A stretch of 63,258 bases of DNA, counting the filler, from Stramenopiles sp. TOSAG23-3 (Eukaryota): the NCBI GenBank assembly GCA_900128585.1. It is 2 parts of 2 records of this genome, joined end to end, with 100 filler letters (N's around TTAATTAATTAA, not from the genome) between each part and the next. Parts side by side here need not be neighbours in the genome. Positions count along the whole stretch, not along the records: positions 31,793 to 63,258 come from LT642222.1; 1 more part is not named here. The stretch is one strand, 5' to 3'. Below, piece after piece: positions 1-63,258 of the stretch. How positions within the stretch are numbered: position 1 is the stretch's first letter; each line of letters starts with the position of its first letter. A model generated the notes under the pieces. The model saw nothing but the letters and a program-made list of their open reading frames with translations. It had not been told where the DNA came from and searched no databases. Both the position numbers and the translations under genes were made by a program.

Positions 1-233
1 TTGTAAATTGTCTGGTTCTGCCATCCTGTACTGGAACTTCACTATTGCCTCGGACGTCAAGAAAATTGGGATGTCGTTGCTGGTGTTGATATTTCGTGGG
101 GCGTATCGATTTCACCCGATTTTTAAGTAATGATAGTTTGACATATGTTATCAGAATATTTCTCGGTACAGCACATTTACTTTTTATTTTTAAACGAACG
201 GTTTGTTTGCAGCTTTTACAAATGTTTACAGCG

Positions 234-1274
234 CTACCTATGCCTTAATTTTTGAACCATCGTGTCCGGAAGCCAAACCTTCACTAAAAAATCGTTTTTG
301 TTCGAATTCCCGTTCACAACAAACGGCAATTTGTCCTTCACGCCCCGGGGGTCCGAAGGCGAGGCGTTCTTGGCTGCCGTGGCAGCTCTTTTCGATGCTC
401 TGAGTTTTTGAGCAGCTTCCCCGGCGTTTCCCTTATGGTTCCTGGAGTGTTGATCTCGTCCGCGCGCCGCTGCTTTGCTCTTCTTCGCTGCCGCGGAATC
501 CGAACGGTCAGGGACGATCCCTGCAATATGATCTAAATGGGCCCTGTACTTTTCTGGGGCCAGCGCACCCTTTCGAATATCTATAAGCAGGGCAGCAAGG
601 AGGGTTTTCACCCGCTTCTGGGCCCGTGGCGGAGTCAAATTCACCGTCAGAATACGCAACAGTATGTCTCGGACTTGTCTCCTCCGTTTGTTCAGCCTTC
701 CCTCCGCGTAGAGCCGGATAAGCTGCTGCAGGGCCACCGCAATTGCGTCCCGCAACTGTTTCCCTGTTGCAACCTTTGCCTGCCTCAGGTCCGACAAGAT
801 CTTCAGCTCTACCTCGGCTATTTTATTGTTCAGGTCTGCTCCTACCGCTGGGTTCCGACGCTCCACCGTTGGTTCGGGGATTCCGCGCCCCCCGATCTCA
901 ACGTTTCCCGGGCGCATGGGAAAAAAATCATTAGCCCCATCGTGTATCGCCGCCGCGCAAAGGTCGGTCAAGTTGTTTTCTAGCTCTGGGGGGCACTCTG
1001 CCACCCCGTGCCTCGACTGGTGCGCCCAGTCTCGCAGGAGTTGGGCGTTCCTGTCCAAAAGGCGCTGGACACCCACGGAGGTGAAACGGAGCGCCTGACC
1101 GCCCAACAGTTCACCATCGCCAGGGACTCCATTCATACCGTGAAATCGTGTCGATTGCGGCAGGCCAAATTTTATGGTGTGCTGCCGGGAAGGGAAAGTA
1201 AAGTCCTTCCGCTTGCGTTTCTTGGGCGGCAGGGCACTGTCATCGTGCAAATACGTGGGGGTCGTTTGGGGCAT
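234..1274 (-). CDS. Hypothetical protein, possibly nuclear (basic PPKKRKRK). May continue past the window's left edge via a putative intron at 162-237
   Basis: ORF of about 346 codons from ATG 1274 with coding-like GC. A GT at 237-236 and an AG at 163-162 (minus strand) would splice in frame into a reading frame (RNILITYVKL...) open to position 1. No family recognised. Confidence 0.6.
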   Translation of the reverse strand: MPQTTPTYLHDDSALPPKKRKRKDFTFPSRQHTIKFGLPQSTRFHGMNGVPGDGELLGGQALRFTSVGVQRLLDRNAQLLRDWAHQSRHGVAECPPELENNLTDLCAAAIHDGANDFFPMRPGNVEIGGRGIPEPTVERRNPAVGADLNNKIAEVELKILSDLRQAKVATGKQLRDAIAVALQQLIRLYAEGRLNKRRRQVRDILLRILTVNLTPPRAQKRVKTLLAALLIDIRKGALAPEKYRAHLDHIAGIVPDRSDSAAAKKSKAAARGRDQHSRNHKGNAGEAAQKLRASKRAATAAKNASPSDPRGVKDKLPFVVNGNSNKNDFLVKVWLPDTMVQKLRHR

Positions 1275-1465
1275 GGAGAACAATGGTGCAACGGACAAAT
1301 AAACGGCTAAATCCTTCACGTTTTTGGTCAACGTGTTCGCTGCTGTACAATATATTATGGTCGTAATCGTCGGTATATCTCATTTTCAGCGAACGGCATA
1401 AATACACCCACTATCCATGCAACCCAACAAAATTCGAGGAAGAAGAAAAAAACAAAACAAAATAA

Positions 1466-2070
1466 TAAAAAAAATAATAATAATAATTATTAATAAGTCG
1501 TCTCCTCCTCCCTCGTCGTCTTCTAAAAAAATAATAAAAATTAAAAGATCCATTTTTTACTTATTTAAATCCTTAATAATTAGGTACAATATAGATAGGA
1601 ATCCATAGACTATGTAATAACATCTTATACAATTACGAACGAAGAAGACCAAAATATTAATAATATTTTTAATTACTGTACAGTGTACAGTATAAGAAAT
1701 ATTATTATTTTAAAAAATTATAATAAAACAAATTAATTTGAATTTTTATTACTGTATTTATTATACGAGGTATATGAACCATTATTTCCGTTATACTACA
1801 GGCAATGTATACTTGTATTATTTATTAAGATATGAACGAAAGTGACGTTTTACGGGAAACACTTTGATATCTTAGTAGTGTAGACCTATTTACAAGTACG
1901 TAAATAAGATAGGAAATTCAACTCGAAAAAGTTAAACACAAAGTTGCACAAGGTAAANNNNNNNNNNNNNNNNNNNNNNNNNNNNNNNNTTTAATTTTTA
2001 TTATTTTTTTAGAAGACGACGAGGGAGGAGGAGACGACTTATTAATAATTATTATTATTATTTTTTTTTA
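1466..2070. repeat. About 80-bp inverted repeat pair (1466-1545 and 1990-2070) enclosing about 445 nt including an N gap
   Basis: aataattattaataagtcgtctcctcctccctcgtcgtcttctaaaaaaataataaaaattaaa recurs as its reverse complement starting right after the N run at 1990. Confidence 0.85.
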
Positions 2071-2170
2071 ATTTTATTATTATTATTATTAAAAAAAATA
2101 CTACTACTACTCCCAGTACTTCTCTATAATATATATATACCAAGTATAATATGCGCCATACTTTTTTCTT

Positions 2171-2213
<43 letters not shown>

Positions 2214-2316
2214 ATGAGGATAAAATAATCGGGGAGGGGGTTCGCAAGCGTTTCCTTTTCGAAGACGACAATGTAAAGGTACTATCTGGGGGTTTACGCG
2301 CGTAAGAAGGACAACG

Positions 2317-3552
2317 ATGATCGTCAAGGCAGATTTTAACAACTTGTTTCTCTTTGGGAGTCTGGCCCGGGTGTGTTTCTTTGTGTATGGGTTGTGGCAA
2401 GACGCTAACTTTGCCTTCAAATACACGGACATTGACTACTATGTTTACACCGATGCAGCAAAACATGTCAGCAACGGAGAGTCACCGTTTGATCGGGCAA
2501 CCTACCGATACACCCCAATGTTAGCGTACTCTTTGCTGCCCAGTGTCAGCTTTTTCCCGTTCGGCAAGTTGCTCTTCATCTTTGCCGACCTCGGCATTGG
2601 GTACTTGATTTATCACATTCTTCGGCTCCGAGGGTTTGCACCGGGCGCCTGCTTGAAGTATACGGCGTGCTGGATATTCCACCCCGTGGCAATAACAATA
2701 TCGACGCGTGGCAATGCAGACCCCCTGGTCGGAGGACTTTGCTTACTGGCAGTGTACTTTATTATGAAACGTCGTGTCGTCGCGAGCGCCCTGTGCTATG
2801 GCCTAGCCGTCCATTTCAAAATTTACCCCATTATTTACCTGCCGGCGTTTTTGACACTGATGGACCGGGCGCATTTCCGAGGGGAGCGGGGGACGTCCTC
2901 CCTGCTTGCCGCGCTGGTAAACCGGGACAGGGTGGTATTTAGCCTCGTCAGTGGCGGCCTGTTCATAGCGCTGGGCGCCCTGTTTTACGGACTGTATGGG
3001 TATGAGTTTTTGTACGAGACGTATTTGTACCATTTGATACGGCGGGACAACAGGCACAATTTCTCCGTCTACTTTTACGACATCTACTTGTCCTACACCA
3101 CGGGCAGCGCGATCAACAACGGCGCGCTAGCGTTTTTCCCCCAGTTCGGGCTGATAGTGCTGACTGGGCTGAAGTATGGCAGGGACTTGCCATTCGCAAT
3201 GTTCCTCTGCACGTATATATTTGTCGTGTTCAACAAAGTCTGCACGGCACAGTACTTTCTTTGGTACGTTTGCCTCCTCCCGCTGGTGTTGCCGGGGACA
3301 AGCATTCAATTTAAATGGACCGGGTGCAAAATGCTGGTGGCGTGGGTCTCCACCGAGGTGTTTTGGCTGCTGTCAGCCAAGGGCGTGGAGTTGGACGGTG
3401 TGAATGTATTTCTGCAGCTCTGGGGGGCATCGATGCTGTTTTTCTTTGTGAACGCAGTGCTCGTTTCCAAGTTCATCACGTCGTACCGTCCGACACCACT
3501 TTTTTCCCATGGGGTGCTAGAACCGGTAGGACAGGCGGCGAAGCGACGGTGA
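2317..3552 (+). CDS. PIGM: GPI mannosyltransferase 1 (PIG-M/GPI14)
   Basis: KYTDIDY (DxD), PFDRATYRYTP, ISTRGN, VHFKIYPIIY, YLYHLIRRDNRHNFS, FNKVCTAQYFLWY; polytopic membrane protein of 411 aa. Confidence 0.95.
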   Translation: MIVKADFNNLFLFGSLARVCFFVYGLWQDANFAFKYTDIDYYVYTDAAKHVSNGESPFDRATYRYTPMLAYSLLPSVSFFPFGKLLFIFADLGIGYLIYHILRLRGFAPGACLKYTACWIFHPVAITISTRGNADPLVGGLCLLAVYFIMKRRVVASALCYGLAVHFKIYPIIYLPAFLTLMDRAHFRGERGTSSLLAALVNRDRVVFSLVSGGLFIALGALFYGLYGYEFLYETYLYHLIRRDNRHNFSVYFYDIYLSYTTGSAINNGALAFFPQFGLIVLTGLKYGRDLPFAMFLCTYIFVVFNKVCTAQYFLWYVCLLPLVLPGTSIQFKWTGCKMLVAWVSTEVFWLLSAKGVELDGVNVFLQLWGASMLFFFVNAVLVSKFITSYRPTPLFSHGVLEPVGQAAKRR

Positions 3553-3780
3553 GCAGGCAGCAAATCCTTCGGCCGCGGGGGAGGAGTTCGTCGACTTTGC
3601 GAAAAGAACAGACCCCCGACGGTTAGGTTAGTTTACGAACAACCAAGAGTGAAACGCGCTTATTGCCCCCAGGTTACGTATTCTTTATATAGTTTTGTTT
3701 AGAAGAACTACCACTTCGTAAAAAATAAGAATTCTTAATTATTCTTGCAGCCAACGCCCGAGCCCCCAGGTCCCCGTAAC

Positions 3781-4224
3781 TTAGCGGGTCTTTTTCCCCT
3801 CCTCGTCGTCTACCCGCTTGTGCACAAGGATCAGATGGTGCCCAAACTGTGTTTCCACCGGGCCCTGAACCTTCCCGACGGGTGCATCCCAACATACTCT
3901 GTCAAACGCAGGGACCATTTGTCCCGGGCCAAAAAAACCTAAATCCCCGCCACTTGACTTGCCGCTAGGGCAGACGGACGTCTTTTCCGCGATCATGTAA
4001 AATAAGTCCTTCAGGTCTTCTGCAGCAGGAACTTTGTCAAGCTGCGCCTTCAGCACACGCGCCACGGCTGCATCTTTCACGAGAATATGGGACACATGGG
4101 CGCTTTTCTTACTCGCTCCAACCCAAAGGTAAATAACAAAAAACATGAAAAGGAAGTGCCAAACAGAGAAGGGACCAATTGCACTGGAATTCAGGAAGCC
4201 CACAATTGTCTTAAAATTCGCCAT
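3781..4224 (-). CDS. Parvulin (PpiC-type) peptidyl-prolyl isomerase with N-terminal hydrophobic anchor
   Basis: SHILVK, S-x-CPSG, GGDLGFF, GQMVPAFD, GPVETQFGHHLI; segment VWHFLFMFFVIYLWVG; start placed at ATG 4224. Confidence 0.9.
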   Translation of the reverse strand: MANFKTIVGFLNSSAIGPFSVWHFLFMFFVIYLWVGASKKSAHVSHILVKDAAVARVLKAQLDKVPAAEDLKDLFYMIAEKTSVCPSGKSSGGDLGFFGPGQMVPAFDRVCWDAPVGKVQGPVETQFGHHLILVHKRVDDEEGKKTR

Positions 4225-6475
4225 TGCCACCGCCGTGTGCAATAATTTGCACAGGTAGTGTATATGCACCCTTCACACCAATACAAAGAAAGCGAGCCCT
4301 GGGTTTCAGCTTGACGGCAGGGGAGTATTTAGATAGAATTTCTGTTCCTGTCTGTCGGAACGAATCGGTAAAAGAATGGGGAAATGGGAATTTTCTTCAG
4401 CTCCACTTTCAACCTTGATAAAATTCTTCTTCTGAAGAATTGATGATTGAAATCTGAAGAAGTAAGTTGGTACCACCACCAAGGTAAAAAATCTTCTTCT
4501 TCTATCTTGTTCAACAACAACAACAAAACAAATTGAATAAATCCTTAATAATAAGAAAATAAATTGTAAGGTTGTACAGAAAAAGAAAGAAGAAAAAAAA
4601 AGAGAAAGCAAAGGAAAAAAGGAAGAAACAAAACTAAAACTAAAACTAAAACTAAAACACACACACCACAGGCCCCTCCCCTCTCTCCCTCCCTCCCTCC
4701 CTCCCTCCCTCCCTCCCCATTTAGTCGTCTAAATAGGAGACGACTAGTACGGTGCCTCGTAATTATAAGTGGAGTGAAAGAACGCACTGTGTAAATATCT
4801 ATATCTACTACGTACGTACGTTACATACGTAATCGTCTAGTCAATCAGCTCTCTCCTCCCTCCGATATGATGATTCAAAAATAAACAATAAAGTGTATAC
4901 GTATGTACACGTACATTAGAAGACGATTTGAAGAACTTGCTGCTTCGATATTATTTTAAATAATAATATAAATAATAGATCAATCAGCCAAGGTACTGTA
5001 GTAGAAAATAAACAGAAAAAAATACGTTATTTATGTAGTGTTTAATTTTATCCTCCCTATTCTTTTTTTCCTTTCCTTCCTTCATTCTATAACTATTAAT
5101 AAATAGTACACTTTATTTGGATAATAAGCTTATTTTGTGTGTATTATATTCTATTCTACCGTACACCTATAGTTTAAAACTAACTACAACGAACGAACGA
5201 ACTATTTTAAAAACACGACAAAAACGAATTTATTAGACGACACGATTACAGTTAAATAGGACGGACTAGTCACACTGAAGACGACTCGAGTCTCTTCTCT
5301 CTGCAGAGTCTCTTCATTCTTTCTCCTTTGGTTCTGTTATTTTGGATTACACTGCTGTGTGGTCTTTTGTTCTTTTATAATTTAAGCTCGTCGTCCTAAT
5401 TAAAACGACTGGTTGTCGTATTCGCTTTTAATATTTTTATTTTCATCCTGTCGATCTAAATATAAATACCATCGTAATAGTATAGAATTTGACCACCACC
5501 ACAATAAATAAAAAATACAACCGAGCGTCCCTCTTTACTTAGGAAGGGGAGGGAGAGGGAGCTAGACACGAAAACGTATTAAAAAAGTAGGTACGGTACG
5601 TAGTACACGATCACAGTACGAGTAATGGACAATATTATTAGCTATTATTTAACTACGTAGTCGTCTAACAATGAAAGCGAAGAAGCAAGTAAAAAAAAGA
5701 AAAAACAAAAGAAGAGAGTTTTTTAAATTCTATACTTTTAGTATAATAGTAGCTACGCTATACGTATATACATAGAAGAGAGGCGAGAGGGAGACTGGAG
5801 GTAGGTGTCTAATATAAATATAATTTATTGATTAATTAATACACAGACAGTGAGTGAAAGAAAAGGGATTCATTCATATTGAGGAGACCGAATGAAGGGA
5901 GCTAAGGCTTCCTACCTAGACTATCATATTGTATGGTAGACTAGAAGAAGGAAGGGGAAAAGGTACTATTTTTATTTATTTGATGACTACTCGTATACAT
6001 AGTAGATCGATCTCTAGTTATAAATATAAATAAATAAAAAGAGAAGAAATAAATAAATAAAAAGAAATAAATAATAAATATCAAAACAACATCATCAAAC
6101 AACGGTTGTTGTTAGTACTGTAGTACTGTACCAAGGAAGTAATAGAAGTAGGTGTCTTATTTTTTATATTTTATTATTATTATTTTTTTCTAAAAACTAT
6201 AGTAGTCTCTACAACAAAATAAAATAATAATAATGTACCTACCACCACCACCACCACAAGCAAGTAAGAAAAATCAATCTCTTCTTCGGGGGAGAGGTAG
6301 GTAGGTAGACCGTTTCTTCTTTATACACTTGAAGCGTACCAGTCATCATCAAAACGTAAAACAGTAATAACGACGGGGAGAAAAGGATAAACATACCGTT
6401 TGCAAACAACAGTGGAAGTAAGTCGGAGAGAGAGAATAAGGAACGGAACATAGTTAAAACGCGCGGGCAAACAGG

Positions 6476-9400
6476 ATGAGTGAGGGAGAGAAGAAACCAA
6501 GGAAGAAAATAGAACGCGGAAGTGCCCAATCTGGGGACGCAGGCAGCAGCAACAAGGAAGACGGGCAAAATAGGCGCAGAAACAGCGGGCGAGGGAGACG
6601 GGGAGGGCGTGGCGGCGGCGGTCGTAGAGGTGGCCGTGGTGGCGGTCGTGGCGGTGGTCGTGGCGGTGGACGTGGCGGTGGACGTGGAGGCGGTCGTGGG
6701 GGGCGCAAAGGGAGAGGCAATAGATCCCAATCCGGTGGCGCCCCCACGGCACCGTCTGCTTCCCCCTTCAGAGCACCCGATGTGTCCAACCCAACCGGTC
6801 CTAAAGGCGTGGACACTGCAAACAGCCAGGCGAACGGCGACAGTGGCAAGAAGGGGGGAGATTCGAAAAAGAAAGGCGGCGGAAGACGAGATAGGAACGG
6901 GGCGAGGGACCGACCGAAACGGGCACGGAGGAACAGGAAAGGAAACAACAAGCCGCCGCGTGGGGGGGAACAAACGAATGGAGTCTCCGTGTCCGAAGTT
7001 GCCAGCCAAATGGATTTGATGGGCCTTGGTGCAGAGGCTGCCCGGCCGAAAGGCGACTCGAACGCGCCCAAGATGATATTACAAAGGGGGAAAAAACCGA
7101 AGTTTTTGAAGTCCGAACATGGCACGAAGCAGTCCAGCTCCAAAGAAAGCGCCCCCGTGGCAGACGGCGAAGCCGCGAAGACAGGCAAACCAAACAATGG
7201 AGTAGTCAAAGCAGGGAATGCCACCGAATTGCCAGAGGCGCAAGGCCAGGGGAAGGGAAAGAAGAAGAAGAACAAACGGAAAAAGAAGAACGCCGACAGC
7301 GTCGACGACGCGGCGGCAAAAAAAGAATCTGCGGCAAAGGCAAAGTCCCACAAAATTTGTAAAGAAATCCGTTCGCTGTGCCAGTCTGTAGAAGACACTG
7401 CACTGGAACGTATCATTGAGAAGTTTGAGGATGTTTTTGACAGCAACCTGAAATCGGAGCCGTCCGCGATTCAGGCGGCCCTTTTGTTCTGTGCAAAGTG
7501 TGGCAAGCTGAAAGGCTCGAGGGTCATTTTTCAAATAATGGAACGGGACGACCTTTGGATCGAGTTGTCCGTTGCAGCAAACATTCTGGGTAGTGTGACG
7601 CAAAAATCCAATCCAGTAGAAGGCATCGAGTTTGTAGAAGACTTGTGCCATTTTGTCCGTTTTGCCAGCGATCGCGCCAAGTCGTACTACCAACGCCACG
7701 CGGCAATGAATTTGTCAGAATTTTTGGCAGATGCCCAGGGCAGTTTCGAAAAGATTCTTCGAGGCGACCAGCAATTTTTAGTGAACAGCGGTCGGACAGA
7801 GCTGAACCTGTCGATGTCACGAGGGAGGAAGCAGAATGAACTGTGTTTCGTAGATGCGGATAAGGATAGTCGTGAAGTGCCTCCGGGGGCAATAGATTTT
7901 GGGCACGGCTTCGACAACTTTGGGTTCCAAAGGTCTGACACTGCTCTTTTGAGCATAGATAGACCGCCGGAGAGTTTGGTAAAGACAATCCCAGTTCCAA
8001 AACACTTGGAGCACGACCCTTTAGCAACGCCAAAATACGTGCCTCACCTGTACGGCTGCGAAGTCGAAGTAATATCGAATTACCCCAGGTTAACCTGCCG
8101 ACTGGTCGGTCTCCCCCCGATGGGGTTTTCAGGCGCCTTTGGCCCCCTCCTATGGCGGCTAGATAAATTAGGAAATAGGAATTCGTACCAGCGCCAGCTT
8201 GATGCACTGAAGGTGTTGGTAGAAGAGGAAAGCGCGGATGTAAAATCGAAGCCAAAGCACCCTCACGCTTCTCTGTCGAACGCATTGTTGACACCGTTGC
8301 GACAGAAGATTGAGGTTGGCAACCCGTCGAATATCCCCCTGATGTCTGGGCCGTCAGAAACGCACTTACTGAACAAGGTCGAGAAACAGCTGGGCGATCG
8401 CTTAAACAGAAGTCAAATGGGTGCTTTGACCCATGCCATCACTCGCCGATTGACGCTTGTCCAGGGCCCTCCTGGAACCGGTAAAACGCACACGGCAATT
8501 GAAATATTGAACCAAATGGTGCGCCACCGGCTGTGCCCCTTTCCAATTTTGGCGACCTCCGATTCGAACATAGCGGTGGACAATCTCTTAGAGGGTCTTG
8601 CGAACGTAGGCGTGCACGTGATCCGTGTGGGTCGCCCCGAGAGCATTCGCGCTGATCTGCTGGACTACTCCTTGGACGTACTGATGAAACAATCTGGCGG
8701 GTATGGAAAAGGTGGAAGCCAAGCGGCCAACGCGGAAATGCGAAGCGCCCAAGTTATTTGCGCGACTGCTATCGGTAGTGGCAGTGATATGCTCGATCGG
8801 TTTCGTTTTCACACTGTGCTGGTTGACGAGTCGACACAGGCGACGGAGACCGCGATTTTAGTACCGATTGCACAAGGCTGCGAACGGCTCATCTTGGTTG
8901 GGGATCATTGCCAGCTCCCCCCAACGGTCCTTTCGGAGGAGGCCGAGAAGCGGGGCTTGGCTGTCTCGCTGTTCTCCCGTTTTGTCAGTCAAGGCGTTCA
9001 GCCCGTGCTGCTGGACACGCAGTACCGGATGCACCCTGTCATCGCAGAGTTTCCCTCGGACTCGTTCTACGCAGGGCACTTGCGCACTGGGATTGAATAC
9101 CGCTCACGCTTGCCGCCACCAGGATTTGCATGGCCTGTGCAGGGAGCCCCTGTCGCCTTTGTCCCGGTAAATAACGCAGAAGAAGTCAAAGACGGAACTT
9201 CGTATGTCAACGTCAAGGAAGTGGACAAAGTTGCGGTAATTCTTATGCAACTAATTCGTACTGGTGGCCTTGAAAATGGAGTTCACGATGTTGGGGTTAT
9301 CACTCCCTATTCTGCCCAAGTTCGATTGATTAGGCGCACCATGAAGGAGCGCAAAGTGCTGCGCGATGCTGGGCTTGCAGACGTTGAGATCAGCAGTGTT

Positions 9401-9934
9401 GACGGGTTTCAGGGCCGAGAGAAAGAAGTCATCATCTTTTCCTCTGTTCGTGCGAACTTCGATAAAAACGTCGGCTTTTTGTCCGACTGGAGGAGAATGA
9501 ATGTAATGATGACACGGGCGAAAAGGGGCCTAATCGTTGTGGGCAACCCAAGCACGTTGCACAGCGACCGAGTCTGGCACCATTGGCTTACCTGGGCTGC
9601 GGCAAATGGCGTGATCCAGGGGGTTAAAAGCAAGGGCCAGTACGTACCGACGTATTTAGGAAACACGCTGATGGGTAAATCGAGCGCGAGCGATAGTGTA
9701 CTGGCCGCGGGCGCCGCGTTGTATGCGTCGGACTTGTCAAACTTGGGAGGGGGGCAAGCAAAAAAAAATGCACCATCGTCACCAGAAGCAGATGCTCGAC
9801 CAAGGGGTGGGTCTGGGGCGTGGGACAGTGGCCCAGATAGCCCCGTTCACCAGCCGACTTTAAAACAATACGAGAGTGGCGATGGGGATTGTGATTGGGA
9901 AGATTTGCTAGACGGGGACGATGATGATCAGTGA
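6476..9934 (+). CDS. UPF1-like SF1 RNA helicase with N-terminal RGG box, lacking the UPF1 CH zinc domain
   Basis: QGPPGTGKT, DESTQATE, VGDHCQLPP, QYRMHP, GVITPY, SVDGFQGREK, VGFLSDWRRMNVMMTRAKRGL; tandem GGGR repeats at about 6600-6705. Confidence 0.9.
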   Translation: MSEGEKKPRKKIERGSAQSGDAGSSNKEDGQNRRRNSGRGRRGGRGGGGRRGGRGGGRGGGRGGGRGGGRGGGRGGRKGRGNRSQSGGAPTAPSASPFRAPDVSNPTGPKGVDTANSQANGDSGKKGGDSKKKGGGRRDRNGARDRPKRARRNRKGNNKPPRGGEQTNGVSVSEVASQMDLMGLGAEAARPKGDSNAPKMILQRGKKPKFLKSEHGTKQSSSKESAPVADGEAAKTGKPNNGVVKAGNATELPEAQGQGKGKKKKNKRKKKNADSVDDAAAKKESAAKAKSHKICKEIRSLCQSVEDTALERIIEKFEDVFDSNLKSEPSAIQAALLFCAKCGKLKGSRVIFQIMERDDLWIELSVAANILGSVTQKSNPVEGIEFVEDLCHFVRFASDRAKSYYQRHAAMNLSEFLADAQGSFEKILRGDQQFLVNSGRTELNLSMSRGRKQNELCFVDADKDSREVPPGAIDFGHGFDNFGFQRSDTALLSIDRPPESLVKTIPVPKHLEHDPLATPKYVPHLYGCEVEVISNYPRLTCRLVGLPPMGFSGAFGPLLWRLDKLGNRNSYQRQLDALKVLVEEESADVKSKPKHPHASLSNALLTPLRQKIEVGNPSNIPLMSGPSETHLLNKVEKQLGDRLNRSQMGALTHAITRRLTLVQGPPGTGKTHTAIEILNQMVRHRLCPFPILATSDSNIAVDNLLEGLANVGVHVIRVGRPESIRADLLDYSLDVLMKQSGGYGKGGSQAANAEMRSAQVICATAIGSGSDMLDRFRFHTVLVDESTQATETAILVPIAQGCERLILVGDHCQLPPTVLSEEAEKRGLAVSLFSRFVSQGVQPVLLDTQYRMHPVIAEFPSDSFYAGHLRTGIEYRSRLPPPGFAWPVQGAPVAFVPVNNAEEVKDGTSYVNVKEVDKVAVILMQLIRTGGLENGVHDVGVITPYSAQVRLIRRTMKERKVLRDAGLADVEISSVDGFQGREKEVIIFSSVRANFDKNVGFLSDWRRMNVMMTRAKRGLIVVGNPSTLHSDRVWHHWLTWAAANGVIQGVKSKGQYVPTYLGNTLMGKSSASDSVLAAGAALYASDLSNLGGGQAKKNAPSSPEADARPRGGSGAWDSGPDSPVHQPTLKQYESGDGDCDWEDLLDGDDDDQ

Positions 9935-10909
9935 CTTTTTCTTTTCTTCTCAGCAGTATCATTAAGAGCTCATATAAGATAGCAAATTAATAAAACAACA
10001 GAAGATGCAATCATATTAATATAAGAAGTAGTGTCTTTCAAATTACAATATACGAAGTGTATCATACCTTACTTTCTTATACGTCTCTTTCAAAATTAAT
10101 ATCATATACGCTTATGATAAGTATGTGTGTAATATATGTTTTTTCATAACGTATGATAACGTAAGATATGTTATGATATATTTTTTTAATTAAGTTATAT
10201 CACGACGAGATGAAACTAAAAATCAAATTAAAAAATCGAGATAGGATTAGGGTTGGATTTGAAGTTAGTATTTGATTTAAAATGAGAGTCTTAAAAGAAA
10301 AAAATGAGCGTCTTCAATTAAAGCAAACCATTTAGGAGCAGAATCGCATTTGCCGTACTCCTCGTACATGAAGAACATCATAAATTTTAATAACAGCCAG
10401 TTTTTATTCAAGTTACTTAGGTAATCAGTCGGCTATAAAAAAATGTAATGTTATTTCAATAGTGTCAATCAATAAATAAATAACAACCTGGAAAACAACA
10501 GGTCATCATCTTTTTTTTGTTCCTCCTTCTTCTTAGCCTACTTCTTCTTCTTTTTTATTATTTATTAGTTAATAACTAATAACTAATAACTAGCTATATT
10601 CCAGTGGATTAGAGAAGATGATCATCTACTACTTGGATTAACTCTCTTCTTTCTTCTTTTCTTTTCTCTTCTTCCTCCTTCTTTCTTTCTTTCCCAGACG
10701 AAGATATATATCTAAAAAGACACGAAACACTAAGAAAAAAAGAGAGGACCCCACCCTCTCTCCCTCGTGAATTTAATCATCGCAGTTTCTTTCACAAATC
10801 ACAAGCGCGTCCCATCTTTTTCTTTCCTTCTTCAACAAATGCCAGTTTATTCCAACTGTTTGCACGGAAAGACATCTAGCTAAAGACAGCCGTGCCTTGA
10901 GTAATCAAG

Positions 10910-13900
10910 ATGAATAGCCGTGGCAGAGAAGGTTATGAGGAAATGGTTTCAAGCTATATGTCCCTAGTGTCGAACACTTTAAGCGGTTCAAAGCCACTCG
11001 TTTATGGTGAGTTTTTGCGTGCTATGGTAGCGTTTGATAACGGTACTCTTGAAGCCGACCGTTGCCTACGCATCGTACGCAGACTATTTAGTAAGTTTCC
11101 GCGGCTACTGAGCGGATTTGAGCACATGCACAGAGCGTTAGTGGGGGAAGACAAACTTGTCGCCAAACCCTCCGCTACCCACCTTTTGAAAAGTGCCGCC
11201 GGCGAATCCAACTTTGCCGATACCACGAATGGGCCAAATTTGAACGGAACAGACCGCAAAGGTAGACGAGAGGACAGCCCTGCCGTGGAACCAAAGATAG
11301 GGCAGCCCCTTGAAGTTGGAGCGACTGTTAATAATAATAAGCGTAGCAGAAACGGTCATATTGAACGGCGAGGCGTGAAAAAAATTAAAGCCGCTAAAAC
11401 ATGTGTCACGTTAAAGGGGAAAGGTAGATTCCGAGCATGCGCGAACAATTTGAAAACCCCGAATTCTACCCAATTTTTACGTATGGGGTCAAAATGCGTG
11501 TTGAATGTGTATTTTGCACATAAAATCAAGAGTGGAAAATTGAAAGAATTGTTGAAACCCGTGTTTGCTGGCATGAATACCCTTTTTCACAATATACAGC
11601 AAAACGATCTGATTCAAAGTTTGCTCTCGTCAACAGGGAACGACGCCGAAAGATTTTGCAGCAATCATGTTACGGAGGTCAACGAATTGATAAAACACAC
11701 ACGGGTCGCAAAAGATTTTTTATACGAATGCTATAGCTCCCAAGTCAGGGAAAATTTGGAAAAAGAAAGAAACAACGCGAAAGCGTACGCAAGAAGTCGT
11801 CAGAATTTTCGACCGTTTCACAATTCGAACCGGTCAAATGAGCTTATTGGCGAAATGGACGACCATCCGGATACAAAGTTGGAAATTGTTGCCAGAGATT
11901 TGTCGCAGACTTTAAATCGCCCGTGTGGATACAAACGACAGACAGAAGGAGCTGTGGTTGTCACCAGCATTCCCTGTGGACGAGGTTCGGGCGATAAGCC
12001 CTCATACAGCCACGATGCTATTCGAAACCCCGTCTTCCCGCCCAACCCCCACTCGTCATGTTACATAGGCATTTCTGACAACTACTACAAAGACGACGAA
12101 AGTGTGCTGCGATATGTTCCTTGGTTTGGTGATAACGACGAAGAAGGAGTGGATCTAAGCGCATATGATGTCGTGCCTGGGGAAGAAGACAAGATGATGG
12201 CCCATGAAGGAGATGATTATTTGGCAATAACTTGGACGTTCACGATCGTTCTTGCTGCACACATGTATGGTGGTTTGTTGGGTGAAGATGGAGAACGTGG
12301 ACGTGTATTTGATGGCAGAAATGTTAGCAAAGTGCCAAAATCCATTTTTTGCCTGGTGGGGAAATTGATGGGAGGCTTTGGTGGAAGCACGGTATTTCAG
12401 CGCATAGAAGAACTACTTTCCAAGAGCAAAAATGGATTTTTCATAGACACCGTTTATCTGAAACAGTTAGACGGTTGGGCACAAGACATCTACAGCAAGT
12501 CCAGGAAGAAAAGGGGGTTAGATCAGCAGAGGACCGATTTGACACGCTCGACACTGTCCATATTCTGTTGGAAGAAGGAATTTCGTAGCGATATCATAGC
12601 CAGCACCAAGTCCACAAAGTTTGCACATGCCAAAAAGAAATTGTCCGAAGATGTCCGTTCTCGGTTCCAACTCTTGCCAGAAATGCAAACTATGTTCGCA
12701 AATGGTTCAGCTCACAGGGGACTCAGAAAAGGCCCGTTCATATTTGCAGGAGATGAAGACAACGTAAATGGCAGTATCGAGCAAGACGCGGGGTGGTTGA
12801 TGGAGTCGTATAAATCCTTGTTTTGCAGACGATGTTTTGTGTACGATTGCCAAAAGCATGGTGCTGAGCATCCTGTGCCTCGTTGGCCGGAAAAGATAAA
12901 TGTTGGTCGTCGAGGGAGTCTTACTCCCTGCAGTGGAAGTTGCCATCTTGCCGTAAAAAGGAAGACCGCTCGAATCAGCAATGCTGCTCTAAGCAATGTG
13001 TCTAACCCCGACGTCGAACTTGCATATCAAGTATTGCGTTCAACAAACGGAAATACCTGCAAAGCAGTTAATATCCTGGGAAACCACTGGGGGGACGGGG
13101 CAGTGATGCCCAGCTGCATTTTTTTGCATATTTTAGTGTCTCAGAAATGGCCAGAATTGCTAGAAGATGACGAGCAAAAGGGGCGGGCAAAAAAAGGGAA
13201 AAAACAAATGAAACCAAAGCCTGTCCGTCGAGAGCGTCTGTTTACGGATGCATCATTCAAACCTTGCGATCACGAAGGAGCCTGCACCGTTGCAAATGGG
13301 TGCTCGTGTGCAAAAAATAACAACTACTGTGAAAAATACTGCGCATGCGTAAAATCGTGCAAAAATAGGTATCTCGGCTGCAACTGCAGAGGAAAGTGTG
13401 TAACAAAAACATGTCACTGCGTAGCAGCGAGTCGGGAATGTGATCCTGATTTATGCGTGAATTGTGTTTGCGACGATAGTTGTCATAATTGCGTGATGCA
13501 CAAAAGGCGCGTTAAACTTGTTATTGGTCACTCTTCTATTCACGGTTGGGGCTGTTTCACGACTGAGTTTATAAAGAGAGGCGCTTTCATCAGTTCATAT
13601 CTAGGTGAGTTAATATCTCAGGACGAGGCCGATCGCCGTGGAAAAATTTATGATAAGCTTAAATGTAGCTTTTTGTTTGATCTGAATACAGATTACGTTA
13701 TTGACGCAACGAGAAAAGGCAACAAATTGAAGTATGCTAATCACAGTCATGAATTTGCTAATATGGCTCCACGAATTGTGATTCGCAATGGTGATCACTA
13801 TGTTCATATGTATGCAAAACGCGATATTGAGCCGGGGGAAGAGCTGTGCTTTAATTATGGTTACGGTTCCGATGGATCTGGCAATGAATGGGCCAATCTA

Positions 13901-13921
13901 AAAAGGTGGAAGCGACGGTGA
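10910..13921 (+). CDS. EZH: Enhancer of zeste-type histone H3K27 methyltransferase (PRC2 catalytic subunit) with N-terminal PAH-like domain
   Basis: SAL/SRM-like DDESVLRYVPWFGD; MCSS LFCRRCFVYDCQKH; CXC (CEKYCAC...RECDPDLC); SET (GWG, YLGELISQDEADRRGKIYDK, SFLFDLN, DATRKGNKLKYANHS, ELCFNY). Confidence 0.93.
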   Translation: MNSRGREGYEEMVSSYMSLVSNTLSGSKPLVYGEFLRAMVAFDNGTLEADRCLRIVRRLFSKFPRLLSGFEHMHRALVGEDKLVAKPSATHLLKSAAGESNFADTTNGPNLNGTDRKGRREDSPAVEPKIGQPLEVGATVNNNKRSRNGHIERRGVKKIKAAKTCVTLKGKGRFRACANNLKTPNSTQFLRMGSKCVLNVYFAHKIKSGKLKELLKPVFAGMNTLFHNIQQNDLIQSLLSSTGNDAERFCSNHVTEVNELIKHTRVAKDFLYECYSSQVRENLEKERNNAKAYARSRQNFRPFHNSNRSNELIGEMDDHPDTKLEIVARDLSQTLNRPCGYKRQTEGAVVVTSIPCGRGSGDKPSYSHDAIRNPVFPPNPHSSCYIGISDNYYKDDESVLRYVPWFGDNDEEGVDLSAYDVVPGEEDKMMAHEGDDYLAITWTFTIVLAAHMYGGLLGEDGERGRVFDGRNVSKVPKSIFCLVGKLMGGFGGSTVFQRIEELLSKSKNGFFIDTVYLKQLDGWAQDIYSKSRKKRGLDQQRTDLTRSTLSIFCWKKEFRSDIIASTKSTKFAHAKKKLSEDVRSRFQLLPEMQTMFANGSAHRGLRKGPFIFAGDEDNVNGSIEQDAGWLMESYKSLFCRRCFVYDCQKHGAEHPVPRWPEKINVGRRGSLTPCSGSCHLAVKRKTARISNAALSNVSNPDVELAYQVLRSTNGNTCKAVNILGNHWGDGAVMPSCIFLHILVSQKWPELLEDDEQKGRAKKGKKQMKPKPVRRERLFTDASFKPCDHEGACTVANGCSCAKNNNYCEKYCACVKSCKNRYLGCNCRGKCVTKTCHCVAASRECDPDLCVNCVCDDSCHNCVMHKRRVKLVIGHSSIHGWGCFTTEFIKRGAFISSYLGELISQDEADRRGKIYDKLKCSFLFDLNTDYVIDATRKGNKLKYANHSHEFANMAPRIVIRNGDHYVHMYAKRDIEPGEELCFNYGYGSDGSGNEWANLKRWKRR

Positions 13922-14657
13922 AAGTAAGAAATAAATTACGTGCAATTTAAAACAAAATTAATGGACCATGGCTGTCACTTACATCTGTATGTGTATACGA
14001 CCACGAAACGATCAAACTCAATACCGATCATTATTTCATTGAGCAGTACCACANNNNNNNNNNNNNNNNNNNNNNNNNNNNNNNNNNNNNNNNNNNNNNN
14101 NNNNNNNNNNNNNNNNNGACATTGTTCTTGAACTGACACCTTCTTTTTTTCTTTAATTTTAATTACTATAAAAAATAACAGCCAAATTTTTCTTGAGTAA
14201 TAAAATTAAACATTACTCCAAATAACTCAGTTCTAATTTTTGTTTTCAGCGTAATATCATACCACGAAAGTAAATTCTCAGTTTTTTTTTTATACGAAGA
14301 AAGTACCTGGTACCCGATCCCCCTTCTTAGTATTAAGTGACTGGTACGGTACCTGGGTACCAGGTACCGGTTTGTTAAAAGCAACCTCGAAATCTTGTTT
14401 TTCCTTCTTACAATTGTAGTGTAGAGTATTTTACAAGTACGTAAATAAGCATATATTAGATAGGAAAATCTGTTCGGACATTCATATCTATAAAAAAAAC
14501 CAGGTAATAGCAGGCAACAGAAGAAAATCGAAAAAATAAAAACAGATTTTTTCTTTTCCGACTGTCGGATTTAAATGACTTCTATCATATACCATAACAT
14601 ACTCAAAATACTTATTATTTTTATGAATTCTTAACTTACATTTATTTTAATTTTTTC

Positions 14658-17600
14658 TTAGTCCATTGAGCACAACAAAGCTGCTCCGCGAAGTTCCCAA
14701 TGTTGCGGCCTTGCTTCACGGGTTGGTAAGTCAACTACGCAAATAAGATGGAGGTCCGTACGCCTAGGGTACTTATAGAGGGGGCAAGAATAAGCGCCGT
14801 AAGGACCGTACTCTCCAGAACTACCCCTCTTTTGATTGGAGGTAACCGCGGTTATGTACAACACTGGAAGAGGTGAAAACAACTTTTTTGGATCGCTCTC
14901 CACAAGCGAATTGTCCTGCTTACTCCATGCACAACCGTCAAGAAAAAGTCCATAGACGTACACACCCTCCTGTGGCGATTTTTTCACATTGGCTTTTCCA
15001 GTAAATTCAGTCACCTCGGTGTGCAAGAGGACATCGTCAAGGCTCCATCTGTCATTAAGGTGGGCCCGGGTAACTTCTTGTTTCATGGCAGTTAGAAAGC
15101 CCTGTGGGTTAAAGAAGGCAGTAATTGAAAACGAGGTGGGGCTCCCTTTCGACAGCCATGAAGACAATTGCTCGTTTCTTTCAATCAGGTTGCCAAACCA
15201 TACCCCAAGATTAGGGGATAACCACGATATTTCATTTCCCGACGCACTAGATACCCATGAAGGCGGTACTCGAGCGTCAAATAAGGCATTCATTGAATCC
15301 ATTAACCTGGCAGTCATAACCACTTCTCCCCGAATCGCTTGCATGAGCACAGACAAAGTCAGACGAACAATAGAAATAACCACCTGCAGCCTTTGCACCT
15401 CTTGGAACAAAAATACGTTCAGCGGTATATCAAGGCCACCAAGTTTATTGATCTGGTTAACATATGCATCTTGCACATATGCGCTTGGCAATTTGTCCAG
15501 CAATTCTTTTGCTTTTTCCATCACAAGCTGTTCCCTAGTTTTCCCACCTTCACCCCCAACAGCAGATTTTGGCTGCGTTTCCAAAAGAGTGTCCAGAAGC
15601 TCTGTCACTTCTTTCGTCCGGTACGTCATGTCAGCGTTAGGATGTAACCCAAATATCTCTGGCGAGTCAACTTCTGGGTAAGTGCTTAGATACTGCCGGT
15701 AAATATCGATTTCCATGCCATCTGGAATTGAGTAAACGAAGTCTTTCGGAATTTTTCCTACCATAGTTGACGGATTGAAGGTAAAATTAGGGGCCAAAGT
15801 ACTGGGGGTCAACCACGTCTCAGTATAAGTTTTGAACATTCGCCTGTCCATATCGTCCGTAATCTTTCCACCGTATTGAACCTCGCTTACAATGTATTGC
15901 AATGTCGGCCACGAAATTTGTTGCGAATACAAGTGTTTCTCCAAAAACGTCGCACATGCCCCCAAATCACTAGAATTGAACTCATATGGAATGCACCACC
16001 CTAGTGCTCCGAACTTACGCCTTTCCATAATTATAGAGTGAAGAAAGCACAACGAGAACAATAATGCTCTCCATTGCGGTGTGTCAACCCTCTCTAGTTT
16101 TTCTTGATCGACGAAAGCAGAATAGTTATGCAGCATACCGGCCCGAAGTCCAGCTGGGGGCTCGTTTGTGACTTTCATAGAACATTGCAGCAGCCCTATT
16201 GGAAATTGTGGATGGGGTTCAGATGTCAAAAACAGTCTGAATGCTTCATTCGTGTTCCCATCCGTTTTTTTCAACTTAGTCAAAACATCTTCTAATGTCA
16301 TAACGAAGTCCAACCCGAGATGACAGTTTTGCAACAAAACCCAGGTGCCACCGACCGAAGCAGAAGAAATAGCTTTTAAGGCATAGGGTTCTTGGCCTTC
16401 CCCAAGTGACACAGTTGTAACAGTTGTCTTTTGTTTTCGCGCAAATGCGTAAACATCCTCGGTAGGATCACTTCCCGCAGAAAGAAGGAAGATGACTGGA
16501 CTAGACCATTCAGTTGAGGCAAATACTTCTTCCATGGTGTCGGTTTGCGCGTCAACGTACCGTGGCCCTAACGCTGGTAATTTCGTTGACGACCCTTTCA
16601 CTTCAATTTCTTCTAGTTCGCGCACAAAATCTAAGGCAGCTAAAATAAAGCGATCTGGCCGAAGGCTTCTGATCAGTAACAATTTTAGAAACAATCCCCT
16701 TGCATGACCTTCGCTTGCAAAACGTGCACTTACATCAGGTGGGTCCATTTTCTCTGGTTCATTTTCTTCCCACCAACGACGCCATTGCGCTTCACTCCGC
16801 GTCATATCGTCGCAAAGAGAATGAAAAAATGGACACTCCTCGGACAGGTTCACAACATTAAGCCAAATATTAGTGTCCAGCCAGTCGAACGGCTTCGGTT
16901 TGGTCGTCGCCGCGTCCAATGCAGCCCCACCCTTCAAAAGGGTCATTACCTCGTTTTGTCCCAAAACGCTGGCCGTTACTAACATTTTACAAGACGACAC
17001 AAGGATGTACGCAAGCCGATCCTGCCCATACATGCAGCGGTTCATATAGCGGTACGTATCGTAAGTCAACGTTTCGACTATATTGGTCACCCGTTTTGAC
17101 GAGAGTGATGCTTTCTCGGCAGTATCCATCGACCTTTTAAATATCCCAATAAACTGAGTGAGACTTGTCAAGTACATGTTGTTCACCGCGCTCATATCGA
17201 CAACTGAAAAATACAGGACGGAGGCTCGGGTGGCGACTGCACGATACTGTTCTCGTTTCTCGTTAATTGCAATCTTTGTCTCCTGGGCAGCGATTAGTTT
17301 CTTGTTGACCTCTGTCGCTTTTTTCTTCGTTTCCCCTAGAACCTCGATCAATTCAACATCATCTAACAGGTTTCCCTTGTTCTCCGTTAGTCTTTGCAGG
17401 AGCTGTTCATCGAGCACAAGCAAAGCTTTGGTGTTGCTGGCAACCGATGCGAGAACCTCGTTCAATTGGTCTTCTAGAATCTGTTGTTCTTTCTTTATAA
17501 CACGGCCTAATAATTGTTCTTCTAGACCAAGTACTGTAACAGTAAAGTCTACAACAGTTGCGCGGGCTTGTATCTCCGGTGAGAAATGGGGATTTGGCAA

Positions 17601-20600
17601 CCGTGTTGTTAAATATAACATGAACGCCTCGTCGTATTCGCACATTTTGTCTCCTACTGTAATGTACAGGGACCTTGCTTTTTTTATTACGTGCTTTTCT
17701 AAAATCGGATCCAACATGGGGTCAATCTCTTCTTCAATGCCAGTGATAATTAATGCCTGGCCCTCACTTAATGTTTGCTCAATTTGATCTCTCAACCTAG
17801 GGTTAGTCAAAGTAGTTGCCCCAAAAGCCGGCATATTGTCAGCTTCACGCCGAAGTATCCAGTCTAAACCTTGTCCTTGGGGATCGACCAGAAGGGGATA
17901 GCGTGTCGCTTGAGTGACTAACACCCCGTTGTCAATCGACAACGGGTCCGTTGGTAGCCCCTGAACATTCCATTCCCCTACCATACCTTGGTCAACGAGA
18001 AAGGATTGTAAGTTCAAGGATTCGGTTGCCGGAATACTTCGTTTATGGAGGTCCATCGAAACTTTACCTTTCACGATCATATCTCTGAACGCCTGATTAA
18101 ATGGGCCGCAATAACTCAGAAACGCAGAAGCTGAAGCACAGTCTCCAACTAATCGCATGATTTCGTCGGCGAACTTTTTGCTGTCTTCTTTCCACCTTTG
18201 CCTTTCGCCCGAGAGGCCTTCAATCAACTGTGTTGCCATCTCCATTTTTCTTCTCGTTTTATTCGCATTGTCCTCAATCGCTTGCTTTTCCGCCATTTTA
18301 CTTTCAAATTGTGCCTGCAGCGCGTCTAATTTGGCCTTGCACTTATCCAACCTCCCTGATGCAATTGCAAGCTCTTTGTTTGCATGGTCAAGTTTTGAAG
18401 ATGCAATTGCCAAGCTCTCCAATTTAGGTTTCACAACTTTGGATGCGTGGTGATACATAGACATAGCCCGAACCCATGAGCAAAGTCCTTCCGCGGCTTG
18501 GGACGCATTTCTCGCTACCGATGGCAAAAACGACTCAAGTTCCAAATAAGGGGCAATCAATTCCATCGTTTCTTCATTCATATTGTCTTTCTCGTGTTGC
18601 GAAAAATAAAATAATGATTTCAGGAAATGGGCGTCAGTCAGCATACCAGCTTTAATAATGGTGTAAGAATTTTGCAAGAACATGAAAGTTTCTTTGTCTT
18701 TACCAATACCCATCGTTACAGGGGCCTTTTCTACTTTGGCCATTGGCTGCATTCGCAATATTGACACACAGTCAAACACCAACTTGATGATATCGGAGGG
18801 TTTCGGCAACTTTTTCAGTTCATTTAAATCTGCTGGCTTAATAGAGTTCACAGCCCTTTCCGCCTCATCTAAGAACGGTTGCGCTTTATCTAAATCTGCC
18901 TGGCACGCCTTTTTCTCCTCTTCGATAGTTTTTGATTCCGCTTCGCAAGAATCCCTGATTAGACCAACAGCTTCGCTTTCCTTCTTAGCTTCTAGTGATG
19001 AGACTTGTAATGTTCCGAGCATTGCACTACACTCCTTATCGGACTCTTTCAACACTTCCTCCTGAGCCGCTAGCTCTACTTTCATCTTCTCGACGTCAGC
19101 TGCGCCCTTCAAAAGCTTATCTAAACCGAGTTTCACCCTGGACTCTTTAGTTTTTACCAGTTCTAATTTCTTGGAATAAATATTTTTGTACAGCGTCAAA
19201 TACGAAAGAAATGCTTTTGGGGTTTGGTGAACGTGCCTGCGCATTTTTTGAAAGTAATCCCCACATGTTTCTACAACAGTAGAGTGCGTTGTCCCCATGT
19301 GTTCAGTCAGCTGCTGCAAAACGTTTTTGTCACATTCGATGCTGGAGAACGATGATATAAAGCCATCAGCAACTCCCACCAATGCCTCTTTGGGCCACGC
19401 AAGGAAGAAATCGATGGTCGTTCCATTGATCAAACCCGGGAACTTCCTTGCCCTTTCAGCAAAATTTGGATTCATTGGAGACATGCATAATACTAGATGC
19501 AAGTTTTTCCTCACCACATCCACGAAATATTTGACTAAGTTTTCTGTGTTATCGTTCATGCCCGGCCTTTCTTTTGCAAAAGATGCACGAAGGTCGGCGA
19601 CCATAAGGTTGAGCTCATCTTTAGGAAAGAGCCCTGCCACCTCCCCGGTCATCAAAATACTATTAATGTATTCCAGAAAGTCTTCAGTCACGATGTCACC
19701 ATCGGTAAATATCCACGTTACGCCACGGCCCTGCTGCCCCGCAATCTTAAATAACTCTCTGGTGTCTTCCAACAAGCTAGCAACGTTGTAAGATTTTGTA
19801 AGAGAAATTTGGAAAATGTGCTGCCGTGCTATGTACGCCGCGAGCTTTGTTGAAGACCTCTTTCCACTACCCCCGACCCCAACAAGCAATGCATTGCCTC
19901 GGTCCATTCCAATTATACGAGATACACGGAGGATATGGCGTAGAGCATCATCGAAGAGCACGAGCTCCATGCGTTCGGAAGGTTTATCTTCGTTGTGGTT
20001 TGCTAAAAACATCTGGGCAATTGGGCGGACATCAGATAGTCTTCCACCATGTTCGTAAACTCGGGGCGCTTCGTTGATTAGGATCCCGTCTTCGTCGTAT
20101 TCATCCTCACGCAAAAAATCTACAAACAGAGGATATTCATCCTTTACTTTAATATTGTCAGCTGTGCCATTTCCAAAATTTTTGTTGGTAATCGCATTTA
20201 ATTCTTTCATGAATTTCTTTTTGTCGTTAATCCCTGTAAGTTTGTCAGAGAATACCCTTTCAGCTTCGTGATGCCATAATTGGAGCAGCATTTTCTCAGA
20301 TGAAATTACTTGCCTGGGGACACGTAAAATTCCTTGGAACACACGGCTTAAATCGCGCATGTTGAAAATGTAAAAAAAATTTGCTGGCGTTGGCAAAAAG
20401 TTGCTCTTCACCCAAGTCCATAACGCAATAGTTGCTCCTGTCAGTTTTTTGGCGCTTTCTCTTATGCCTGCAGAGCCTTTCGATTTCTTGGCTTTACCTT
20501 TGCCTTTACCTTTTTCAGATTTCGAAGCCACAGGGCTTGCACCAAATCTTCCACCGAGCATTTGCCCGTAAATGTCATCAACAGAAGACATGGTCGGTAT

Positions 20601-23600
20601 TGTCATGTTGAAAATAAAAAATAGCTGCTTCAGTCTGTTCGGCAAGTCGTTCTTGCCACCGGACGGAGTATTCGCTGCAGCGACATAGGTCAAATCTTCA
20701 ACAAACTTTAAGTCTCCCCTCTTGTCCTTATCCAGAAAGCAGACGCTATTGTCCGCCACAAGCTGACGAACGCACTCTAGCGTTGGTTGATTCCCCCATT
20801 CATTTACTTCCGGCATGTTCATATCATCGAGAAAAACCGTCATCTGTTTCCCATTTGGGGGACCGTAAGTTTTACCTCCCCGCTTATCAAGTTCGCCTTC
20901 GATGCTGCCTTGAAACATCCCTCCAGTGGTTGCACTAGAAAAATTTATCTTCTTAAGCTGTCGCGTTTCAGAGTCAAATTTGTCAAAGAACATCAGTGCT
21001 GTTACGGTCTTTGCAGTCCCACCTTCACCCACCATCAACGACGGATATTTCTGCGCGTGAAGATGACTGATGATGTATTCAGATCTGGAACTGTCTAAAG
21101 TAGGAATAAGAAGATTACAGAAATCTAACTCGTCCCCTTGCCAAGACGGATACTTCCAGGATGGGGCGCTCCATTTTTGCCACGTAATGCTTTCTGGGTC
21201 GACAAAAAAGTCGTATACCGTTTCTCCTTTATCTGTAGCTTTCGGCATTTCTTCACTTACGCTTCGTAAATATTGATCGAAGCGCTCCCTGTCGTCAATG
21301 TCAAGTCTACCACCGACACTCCATGCCATTGTGTACAAAAACAGCCTCTCAACTTCAAGCTCTAAATCAGATGGTGCAATTGATAGGTTCGATTTATCCA
21401 ACAGAGCTCCCAGAAGAGCACATGCCCCTGCAATCACACTTACACGCGATGTTTTAACGACCTCTTCGCACTGCGTTCGAACAAACGCGAACCCGGCACC
21501 TTCATTTCCATCACTTCCAACAATAGTCATAAAAAACTGAGTTAGGCACGCCTGTTCGGTTTCTGGGCGTTTTGCAATCCATGCTTGGGCATATGGCAGC
21601 CAGTCTAAATCTTCGCGGCTGACATAAATGATACCCACCCTTGACACTGTAGCTGGTGATGCGTTGTTTAAGTTTTCGACTTCGAACATTAGCTTAACAT
21701 TATCCGTCATCGGTATGCGGTCGCCGTTTGCAAGGGTCAATAATTTATTATCATCCAACACAGTGTTTAAGTTTTCGATCCAAATTGCGTCAACAGGACC
21801 ATCGCAAACTATCCAAGAATGGAATTTGTTCGTTCGTTGATTCGATTTACCCCACATCATTGCAAATACGCCATCCATCCATTCACCGCTGAGCTGATCA
21901 GTCTCGCCAAACATCTCATCGGCTTGGATTGCTTTAGGATTCATACTGATAACTTTAAACGGAACTCCTTTGACTTTGCTTAATGCGTTTGCTAATGTAC
22001 CGATAATTGTACTTTTACCACCACCGGCTGGCCCAACAAGCATAATGCCATGTCTCACAAGGTATGTATCATACAGTTGCTGCACCTTAGCTAACCAGGG
22101 CTTGTGCAAAATTAACCCCTTAGATTCGACGGTTGAAGACAAAGCGTTTTGTAGTTCTACCCCACCGGCATTCCCAGCTGGCGGTTCCATACCGGGGAAA
22201 AGATCAGCCAACAGGCTCAAGAACAATGGGGTATCTTGAGATACCATCTTGCTCAGGTTCATATCTCGCAAAGTGCCCATCATCAGCAGTGCCTCGTCTT
22301 TATCCACGTTATCACGCTTCACTTTTCCTGCAGTCCTCAATACACTGAGAATGTTTCTCAGTCCGAAATCATAGTGGCGTTGTTTGCTTAGCTGTTCTTC
22401 ACATAGTCGGTAGAGAACACGAAACTTCTTTGCCAATTCGGAAAACCTTGAATATCCAACGGAGCACAACTTCACGCGAATAATGATTTCTCGATCAGGC
22501 ACCATCATAGCCACAGAGCGAAACAGAACTTTCAGATTTTCTGGTAGTTCTTGTCTACCCTGATAGCCGGGATTCATCGTAATAAAGTATCCGACAATAG
22601 GATCCATCTCAATATTTGAAGCATCCCCCGGGAATGTAAAGGTTGTCGTTGACGTCCGCTTGGCATTGGTTATTGCGAGGACCTGCTGTGCAACCACGGA
22701 CAAAACGGGCAAGCGAATTCTGTTAAACTCATCAAAACAACCCCAGAGACCGGCTTGGCATAGCCCTTTAAATATTTTTGCACAATCGGTGTAGCTATGA
22801 TTATCAGTGCAATTTGTTACGACAACGTACAAGCCTAAGGCTCGCCCTAGGTCCTTTACGGTTTCTGTTTTTCCTGTTCCCGCTGGGCCAGCAGGGGCTC
22901 CGCCGAGGCACATACCTAGCGCTTGCGACAGGGTTATGTACGCTCGATCGGTTAAAGGCGTTATTACAAGCCGTTCCTTACACCCAAGGTACTCATGGTT
23001 GTACTGAAAATCTACATCGCATATAGAAATAATGCATGCCCCCTCACCTAATTTATCGTTTGCATCTGGGTTATAGTAAAAGCGAGCTTGTTTCAACCAC
23101 TCAAAATCACTCGCAGAAGAAACTTTTCGCTCTTTATAAAGCTTCGTAAGGTCGGCAAAAACATCTCTTTGGTGCACTTGAATTGTAATTAAAGTTTCTA
23201 TTTTTCTTCTATTCATCTTGGTCCCCAAGTCACCCAAAGTCCAAGAACTGAGTTCTGACAAAACTGCTAATTGCGCTTTGTTATTATCTTGCATCGCAGT
23301 TTTTGACGTTCTGCATTTGTCTAGAGCTTCGATGCATTGCGCGGTCCAATTCACTTGTATCCCAAGGAGAGCAAACTGTGCAGGATATTTGTCAACGAAT
23401 TCCTTCAGCTCCATTTCCATAGAATCATCGCACGCTAATTCGGCTAGATCCTTCATGGTTATTTGCATAACGCCCAGTAACTTCCGTAGCCAGTCTTCGA
23501 TGTTTCCAGTTGCAGAAACGGACTTGACAAGTTTAATACATTCTTCGTCGGCCCCGCTTGCATTTACTAACTCAATTATATCATTTTTCTTTTTCTCGTC

Positions 23601-33040: not shown

Positions 33041-35740
33041 TTACCCTCGTTGCTTCGATTTGGACAGCATTTTAGCATTCTCTATCAGCATGTTGTTCTT
33101 CTCTGGCTCAATCTTGTTCACCCGGCAGAGTTTGTGGATGAACTTCAACGTTGCCTGAAGCTCCACCCCAAAATTCAACATGTTCAGGGCGTAGCTCCCT
33201 AGCTGGCCGAATATTATGTTTTTGTAAAACCGCATAAAGTCGGACTCGTGGCTCACCTGCTTTTCTTCCAATTGCCACTTGTGCTTCACGACCTCTTCTC
33301 GCACGGAGAGGAAGAACGCTTCCTCCCAAAAGTGCTGGTTGTGCCAGATGCGGTGGCTTTTGATGCTTTCCTGCAGGTACTCTCGGGTCTCCTCCCGTAT
33401 CTCTTCGTTCCCGTCCTTCGGGTCGGCGGCGTCCCGTTCGTTCCCCGGGCTGTTGACAAAGCGGAAAAAGGTTTCACTCATTATCATCATCATCTTCGCC
33501 CCTTTCACATCGTTCTGTTCCACACATTTGTCCAGGAAGTGGTTCATGACTTCGACAAGGTCGTCGAAGCCTTCCCCGATTGCCTGCAGCTTGCTGCGCT
33601 GCAGGTTCATGAGGCGAATCAAGTTTTGACGGTGGGACATCTTCTCCAGCAGCGGCGTGACTGTCGGGGCGAAGCCTTTCGAGTTCGCCCCGTCTTTCTC
33701 GAACGTTTTCTGGATGAACACCTCCAGCACACGCTTCTCCTCCTCGTCGCATTCCTCCGCGGAGGTGTGGTACTCCAGGGTGAAAGATTTCCACTTGTCC
33801 CCGCACAGGGAGCGCACGGTCTCGTCGTGCGTAAACAGGCGGATGTCGGAAGTCGCATCGATCGATGCTATGCTCCCTTTCAGTTTCTCCAACAGCTCCA
33901 TCCGCTGCTTTATGTGCGCCTCTTCGATCGCTACAAACCCTCTCAGGTACTCCCGCAAGTTGGATATCCGGCTCAGCTCGGTCCGTTGATACTCGTCCGA
34001 AACCTGCATGTCCGCGCGAAGGGCCTCTTTCTTGTTCTTCCCAAACTCCCGGTGCAACCGTGCCAGCTGGTCCGTCAGCTCGGACAACTCCCGGTTCTTC
34101 CGCCGCTGGCGGGTCACCAGGGGGTTCGTCACCGACTCCCGCTCCCGCTCGCTCAGCGCTTCCACCTGCCGCCGAAGTTTCTCTGCCGTGCTCTCGATGT
34201 TTATCATTTTCAGCTTCACGTCTTTGATCCGGTCGATGGAGTGGGACGTCACGCTGTCCCGCCGCTTTCGGCCATTCTCTTGGGCCTTGAAGAAGCCCTG
34301 AAGCCCCCGCGTCTGCGTCTCGATGGGGTTGACCACTTTCGCCACCACGTCGTTCCCATACCGCTCCTTCATGTTGGCCATCGTGGACGCGTGGTACTTG
34401 AACTGGCTCAGCGCATGCTGGAGCGTTCCGATCTCTTTGAACGACGCCTTTTCGCCCCAAAACGTGCTCTTCCCCATGCTTTCTCGGAGAATTTTTGCCG
34501 AACTGCTCTCTGCGTGGGCGAACGCTTTCAAAAACGGGCTCAGCTGTGCCATGCTGGACTCGGCCATGGACACCCGCCGCTCTATCCGGTCCATGCTCAC
34601 GTCCCGAAAGGACAGCTGCATCAGTTCGCGCTGCCGGGTTGCCGACATCTCCGCTTGGCGGAGCCGATCTTCTGACTTGCTGACCGAGCGCAGCTCCCTC
34701 GACGCCCCTCCCTTGCCCCCGCCCCCCAAATTGGACAACGAGAAGCCGCCCCCCGCAGCCCTGCCAGAATTAGACATTGGCATTGCGGACGACAGGGACA
34801 AGTCTTGGACCTTGTGGACCTTCGCGCGCATGATGCTTAAACGGTTGATGACCTCCTCCATCGCGATCCTATCCTGTTCGCTGTTGTCGAAACACCGGAC
34901 CTTCCGTTCCAGCACGCCGATCGCTTCCTTCGTCCTGTCGATGCTGACGTAATACGTCGTGAGTTCGTCCAGCCCATCGAAGAACTCGTCCCGGGATCCA
35001 CTTTCCTCCAGCAGGGGCAAGGCCTTCTCCATGGCCTCCAGAAAGGACCCGCCCGCCCCTGGTCCGTCGTTCTGTTCCAAGTCCACGCGCGCCTTTTCGA
35101 GCCGGGCCTTCCCCTCCCACCGCTTGGTCCCCGCTGCGATCGACGCCTTGAGCGCACCATCTAGCTTCGCGTTGGCCATGTCGTACGCCTCATCCTCTCG
35201 GTGGGAGACCCCCGCGCTGAAAAGTTTCTTGATCTTCTCCACCTCCGCCTCCATCCTCTCCTTCTCTATGTACCCTTGGCACTTCTTTATTTCCTCCACC
35301 GACTCCAGGCGGCCCTCCTCCTGCTTTGTCTCTGAGCACAACTCCATTCTCCGTCTGTGCAGCTTGATGGCCTCGTCCCAGTGCTTCAGGAGACACTCTA
35401 CGTTCGCGGCGTTCTTCAGTATGATGATCTCCTTCTTGGTCTCGCCAATCTTGCGAAACAAAAAGAGACTCATTCGGTACAAGTCCGACGCGGCTATGTT
35501 TTCCTTCAAGTTGCTGTGGGCGTTGGCTAAGTTCCCCAACGCCCGGGCCTCTTCCAGCTCCAGCTTTGCCCGCTTCGCAATGTCCCGCGCCGACTCAAAC
35601 GACAGCCTTGCCTTCTCGTAATCCTTTCCGGCTCTATAATGGTGAACTCCCTCTTCGATCAATTTGTTTGCAATTTCTTTGTGAGTCAGTTCCCGTTTCG
35701 GGAAGGACCCTGCTCCCCCTCCAGTCGCCATAGACGCCAT
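33041..35740 (-). CDS. TPR-repeat / F-BAR-like coiled-coil / SBF2-like domain protein (probable membrane trafficking)
   Basis: TPR-like EARALGNLANAH...; F-BAR-like central region (AHAESSSAKIL, VVNPIE, YQRTELSRI); C-terminal YLQESIKSHRIWHNQHFWEEAF resembling SBF2/MADD-type domains. Confidence 0.65.
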   Translation of the reverse strand: MASMATGGGAGSFPKRELTHKEIANKLIEEGVHHYRAGKDYEKARLSFESARDIAKRAKLELEEARALGNLANAHSNLKENIAASDLYRMSLFLFRKIGETKKEIIILKNAANVECLLKHWDEAIKLHRRRMELCSETKQEEGRLESVEEIKKCQGYIEKERMEAEVEKIKKLFSAGVSHREDEAYDMANAKLDGALKASIAAGTKRWEGKARLEKARVDLEQNDGPGAGGSFLEAMEKALPLLEESGSRDEFFDGLDELTTYYVSIDRTKEAIGVLERKVRCFDNSEQDRIAMEEVINRLSIMRAKVHKVQDLSLSSAMPMSNSGRAAGGGFSLSNLGGGGKGGASRELRSVSKSEDRLRQAEMSATRQRELMQLSFRDVSMDRIERRVSMAESSMAQLSPFLKAFAHAESSSAKILRESMGKSTFWGEKASFKEIGTLQHALSQFKYHASTMANMKERYGNDVVAKVVNPIETQTRGLQGFFKAQENGRKRRDSVTSHSIDRIKDVKLKMINIESTAEKLRRQVEALSERERESVTNPLVTRQRRKNRELSELTDQLARLHREFGKNKKEALRADMQVSDEYQRTELSRISNLREYLRGFVAIEEAHIKQRMELLEKLKGSIASIDATSDIRLFTHDETVRSLCGDKWKSFTLEYHTSAEECDEEEKRVLEVFIQKTFEKDGANSKGFAPTVTPLLEKMSHRQNLIRLMNLQRSKLQAIGEGFDDLVEVMNHFLDKCVEQNDVKGAKMMMIMSETFFRFVNSPGNERDAADPKDGNEEIREETREYLQESIKSHRIWHNQHFWEEAFFLSVREEVVKHKWQLEEKQVSHESDFMRFYKNIIFGQLGSYALNMLNFGVELQATLKFIHKLCRVNKIEPEKNNMLIENAKMLSKSKQRG

Positions 35741-36352
35741 TTATCCCTCCCTCGGTACAAGCAACGGCCTTGTTGGTGAGCAACAACTCGTCTCACAAGA
35801 ATATTATGGTAAATCTTGTCCGTCTCTGTCCATCCAATTTAAAAAAAAAAAACAGATGACTTTACAAGCACACACTTCCAATTCATTTTCCATTTCTTTT
35901 GCCTTTTTTATAGCATAATGGTAATGTTCTCCATCATAATAATTTTATTTTTATAATAATAATAATAGAGAAGAAGAAGTAGTCGTCTAGTCGTCGTCTA
36001 GACGTCTAGAGTGCACGCAGAGAAGAAGAAGAGGAGAGAAGATGGAAGAAAAAAAAGAAGATCATTTTTTTATTATTATTTTAACTTCTTACTTGTAATA
36101 AATTTATGGTAAAGTAATAAAAGATAATTACCTATATAATAAATAGTGAACAATACACCATCATTTTCATAAATAATAATAATATCTTAAACGCCTACAT
36201 AGCCTACACATATATACAATAATAATGAACCAATTTCGTTACCGATTCCCTTTTTAAACAACTTTGTCTACGATCCGATCCAAACGGACGTGCAGCTGAT
36301 CGATTTCGTTTCCGATTCCGATTCGGTATTAAACCCACCCCCTTCTTTGCAT

Positions 36353-37792
36353 TCAATTATTTTTCTTCCCGTTTTGTTTTCCTTTGAGCCTGGCTTGAAT
36401 GTTGGAGCGAACGGCCTCGTCTTCCTCGTTCAATACACGGCTGGTTACCCCCATTTTCACCGTTTGAATGACGCTGGGGTCAGTGAATATGTCGCACATG
36501 ATGTTGACCATGTGTTTCTGTATTTTAAGCATTCGGTCGACGGACGCGTGCTGTGAGAACGCAAGGTGGGAGGGCGATTCGTCCAGGTTTACTTTTGTCA
36601 TCTTCCGAACGATCTGCAAGTACTGCTCTTCTACGATGGGCATCATGTCGCCTACCCTGGGGTCGTCTTGTGGCACCGTCCAGTTCGTCGGAATCGCTCG
36701 TTTTTCCGTCACAATGTCTTTCACGCTGTCGTCCTCCCGCTGGAGGGCCCCACCTGGGCTTGTTGCACTGGCCCGGTTGACCATCCCCGCCCCCTTCAGA
36801 TCGTCCAGTATGCACTCGTACACCAACTTCATGACTGCCTCGTCGACGCCCCCTGGCAGCGTGTGCCGCGCCGCCTCGGCCTCCCCCTTGGTCGCGGAGT
36901 GAACGGTCTCTTTCAACATTGGGTTGGACAAGAAGCTTCCGTCGTTGTACTCCCTCCTCCCCGTCCCGAGCGTCTCCGCGGACGCGAGCCAGTCCAGTGT
37001 CCCGACCAACGCGGGATCGACCTCCTCCGAGTCCCGGTACCCTCCCCGGTTTAGTTTGTCCTCGTCGAACCTTCCAATCATGCTAAGGATGGCCACCGAC
37101 GTGCGCGCTGAGACGCCTTCCAGCCCGCGCCCCTCGGCCGCGTTGGCTTCGTTCGAGACTTCGAAGGATTGTGGGATGCCACCAGGAGACCGCGCCACGC
37201 TCGAGATTGTCACGGAGCGTTTCGAGGTCGGCGACTGCGGAAGGGATTCCGCGGCCCGTACCGGTTCTACTATACTGGCCGTCGGCCTGGGCCCCGCGGC
37301 AGCCGAGCTTTCGCTTGGTTCGGGACCTTCTACGGCTTGCTCGCTTGCAATAAGGTCTGCGAACGACCTAATGTTTCCCATCGATTCTATCTTGTTTGAC
37401 GACATGTTTGCGGACCGAAGGGATGTGATGGCCGGGCTTTCTGTCTGTTGCGGTGGAGATATCGTTTTCATGAGCGGGGGAAGGCCCGAGTCCTTCTTTC
37501 TAGCGGACCCCCGACGGCTGAGGGCAACGTCCTCCGAGTCTTCAAAATCATCGTCGTAGTCGTCCTCGTAGTCGTCTTCGTAATCTTCCTCCTCACTCCC
37601 CCCATCCTTCTCCACTTGTTTCTTCGCTGTCGACCCAACTGCAGCAGCAGCATCACCATCCCTACCATTGCCAGGATTAACGACCGCATCATTCTCCGCA
37701 CTCATCTCCGCCAACGACTCCTCGTCCTGGTCCCAAGAGTCTGCCCCATAACTATCGTCGTCAAAATCATACACATCGTCGTTATCGCTCAT
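36353..37792 (-). CDS. Hypothetical protein with acidic low-complexity N-terminus
   Basis: 479-aa ATG-initiated ORF, GC-rich and bounded by AT-rich spacers; no family recognised. Confidence 0.7.
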   Translation of the reverse strand: MSDNDDVYDFDDDSYGADSWDQDEESLAEMSAENDAVVNPGNGRDGDAAAAVGSTAKKQVEKDGGSEEEDYEDDYEDDYDDDFEDSEDVALSRRGSARKKDSGLPPLMKTISPPQQTESPAITSLRSANMSSNKIESMGNIRSFADLIASEQAVEGPEPSESSAAAGPRPTASIVEPVRAAESLPQSPTSKRSVTISSVARSPGGIPQSFEVSNEANAAEGRGLEGVSARTSVAILSMIGRFDEDKLNRGGYRDSEEVDPALVGTLDWLASAETLGTGRREYNDGSFLSNPMLKETVHSATKGEAEAARHTLPGGVDEAVMKLVYECILDDLKGAGMVNRASATSPGGALQREDDSVKDIVTEKRAIPTNWTVPQDDPRVGDMMPIVEEQYLQIVRKMTKVNLDESPSHLAFSQHASVDRMLKIQKHMVNIMCDIFTDPSVIQTVKMGVTSRVLNEEDEAVRSNIQARLKGKQNGKKNN

Positions 37793-38214
37793 TGTGTAAA
37801 GGACGTTGTTGGTACTACCTAATAATAAATGCAGAAATATGTGTAGAAACCTCTTGTTTCATTTAACATACAAAAATATATGGAGAAAGAAAACATTCCT
37901 ATTTACTTTCTTTCATTCAAACCCATCTCTCTTTCTAACTTTCTTTCTCTCACATTGCCGCCGTTACTACCTCTTCTCCTCCTCGCTCCTTCTTTTCTTT
38001 TTTTTTATTATTTTTTTTTTATTTATATTTTTTTTTTATTATTATTATTATATTTTATACCTGGTGGTGGTGTTATATATCTTCTTCTTTCTTCTTTTTG
38101 GAATTATAATTTAAAATTTTTTATTTTGAATTTGGTGGTGTGTTGTTGCAGAAGCAGACATAACATTACAGCAGAGTTTTTTAAAACGACAAAGGGTTCT
38201 CAGAGCTGAGCTGA

Positions 38215-38237
38215 GAAAGAAAGAAAGAAAGAGTCGA

Positions 38238-38295
<58 letters not shown>

Positions 38296-38368
38296 GAAAG
38301 AAAGAAACAAAGAAGAAAGAAACAAACAAAGAAAGAAACAAAGAAAGAAAGAAAGAAAGAAAGAAAGA
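38215..38368. repeat. (AAAG)n microsatellite
   Basis: Directly visible, slightly imperfect. Confidence 0.95.
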
Positions 38369-38869
38369 GATAATTATTTTTTGTTCAATTCTAGTTCAAC
38401 GTCAGTTTAGTCAAAATTTTATCCAACACAACACATCTACACGTACGTACTCCTCGTAAATAAAATACCCCTCCTTCTTCCTATATTAATATATATTAAT
38501 ACTACCAAAAGTACTATACTAAAAAATATTATTTTATTTTTTTGTTTGTTTTATTATTATTATTATATTGTTGAGGTGGTGGTATATTTAAAAAAGAGAA
38601 ATGTAATAATGTAAGTTTTAATTCAATTGAAATGGAAAGTGTAGGATGAAGGAGCGGATGATTGGTTGAAAGGAAAGAAGAAAGGGAGGACAGAAAAGAT
38701 TTCTGCCCGATCACCATTTGTTGTTCGTTTGTAAATCGTACCCCGTCCGTATTTGTTTCTACAAATTCCTGTACGTCTGTCTGTCGGGCAGAGTAGTAGT
38801 AAACCCTTCACATATACATAGGTTTAGATAGGTAGTGAACGAACGAACGAAACAAACGTCAATTTCTTC

Positions 38870-39982
38870 ATGGGTTTGGGGTATTCGCAGAAACATGCCC
38901 TGCGCCAGAAGCAGCTTTCGTTCGTGCCGAGCCACTCCGAAAACAGTGTGGAAACGGGGGACATAATATTAGTTAGGGAACTGGACAACATGGACTTCGC
39001 AGCGACGCACCCGGGCATAACGCGTGGGATGATAGGCCATATGAAGGGTCACTTTGATACAGAATTGAAAATAGAACTCAGCGGTTGGACCGGGGTGGGG
39101 GTGATCTACCGGCTACCGATCGACCGCGAAGAGCGCGCGATGTCAAAAGGAGGACGGGAACGTTTGAGGCAGAAACACGCGAAGGAACGGAACGCTTACG
39201 TCATCATTGCCGACCGGCTCGGCGTTCAGCTATGGACGTACGCAGCGTTCTTGCGCCACTCCGTCGAAGAGCACCACGTCGTCGTCTGCCGGCATTTGCA
39301 GTGCACGGCACCGGTATCGTACACCGGGCTGGACGATTTTTACAAGTGCCTGGTCCCTGTAGGGGTCTCTTGGCTCTCGTGCAGGGGGGGGAACTACCCG
39401 CACCCGTACATCAAGACGGCCCTTAGAAATGCGGCCGTCAGGTCGAAGCCCATGCCCAAGTCCATGAGGGAGGAGCTAAGTCGCTACTTTTTGAACTTGG
39501 ACATTCACGGGCTGGGGTATGTGGATGCGCGGGCCATAAAGGAGTTGCTCGTCCGTATCCACGGGAAGGACGTGTCGGATGCCCAAGTCAAGCTGCTCAT
39601 GAACGCCGTCGACATCGACCACGACGGCCACATCACCCTGGAGGAACTGATCGCCGGCTTTGAGAAGAAGCCGTTCACGGAAGTTGCGCCCGAGCACGAC
39701 TCCCGCGGGATGGTCGCGGGCGAGCTGGTCGCACTGATCTACGAAGACCTTGGGCTTTTGGTACGACGTCACGGGCTCGAGAAGACGTACGACGCGGGTA
39801 GCTTCGCAAGGGCAGGGCACATTGTCTTGCTGAAGCACGCCCACTTGAGCACTGGGGTAAGTTTAAAGTTTAAGCACGATGAGGAAGACGACAGCGACGA
39901 GGAGGACGAACTGGATCAGCTGAACGACGACGAGGACGGGTTGGACCACCAAGCTGGGGAACGATTGTTGCTGGCGACGTAA
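38870..39982 (+). CDS. EF-hand protein in a permuted papain-like (YiiX/YaeF, NlpC/P60) scaffold, probably catalytically inactive
   Basis: EF loops DIHGLGYVDARA and DIDHDGHITLEE; VETGDIILVR, WTGVGVI and GELVALIYEDLGLL match the permuted NlpC/P60 layout without the catalytic His/Cys. Confidence 0.6.
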   Translation: MGLGYSQKHALRQKQLSFVPSHSENSVETGDIILVRELDNMDFAATHPGITRGMIGHMKGHFDTELKIELSGWTGVGVIYRLPIDREERAMSKGGRERLRQKHAKERNAYVIIADRLGVQLWTYAAFLRHSVEEHHVVVCRHLQCTAPVSYTGLDDFYKCLVPVGVSWLSCRGGNYPHPYIKTALRNAAVRSKPMPKSMREELSRYFLNLDIHGLGYVDARAIKELLVRIHGKDVSDAQVKLLMNAVDIDHDGHITLEELIAGFEKKPFTEVAPEHDSRGMVAGELVALIYEDLGLLVRRHGLEKTYDAGSFARAGHIVLLKHAHLSTGVSLKFKHDEEDDSDEEDELDQLNDDEDGLDHQAGERLLLAT

Positions 39983-40103
39983 AGCCGTGGCGAGGTAGGC
40001 GTATTAATCGTGTGTAAATTTTAAAGTGTTTTTTGTTTCATACCTCGCCATTCGAATGTTACACACCAGGAGCCATTGTAAGAATTCTTAATAAATGTTT
40101 TTA

Positions 40104-42417
40104 TCACAAATCATCGCACTCTTCGCATTTGTACACCGATGCAAGGACGTAGAACCAGTGCGCCGGCCGGTCAGAAAAAAAGAACTCGCCCGAATGTACC
40201 GCTTTGCACTTCTCAAACACTGTCTTTGCCGCATTCGCAAGGAACGGGGGGATCTCTATGCTGCGGACACGCTCCGACTTGGACAGCGCGGTGACCTCGT
40301 CCAGGGTGTTTGCGGCCCCGCCACCGCCAAGCATGCCGGCGTATAGGAGAAGGTGAAGGTCGAGCATCAAGCGAGATTGGACGCGCTCCAAATGATCGTC
40401 CGCCGAAGGAACATAAAACTCCCACGACTCGTGGCACGCGATCTTTTCGAACGTAATCAAGAGCGCCCTCGCAATGATCTGCTCCCTCGATTGGGGAAGC
40501 GCGCTGTCAATGAGTTTCGTGACACACGCCAACCATTCCAACGAGGATAGCAAAAGCGCCGACGGCGTTGCCTCCTGGAACCGGTTGCGTTTGAACCATT
40601 CCGCCCTCTCGCCGCTCTCGTCCGAAGCGAACGTGGCGTCCGGCATCGAGCCGTACGTGATCAGGTCAAAGACGAGGTGGTAACTACACAGCTCGTGGCT
40701 GATGTCCTTGCCCATTCGATTCGCCATGTGCGCTCGAAACATTTCCTCTTGGCGGTAGACGGCCGTGGAAATGCTGAGGGGTTTGCTACGGCCGTCGTTT
40801 CCGTCCCCCTCCTCCCGGCGCGACTCTGCCAGGACGGCCTGGTGCCGCTTTAACGAGCTCTCCAGCTCGCTCACAGAGGCAGCGACAAAGTGTGCGCTCA
40901 TGATGACCCCGAAATGTTTCGAAACTTCGTTACTTTGTCCTTCTATTGTCGATTCTTGCTCCTGCACGACCGCAATGTACGCCACGGCAACGTCTGCCCA
41001 CGCCTGGGCCATTTTCTCCACTATTCCATCACCACACGCCGCCCGCACCACGCCCTCGTTTTCCTGAAATTTGCACAGGAGCAGAAACATTTGCTTCGAC
41101 AGTTCGTAGAACACGGCGGCGCTTGCGATCGATTCGGTCCGAGTGGCAGTTGGGCGTTCGACCGTTGCGCCGCCGGCGCTTCCCACCCGGCTGTGAGAAT
41201 CACTCTGTACCATCCGGTCCGCCGTGTTGGGGGCGCTCGCCTCGGACGTTTCCGGGTCCATCGTGTGCTTCTTCAATACTTGCTTTTCGATTTCTATTCG
41301 TTTCAACGCGTGCAAAAGCTCTGCCAACTCGCCCGTATTGCCCCCCGGCGCGTCCACGTGCCCCAGAGACGCTCGTTTCTTGAGCAACCTTTGGTGCTGT
41401 TCCTGGTAGTATGACAGGCTGGTCGCTGCGGCGGCTCGGTCCTTGGAGAAGCCCTCCCCAGACGCAACGGCAGTGCCCACGGTCGGGAGCATATCTCCCA
41501 GCGACCGAAACTCCGTTTCGACCACGTCCCAGGACTCTTGCCGCACCATGTCTGCAACGAATGCAGCGATCGACTTTACTTTTCCAAAGTACAAATTCGC
41601 CAACTCGTCAAAAATAGGCGACACCAACGCAGCGACGATGCCGATCGAATCGCGCGGTTTCCCGTCGCGGTTTGTTCTACCCCCCCCCCTCCCCGTCGCT
41701 ATCCTCGTACCCTAAATTTCGGCACAGTTTGTGTGCAGCGTCCTGGGCGACGTTCGCTATGTTGACCCCCCTCATAAAATGGTCCGTCCCGACAATGTGC
41801 TTAAAGTGTTTCCACCGCCGCTGCAAGTTTTTGTCCAGCAAGACACGGCCAAGGTCCTTGCTATACCGTAGCCCCCCCGTCTTTCCGATGGCCATGTTGC
41901 AGGTCCGAATTTGGTCGACGACAATGGAGGAGAAGACCGCCGCAAAGCTAGTCCGGACCCAATTCGACAACTCTTGGTCCAGTTGCCCCCCGAAATCCCC
42001 ATCGTGCTTCAGCTGCACGTACGCGTCACCGATTTGCTCCACTATATAGTTCATGCTATCACGCGCAAACTGCATGCGGTCGCCCGTGCACTCTATGTAC
42101 AGGTTGTATTTTTTAATTTTTGACAGCTGCAAGCGTAGAAACAACAAAAGGTCGTCGTTGGATTTTCCAACCTCTGTCTCCTTTGCAGACTCATCGTGTA
42201 CCAAGTCCTCCATGGTAACCCCTTGGCAGATGCCAAAGTCTAGCGCAGAATCCTGTACACTGTTTTGTGCCCTGGTCAACTGCGCCAGGACGCCTGTAAC
42301 ACTGCCCTGAAGCCCACCGTTCAACAATTTCACCGCTTCATTAATATCATTCACGGTTTCCTTCGAGTCCTGAGTCAACCCGCTCAACGCCCTCGACGCC
42401 CTCGACACTACGTTCAT
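40104..42417 (-). CDS. Large alpha-helical protein of about 770 aa, split into two ORFs at a G10 homopolymer (41680-41689); possibly a tethering-complex subunit
   Basis: Upstream ORF ends GAG-G9-TAG, and removing one G fuses it to the 40104-41627 frame. Coding-like GC is continuous across the junction. The function guess rests only on a C-terminal RLMLDLHLL helix and is weak. Confidence 0.6.
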
Positions 42418-43212
42418 CCCTTCTTCTGCAAACACACACACGCAGAGACACACACACACACTACGCAAGACCTGTACCAACACGGAACGTTTCGTATACA
42501 GTTCTTTCAAACATACTCCTTTTTAATGAAAAAGAAAAAGAGAAATCATTTTAAACTATTTTCAAACTTCAACCATTTTTTGAAATTCCATTTCCTCAAC
42601 AACAAACGAAGAGCAATAATTATTATTGAAAATATAATAAAATAAAAAAACCAAAAGAAGAAGAAAGAAGAACGGAAGAAGAAGAAGACTGACTGACTAC
42701 GGTAGGTACGGCCGGTACGGTATTACGTACTGACTCTCCTCCTCCTCTCTTCTCTCTTCTTCTTCTCTCCTCCTCTCTATCATCCCCCCTGGCCCCCTCC
42801 CTGCTGGCGCCTGGCGCTTACTTATTTTAAAGTAAACGTACTTATATTTCGTAGTGGTAGTCCCTATTTTAATAATCCAATTTATTAAAAAATAAATTGA
42901 ATGATGAAGAAGGGATCTGATTGATTGCATTGGCAGGAATGCATTGCATTGCATGTCGTATAAATCTATCATTAAAAAGATATACCTTTTATATTTATTT
43001 AATGTATGTATGTGTATGTATATACGTATGTAAAGAATCCACAAGAGATCATTTTTAAATTGAAAGTAAGGTTCATTATTTTGTACGTGGTAGATTCAAC
43101 TGAATTGAATTGCTTTTTAAACAAGGAACGTTCAACGATTTTTGCTTAACTGGTGTGGTGCAGGGCGGGCGCGTAATATACGACGACTCATCGTCATCAG
43201 CAGCAGAATACT

Positions 43213-44766
43213 ATGTATGGGATCGCACAGGACCGGATGAATCGGGCGGGAAAGGCGCGGGAAAATTTTGTGTCGAGTCGTCACCCATCCTTGTGGGGTG
43301 GGCTATGGCTCACCTCAGTGGTAGACAAGAGCAAAGCGGTGGAAAACGACACCCCGCCGACCGTGGAAACGGTGTCGCCAATATTCCAAGGCTACGAGGT
43401 CGTTCGACGACTGGTGAAGACGGGACCGTCGTACCCTAAGACGGCGCGGGACAACTTGCTGAACAAGACCTCGAAAACGGCCTCGCCGAACCCCCGTGGG
43501 CTCTCGTCGGACGCAATAGTAAAGTTGCCGTTTGGGCGGGGAAGGCTCGTGGAAGGCCGGGTATGGGACAGCGTGTCGAAAGAGTACGTTCCGATGAAGG
43601 CCTGGGGCCCCGCCGGGCAAGAGGGGGAGAACCAAGTCTGCGACCAGTTTGTTGTGGCAATGGAATGGGGGCGGGACGGTAAGCCGGACCCGGCTGCGCC
43701 GAAGGTCGACCAGGCAGAACGGTACAAGTCAGGGCTTGCGTACGTGCATCCCCGAGACGTCATGTTCCACGTTCCGGGCCGCCTCTCGGTCGGCCGGGAA
43801 AAAAAAATCAGAAAGGCCGAGCAAATAATGAAGGAAGCGGATGCGTTGTGGGAACCAGCGTGGCAGGGCACGCCCCCCGCCGCGGACGAGGCATTCCCCC
43901 AGGCGGGCGTCGCAAATGCCGCAAAGGTGTACTTGCAGCACATATACGAAGCCCAACAGCAGTACTCTATTGCCGTCGAACAGCTGCACGGTTTGGTGAA
44001 AGGGCGAAGGTACCCGACCCTTGGAGTTATCAAATGGGGGGAGCCGTACGCGACGATGCAGAAACGGCTGCTGGCGCGGTTGTACCTGCACCTGTCCATT
44101 TGCACCAACACGCTGGGGAAGGACAACATCGAGGGCGCGGTCAACAGTGCCATTTTTTACGCCGAGCAGTCCATCGGCGCATCGACCGGCGACGACCCTG
44201 CCGTCGAAGACTACGCCAGGCTCCAGCTGGCGGTGGCAAAGGTAGAGCGGAACGACAAGGGGGACCTGAAAGCTGCAACGAGTGCGCTGCGCGAGCTGTG
44301 GAGCGCCAAAGGCAGCGTACTGTACAAAAAGTCGCGCAATGCCGTGCTGAAGAAGCTGCGGGCGATGATAAAGGGCCGAAAGGAGAGGGACAAGAAGAAC
44401 AAGGACAAGATTGGGAAGAACTTTCGAAAGGCGACCAAGGCGGGGAAGCGCTTCGGGGACGACGACCGGGGAAGCGCGAAAGAGAAGGGCGTGGGGGGGG
44501 CGGGCGCCGTGGGCCCACCACCGTTAAACGGCGTTTCGTCGATCCTCGGGATTCCCCAAACGACGACTTTGCCCACGCCCGTCGGCCCCGTGCCGACGGC
44601 GACATCCACGATATCGTCGAAAAAGAAGAAGAAGAAAAAGAAGCGAAAGAAGCAGACTGGCGAAGCGTACTCCGTCAGCAACGTGCTAGGGTACGGTGCG
44701 ATCGCCATGGGGGTCGCGATGATATGCGTTGCCCTCGTCGGTGGTGGCCGCCGAGGCGGGAAGTGA
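43213..44766 (+). CDS. Hypothetical TPR-like, tail-anchored membrane protein
   Basis: 517-aa ORF; TPR-like helices (ARLYLHLSIC, YARLQLAVA); poly-Lys followed by C-terminal hydrophobic VLGYGAIAMGVAMICVALV and a short basic tail. Confidence 0.6.
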   Translation: MYGIAQDRMNRAGKARENFVSSRHPSLWGGLWLTSVVDKSKAVENDTPPTVETVSPIFQGYEVVRRLVKTGPSYPKTARDNLLNKTSKTASPNPRGLSSDAIVKLPFGRGRLVEGRVWDSVSKEYVPMKAWGPAGQEGENQVCDQFVVAMEWGRDGKPDPAAPKVDQAERYKSGLAYVHPRDVMFHVPGRLSVGREKKIRKAEQIMKEADALWEPAWQGTPPAADEAFPQAGVANAAKVYLQHIYEAQQQYSIAVEQLHGLVKGRRYPTLGVIKWGEPYATMQKRLLARLYLHLSICTNTLGKDNIEGAVNSAIFYAEQSIGASTGDDPAVEDYARLQLAVAKVERNDKGDLKAATSALRELWSAKGSVLYKKSRNAVLKKLRAMIKGRKERDKKNKDKIGKNFRKATKAGKRFGDDDRGSAKEKGVGGAGAVGPPPLNGVSSILGIPQTTTLPTPVGPVPTATSTISSKKKKKKKKRKKQTGEAYSVSNVLGYGAIAMGVAMICVALVGGGRRGGK

Positions 44767-44961
44767 GGAAACCCCAATAATTTGTGTACGTACGTAACAA
44801 TTTTACTAAGAAGGACGATACGAGTACACACTTGCAAAAGCCCGTATGCGATGTGGTAAGCTTATGATACGTAAATGAACATTTTTAAGAACACAAATTG
44901 GCCGTTATTTAGAATTATTAAAAAATAAAATGGTGTACTTTCCGTATGAACGCGCGCCCGA

Positions 44962-45747
44962 TCAATGGCCGCAGGCTTTCAACAGCCTATCGATCAAGGT
45001 CTTCTTGTTCCCCTGGATGGGTAACCCCAGCTCTTTCAGCTTGTCCTTGATCACGGCAGGCTTCATTTTCTTGATTTCCAATTTCGACAGTTTCAAGATT
45101 GCCGCCTTCTCATCGTCGACTTCGTCCGGCTGCTCGGCCTGCAACGATTTCGCGGCCTGCTTCGCGGCCTCGTTGGCGGCTTTCGTGGCCTCCACGTCCG
45201 CCAGCTTCTTCTTTGCCGCCTCCGCACGGCGCTTCTTGACTTCCTCCAGGCGCGCCAGGTCCTTCTTAGCCTGTTTGTGCGTCCCGTCCTCGATCTTCTT
45301 CCAGTACCGCCTTTCCGCCGCCTGCTTCTCGAACTCTTCGCGCTCCCGCCGGGTCAACTTTTTCTTCTGAAAATTTCCCTTTGCCAGTTCCTTGGTCGAG
45401 ATCGGCTTCTCGCTCGACTTCTTCTTCGCGTTCGGGTTGGCGGTCTCGATCGGGGCCCACGACTGTTTCTTCTTCGCCTGCTGCCCCGCTGCCTCTTCCT
45501 GCCCTCCTTCCTGATCCATCTTCATCCTGGCCATGTCCGCGACGGCGCCCAGGAACCCCCCCTCGCCGTCGTCCGCGTTCAGCAAATCCTCGTCGTCGCA
45601 CCCTGCCTCCAACCGGCGGTTCCGTCGCGCCTCGCTCTGCGCGGCAAACTCGTCGTCTCGCATCGCCAACTCATCGGCATTCTGAATAAACCGTGGTGCC
45701 GCGTGGTTCTTCGTCTTTCCTCGTTTTTTTCCTTTGTTCTTTGGCAT
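44962..45747 (-). CDS. PDAP1: PDAP1/PP28 (28-kDa heat- and acid-stable phosphoprotein) homolog with C-terminal SAP domain
   Basis: IETANPN; LTRREREEFEKQAAERRYWK...QAKKDLARLEEVKKRRAEAAKKK; SAP-like KKMKPAVIKDKLKELGLPIQGNKKTLIDRL. Confidence 0.85.
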   Translation of the reverse strand: MPKNKGKKRGKTKNHAAPRFIQNADELAMRDDEFAAQSEARRNRRLEAGCDDEDLLNADDGEGGFLGAVADMARMKMDQEGGQEEAAGQQAKKKQSWAPIETANPNAKKKSSEKPISTKELAKGNFQKKKLTRREREEFEKQAAERRYWKKIEDGTHKQAKKDLARLEEVKKRRAEAAKKKLADVEATKAANEAAKQAAKSLQAEQPDEVDDEKAAILKLSKLEIKKMKPAVIKDKLKELGLPIQGNKKTLIDRLLKACGH

Positions 45748-46059
45748 GGTGCGTGGGTGTGTATCGGTTGTGTGTATATTGTCAATGTGTATTATTGAAA
45801 ACAAACAAATTCTTAAAGTTGTCTATATATATGTATATCACATACATACAATAATACTTTTCTAATGGTGGTAATATAGATATTAAATTCTGTTCTTTTT
45901 CGTTTTTTTTTTAAATCATCTATTGTATTTTGTGTTACGATTTCTTTCTTACATTCTTTCTTTCTTTCCATTTTTTTTTATTCTTCCTATTTTTTTGGTA
46001 TTATTAATAACTCGTACGGCAGCGGCGGTAATAATAATATAAAAAAATGTGATTGATAA

Positions 46060-46317
46060 AAAAGAAGAAGAAGAAGAAGAAGAAGAAGAAGAAGAAGAAG
46101 AAGAAAGAGAAGAAGAAGAAGAAGAAAGAGAAGAAGAAGAAGAAGAAGAAGAAGAAGAAGAAGAAGAAGAAGAAAGAAGAAGACAAACACAATAATTCAT
46201 TTTATTTTGAAGTCCTGTAGCTACGAGGATGTGTAGGTATATCATTATTTTTATAGAGAGGGAGGGACGGAAGAATATTCTTTCTTCTTCTTCTCTTCTT
46301 CTTCTTTCTTTCTTTTT

Positions 46318-46380
<63 letters not shown>

Positions 46381-46382
46381 AC

Positions 46383-46423
<41 letters not shown>

Positions 46424-46424
46424 T
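46060..46424. repeat. (GAA)n tract followed by a (TTC)/(TTTC)n tract
   Basis: Visible at about 46060-46182 and 46280-46424. Confidence 0.95.
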
Positions 46425-47248
46425 TCCCAACCAATGGAGATATCATTTCTCCTCCAGTTATCCTATCCCATAAGAACAACAAAGAGAGTGTGATAATACT
46501 TACCTTAATTATCGTAGCATCACTCTCTCTACGGTTACCTGTACCGTCCTTTCAAGACAAAGATAAAATATAAAGTAAATGCTCGATAAATAAGATTGAG
46601 ATGGGATGGAAGAATTCATATACTCTATCAATATTTAAATACAATATTTTCCTATATATATTACATTATTAATTAATTCGAAGTATTTTATTATATAGAA
46701 AACACGCACAAATTAATATTGAATTAATTCAATAAGATACATTATATTATAATATTAATAGTAATAATTATATTATTACTATTATAATATAATGTTTTAT
46801 ACAGTATTGAATATTGAATTTAAATTGTAAACTACTATACTAATTTTAATTGTTGGATAATAATATCTTTTTTTTCTTTCTTTCTTGCTTCTTCTTCATC
46901 ATCATCATATCATCATATATTAATAATAATGTCAATAGTACATATAACAACATAAGAAGAGCTAATAATAAAATAATAATAAAAAATACCTTTCTTCCTC
47001 CTCTTCTTCCTCCTTCCGATATTGATTGATTTGATTCAAGTTAAGTCAAGTGCGGGGGCTGGCGACGTACACGATTTGAAAATGTATTAAGCGCAACTGA
47101 ATTAAGGAAGTGTGCTCCGGTCAAGTTGTTACTTTCTAGCTACCGGCGAATCGACCGTATTCTAACAATCGAGGGAGTGCATATTTCGTTGTGTGCAGCC
47201 CGTAGATTCTCTTCACAGGCTTTCAACATTGCTTCTAAAAAAAAGGCT

Positions 47249-48031
47249 ATGGACCCGCGCCCACTGATTGCGGCGTCCGGCCCGGTCGGCGGCCAAGACC
47301 CATTTTACGCGTTCAAAGGGGAATTAGACGATAGGCTGAACCAAGCGTCCGGGAAGTTTCAAAAATGGAAGCAGTTGCTGGAGACGACGAACACGGCGAC
47401 GAGCCGGGAGTTCAAGTCGATCAACCGGTCGCTTTGCCGGGACGTCGACGGGATAATCCGAGAGCTGAACGAGCTCGAACGTATAGCGATAAAGACCGTT
47501 GAAAAGCAACGGAACAAGTTTGCATACATTGACGACGCAGAGTTAGGAAACCGAAAAAAGTACGTGTCGGCGACGCGGTACAAAGTTAGGCAAATGAAGG
47601 AGACCATGTCGGGGCCCCAGACCAGTGGGAAGATCGAGCAGGACAAGCGGCTCATCTTGCTCGGGCGGGACAAGAAGCCCAGGGGAGAGGCCCAGGTCAA
47701 CCCGTACCAAAGCGGGAACAAGGACTTTCTCCAACGGCAGTCGGAGGACACCAAGCGGGTCTTCCAAGAGCAGGACCAGGTGTTAGACGTGCTTGAGGGG
47801 GGGGTGGGAAATTTGAACAACATGGCGATTGACATCGGGAAGGAATTGGACGAGCAAAATCGGCTGCTGAACGAGTTCGGCGAAGACGTCGACGAGTTCA
47901 ACACGCGCTTTGGCGCGCTAGGGATAGGAATGCAGAAGCTATTGAAAACCAACAACAACTGCTACTTGGCAATGATATGTTTCTTGTCCATTACCTTTGG
48001 AATCATGCTCTTTGTCTACGTTCAAGGGTGA
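47249..48031 (+). CDS. STX6: Syntaxin-6/Tlg1/SYP61-type Qc-SNARE
   Basis: N-terminal DPFY, ELGNRKKYV; SNARE motif QEQDQVLDVL...IGKELDEQNRLL; C-terminal transmembrane helix; start at ATG 47249. Confidence 0.88.
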   Translation: MDPRPLIAASGPVGGQDPFYAFKGELDDRLNQASGKFQKWKQLLETTNTATSREFKSINRSLCRDVDGIIRELNELERIAIKTVEKQRNKFAYIDDAELGNRKKYVSATRYKVRQMKETMSGPQTSGKIEQDKRLILLGRDKKPRGEAQVNPYQSGNKDFLQRQSEDTKRVFQEQDQVLDVLEGGVGNLNNMAIDIGKELDEQNRLLNEFGEDVDEFNTRFGALGIGMQKLLKTNNNCYLAMICFLSITFGIMLFVYVQG

Positions 48032-48265
48032 TTCGATTAGAGTGAGGTGTAGTATAATCGGTTTTGTTTTTTTTTAATCGGTTTAATAAATAATAAAAAC
48101 GAATGGAGTCTTAAAGCATAACATAACATACTAAGAAATACGTTAGATAATTTGTTTTTATAAAAACGAATGGTTACAACAAGTAAAAAGTGTAATTTAT
48201 GTAATGCCCCAGTGTCACGGTGGTTTAGTTTTCGATAAGGCCAGTGTATGCTTGGGCTACTTTGC

Positions 48266-51200
48266 CTATGCTGGGCTCAAGGTCCGCCTGTCCACTATCG
48301 TTTCGTTCCCGGTCTGGCCACGGGTGTCCATCCTCAAGTAGTCTCCAACCGACCATGCCTTGGCAAGGTCGTCGTAGTGAGGGGAAAAGAGGTCCCCGCT
48401 CTGCCCCAAGGGGCCGAGGAAGCGGGAGTTGGACGTTTTGCTCTCCTTGTACAGCTCGTCCACCTGGATGATCTGGCGATAGGAGGGCCCTTCGAGTTGA
48501 ACCATGTCCGCGTCGTCGTCGTCGATGTGGCCAACGTTGACCGTGCTGCTGTCCCCCCCATGCCCTACAAAGATATCGGCAATGCACTTGGCCGCGCTGT
48601 TGTGCAGAATTTGGTGCGTGAAACGAGCCATGTGAAGGTCGACCCCCCATCGTGCCCCGGCAGTCTTCGCCTGGAAGTCGGTCACCTTGTTTAGCTTCAA
48701 GGCTGCGTACGCAAGGCATGCACTTCTTGCTTTCGACAGCCCCTTCAGGACAGTCCACTTTTGTTTAAGCACCGCAAGGGCCCCGGCACAGGCCGCGTCT
48801 CCACCCGCCATGAAGGTCTTCCTGAGGTAGTTCGCGGAAAAGAACGCCCCACGGCCTATTTCGTGGTCCGTCACCTTCGCCAACTCTATCATAAACTTTG
48901 CAAATTTGGTGGCCACAATACTTCCGACGTCCATGTTCCCGTTGAAGTAGGCCGGGTCATGGTTCGGCTGCATCAGGCGGGCCTGTTCGATGGCATCGCT
49001 CGTTAGGTCCAGCTCCGTGTGGTACTTCATCAATTCGGGCAGCAACCCGTGGAAATCATCGTACCACCCAGAGTGGTAATCCAGCTGAATGTTTCGCATG
49101 TCCTCTGTGTTCAGCAACGGCTTCGCTTTGCCCGCCTCGCCCAGTTTGTGCCCCAGAATCATCTCGGTGATCCGCTTCGACCTGTACCCTTGCATCGACG
49201 CGTCCCAGTCGTGGCTGAGAAGGTATCCGCCCTTCTCGAAACCGACAGGGCAGACCTGGTTGTTTGCCGACGCCACAAACCCTCGGGGCGGGTTGTACGT
49301 GCGTGGCATGTCGTCGAAGGGCATGAACTGGTACGGGGCAGCACCGTCGGGGCTCGGGACCCAGCGGTACTTCCCACTTGCTGGAACGGGCATTTTCCCC
49401 GTGTGCCCTTCGGCTCGCTTCGGGACCTTTCCAGGCATCTGGTACCCAAAGTTTCCCTCTCTATCAGCAAATACGAAGTTTTGCGCCGGGGCGACATAAC
49501 CTTCCAACGCCTCGCGAAACTCGGTGTAGTTTTTGGCCAGGTTGATCCGATCGAACGCAGCAAAGGTTGTGTCTACGATGGAAGGGTCTGTGGCGACCCA
49601 CTGCATTGCAATTGGGAATTTGTAGGCCGTCTTCGTGCTGTGCAGTGGCCCAAGAACCCCATTGTCAGAAATGACCGGGCCCACCTTTGTCCAACGGACG
49701 TCGATCGTGACCGGGTTGCCGCCCTTCACTTTGAAAGTTTCTTTGCTGGTGTCGTAATTGACCCATTCACCGCCCAAGTTGTACTGCGTCTTGTCGTCAG
49801 ACTCCTTGTCAATGATATACAAGTCTTGAACGTCTACGGCGGTGTTGGTAACCCCCCACGCAATGTAAGAGTTCCTTCCGATGACGATGCCTGGAAGCCC
49901 GACAAAGCTAGCACCCCAAAGGGACTGACCAACGTCTTCTATTTCAAGGTGCGTCGTGATCCAAACGCTGGGGGCCGTCAGGGCCAAGTGCGGATCGTTG
50001 CACAGCATTGCCGACCCGGTCTTGCTCCGCTTCGGACCAACGACCCAGTTGTTCGACGCCCCCTTTGTGGAAAAGAGCTGGCCGAATTCCCCGTGGTTCA
50101 GGAACAGGTGGCGCGGTGGCTCCTGGTTCGAAACGTCGCCGTGCTTGCTCCGGTGCGCCGTGGCGTCCGCCTGAAGCCCTTTGTAGAAAGCGTCCAGTGC
50201 AGGGTTTCGCTTCACCGAGACAGCATCGATCTTGTTCGTCCCCGGTCCCCCGTCTGCACTCTTCGTGATATCGTCCATGGTGAGGACAGTCGGAAAGTGG
50301 GAAGTGTTGAACGGGGGAACGAGCTCCTCAATTCTATCCAGCGATGCGCCGCTGAGAAGTATGTTCAGCCGAGCGAGCTCAAACTTCAGGTTTCCACTCA
50401 AGTCCAGCGCCATCAGCTTTGACCAAACAAGGGAGTCCGCCGCAGTCCACGGCTCCATCTCTTTGTAACCCAAAAGCTGCATCTCCAATGGCAGCGTCGG
50501 CTTGCTGTCCAAGTATGCATTGACGCCTGCGACGTAGCTATCAATGCTGGAGACAGAGTCCGCGTTCATATGCTGAAGGCTTCGTTTGGCACCTTCGTAG
50601 ACCCCCAAAGTTCGCATCAGCTTGTCCGTCGCGAGCGCTTTGTCCCCCACAAACTCGGCCAACCGGCCTTGCCCTACACGACGCTGGAACTCCATTTGCC
50701 ACAGCCGAAGCTCTGCCGTCATAAGCCCCTGCGTGAACAGGGCGTCGTGGCGCGTTTTTGCAGTAATGTGCAGCATCCCTTTCTTGCTAACCTCCACGGT
50801 GGTGTCGGCGCGTAAGCCCTTCGCCTTCAACGGTGCCCGTCTGCCGCCGCTAAAGTAAACGTAGGAAATAGTCAACATGATAAGCGCGACGAGCGTCAAA
50901 ACCCCGAACCCCATGATGATAAGCCGTACGCAGCCCCTTGGGGTACATACCGAATATTTCTCGGCGTTCGATGCCGGCTGAAGGATTGGAAACAACGGTT
51001 GGTTTATCTCCTTGTTGGAACCCGACGTCGCGCCGAGCCGCCGTAGTGGATTGTTCACCAACTCGCCCTCCTCGTCCTCTTCCTCTGTCGGACCGCGCCA
51101 CCACCATATTCCCGTAAAGACTATTGCCCCAAATATTATTGCCCCCATTACGGCGAACGCAATCATTAACGGCGCACACCGTGCAATCCAATTGTGCAAA

Positions 51201-51307
51201 TGCGCGACCAAAAATGCAAAAGATACCACAGACAACACCGTGCACGAGAATGTCCAATAGAACCGTGAATATTCCCCACAACTGCAACAACCACATTTTT
51301 TCCCCAT
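48266..51307 (-). CDS. Penicillin acylase / AHL-acylase family (peptidase S45, Ntn hydrolase) with N-terminal transmembrane segments
   Basis: Alpha part GMLHITA...RLWQMEFQRRVGQGRLAE; beta-chain start GA|SNNWVV (Ser at 50054-50056), NDPHL, GLPGIVIGRN, AWGVTN, DVQDLY, QNFVFADREGN, NPPRGFVASANN, GQSG. Confidence 0.92.
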   Translation of the reverse strand: MGKKCGCCSCGEYSRFYWTFSCTVLSVVSFAFLVAHLHNWIARCAPLMIAFAVMGAIIFGAIVFTGIWWWRGPTEEEDEEGELVNNPLRRLGATSGSNKEINQPLFPILQPASNAEKYSVCTPRGCVRLIIMGFGVLTLVALIMLTISYVYFSGGRRAPLKAKGLRADTTVEVSKKGMLHITAKTRHDALFTQGLMTAELRLWQMEFQRRVGQGRLAEFVGDKALATDKLMRTLGVYEGAKRSLQHMNADSVSSIDSYVAGVNAYLDSKPTLPLEMQLLGYKEMEPWTAADSLVWSKLMALDLSGNLKFELARLNILLSGASLDRIEELVPPFNTSHFPTVLTMDDITKSADGGPGTNKIDAVSVKRNPALDAFYKGLQADATAHRSKHGDVSNQEPPRHLFLNHGEFGQLFSTKGASNNWVVGPKRSKTGSAMLCNDPHLALTAPSVWITTHLEIEDVGQSLWGASFVGLPGIVIGRNSYIAWGVTNTAVDVQDLYIIDKESDDKTQYNLGGEWVNYDTSKETFKVKGGNPVTIDVRWTKVGPVISDNGVLGPLHSTKTAYKFPIAMQWVATDPSIVDTTFAAFDRINLAKNYTEFREALEGYVAPAQNFVFADREGNFGYQMPGKVPKRAEGHTGKMPVPASGKYRWVPSPDGAAPYQFMPFDDMPRTYNPPRGFVASANNQVCPVGFEKGGYLLSHDWDASMQGYRSKRITEMILGHKLGEAGKAKPLLNTEDMRNIQLDYHSGWYDDFHGLLPELMKYHTELDLTSDAIEQARLMQPNHDPAYFNGNMDVGSIVATKFAKFMIELAKVTDHEIGRGAFFSANYLRKTFMAGGDAACAGALAVLKQKWTVLKGLSKARSACLAYAALKLNKVTDFQAKTAGARWGVDLHMARFTHQILHNSAAKCIADIFVGHGGDSSTVNVGHIDDDDADMVQLEGPSYRQIIQVDELYKESKTSNSRFLGPLGQSGDLFSPHYDDLAKAWSVGDYLRMDTRGQTGNETIVDRRTLSPA

Positions 51308-51997
51308 AGTAAAGAGACGAAGACGTGGAAACTATTTTCTATGAAAAATATTTTCTGCGTGTTTGTTTAGATTTAAAAAACTGAGAACAGGGATATAATT
51401 CTTTACATCTTTTCATTTCAATTTCATTTGCACATTTATGTTTAATACAAAAAAAGCTATAACAACAAAATTCCGGAGGAGGACCTCAAACAAAAAAAAA
51501 AGAAGAAGACGACGATGATGAATCGATCCAGAATCCAGAATCCTCCAGAAGATGATCCAGATTTTATTATTTATTGTTTGGGGAGGAGGACTGATGACCG
51601 CGACTCTCTCCTTGGGATCCATTCTTCCGTACCTGTACCGGTAGTACGGTACGGAACCGATCTCTCTTTTATTGCTGTATTAGGTATAATGTAATAGGAG
51701 GATGGTGAAGGGCATAGAAGGGACAAGGGGAAGGGGGAAGGGGGAGGACGCAAAAAAAAAGTACAACTCATTCTTCGGTTGAGAAGAAGAAGAAGTGGTT
51801 TTGTTGAGTTGTGAGTGAGTGTTTTGCTGTGGTTTATAAATTTTATTTCGTTCTTCTACGAACACAAATGATTCATCTTTTTCATTTCTTAAAATTTAAC
51901 ATCATATACATGTACTCCTTGGAAAAAATTAGAGTAAGTTAGAAAAGCGAAATATATATAGTTGAGTTGGATAAAGATACGTCGTCACTCACACATC

Positions 51998-54025
51998 ATG
52001 GCGAACTTTTTAAGTGCTGACGCGCCGGTTTTTGTTATGCCACCATCTTCCAACTCGAATAGTACTGCCTCAAACACTGGCCAAGCAGTTGGTGGTGGCA
52101 AGAAAGATGGGGTTTCTCAACGGAATGTGGGGCGTAATGAGCAACGCCGAAGGTCGAAACGACGGAACAACAACACCAGTAACAGGAAGAAAAGAGGCCA
52201 GGGGGGAGGAGGTCAAAGTGGGAAAAAAGGAGATGGGAACGGGAACAATCGGACAAAAAAGGCCCCACAAATTGACGCCAACTTCCTTGGTTTTCGGTAC
52301 GAGAGGGAGGAACAGTCGGACTACTTTCCAAGCTCATTCCGAACACACCGTGCAAACTCAAAACCAATGCCAAAGTTCAACCGGGAGACATTTTTGACAT
52401 CAAAATTCCGATTTGTAATGCACCCGTCGGCGCTTTCAGAGAGCATGGGAGTCTTGGACTTGGGGCGCTCGGTAGACTGGGACGCGGTAGAGGAAGTGAT
52501 CGTCGACGTGAAGGACGAGGAATCCGATTTGCAATGTCCGATCTGCTTATGCAGCCCTTTGGTGCCGGTGATGAGCAGCTGCGGGCATGCCTACTGCAAG
52601 ATGTGCGTTCTGCGGCACTTGGACAGCCGTGCGGACCGTGCGGACCATGTTCGGTGCCCCATTTGCTACACCAACGTGTTCGAACGGGACTTGAGAAGCG
52701 TGCGAAAGAGGGCAGTGGTTGACATCGGAAAGGAGAAGGCAAAGAAGGGGGGCGTGTCTATGTGCCTGATGTACCGTGAAAAGGACAAGGCGATCCCCCA
52801 ATTTGCGTACCATGAGACCATGGATCTGAAGCTCTCCGCTGTACATAACTTTCCCGACCCTCATTCCACCCAGCAAGGGACATTTTTCCAATTTTTGAAA
52901 GCCACGAAAGCTTGGGTTCGTGCCATAATTTCTCGTGAACTAAAAGAGCTGAAAGAGGTTGTCAGTGAGGCCCTGTCGGATTCGATCTATTTGGAAGCGC
53001 TCGGGCACGAGGAGGCGGCGCAGAAGGAGAAGGCCGACGTTAGCCGCCTAGCGAACGTGGCGAAACGGCACATGGCCGAGAAAGCATTGCAGTGGAACCT
53101 TGAGGACATGATGGACCAAATCTCCTATGTGGACGAGGAGGCCGCCATGGCGGCCGCGAAAGCGGCGAGCAAGAACCAGAGCGAGCTATTCAGCCAAGAC
53201 GATTTCCCGAGCCTTGGGGGCGAAAAACCGAAAGCTGCGGTCGCCCCGAACACGGGGGGGGCGGGGGGGCGGGGACAAGGGGAGCAGGTTGCGACGGGTG
53301 CAAGTGCGATGGATATTGGGTGGGCCGCCGACTGCCTTCCAGAGTTTGATGCAGCAATCGCGGGGAGTCGCAACGATGGGTATTACTTTTACCAGCTTCC
53401 GACCGGCCAAAAGGCATTTTTGCATTCGTTTTGCGTTCAACTGTTGAAGGAAGAGTTCAAGACGTACGACAAGTTTCCCGCCGTCTTGTCCGGACCCGTG
53501 CTTGACGTGGAAACGGTCAACCTAAGCCCGGACACGCTGAAATTTTTCAAGTATCTGCACCATTTGAATGGTCGGGCCGAGATTGACTTTGTGGAGCTGG
53601 ACGTTCACGCCTACCTTTCGGACGGGACGAGAAAAAAGTTCAAAAAAGAGATCCAAAAGCGCAAACGGCAGCGGTCAAAGAAGGCCTCGTCTCCCCAAGC
53701 CGCCCGGGCGATGAACACTAGCGCGTTGGAGCGAACGTTCAGTCACGATTGTCCTCGTTTGGCAGACCCCGTCGACGAGAAGGAGCGCATGGAGAGATTG
53801 GACATTCGGAACTACCCCCAGATCGGCACCCCACCGTCCATGAAGCCGTCTGGAGACCCACATGGTACGATGGGTGGCGTGGACATGGTCGAGAGTCGGC
53901 CGGAGCTGAGCTTTGCGCGGATCACCCAGAACATGGGTTTTTTTCCAACCCTTGGCGAGAGCGAAAACCTTCCAAAGCGAAAGACCACCCAAAAGAAGAA
54001 AACCACGGGGGTGTGGGGCAAGTGA
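51998..54025 (+). CDS. RNF10: RNF10/Mag2-type RING E3 ubiquitin ligase
   Basis: ANFLGFRY, FNRETFLTSKFRFV, VDWDAVEEV, C3HC4 RING CPICL...CGHAYCKMC...CPIC, YYFYQ...FLH, FKYLHHL; start at ATG 51998. Confidence 0.85.
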   Translation: MANFLSADAPVFVMPPSSNSNSTASNTGQAVGGGKKDGVSQRNVGRNEQRRRSKRRNNNTSNRKKRGQGGGGQSGKKGDGNGNNRTKKAPQIDANFLGFRYEREEQSDYFPSSFRTHRANSKPMPKFNRETFLTSKFRFVMHPSALSESMGVLDLGRSVDWDAVEEVIVDVKDEESDLQCPICLCSPLVPVMSSCGHAYCKMCVLRHLDSRADRADHVRCPICYTNVFERDLRSVRKRAVVDIGKEKAKKGGVSMCLMYREKDKAIPQFAYHETMDLKLSAVHNFPDPHSTQQGTFFQFLKATKAWVRAIISRELKELKEVVSEALSDSIYLEALGHEEAAQKEKADVSRLANVAKRHMAEKALQWNLEDMMDQISYVDEEAAMAAAKAASKNQSELFSQDDFPSLGGEKPKAAVAPNTGGAGGRGQGEQVATGASAMDIGWAADCLPEFDAAIAGSRNDGYYFYQLPTGQKAFLHSFCVQLLKEEFKTYDKFPAVLSGPVLDVETVNLSPDTLKFFKYLHHLNGRAEIDFVELDVHAYLSDGTRKKFKKEIQKRKRQRSKKASSPQAARAMNTSALERTFSHDCPRLADPVDEKERMERLDIRNYPQIGTPPSMKPSGDPHGTMGGVDMVESRPELSFARITQNMGFFPTLGESENLPKRKTTQKKKTTGVWGK

Positions 54026-54290
54026 GGCGTGGGGGAACGGGTGTACGTAAATTTAATTTTACGGTTTTATTCGAATTTAGGATTGATTTAATGAAAGAAA
54101 AAAAATTTCATATTAATCACCTATATACCAATATAGAAAGAAGAGATTTTACGAAGAAGTAGATTTTACTAATTAAAAAACCTAATTCAGTTTAGTTTTT
54201 TAGTTAAATAATTTGTTTTTTTTTTTAGTAATATTACCATAATTAGTGTTTTTGATTACCAGTGTCGCTGCCACACAAAACAATCAACGA

Positions 54291-54418
54291 ATAAATCTCT
54301 GTCAACGAAGCATTCACTTTCAACGCCTCTGCAACATATTTTGCCCCCTAAGCACCAATCTTGTTAGCACACAAATTAATCTCTGGGTCAACAAACTATT
54401 CGCTTTAAACGCCTCTAC
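54291..54418 (-). pseudogene. Degenerate fragment of an RI/NLRC3-like 28-residue leucine-rich repeat
   Basis: Minus strand reads VEAFKANSLLT, a frameshift, then EINLCANKIGA*GAKYVAEALKVNASLTEIY; internal 84-nt periodicity (54297 vs 54381). Confidence 0.8.
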
Positions 54419-54500
54419 AGGTTACTATTTTTATTTGCTAACGAGTTTTACTTTTTTAATGTTACACGGCCCTTAATTTACGACGTAAACACTTCAGTGT

Positions 54501-55889
54501 TTACTCTCTCTTCAATTGCCCTCCCCCGTTCCCTTGCGGCGCTGGCGGGTTCTTTAACGCCGTGTTGCTGGCCAAGGCTCTAGGGTAAAACTGGGCGAGG
54601 CGCTCCTGGCGGTGTTTTTCGTCTAAGGATGGCGACTTGCGCTGCATCTGGTTTCGCAAGAAAAAGTCTAAGTCCAAGTTCTCCAGGTACGATCCCATCG
54701 CGCCCAGGTGCCCTTCGTGCCACAAAAAATGGGCCTGGACCCGTTTCGGCTGGTCCTTCCCGTTCCACCGCTTCATGGCGTACGCGAGGGTTCTCAGCGC
54801 GATCGGGTTGTGCCGAAGGAAGCTTCCCGTGAAAATCACGCGGGGGCTCCCGTGGATGACCGCGTTCAAGAACGCAATCTGGGAAATGTTCTGGGTGATC
54901 ATGACGACGAGGGCCTTGCAGATGTCCTCCCGTTTCTGCTCCTTGGCGTTGTAGGTCCCCCCCTTGACCTTTCCAAAAAAGGAGGCGGTGAAGTCCCCCG
55001 GAAGGTTGAACTTTGGGATCCCGGTGCCGTAGATGTCCTTGACGAGCATGTTGACGTGGCGCTCGTCCCCGACCGCTGCGCTGTCCATGCAATCGCTGAA
55101 GGAGTCCAGCTCGGTCAAAAGCTGGGCGAGCCCGAAGAAGGTCGCCCCCCCGAGGGCGGTCCCACTGACGCGCTTCGCGTCCGTCTCGCTGTTGACCTGC
55201 ATGATGCTCACCCCAGACCCAATGTTGCAGAGCATGTACGGGTAGAGCGTCCCGTTCCCGAGGTCGATGGGGACCTTTTGGACCTGTTCCCCCGTGTGCT
55301 GAAGGTCGACCCCCTCCAAGGAGTAGATCTCTTCCGGGTTCTGGGACACGAGGAACTGAAGGGCCTTGACGATCGTCCCGAGCTCGTCCAGGGGTGTCAG
55401 TTTGATGCCTAGTACATCTTGAAAAATTTTGGAAAATTTGACGGCCCCGCCCCCCGTCGCGCAGATCTGCTTCATGGTCTGGTCAAACCCGTTCTGCTTG
55501 ATAATCTCGATGGCCCCGGACATGTGCGAGGTTTCGAACTGGATGAAATGAAAGTATCCCCCGAGTGCCGTGCTCTTGAACGACAGGTCGTTGCACCGCT
55601 GCCCGGTCTCCCCGTACTTGTCGTTCTTTCGTATGAACGACGTCAAGTTCTTCAGCCCCTGGTTGCTCGTCTGCTCGGGCTCGAAGATGACAAGCTTTGC
55701 CAGGGAGCCGCCGATATCTAACCCTAGCGCCGCCCCGACGTCCCCCAACGACCCGGAGTACGAGCGCACCCGTTTGATCGGTTTCAACGGAAACTCGTAC
55801 TCGTCCCCGTCTTGCTGCCCGATGGTCGTCGGCTTGGTAGCACCGTCCCCGCCCCGGGCGGACGGCAACGATGGGCCAGCGTCCGCCAT
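54501..55889 (-). CDS. PANK: Type II (eukaryotic, fumble) pantothenate kinase
   Basis: GLDIGGSLAKLV, HFIQFET, ATGGGAVKF, YPYMLCNIGSGVSI, RVSGTALGGATFFGL, LVKDIYG, ASFFGK, HEGHLGAMG. Confidence 0.95.
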   Translation of the reverse strand: MADAGPSLPSARGGDGATKPTTIGQQDGDEYEFPLKPIKRVRSYSGSLGDVGAALGLDIGGSLAKLVIFEPEQTSNQGLKNLTSFIRKNDKYGETGQRCNDLSFKSTALGGYFHFIQFETSHMSGAIEIIKQNGFDQTMKQICATGGGAVKFSKIFQDVLGIKLTPLDELGTIVKALQFLVSQNPEEIYSLEGVDLQHTGEQVQKVPIDLGNGTLYPYMLCNIGSGVSIMQVNSETDAKRVSGTALGGATFFGLAQLLTELDSFSDCMDSAAVGDERHVNMLVKDIYGTGIPKFNLPGDFTASFFGKVKGGTYNAKEQKREDICKALVVMITQNISQIAFLNAVIHGSPRVIFTGSFLRHNPIALRTLAYAMKRWNGKDQPKRVQAHFLWHEGHLGAMGSYLENLDLDFFLRNQMQRKSPSLDEKHRQERLAQFYPRALASNTALKNPPAPQGNGGGQLKRE

Positions 55890-56174
55890 TCCAAGACGTA
55901 CACGACCGACTCACAAGCCAGCCAAATGATTAAAATCTAACTCAATATCAATATAAACTATTTAAAATGCAACCAAAAGAAAGAGTTTTCCATTCCAAAC
56001 ACCCAACGACAAAATTTGTCGGCCTTGAGCGAATTAAATTCGGATTACAAGTTTTGCAATAATATATAATAATTAATAATTTTTTTTATTATTTATTAAT
56101 AATAAAAATTCAACAACACAACATCAACAAAAGAAAAAAAAGAAAAAAAAGTCTGAAATAATTATTAAAATAAA

Positions 56175-56460
56175 GAGAGAAGAAGAAAGGAGAAAGAAGA
56201 AGAAAGGAGAAAGAAGAAGAAGAATTAAAAGAAGAATTATTAAAAGAAGAAGAAGAAGAAGAAGAAGAAAGAAGAAGAAGAAGAAGAAGAAGAAGAAGAA
56301 GAAGAAGAAGAAGAAGAAGAGAAGAAGAAGAAGAAGAAGAAGAAGAAGAAGAAGAAGAAGAAGAAGCAGAAGAAGAAAGAAGAAGAAGAAGAAGAAGAAG
56401 AAAGAAGAAGAAGAAGAAGAACAAGGAAGAACAAGGAAGAACAAGGAAGAACAAGAAGAA
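56175..56460. repeat. (GAA)n-rich purine tract ending in a short (AAGAACAAGG)n array
   Basis: Directly visible. Confidence 0.95.
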
Positions 56461-57055
56461 TAAAAAAAGATCTAATAATCATAGTCGTCTAATAAAAGCT
56501 GAACTATCATTTAAACTGTACAGGCATATAGCATTAAGTATTAAATTTGTACAACTAATAAAACTCAAAAGGTCATTTATCAAAATGTAAATAAATTCGT
56601 ATTGTGGATTGTGGATCTTTTTTTTTCTTTTTTTTTTTTTTCAAGAGGAGAGAAAGAGAGAAGAAAGAGAGAAAGAAAGAGAGTTTATTATTAGACTATT
56701 ATATAAAATGTAATTAAATAATAGTCCGCTAATAAATAGCCGTTCTTCTTTCTTATTATTCTCTCTTCTCTTTCTTTCTTCTTCTTCTTTTTATTTTTTT
56801 TTTCCTAGAGACGACTTAGTCTTCTATAATATAATTAATAATAAAATAATATAAAGTTATTATTTCTTATGTATATTAATTAATAGGTAAATTAAAAAAA
56901 AGAAATGGAAGAAGTTGTTTGTGTCTACAATAACTCAAGTTTATTTGTTTTATTCCAATAGATTTTTGAAAATACTTGTATAAACTTTCATTTAATTGTT
57001 TCTTTTGTTTTGTTTGTTTTTACCATTGTCTAACTAACAGAAACGTCTCTCTGAT

Positions 57056-57811
57056 ATGGGCTGTGGACAAAGCTCGGAGGTGGCGGCGCCCCGTCCCAAT
57101 AGGGGTAGTGGGGTGGGCGCGGCTGGTCGTAACAATCGTATCAACCAGGTCCAGGCGGGTATGGGAGAGTCCCGCCCGCTTCGAAAGGCCAAGCCATGGG
57201 TTCCTAGCAAGCCGATCTCCCGGGAAGGCCTTGCATTGAAGCGGGAGGAGTTCTGGAGCACGCGGTGCACGGGCCACCAGCAGGTTTGGGACGCCATCAA
57301 AGTGGCCTCGGAGCTGCTCGTGAACAACGACGCGGACATGGCGAACACGATCCTCCAGGCCGCCCAGGTAACGTCCCCGAACGGTTCGTTGGCGGTGTGC
57401 TACGACGCCCTGGGGCAAAAGTACGAAGTCGACGTGTACTGCTATAGCGATCCTCGGTCATTCCAAGAGGGGCACCAGGAGAAGACCGACGGGGCCGCCG
57501 GTGCCGGCGAGGGGGTCGCCGGCGACCCAGGTAGAGAGATTACGATACGGATGAGGTTGTACGTGCGGGAGATAGAGCTAAGCGTCGGGACGCACGAGTT
57601 TGAGAGCGTCGGAAAGTTGAAAGAAATTTTGAGCAAGGCCACGGCGGATTGGGAAGCCCCCGAAGGGGGCACCATCCCAGAACAGTTCCCGGTCAGTCCG
57701 GAAAAGATGCGGTTCTTTGCGAACGGGTATGAAATGTTTGAACAGAACTCGATCAGCACGTACGGGGTCTCGGAGAATTCCGTCGTCCAAGTGATGGTCC
57801 AAGAGGGGTGA
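57056..57811 (+). CDS. UBTD: UBTD1/UBTD2 (DC-UbP) ubiquitin-domain protein
   Basis: MGCGQS acylation-type start; LKREEFWSTR..GHQQVWDAIK...ANTILQAA...NGSL..CYDALGQKY; C-terminal ubiquitin-like domain ending VVQVMV. Confidence 0.88.
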   Translation: MGCGQSSEVAAPRPNRGSGVGAAGRNNRINQVQAGMGESRPLRKAKPWVPSKPISREGLALKREEFWSTRCTGHQQVWDAIKVASELLVNNDADMANTILQAAQVTSPNGSLAVCYDALGQKYEVDVYCYSDPRSFQEGHQEKTDGAAGAGEGVAGDPGREITIRMRLYVREIELSVGTHEFESVGKLKEILSKATADWEAPEGGTIPEQFPVSPEKMRFFANGYEMFEQNSISTYGVSENSVVQVMVQEG

Positions 57812-58226
57812 CACGTGTGGGAGGCCGTGCGGTGACGAACATGTATACGATATAGATGCACATACAATATATAAAAAACCAAAATATATATAAAAAAACC
57901 AAAATATATATTAACGTGTGTAGATGTTTAATTACTTAAGATCTCATTATTTCTTATACTTGTAAAAAAAAAATTAGTTTTTTTAAATTTAAAATACTTT
58001 TCGTACGTACTCGTAATCTTATAAAATTTTAGAGGCCATTATTCGTGAGAGTTCTTTAAAACCCGTATGGCGGGTTAACTCTTTTAATGCTTTTTTAGAA
58101 ATCCGTCATCGTCACCGGACGCGTCTGTTTGTACAAAGAGAGAGACAAAACAAATTCAGCAGATAGACAGTATTGGGCGCGAAAGGTTATGCAATTGGAA
58201 CTGCCTCACCCCTGCCCATACTTCAA

Positions 58227-59237
58227 TCACCGCCGGGTAATGAACTGGGACAAATCGGAGTAGATCACGTCCGTGTTTGTGTTCGTGTTCCCTTTGAAGC
58301 CTTTCGCAGCGGTGTTGCCCGCGTACCGGAACGAACTCGTCCCCGAGCCTTTGCTAGTAATGTCCCTCCCGTCTAACCCACGGCCACGGCCTTCGTCATC
58401 GAAGCGGTGCTTGTGGGTTCCCGTGTACTGGGATGTATCTGTAAGGCGATCGAAAATACTTCCCTGGCTATCTCCGCTTTCGTTGCGGCTCCTCGCCGTC
58501 TTTGGGCGCTCGGCGGTGCGGCGCATCTCCGCGAGCTTCGCGTACCCGCCGGCCCCTCCCGCCGTCTGCGGCCGGGCCGGGGCCGGGGCCGGGGCGGCCC
58601 GCTGCTGCGGGGAATTCTGCGGCTGCATGACGTTCTGCAACATCTGCTGGCCCTGGGAGCTCAGGCGGCGCTGTCGGACTCGTTTTTTGCGGAGGAACTC
58701 GTAGTTCGTCTCCTTCTTTGGCTGGATTTTTCTGCCCCGAACGTCGTACGGGGAACGGTCCGCGAGCTTCTCGAGGGTGACGTGCGTGTGCCCATCCCCG
58801 GACCCAACGTTGGTGGGGCCGCCCTTCTTGTAGACCCCCGTGTACGTGTTCTTGTCGTCGTGGAACGGGACGTATTCTGCCTTCGACGTTCCGGTCATCG
58901 ATGGGCCTTGGACAGTGTTGACAACGTGGTGGATCAGCGTGCCCCATTCGGCCCCTTTCCGTATCGAGACCTCGTTCAGCGCCGCCAGGAACCCGTCGAA
59001 GGTGATCGTCCGTGACCCCCGGGCCTTCACCTTTGTGAAGATCAAGTCCGCGTCGGTCCGGGTGCAGTTCGACGTAATCAGTCTCGCGTCCCGCAAGAAC
59101 TTGACGAATGCCCGACCGTCCATCTGAAGCTGGGCGATCTTGACGCGGTGCCCTTTCCCAAAGGCACAGTACATTCGGTAGAGTTGACGAACCGTTTGGA
59201 TGGGGTCGGCCGGGGGGGCCGCTGCAAAAGTCGCCAT
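58227..59237 (-). CDS. TPPP/p25-alpha-like tubulin-binding protein (short-type domain plus C-terminal partial p25-alpha)
   Basis: MDGRAFVKFLRD, DADLIFTKVK, FHDDKNTYTGVYKKGGPT, LADRSPYDVRG; second module IFDRLTDTSQYTGTHKHRFDDEGRGRGLDGR. Confidence 0.9.
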   Translation of the reverse strand: MATFAAAPPADPIQTVRQLYRMYCAFGKGHRVKIAQLQMDGRAFVKFLRDARLITSNCTRTDADLIFTKVKARGSRTITFDGFLAALNEVSIRKGAEWGTLIHHVVNTVQGPSMTGTSKAEYVPFHDDKNTYTGVYKKGGPTNVGSGDGHTHVTLEKLADRSPYDVRGRKIQPKKETNYEFLRKKRVRQRRLSSQGQQMLQNVMQPQNSPQQRAAPAPAPARPQTAGGAGGYAKLAEMRRTAERPKTARSRNESGDSQGSIFDRLTDTSQYTGTHKHRFDDEGRGRGLDGRDITSKGSGTSSFRYAGNTAAKGFKGNTNTNTDVIYSDLSQFITRR

Positions 59238-60507
59238 TGTCGTCGAGGAAGTTGATGGGTGTATGTAATAGTGTGGATAGGATTCGAATTCGAATTGTAA
59301 ATTCAAATCAATCAAACAACAAATAGACAAACTAGATCGAATGATAGTGCATGCACAAATTCCCTTTCTTTCTTCTCTTTTTTGAGATATATATATACAT
59401 TTAGTACGAAATGCGCATTCTTCTTTTTGTTCAAAGGATGTTTTCCTCTTCTCTTTTTGTTATTTCTTTCTTCTCTATCTCTCTTTTTTTTTAATTTTTC
59501 TTCTTCTTCTTCAATTTGGTTGTATTAACATCATCATAGCAAAGAGCACAGATGTGGTTAAAATTATGCCAATATAATAATTTAATGTCATCATCATCAC
59601 ACAACTACTTCTTCGCTTGGTCAAAAGAAGAAGAAGAAGAAGATAGAAGAAGAAGAGAAAGAAGAGAAAGAAGAAAGAAGAAGAAAGAAGAAGAAAAAAA
59701 GAAAGAAGAAGAAGAAGAAGAAAAGTAATATTTATTATTTTAAAAAAAGTATTACCATACTATTACTATGTTATAATACTAGTAACAGTACTATTTTGAT
59801 AAAAAAATAATAGTATTATAAGGTACACAGTATTAAATAATAGAAATGTATAAGTTTGATTTTATTGTAAAAGAACGACGACTTCGTATTCTTTCTATCA
59901 TACTTGTATTCTCGAACTTTTATTAAACCTAACGAGGACTTAGAATAGAAGCGATTATATAGTCTAATAAGTAAAAAAACCTTTTCTTTTTTTTTCATAT
60001 CCACTTCGATTTAATGGTATTATTCACCTACCTGTACTAATTACTCCATACTCCTCCTCATTACCAGGTAGTACGGTACGGTGGTTTGATGACCAGAATC
60101 ATTTTACCGTCGGTACCTTATGGTATTTATTACCAGGTACAGGTAGTACGTAGGTAAATATAGTGTCTAAATACTATATTCGCTACGGGAGTACAGGAGG
60201 AATTTAATATAATAATAATACTACATTTTTTGTGTACACCTCCTCCTTCGTTCGTCGTATTTTTTATTAATAATTATATTATTAATAAATTATTATGCGA
60301 AGTATAAGTATTCATTCGTACTTTATGAGGTGTGGTCATTGAGTGGTGATTGTGTGTGAATAAGATGTACTTTTTTTCGTTTGCTGTTCAGTGAGTTTCG
60401 GTTCTATTTGCCTGTACTGCTTGGAGTTGGTTGTTTTTCTCTTTTGTTTTTGTGTTTCTCCCCCGTGTGTCCGTTTGTGTGTGTGTGTGTGTGTGTGTAT
60501 TTTTGGA

Positions 60508-63120
60508 ATGAGCGGAGAAAACGGTGTGGTTAAAACGCCGCAGAATGCGAGGGGGCGGGCGAACAGTCGAGCGACGGAGGGCACGGATTCTGTGACCCAG
60601 GCCGACCTGTCCGAGTTCAACAATGCAGAAGCCTCCACTATCTCCCAGGAACTCTCCAAGCTCCTGTCCGTGGAAGACGTCGGGCCAGTCGGCGGCCAAC
60701 ACGACGACGAGATGTTTGCGATGGACTTGGACGAGGGAAAGGGTGGGTTTGGCCTCCCGGACTCGGTCAATACGATGGCCCTGCCGTCCCCAATCCCGAA
60801 GAAGGGGGAGGGGGAGGCCCTCGCCCCCACGACCGTCGTCGGGAAGCCCGGCCCGTTCCGCCGACTCTCAAGGTCTTCTGTGGACAGGTCCAGCTTTCAC
60901 CTCGCCGCAGAACCTATCGGGCCGAGGAATTTCGAACTTCTCTGCGTCCTTGGGCGAGGGGCGTTCGGCAAAGTTGTCCAGGCCAAGCACCGGGGGACCG
61001 GGCAGATCTATGCGCTCAAGATAACCGGGAAGGAGTTCCTCCACAACAAGTCCGCAATCGACTGCACGATTGAGGAGAGGGACGCGCTGACCCAGGTCGT
61101 GCACCCATTTTTGGTCAAGCTCCTCGCCACCTTTCAGACCAAGTCCAAAGTGTACCTGGTCATGGAGTACCTGATCGGCGGGGAACTCTTCTCGAGGCTG
61201 GAGAACCGGGCGTTTTTTGTAGAGTCCGAGGCCCGCTTCTACGCCGCCGAGGTCGTCCTTGCGATCGAGTACCTCCACAGCCTTGGAATTATCCACCGCG
61301 ACCTGAAGCCAGAGAACGTTCTCTTGGACGCCCAGGGGCACATTCGAATCACCGACTTTGGCCTTGCAAAGACGACCAAGAAGGCGGGGGGGGGTGCGAA
61401 GGAGGGCGAGGCCCCGTGCAAGACGATCTGCGGGACTGATGAGTACATGGCCCCGGAGATGATCAAGGGGGCACGGTACGGAAAATCTGTCGACTGGTGG
61501 GCCTTCGGCTGCCTTGTATTTGAAATGTCCACCGGGAACGCGCCCTTTCGCGACAAGAGCAGGAAAAAGCTCCACGAGAAAATTTTGCACAGAAAGCCGG
61601 TGTTTCCGACCTACCTCTCCGGGAACACGGTCTCATTTTTGAAAATGCTCCTCCAGCGCAACCCAGAGCAGCGGCTGGGGTCGCAAAAGTCCACCATGTT
61701 TGAAGTGAAAGGCGTCACGGCACTGAAGAACCATCGTTTTTTTGACGGGACAGACTGGCACAAGGTCTATACAAAGCAGCGGGATGCCCCGCACGTACCG
61801 ACCGTCCAGGGGGAGCTGGACACGTCCAATTTTGACGAATCTTTCACCCAGTCGTCCGTCATAGACTCGCCCAGGAGCTCGTTCACCATCAAAGGCAAGG
61901 ATGGGCGCTCCGAGAGCCCGTCCAAACTGTTTCGGGGCTTCTCCTGGCAGGATCCACTGTTCATAGAAATGCACAGCAAGAGAGAGCGGGGGAACAGCAT
62001 GAACTCCGACGGGGACGAGGCGATCAACGACCACAACCTGCCCGGGGAGGACGACGTCGTCCTTGTGATGGACAGGCAGGGGGGAAAGCCCCGCCCAGGC
62101 ACCGGAAAGAAGAAGAAGAAGAAGGCCGCGGACACCATGGCCCTCAAGATATGCTCGGCGTGCCACAAGGAGCTTGCGGGGAGCATGTTTACAAAGTCTC
62201 AGCACAAGCGAGGAACCCGCAGGATATGCATGGCATGCGTAGCTGCAGGAAAGACTTCCCGGCCGTTCCCCGAGGAAACGCCGATTCAACAGGCCGCGCC
62301 CGAAGAGGCCAAAGAGGTTGCAGAGGAGGAGGAGAAGAAGGACTGCCAGGACGGCGGGCAGCCCTCGACGGGCGCCCCGGCAACTTCCCCTATCGTGCGG
62401 CAGAGCAGCAATGGGAGGAGGACACTGGCAGCAATGGCAGAGGCGAACGCCGCAGCCGCCCGGGAAAAGCAGGCGACCCCTGTCTCGCCGCTGAGTGCGG
62501 ACGTTCCCGCGTGGAAACCGCCGAGGCTTCGGGCGGACGTCCCAGCATGGAAGCCAAGGTTTAAGGCCAACGCGCCTGCATGGACACCTTCGACGACTCA
62601 GGTGCATCCAAAGCCAGCGCCTTCTTCCGCAGCCTGCCCTGCGTGGGGAAAAAAGCCAATGGCAGCCTCCCTTACGCCCATGGTCAGACGGACACAGGAA
62701 ACGGAGCGAGCGAAGTCGCCGCAGGAAAGTACAAGCAGTCCGCCAGCTCGTCCTGCGTGGGGAAAAGATCCGGCAAAGCCAGCGCCCACGGAGCCTTCTT
62801 CCGCATCCCGCCCTGCGTGGGGAAGACCACAACCAAAGCCAGCGCCTTCTTCCGCAGCCCGCCCTGCGTGGGGGAAAAAGCCAATTGCAGCTTCCCCTAC
62901 GCCCATGGTCAGACGGACACAGGAAACGGAGCGAGCGAAGTCGCCGAAGGAGAGTACAAGTAGTACGCCAGCTCGTCCTGCGTGGGGAAAAGACCCAGCA
63001 AAGCCAGCGCCTGAACCTGTCGCGTTTGCGGTCAACGATTTTCCCACCCTTGGGGGAAAATCGAAACAAACCCCAAAACCAGAGGTGAATTCCGTATGGG
63101 GGAAGAAGAAGTGGGCGTAG
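60508..63120 (+). CDS. AGC-family ribosomal S6 kinase-like protein kinase with extended C-terminal tail
   Basis: TOS-like FAMDL; LGRGAFGKV, HRDLKPEN, TDFGLAK, TICGTDEYMAPE, VDWWAFG; turn motif VIDSP; hydrophobic motif FRGFSW; start at ATG 60508. Confidence 0.9.
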   Translation: MSGENGVVKTPQNARGRANSRATEGTDSVTQADLSEFNNAEASTISQELSKLLSVEDVGPVGGQHDDEMFAMDLDEGKGGFGLPDSVNTMALPSPIPKKGEGEALAPTTVVGKPGPFRRLSRSSVDRSSFHLAAEPIGPRNFELLCVLGRGAFGKVVQAKHRGTGQIYALKITGKEFLHNKSAIDCTIEERDALTQVVHPFLVKLLATFQTKSKVYLVMEYLIGGELFSRLENRAFFVESEARFYAAEVVLAIEYLHSLGIIHRDLKPENVLLDAQGHIRITDFGLAKTTKKAGGGAKEGEAPCKTICGTDEYMAPEMIKGARYGKSVDWWAFGCLVFEMSTGNAPFRDKSRKKLHEKILHRKPVFPTYLSGNTVSFLKMLLQRNPEQRLGSQKSTMFEVKGVTALKNHRFFDGTDWHKVYTKQRDAPHVPTVQGELDTSNFDESFTQSSVIDSPRSSFTIKGKDGRSESPSKLFRGFSWQDPLFIEMHSKRERGNSMNSDGDEAINDHNLPGEDDVVLVMDRQGGKPRPGTGKKKKKKAADTMALKICSACHKELAGSMFTKSQHKRGTRRICMACVAAGKTSRPFPEETPIQQAAPEEAKEVAEEEEKKDCQDGGQPSTGAPATSPIVRQSSNGRRTLAAMAEANAAAAREKQATPVSPLSADVPAWKPPRLRADVPAWKPRFKANAPAWTPSTTQVHPKPAPSSAACPAWGKKPMAASLTPMVRRTQETERAKSPQESTSSPPARPAWGKDPAKPAPTEPSSASRPAWGRPQPKPAPSSAARPAWGKKPIAASPTPMVRRTQETERAKSPKESTSSTPARPAWGKDPAKPAPEPVAFAVNDFPTLGGKSKQTPKPEVNSVWGKKKWA
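62608..63013 (+). repeat. In-frame 225-nt-period tandem duplication in the kinase tail
   Basis: ccaaagccagcgccttcttccgcagcc...gcaaagccagcgcc starts at 62608 and again at 62833 with few substitutions. Confidence 0.92.
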
Positions 63121-63258
63121 AAGAGAAGGACAGAGATATTTAAGATATTATAAGACGAGGTTAACGTTAACTGGAGTACGCAAGAGGAAGATAGTGTGTA
63201 GATTAAACGATAAATGTAAATCGATCAACCAACCTTCCCCTGTATTATTTTCCAAAAA

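Follow-up and report, generated by a model that had tools for sequence, protein, structure and literature searches.

The window, a stretch of 63,258 nucleotides (filler included) from the uncultured marine protist Stramenopiles sp. TOSAG23-3, carries on its plus strand an uninterrupted open reading frame at positions 60508 to 63120, translating into 870 aa followed by a stop codon. The product is laid out as an AGC kinase followed by a 390-aa C-terminal tail rich in Pro, Ala, Ser, and Lys. Every motif listed in an earlier, sequence-only reading of this DNA was present in the translation where that reading had placed it, and the following features were assigned.

60508..63120, plus strand: complete coding sequence, no intron required, 870 aa
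60715..60729, plus strand: TOS-like motif FAMDL, residues 70-74, in the acidic context HDDEMFAMDLDEG
60940..61689, plus strand: protein kinase catalytic domain, residues 145-394 (Pfam Pkinase, E 7.5e-70)
61804..61947, plus strand: AGC C-terminal extension, residues 433-480 (Pfam Pkinase_C, E 3.8e-8, 433-479)
61948..62076, plus strand: conserved island that follows the hydrophobic motif, residues 481-523, including KRERGNS and INDHNLPGEDDVVL (identity between P0001 and P0014)
62107..62124, plus strand: lysine run forming a basic patch, K534-K539 (from the sequence)
62143..62274, plus strand: zinc finger of Stc1 type, one CxxC-x21-CxxC unit, residues 546-589 (Cys 549, 552, 574, and 577)
62491..62589, plus strand: three tandem PAM2w-like motifs, LSADVPAWKP (662-671), LRADVPAWKP (674-683), and FKANAPAWTP (685-694)
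62605..63011, plus strand: repeat region holding five PAWG[KR] motifs, built in part from a direct repeat (62605-62786 and 62830-63011)
63034..63057, plus strand: NDFPTLGG, residues 843-850 (FPxL at 845-848)
63097..63117, plus strand: C-terminal WGKKKWA (P0014 terminates in AWGKKLG)

That the kinase and the tail belong to a single gene was borne out by the one open reading frame and by metatranscriptome contigs that cross the hydrophobic motif into the tail. An 870-aa protein identical to the window protein is held in public collections (P0001), and it aligned colinearly with a 968-aa ortholog (P0014) from Met1 to the C terminus. Contigs from RNA libraries matched both the kinase and the tail at 99% identity or more in four runs (no more than three samples, from three studies), libraries in which some carry-over of DNA is possible. 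Two of these contigs (61615-62097 and 61626-61987) span the hydrophobic motif (61930-61947) and run into the tail, and a third (62755-63184) takes in the spacer between the two repeat copies. Positions 60300-60497 had zero cover and some bins of the tail were empty, which is not informative on the transcript start or on gaps.

The kinase core was assigned to the AGC group from a catalytic domain (Pkinase) followed by the C-terminal extension (Pkinase_C). The T-loop KTICGT lies inside the catalytic domain with its Thr at T306, the turn motif VIDSP occupies residues 451-455 with the Ser-Pro serine at S454, and the hydrophobic motif FRGFSW occupies residues 475-480 (61930-61947) with its serine at S479. 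VIDSP and FRGFSW, together with FAMDL, are the motifs that had been read as S6K hallmarks, and S6K-type regulatory motifs are indeed found on this kinase. S6K regulation is described in terms of the same four elements, namely, the TOS, T-loop, turn, and hydrophobic motifs (PMC5974435). The T-loop Thr, the turn-motif Ser-Pro, and the hydrophobic motif were all retained in the three tail-bearing relatives that were found (P0014, P0015, and P0016), the last motif being invariant in P0014 and present as F-x-x-F-S-W in P0015 and P0016. When solved relatives were ranked by bits, the RSK2 N-terminal kinase (269.7), S6K1 (266.3), Akt1 (263.5), and PKA (260.7) followed one another closely, and sequence scores of this kind do not set S6K apart from RSK, Akt, or PKA.

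With a sequence that conforms to F-x-Phi-[DE]-Phi, FAMDL is assigned as a TOS-like, putative Raptor-docking motif. The pattern F-x-[MILVF]-[DE]-[MILVF] occurred exactly once per protein in all four tail-bearing sequences and in none of four tail-less relatives, against four occurrences in the other window ORFs (14158 aa). In P0015 and P0016 the motif is located in the C-terminal tail rather than in the N-terminal region, and HDDEMFAMDLDE and EEDEMFQMDLEE, one N-terminal and the other C-terminal, provide it with almost the same surroundings.

Including the window protein, the tail-bearing sequences number four and fall into two pairs, and for this reason the conservation evidence is thin. All four share the TOS-like F-x-Phi-[DE]-Phi motif and two to three PAM2- or PAM2w-like motifs. 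The kinases of P0001 and P0014 were 84% identical and their tails 41%, the tails having islands of identity at residues 481-523, 546-589, and 662-686 and also sharing DFP[TS]LGG and WGKK; P0014, the nearest ortholog, thus retains the zinc finger and the FPxL segment. Runs rich in Lys and Arg were found at the equivalent relative place in P0015 and P0016. The expectation that the tail motifs would be conserved in orthologs was upheld for the finger, the PAM2w pair, and FPxL in P0014 and for the PAM2-like motifs in all four sequences; the WG motifs are weakly conserved. An exhaustive search with the tail against 1.84 billion representatives gave six matches at E <=0.001, three of them the protein itself or its fragments and three to the finger only, and outside the finger nothing but the protein and its fragments was matched. 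In a tail-only word search the protein itself was alone among the matches listed, from which absence is not implied as low-complexity words probably crowded them, and an Atlas search with the whole tail returned no usable match. A metagenome scan for the signature L-F-x-x-F-S-W-Q-x-P-x-F-x-E-x-H found three loci, all copies of known proteins (L001 like P0016, L002 from the window organism, and L003 like P0015), and zero new orthologs. The tail looks like a disordered linker. AlphaFold modelling of the full protein from the four-sequence input gave a mean pLDDT of 36; since even the kinase was poorly modelled, the low values in the tail are not readable as disorder.

For the PAM2w-like motifs, the pattern [LF]xxx[AVS]xx[FW]xP occurred three times in the window tail, compared to a mean of 0.022 in 5000 composition-preserving shuffles, none of which reached three. 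The counts in the four tails were 3, 3, 2, and 2 (shuffle means of 0.02 to 0.04), and the observed counts were attained in 0, 0, 0, and 1 of 5000 shuffles. Neither the 19 other large window ORFs (14158 aa) nor 164 other proteins (118413 aa in total, about 18900 aa non-redundant) contained the pattern. It was a loose pattern formulated post hoc, after the motifs had been seen, and when Ala is demanded at position 7, one match remains. The first two motifs form an identity island with P0014, which carries LRANVPVWKP and LRADVPAWQP, and the spacing of [LF] at position 3, a small residue at 7, [FW] at 10, and Pro at 12 was held in 10 motifs of the four proteins, in surroundings that are unalignable. 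Position 10 switches between Trp and Phe across the relatives (FNPASPAFSP, FSPTAPSFSP, and FSPTAPAWKP), an exchange that the MLLE pocket is described as accepting (PMC7356810). The PAM2 consensus given in the same source is LNxxAxx[F/W]xP, with anchors at Leu/Phe 3, Asn 4, Ala 7, and Phe/Trp 10 (PMC7356810). Compared to it, the window motifs agree at positions 3, 10, and 12 in all three cases, at Ala 7 in one of three, and at Asn 4 in none. Val occupies position 7 in the two best-conserved motifs, where a side chain larger than Ala is described as unfavorable for LARP4B (PMC7356810). No match to the Pfam PAM2 profile (PF07145) was obtained with either the whole protein or the 47-aa motif segment at E values up to 10, a null result to be read with the fact that HMMER filters discard most weak matches to models this short. 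A PDB sequence search with the segment gave a single chance match (E 0.38). Of the earlier assignment of PAM2-like motifs, the three sites were retained, and the profile match was not found; PAM2-like motifs recur in all four tail-bearing sequences.

A RACK1-interacting FPxL motif would be expected to bind blades 2 and 3 of RACK1. The FPxL within NDFPTLGG was found as had been claimed, and it is kept in the closest ortholog P0014 as TDFPSLGG at the equivalent relative place; it is not present in P0015 or P0016, two of the four tail-bearing sequences. It is a three-residue pattern that the other window ORFs (14158 aa) contain six times. FPxL is described as the RACK1-interacting motif of ZAK, of the SERBP1 C terminus, and of LARP4 (PMC12823453), and is also reported for RNF10 (bioRxiv 10.64898/2026.08.26.747346).

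The finger segment CSAC...FTKSQ...CMAC covers residues 549-577 (62152-62238), as had been described except that the spacer from CSAC to FTKSQ is 8 residues rather than 7. Against Pfam Stc1 it scored below threshold (E 0.024, 15.6 bits, cutoff of 24.8), covering profile positions 53-83 of 84 with four Cys rather than eight, so that the tandem two-unit domain is lacking; the conserved finger of P0014 scored 16.2 bits. In the exhaustive search the finger matched units of P0011, P0012, and P0013 at E values from 1.2e-9 to 7e-4. The best of these was to P0011, itself matched by Pfam as Stc1 at 1.1e-20 in six stretches, and through P0011 the finger is, on sequence comparison, one 4-Cys unit homologous to Stc1-type units. 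As a lead only, the nearest Atlas clusters bear PF12898. Similar single units also turn up in unrelated proteins, P0013 with its ankyrin repeats among them, and the finger is not present in two of the four tail-bearing sequences. In the full AlphaFold model residues 551-580 alone reached a pLDDT of 69 to 82; the 68-aa finger segment modelled separately gave a mean of 54.7, too low for a fold search, and a PDB sequence search with the finger gave a LIM domain as its best match (E 0.81) and no Stc1 structure. Since the unit is single, sub-threshold, and found in unrelated proteins too, no recruitment of Argonaute or of an H3K9 methyltransferase is implied. The reading of the protein as a functional Stc1 homolog on account of the finger was rejected. 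What stands of the Stc1-like assignment is the type of unit, and neither the tandem domain nor evidence for Argonaute or heterochromatin goes with it.

The six WG[KR] motifs (W713, 751, 771, 788, 826, and 864) were all confirmed, five of them as PAWG[KR]. Two of these five fall in the second copy of the direct repeat, whose copies are 93% identical at a spacing of 225 nt, and the near-identical database variants P0006 and P0007 have one repeat copy each. Tandem Repeats Finder reported no array despite this two-copy direct repeat. On these sequence comparisons, the duplication is young, the copy number is variable, and the motifs are poorly conserved, with counts of 6, 2, 0, and 2 in the window protein, P0014, P0015, and P0016, respectively. 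P0014 carries SWA[AT]K instead, and it was therefore Trp, not WG, that was retained.

Beyond the gene model, the kinase family, and the presence, conservation, and statistics of the motifs, which were observed, we infer all of the binding partners and the dependence on TOR. The protein is proposed to be a TOR-regulated S6K-like kinase docked on poly(A)-binding protein (PABP) and RACK1 by the motif logic of LARP4, a reading given a probability of about 0.4. The kinase would be of S6K/RSK type with its activity probably governed by TORC1 and PDK1 through the TOS-like Raptor-docking motif, the T-loop Thr, the turn-motif Ser-Pro, and the hydrophobic-motif Ser. The Pro/Ala/Ser/Lys-rich tail would serve as a docking platform, in which the three PAM2w-like motifs (Leu/Phe 3, small 7, Trp 10, and Pro 12) may bind the MLLE domain of PABP and the near-C-terminal DFPTLGG may bind RACK1 on the 40S head. 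Jointly, the two dockings would keep the kinase on mRNPs that are polyadenylated and under translation, the Stc1-type finger and the PAWG[KR] array being presumably accessory, fast-changing modules. A fuller version, in which the TORC1-controlled kinase is fixed to translating mRNPs in this way and the Trp array and finger add mRNP partners, possibly Argonaute or CCR4-NOT, is put forward with considerable reserve.

It is conceivable, if doubtful, that the tail is instead a lineage-specific, fast-evolving low-complexity region whose islands bind other partners, such as a regulatory subunit or, in an autoinhibitory manner like that of the S6K1 C-terminal pseudosubstrate domain, the lobes of the kinase itself, and that the likeness to PAM2 and FPxL is convergent or fortuitous. 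The missing PAM2 profile match, the departure of the best-conserved motifs from the consensus at positions 4 and 7, and the empty exhaustive search outside the finger agree with this, as does the conserved R-x-R-x-x-S site (KRERGNS) directly after the hydrophobic motif. By inference, the island at residues 481-523 would be a pseudosubstrate or autophosphorylation element, for which the C-terminal pseudosubstrate domain described for S6Ks is a precedent (PMC5974435). Less readily accommodated are the spacing held across unalignable surroundings, the switch between Phe and Trp exactly at the MLLE-anchor position, and the co-occurrence with FPxL that parallels LARP4.

PAM2 combined with Trp motifs is the makeup of the GW182 silencing domain, and repeat-type hooks evolve by duplication with copy-number variation. 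In keeping with the silencing idea of the sequence-only reading, PAWKP, PAWG[KR], and the final WGKK would form a GW182-like multivalent W-platform for the Trp pockets of Argonaute PIWI or of CCR4-NOT/PAN3, placing the kinase in silencing or deadenylation complexes together with the PAM2-like motifs. The tail contains 10 Trp, no Tyr, and 6 Phe in 390 aa, with all 10 Trp in stereotyped small-residue contexts; WG[KR] occurs six times against a shuffle mean of 0.089, and the array grows by recent duplication. Such a platform is nonetheless considered improbable in view of the low WG[KR] counts in the relatives, the SWA[AT]K units of P0014, and flanks of the Trp motifs that are rich in Lys, Arg, and Pro; the link to Stc1 adds nothing to it because only one half-domain-like unit is present. 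Lower still is the likelihood that the finger and the preceding Lys run target the kinase to the nucleus or chromatin, as a Stc1-like adaptor or by S6K2-type nuclear localization, the tail then serving nuclear substrates and not mRNPs. KKKKKK lies 10 residues upstream of the finger with basic runs similarly placed in P0015 and P0016, P0011 ties the finger to the Stc1-type family, and the bridging of RITS and CLRC described for fission yeast Stc1 offers a precedent (PMC8490990). Set against these points are the absence of the finger from half of the tail-bearing sequences, its single sub-threshold 4-Cys unit, and the occurrence of such units in unrelated architectures.

With p70 S6K1/S6K2, the RSK N-terminal kinase, and Sch9, the protein shares the AGC domain with its C-terminal extension, the T-loop Thr, the turn Ser-Pro, F-x-x-F-S-aromatic, and a TOS-like motif; compared to the S6K and RSK matches listed, it alone has the 390-aa tail with finger, PAM2w-like motifs, Trp array, and FPxL. 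By analogy, the combination of tail motifs resembles that of LARP4 (PAM2w and FPxL) more than that of GW182 or Stc1. LARP4 is described as pairing PAM2w with a RACK1-binding FPPLP (PMC11565960), and in LARP4/LARP4B the PABP MLLE-binding PAM2w and the FPxL-type RACK1 motif lie in disordered regions (PMC7356810; PMC11565960; PMC12823453). Unlike these proteins, the window protein has neither a La module nor an RRM (14 Pfam rows), its effector is a kinase, and its PAM2w-like motifs are C-terminal and triplicated; it also lacks a Tyr-containing second RACK1 element, as there is no Tyr in the tail. It is thus not a LARP4 family member, the analogy being confined to the docking motifs. ZAK (MAP3K20) is likewise a protein kinase with FPxL and is described as sitting on ribosomal RACK1 (PMC12823453), whereas the window kinase is of another family and without a SAM domain or collision-sensing elements; its FPxL is near the C terminus as in SERBP1, which differs from ZAK. 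In GW182/TNRC6, too, several Trp motifs share a disordered region with a motif of PAM2 type; the window protein has few WG units, which are young and show poor conservation, and its region is fused to a kinase. With S. pombe Stc1 (PF12898) the likeness is limited to the CxxC-x8-F[ST]xxQ-x8-CxxC unit, which is single rather than tandem and comes with no sign of an Argonaute or CLRC link. PAN3 binds PABP and unites a kinase fold with PAM2 and a zinc finger; the architecture is alike by analogy only, PAN3 belonging to a different family as a pseudokinase and having another domain order.

Separate scaffolds bring S6K-type kinases to the translation machinery in animals and yeast. The scope here is four known sequences from uncultured marine organisms, with docking predicted from sequence. 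Within these, short linear motifs were conserved, and even relocated, amid decaying sequence, the TOS-like motif being N-terminal in one pair and in the tail in the other. If the proposed reading is true, the PAM2w code and the FPxL-RACK1 code, the latter defined only recently, would extend to a kinase outside animals. In the fuller version, one polypeptide would carry the output of TOR both to the ribosome and to the poly(A) tail in this protist lineage, a job for which animals need S6K plus separate adaptors (LARP1/LARP4, eIF3, and SKAR). With PABP- and RACK1-docking motifs of its own, the protein would be a natural fusion showing that selection acts on the placement of the kinase at the mRNP as such.

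The interval 60508-63120(+) was translated as one 870-aa frame, in which all motifs named by the sequence-only reading were located where it had placed them; the spacer between CSAC and FTKSQ, which it had counted as 7 residues, is actually 8 residues long. The assigned features, in residues of the translation, were as follows.

70-74, FAMDL, TOS-like (candidate Raptor-docking) motif
451-455, VIDSP, turn motif
475-480 (nt 61930-61947, + strand), FRGFSW, hydrophobic motif
549-577, finger: C549-S-A-C552, 8 residues, FTKSQ, 8 residues, C574-M-A-C577
662-694, LSADVPAWKP, LRADVPAWKP and FKANAPAWTP, PAM2-like motifs
843-850, NDFPTLGG, FPxL motif

Public collections already contain an identical 870-aa protein, grouped with near-identical sequences into a cluster of 8. 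Metatranscriptome contigs from four runs (3 studies, no more than 3 samples) were matched to the kinase gene at identities of at least 99%. Two of them (61615-62097 and 61626-61987, both from one sample) cross the hydrophobic motif into the tail, and further RNA-library contigs lie on the finger, the PAM2w (Trp-type PAM2) cluster and 62755-63184, the last taking in an inter-repeat spacer and the stop codon. Kinase and tail on one transcript, as had been proposed, are moderately supported by these contigs, which come from RNA libraries that may include DNA carry-over; there was no sign that transcripts stop after the hydrophobic motif. The mapping left out 60464-60508 as repeat. A (TG)n microsatellite (60476-60500) immediately precedes the start codon, and the spacer upstream contains a long tract rich in (GAA)n (59620-59725). 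An antisense ORF overlapping the tail (61633-63069(-), 478 aa, Arg/Leu/Cys-rich) seems to have arisen as a side effect of the repetitive, GC-rich sequence on the coding strand and not to be a gene. Near-identical DNA to 60400-63258 was found in 20/24 listed marine/seawater metagenome runs from 12 studies (2 flagged as possible sources), and the organism seems to be widespread. At L002, a metagenome locus of this organism on one contig of one public assembly, the gene is annotated as two proteins (P0008 and P0006; 310 and 482 aa), the first of which diverges at about residue 297 in the way that a frameshift or an error of sequencing would produce.

The window is eukaryotic and has almost no introns; its coding regions are GC-rich and its spacers AT-rich. 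Its other features include the following.

6476-9934 (+), UPF1-like AAA_11/AAA_12 helicase, 1152 aa
10910-13921 (+), Ezh2-like SET/CXC protein, 1003 aa
14658-28472 (-), dynein heavy chain, 4604 aa, one uninterrupted ORF
48266-51307 (-), full-length penicillin amidase family protein, 1013-aa ORF (PF01804, E 2.7e-176)
Just upstream of the kinase gene, opposite strand, p25-alpha gene
Within the window, actin

Since the 4604-aa dynein is a single ORF, the genome appears nearly intron-free. The penicillin amidase ORF may represent a protist gene of bacterial type.

Only three other long-tailed proteins were present among the matches listed in the whole-protein search (best 120 of 2898 matches, among 8000 scored candidates) and the profile search (best 120 of 2853). 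These were the nearest tail-bearing ortholog, P0014 (968 aa, 53% identity to the window protein at 99% coverage), and two more distant relatives, P0015 (852 aa) and P0016 (890 aa), with 58-61% identity in the kinase. Next among the matches listed were tail-less AGC kinases (468-601 aa, 49-52% identity), some from oomycetes, and then vertebrate RSKs; the oomycete proteins, the nearest named kinases among these matches, are only a hint to the organism's identity. When the tail alone was searched exhaustively against 1.84 billion representatives, 6 matches reached E <=0.001: three were the protein or fragments of it, and three covered the finger alone. A metagenome scan for the subfamily hydrophobic-motif signature yielded no new orthologs, its 3 loci all being copies of known proteins; the P0015-type gene at one of these (L003) is likewise a single ORF. 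P0015 (812-852), P0016 (849-890) and L003 share a ~40-aa C-terminal module, EEKRYDxGxLFTKKEFxSYYGFHSGxQRW, which has no Pfam match and occupies the place of the FPxL and WGKK end of the window protein.

The window kinase was matched by Pfam to Pkinase (E 7.5e-70) and Pkinase_C (E 3.8e-8). Scores of the top solved relatives differed little (S6K1, 266.3 bits; RSK2 N-terminal kinase, 269.7; Akt1, 263.5; PKA, 260.7), and such similarity is insufficient by itself to assign an S6K. What is S6K-like about the protein is its set of regulatory motifs, namely the T-loop (KTICGT), turn, hydrophobic and TOS-like motifs, as defined for S6K in PMC5974435. The TOS-like pattern occurs once per protein in 4/4 tail-bearing relatives and in 0/4 tail-less relatives. 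It is N-terminal in the window protein and P0014 but part of the C-terminal tail in P0015 and P0016, in almost identical context at both locations (HDDEMFAMDLDE vs EEDEMFQMDLEE). That the motif was kept although moved argues for function, and the C-terminal TOS of 4E-BP (PMC5974435) shows that its position is flexible.

The tail after the hydrophobic motif comprises 390 aa (Pro 13.6%, Ala 14.9%, Lys 10%; 0 Tyr, 6 Phe, 10 Trp). Between the window protein and P0014 the kinase is 84% identical and the tail 41%, with islands of identity at three places: 481-523, which follows the hydrophobic motif and has an R-x-R-x-x-S site conserved in it; the finger (546-589); and the first two of the PAM2w-like motifs (662-686). 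The expected conservation of the tail motifs was borne out in P0014 by these islands, DFP[TS]LGG and the terminal WGKK; P0015 and P0016 lack the finger and FPxL and have the EEKRYD module at the end instead. Both structure models obtained (n=2) were too poor for use.

A pattern written post hoc for the PAM2-like motifs, [LF]xxx[AVS]xx[FW]xP, matches the four tails 3, 3, 2 and 2 times, compared to shuffle means of 0.02-0.04, and these counts were reached in 0, 0, 0 and 1 of 5000 shuffles. It was found in none of the four N-terminal plus kinase parts, nor in the other window ORFs (14158 aa) or other retrieved proteins (118413 aa). A narrower form in the published style, which requires Ala7, still gave 1, 1, 1 and 2 matches (means 0.010-0.017). 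Position 10 is mostly Trp, with Phe in FNPASPAFSP (P0015) and FSPTAPSFSP (P0016), and it is this residue that separates PAM2 from PAM2w (PMC7356810). The predicted PAM2 profile match was not obtained, Pfam PAM2 finding nothing in the protein; Asn4 is absent from 3/3 window motifs; and Val occupies position 7 of the two conserved motifs, a place where side chains larger than Ala are disfavoured (PMC7356810). These three features count against a PAM2 reading of the window motifs.

DFPTLGG lies 25 residues from the C terminus of the window protein, and P0014 has DFPSLGG. The bare FPxL pattern is common (6 in the 14158 aa of the other window ORFs); the case for it lies in conservation and context, not mere occurrence. 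FPxL is a RACK1-interacting motif in the kinase ZAK, the SERBP1 C terminus and LARP4 (PMC12823453), the corresponding motif of RNF10 is FPxF (bioRxiv 10.64898/2026.08.26.747346), and LARP4 combines PAM2w with an invariant RACK1-contacting FPPLP (PMC11565960). The window protein resembles ZAK as a kinase with a candidate FPxL motif and LARP4 in having a PAM2w-like cluster together with FPxL. The PAM2w papers listed (15 of 73), judged by titles, are nearly all on LARP proteins, mostly LARP4; among the 9 papers listed on PAM2, S6 kinase and MLLE together, no PAM2-carrying kinase is described, judged by titles and abstracts.

Other readings of the tail concern its Trp motifs and finger. Of the six WG[KR] motifs, five are PAWG[KR]; the array might suggest a GW182-like Trp platform, which we consider improbable. 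WG[KR] numbers 6, 2, 0 and 2 in the four tails, and the WG dipeptide is not kept. In P0014, a repeated APAW[LA]PKT-x-SWA[AT]K stands in place of WG; the conserved feature is Trp in a small-residue context, and the sequences speak neither for nor against an Argonaute-hook or CCR4-NOT reading. Part of the array consists of two direct copies, 62605-62786 and 62830-63011, with 93% identity and a spacing of 225 nt, a repeat that was not reported by Tandem Repeats Finder. Only one copy is present in two near-identical variants from the databases, P0006 (the L002 copy) and P0007, from which either the repeat number varies or some assemblies collapsed the repeat. Targeting of the kinase to nucleus or chromatin by the finger is more improbable still. 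The anticipated Stc1 (PF12898) match fell short, at 15.6 bits (cutoff 24.8, E 0.024) and over profile positions 53-83 of 84 only. P0011, however, a 1108-aa protein of many finger units that passes Pfam Stc1 at 1.1e-20, has a unit that the exhaustive search paired with the window finger (E 1.2e-9); P0012 and P0013 also share AG-x-x-SRP-x-P after the unit, followed in P0013 by ankyrin repeats; and the nearest Atlas clusters carry PF12898 (a lead only). From these links the window finger is assigned to the Stc1-type family as one mobile unit with 4 Cys. With one such unit only, identity as a tandem Stc1 domain was ruled out, and the bridging of RITS and CLRC by Stc1 (PMC8490990) is not transferable to it.

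A tail that binds some other partner, or is autoinhibitory, is possible, if on the unlikely side. Our tentative preference, at a probability of roughly 0.4, is for a TOR-/PDK1-regulated AGC kinase docked by its tail on PABP and RACK1. Motif presence and conservation are established here, and the rest of the mechanism we infer: TOR and PDK1 would set the kinase activity, the PAM2w-like cluster would dock the kinase on PABP, and FPxL would dock it on RACK1. So docked, the kinase would act on translating, polyadenylated mRNPs.
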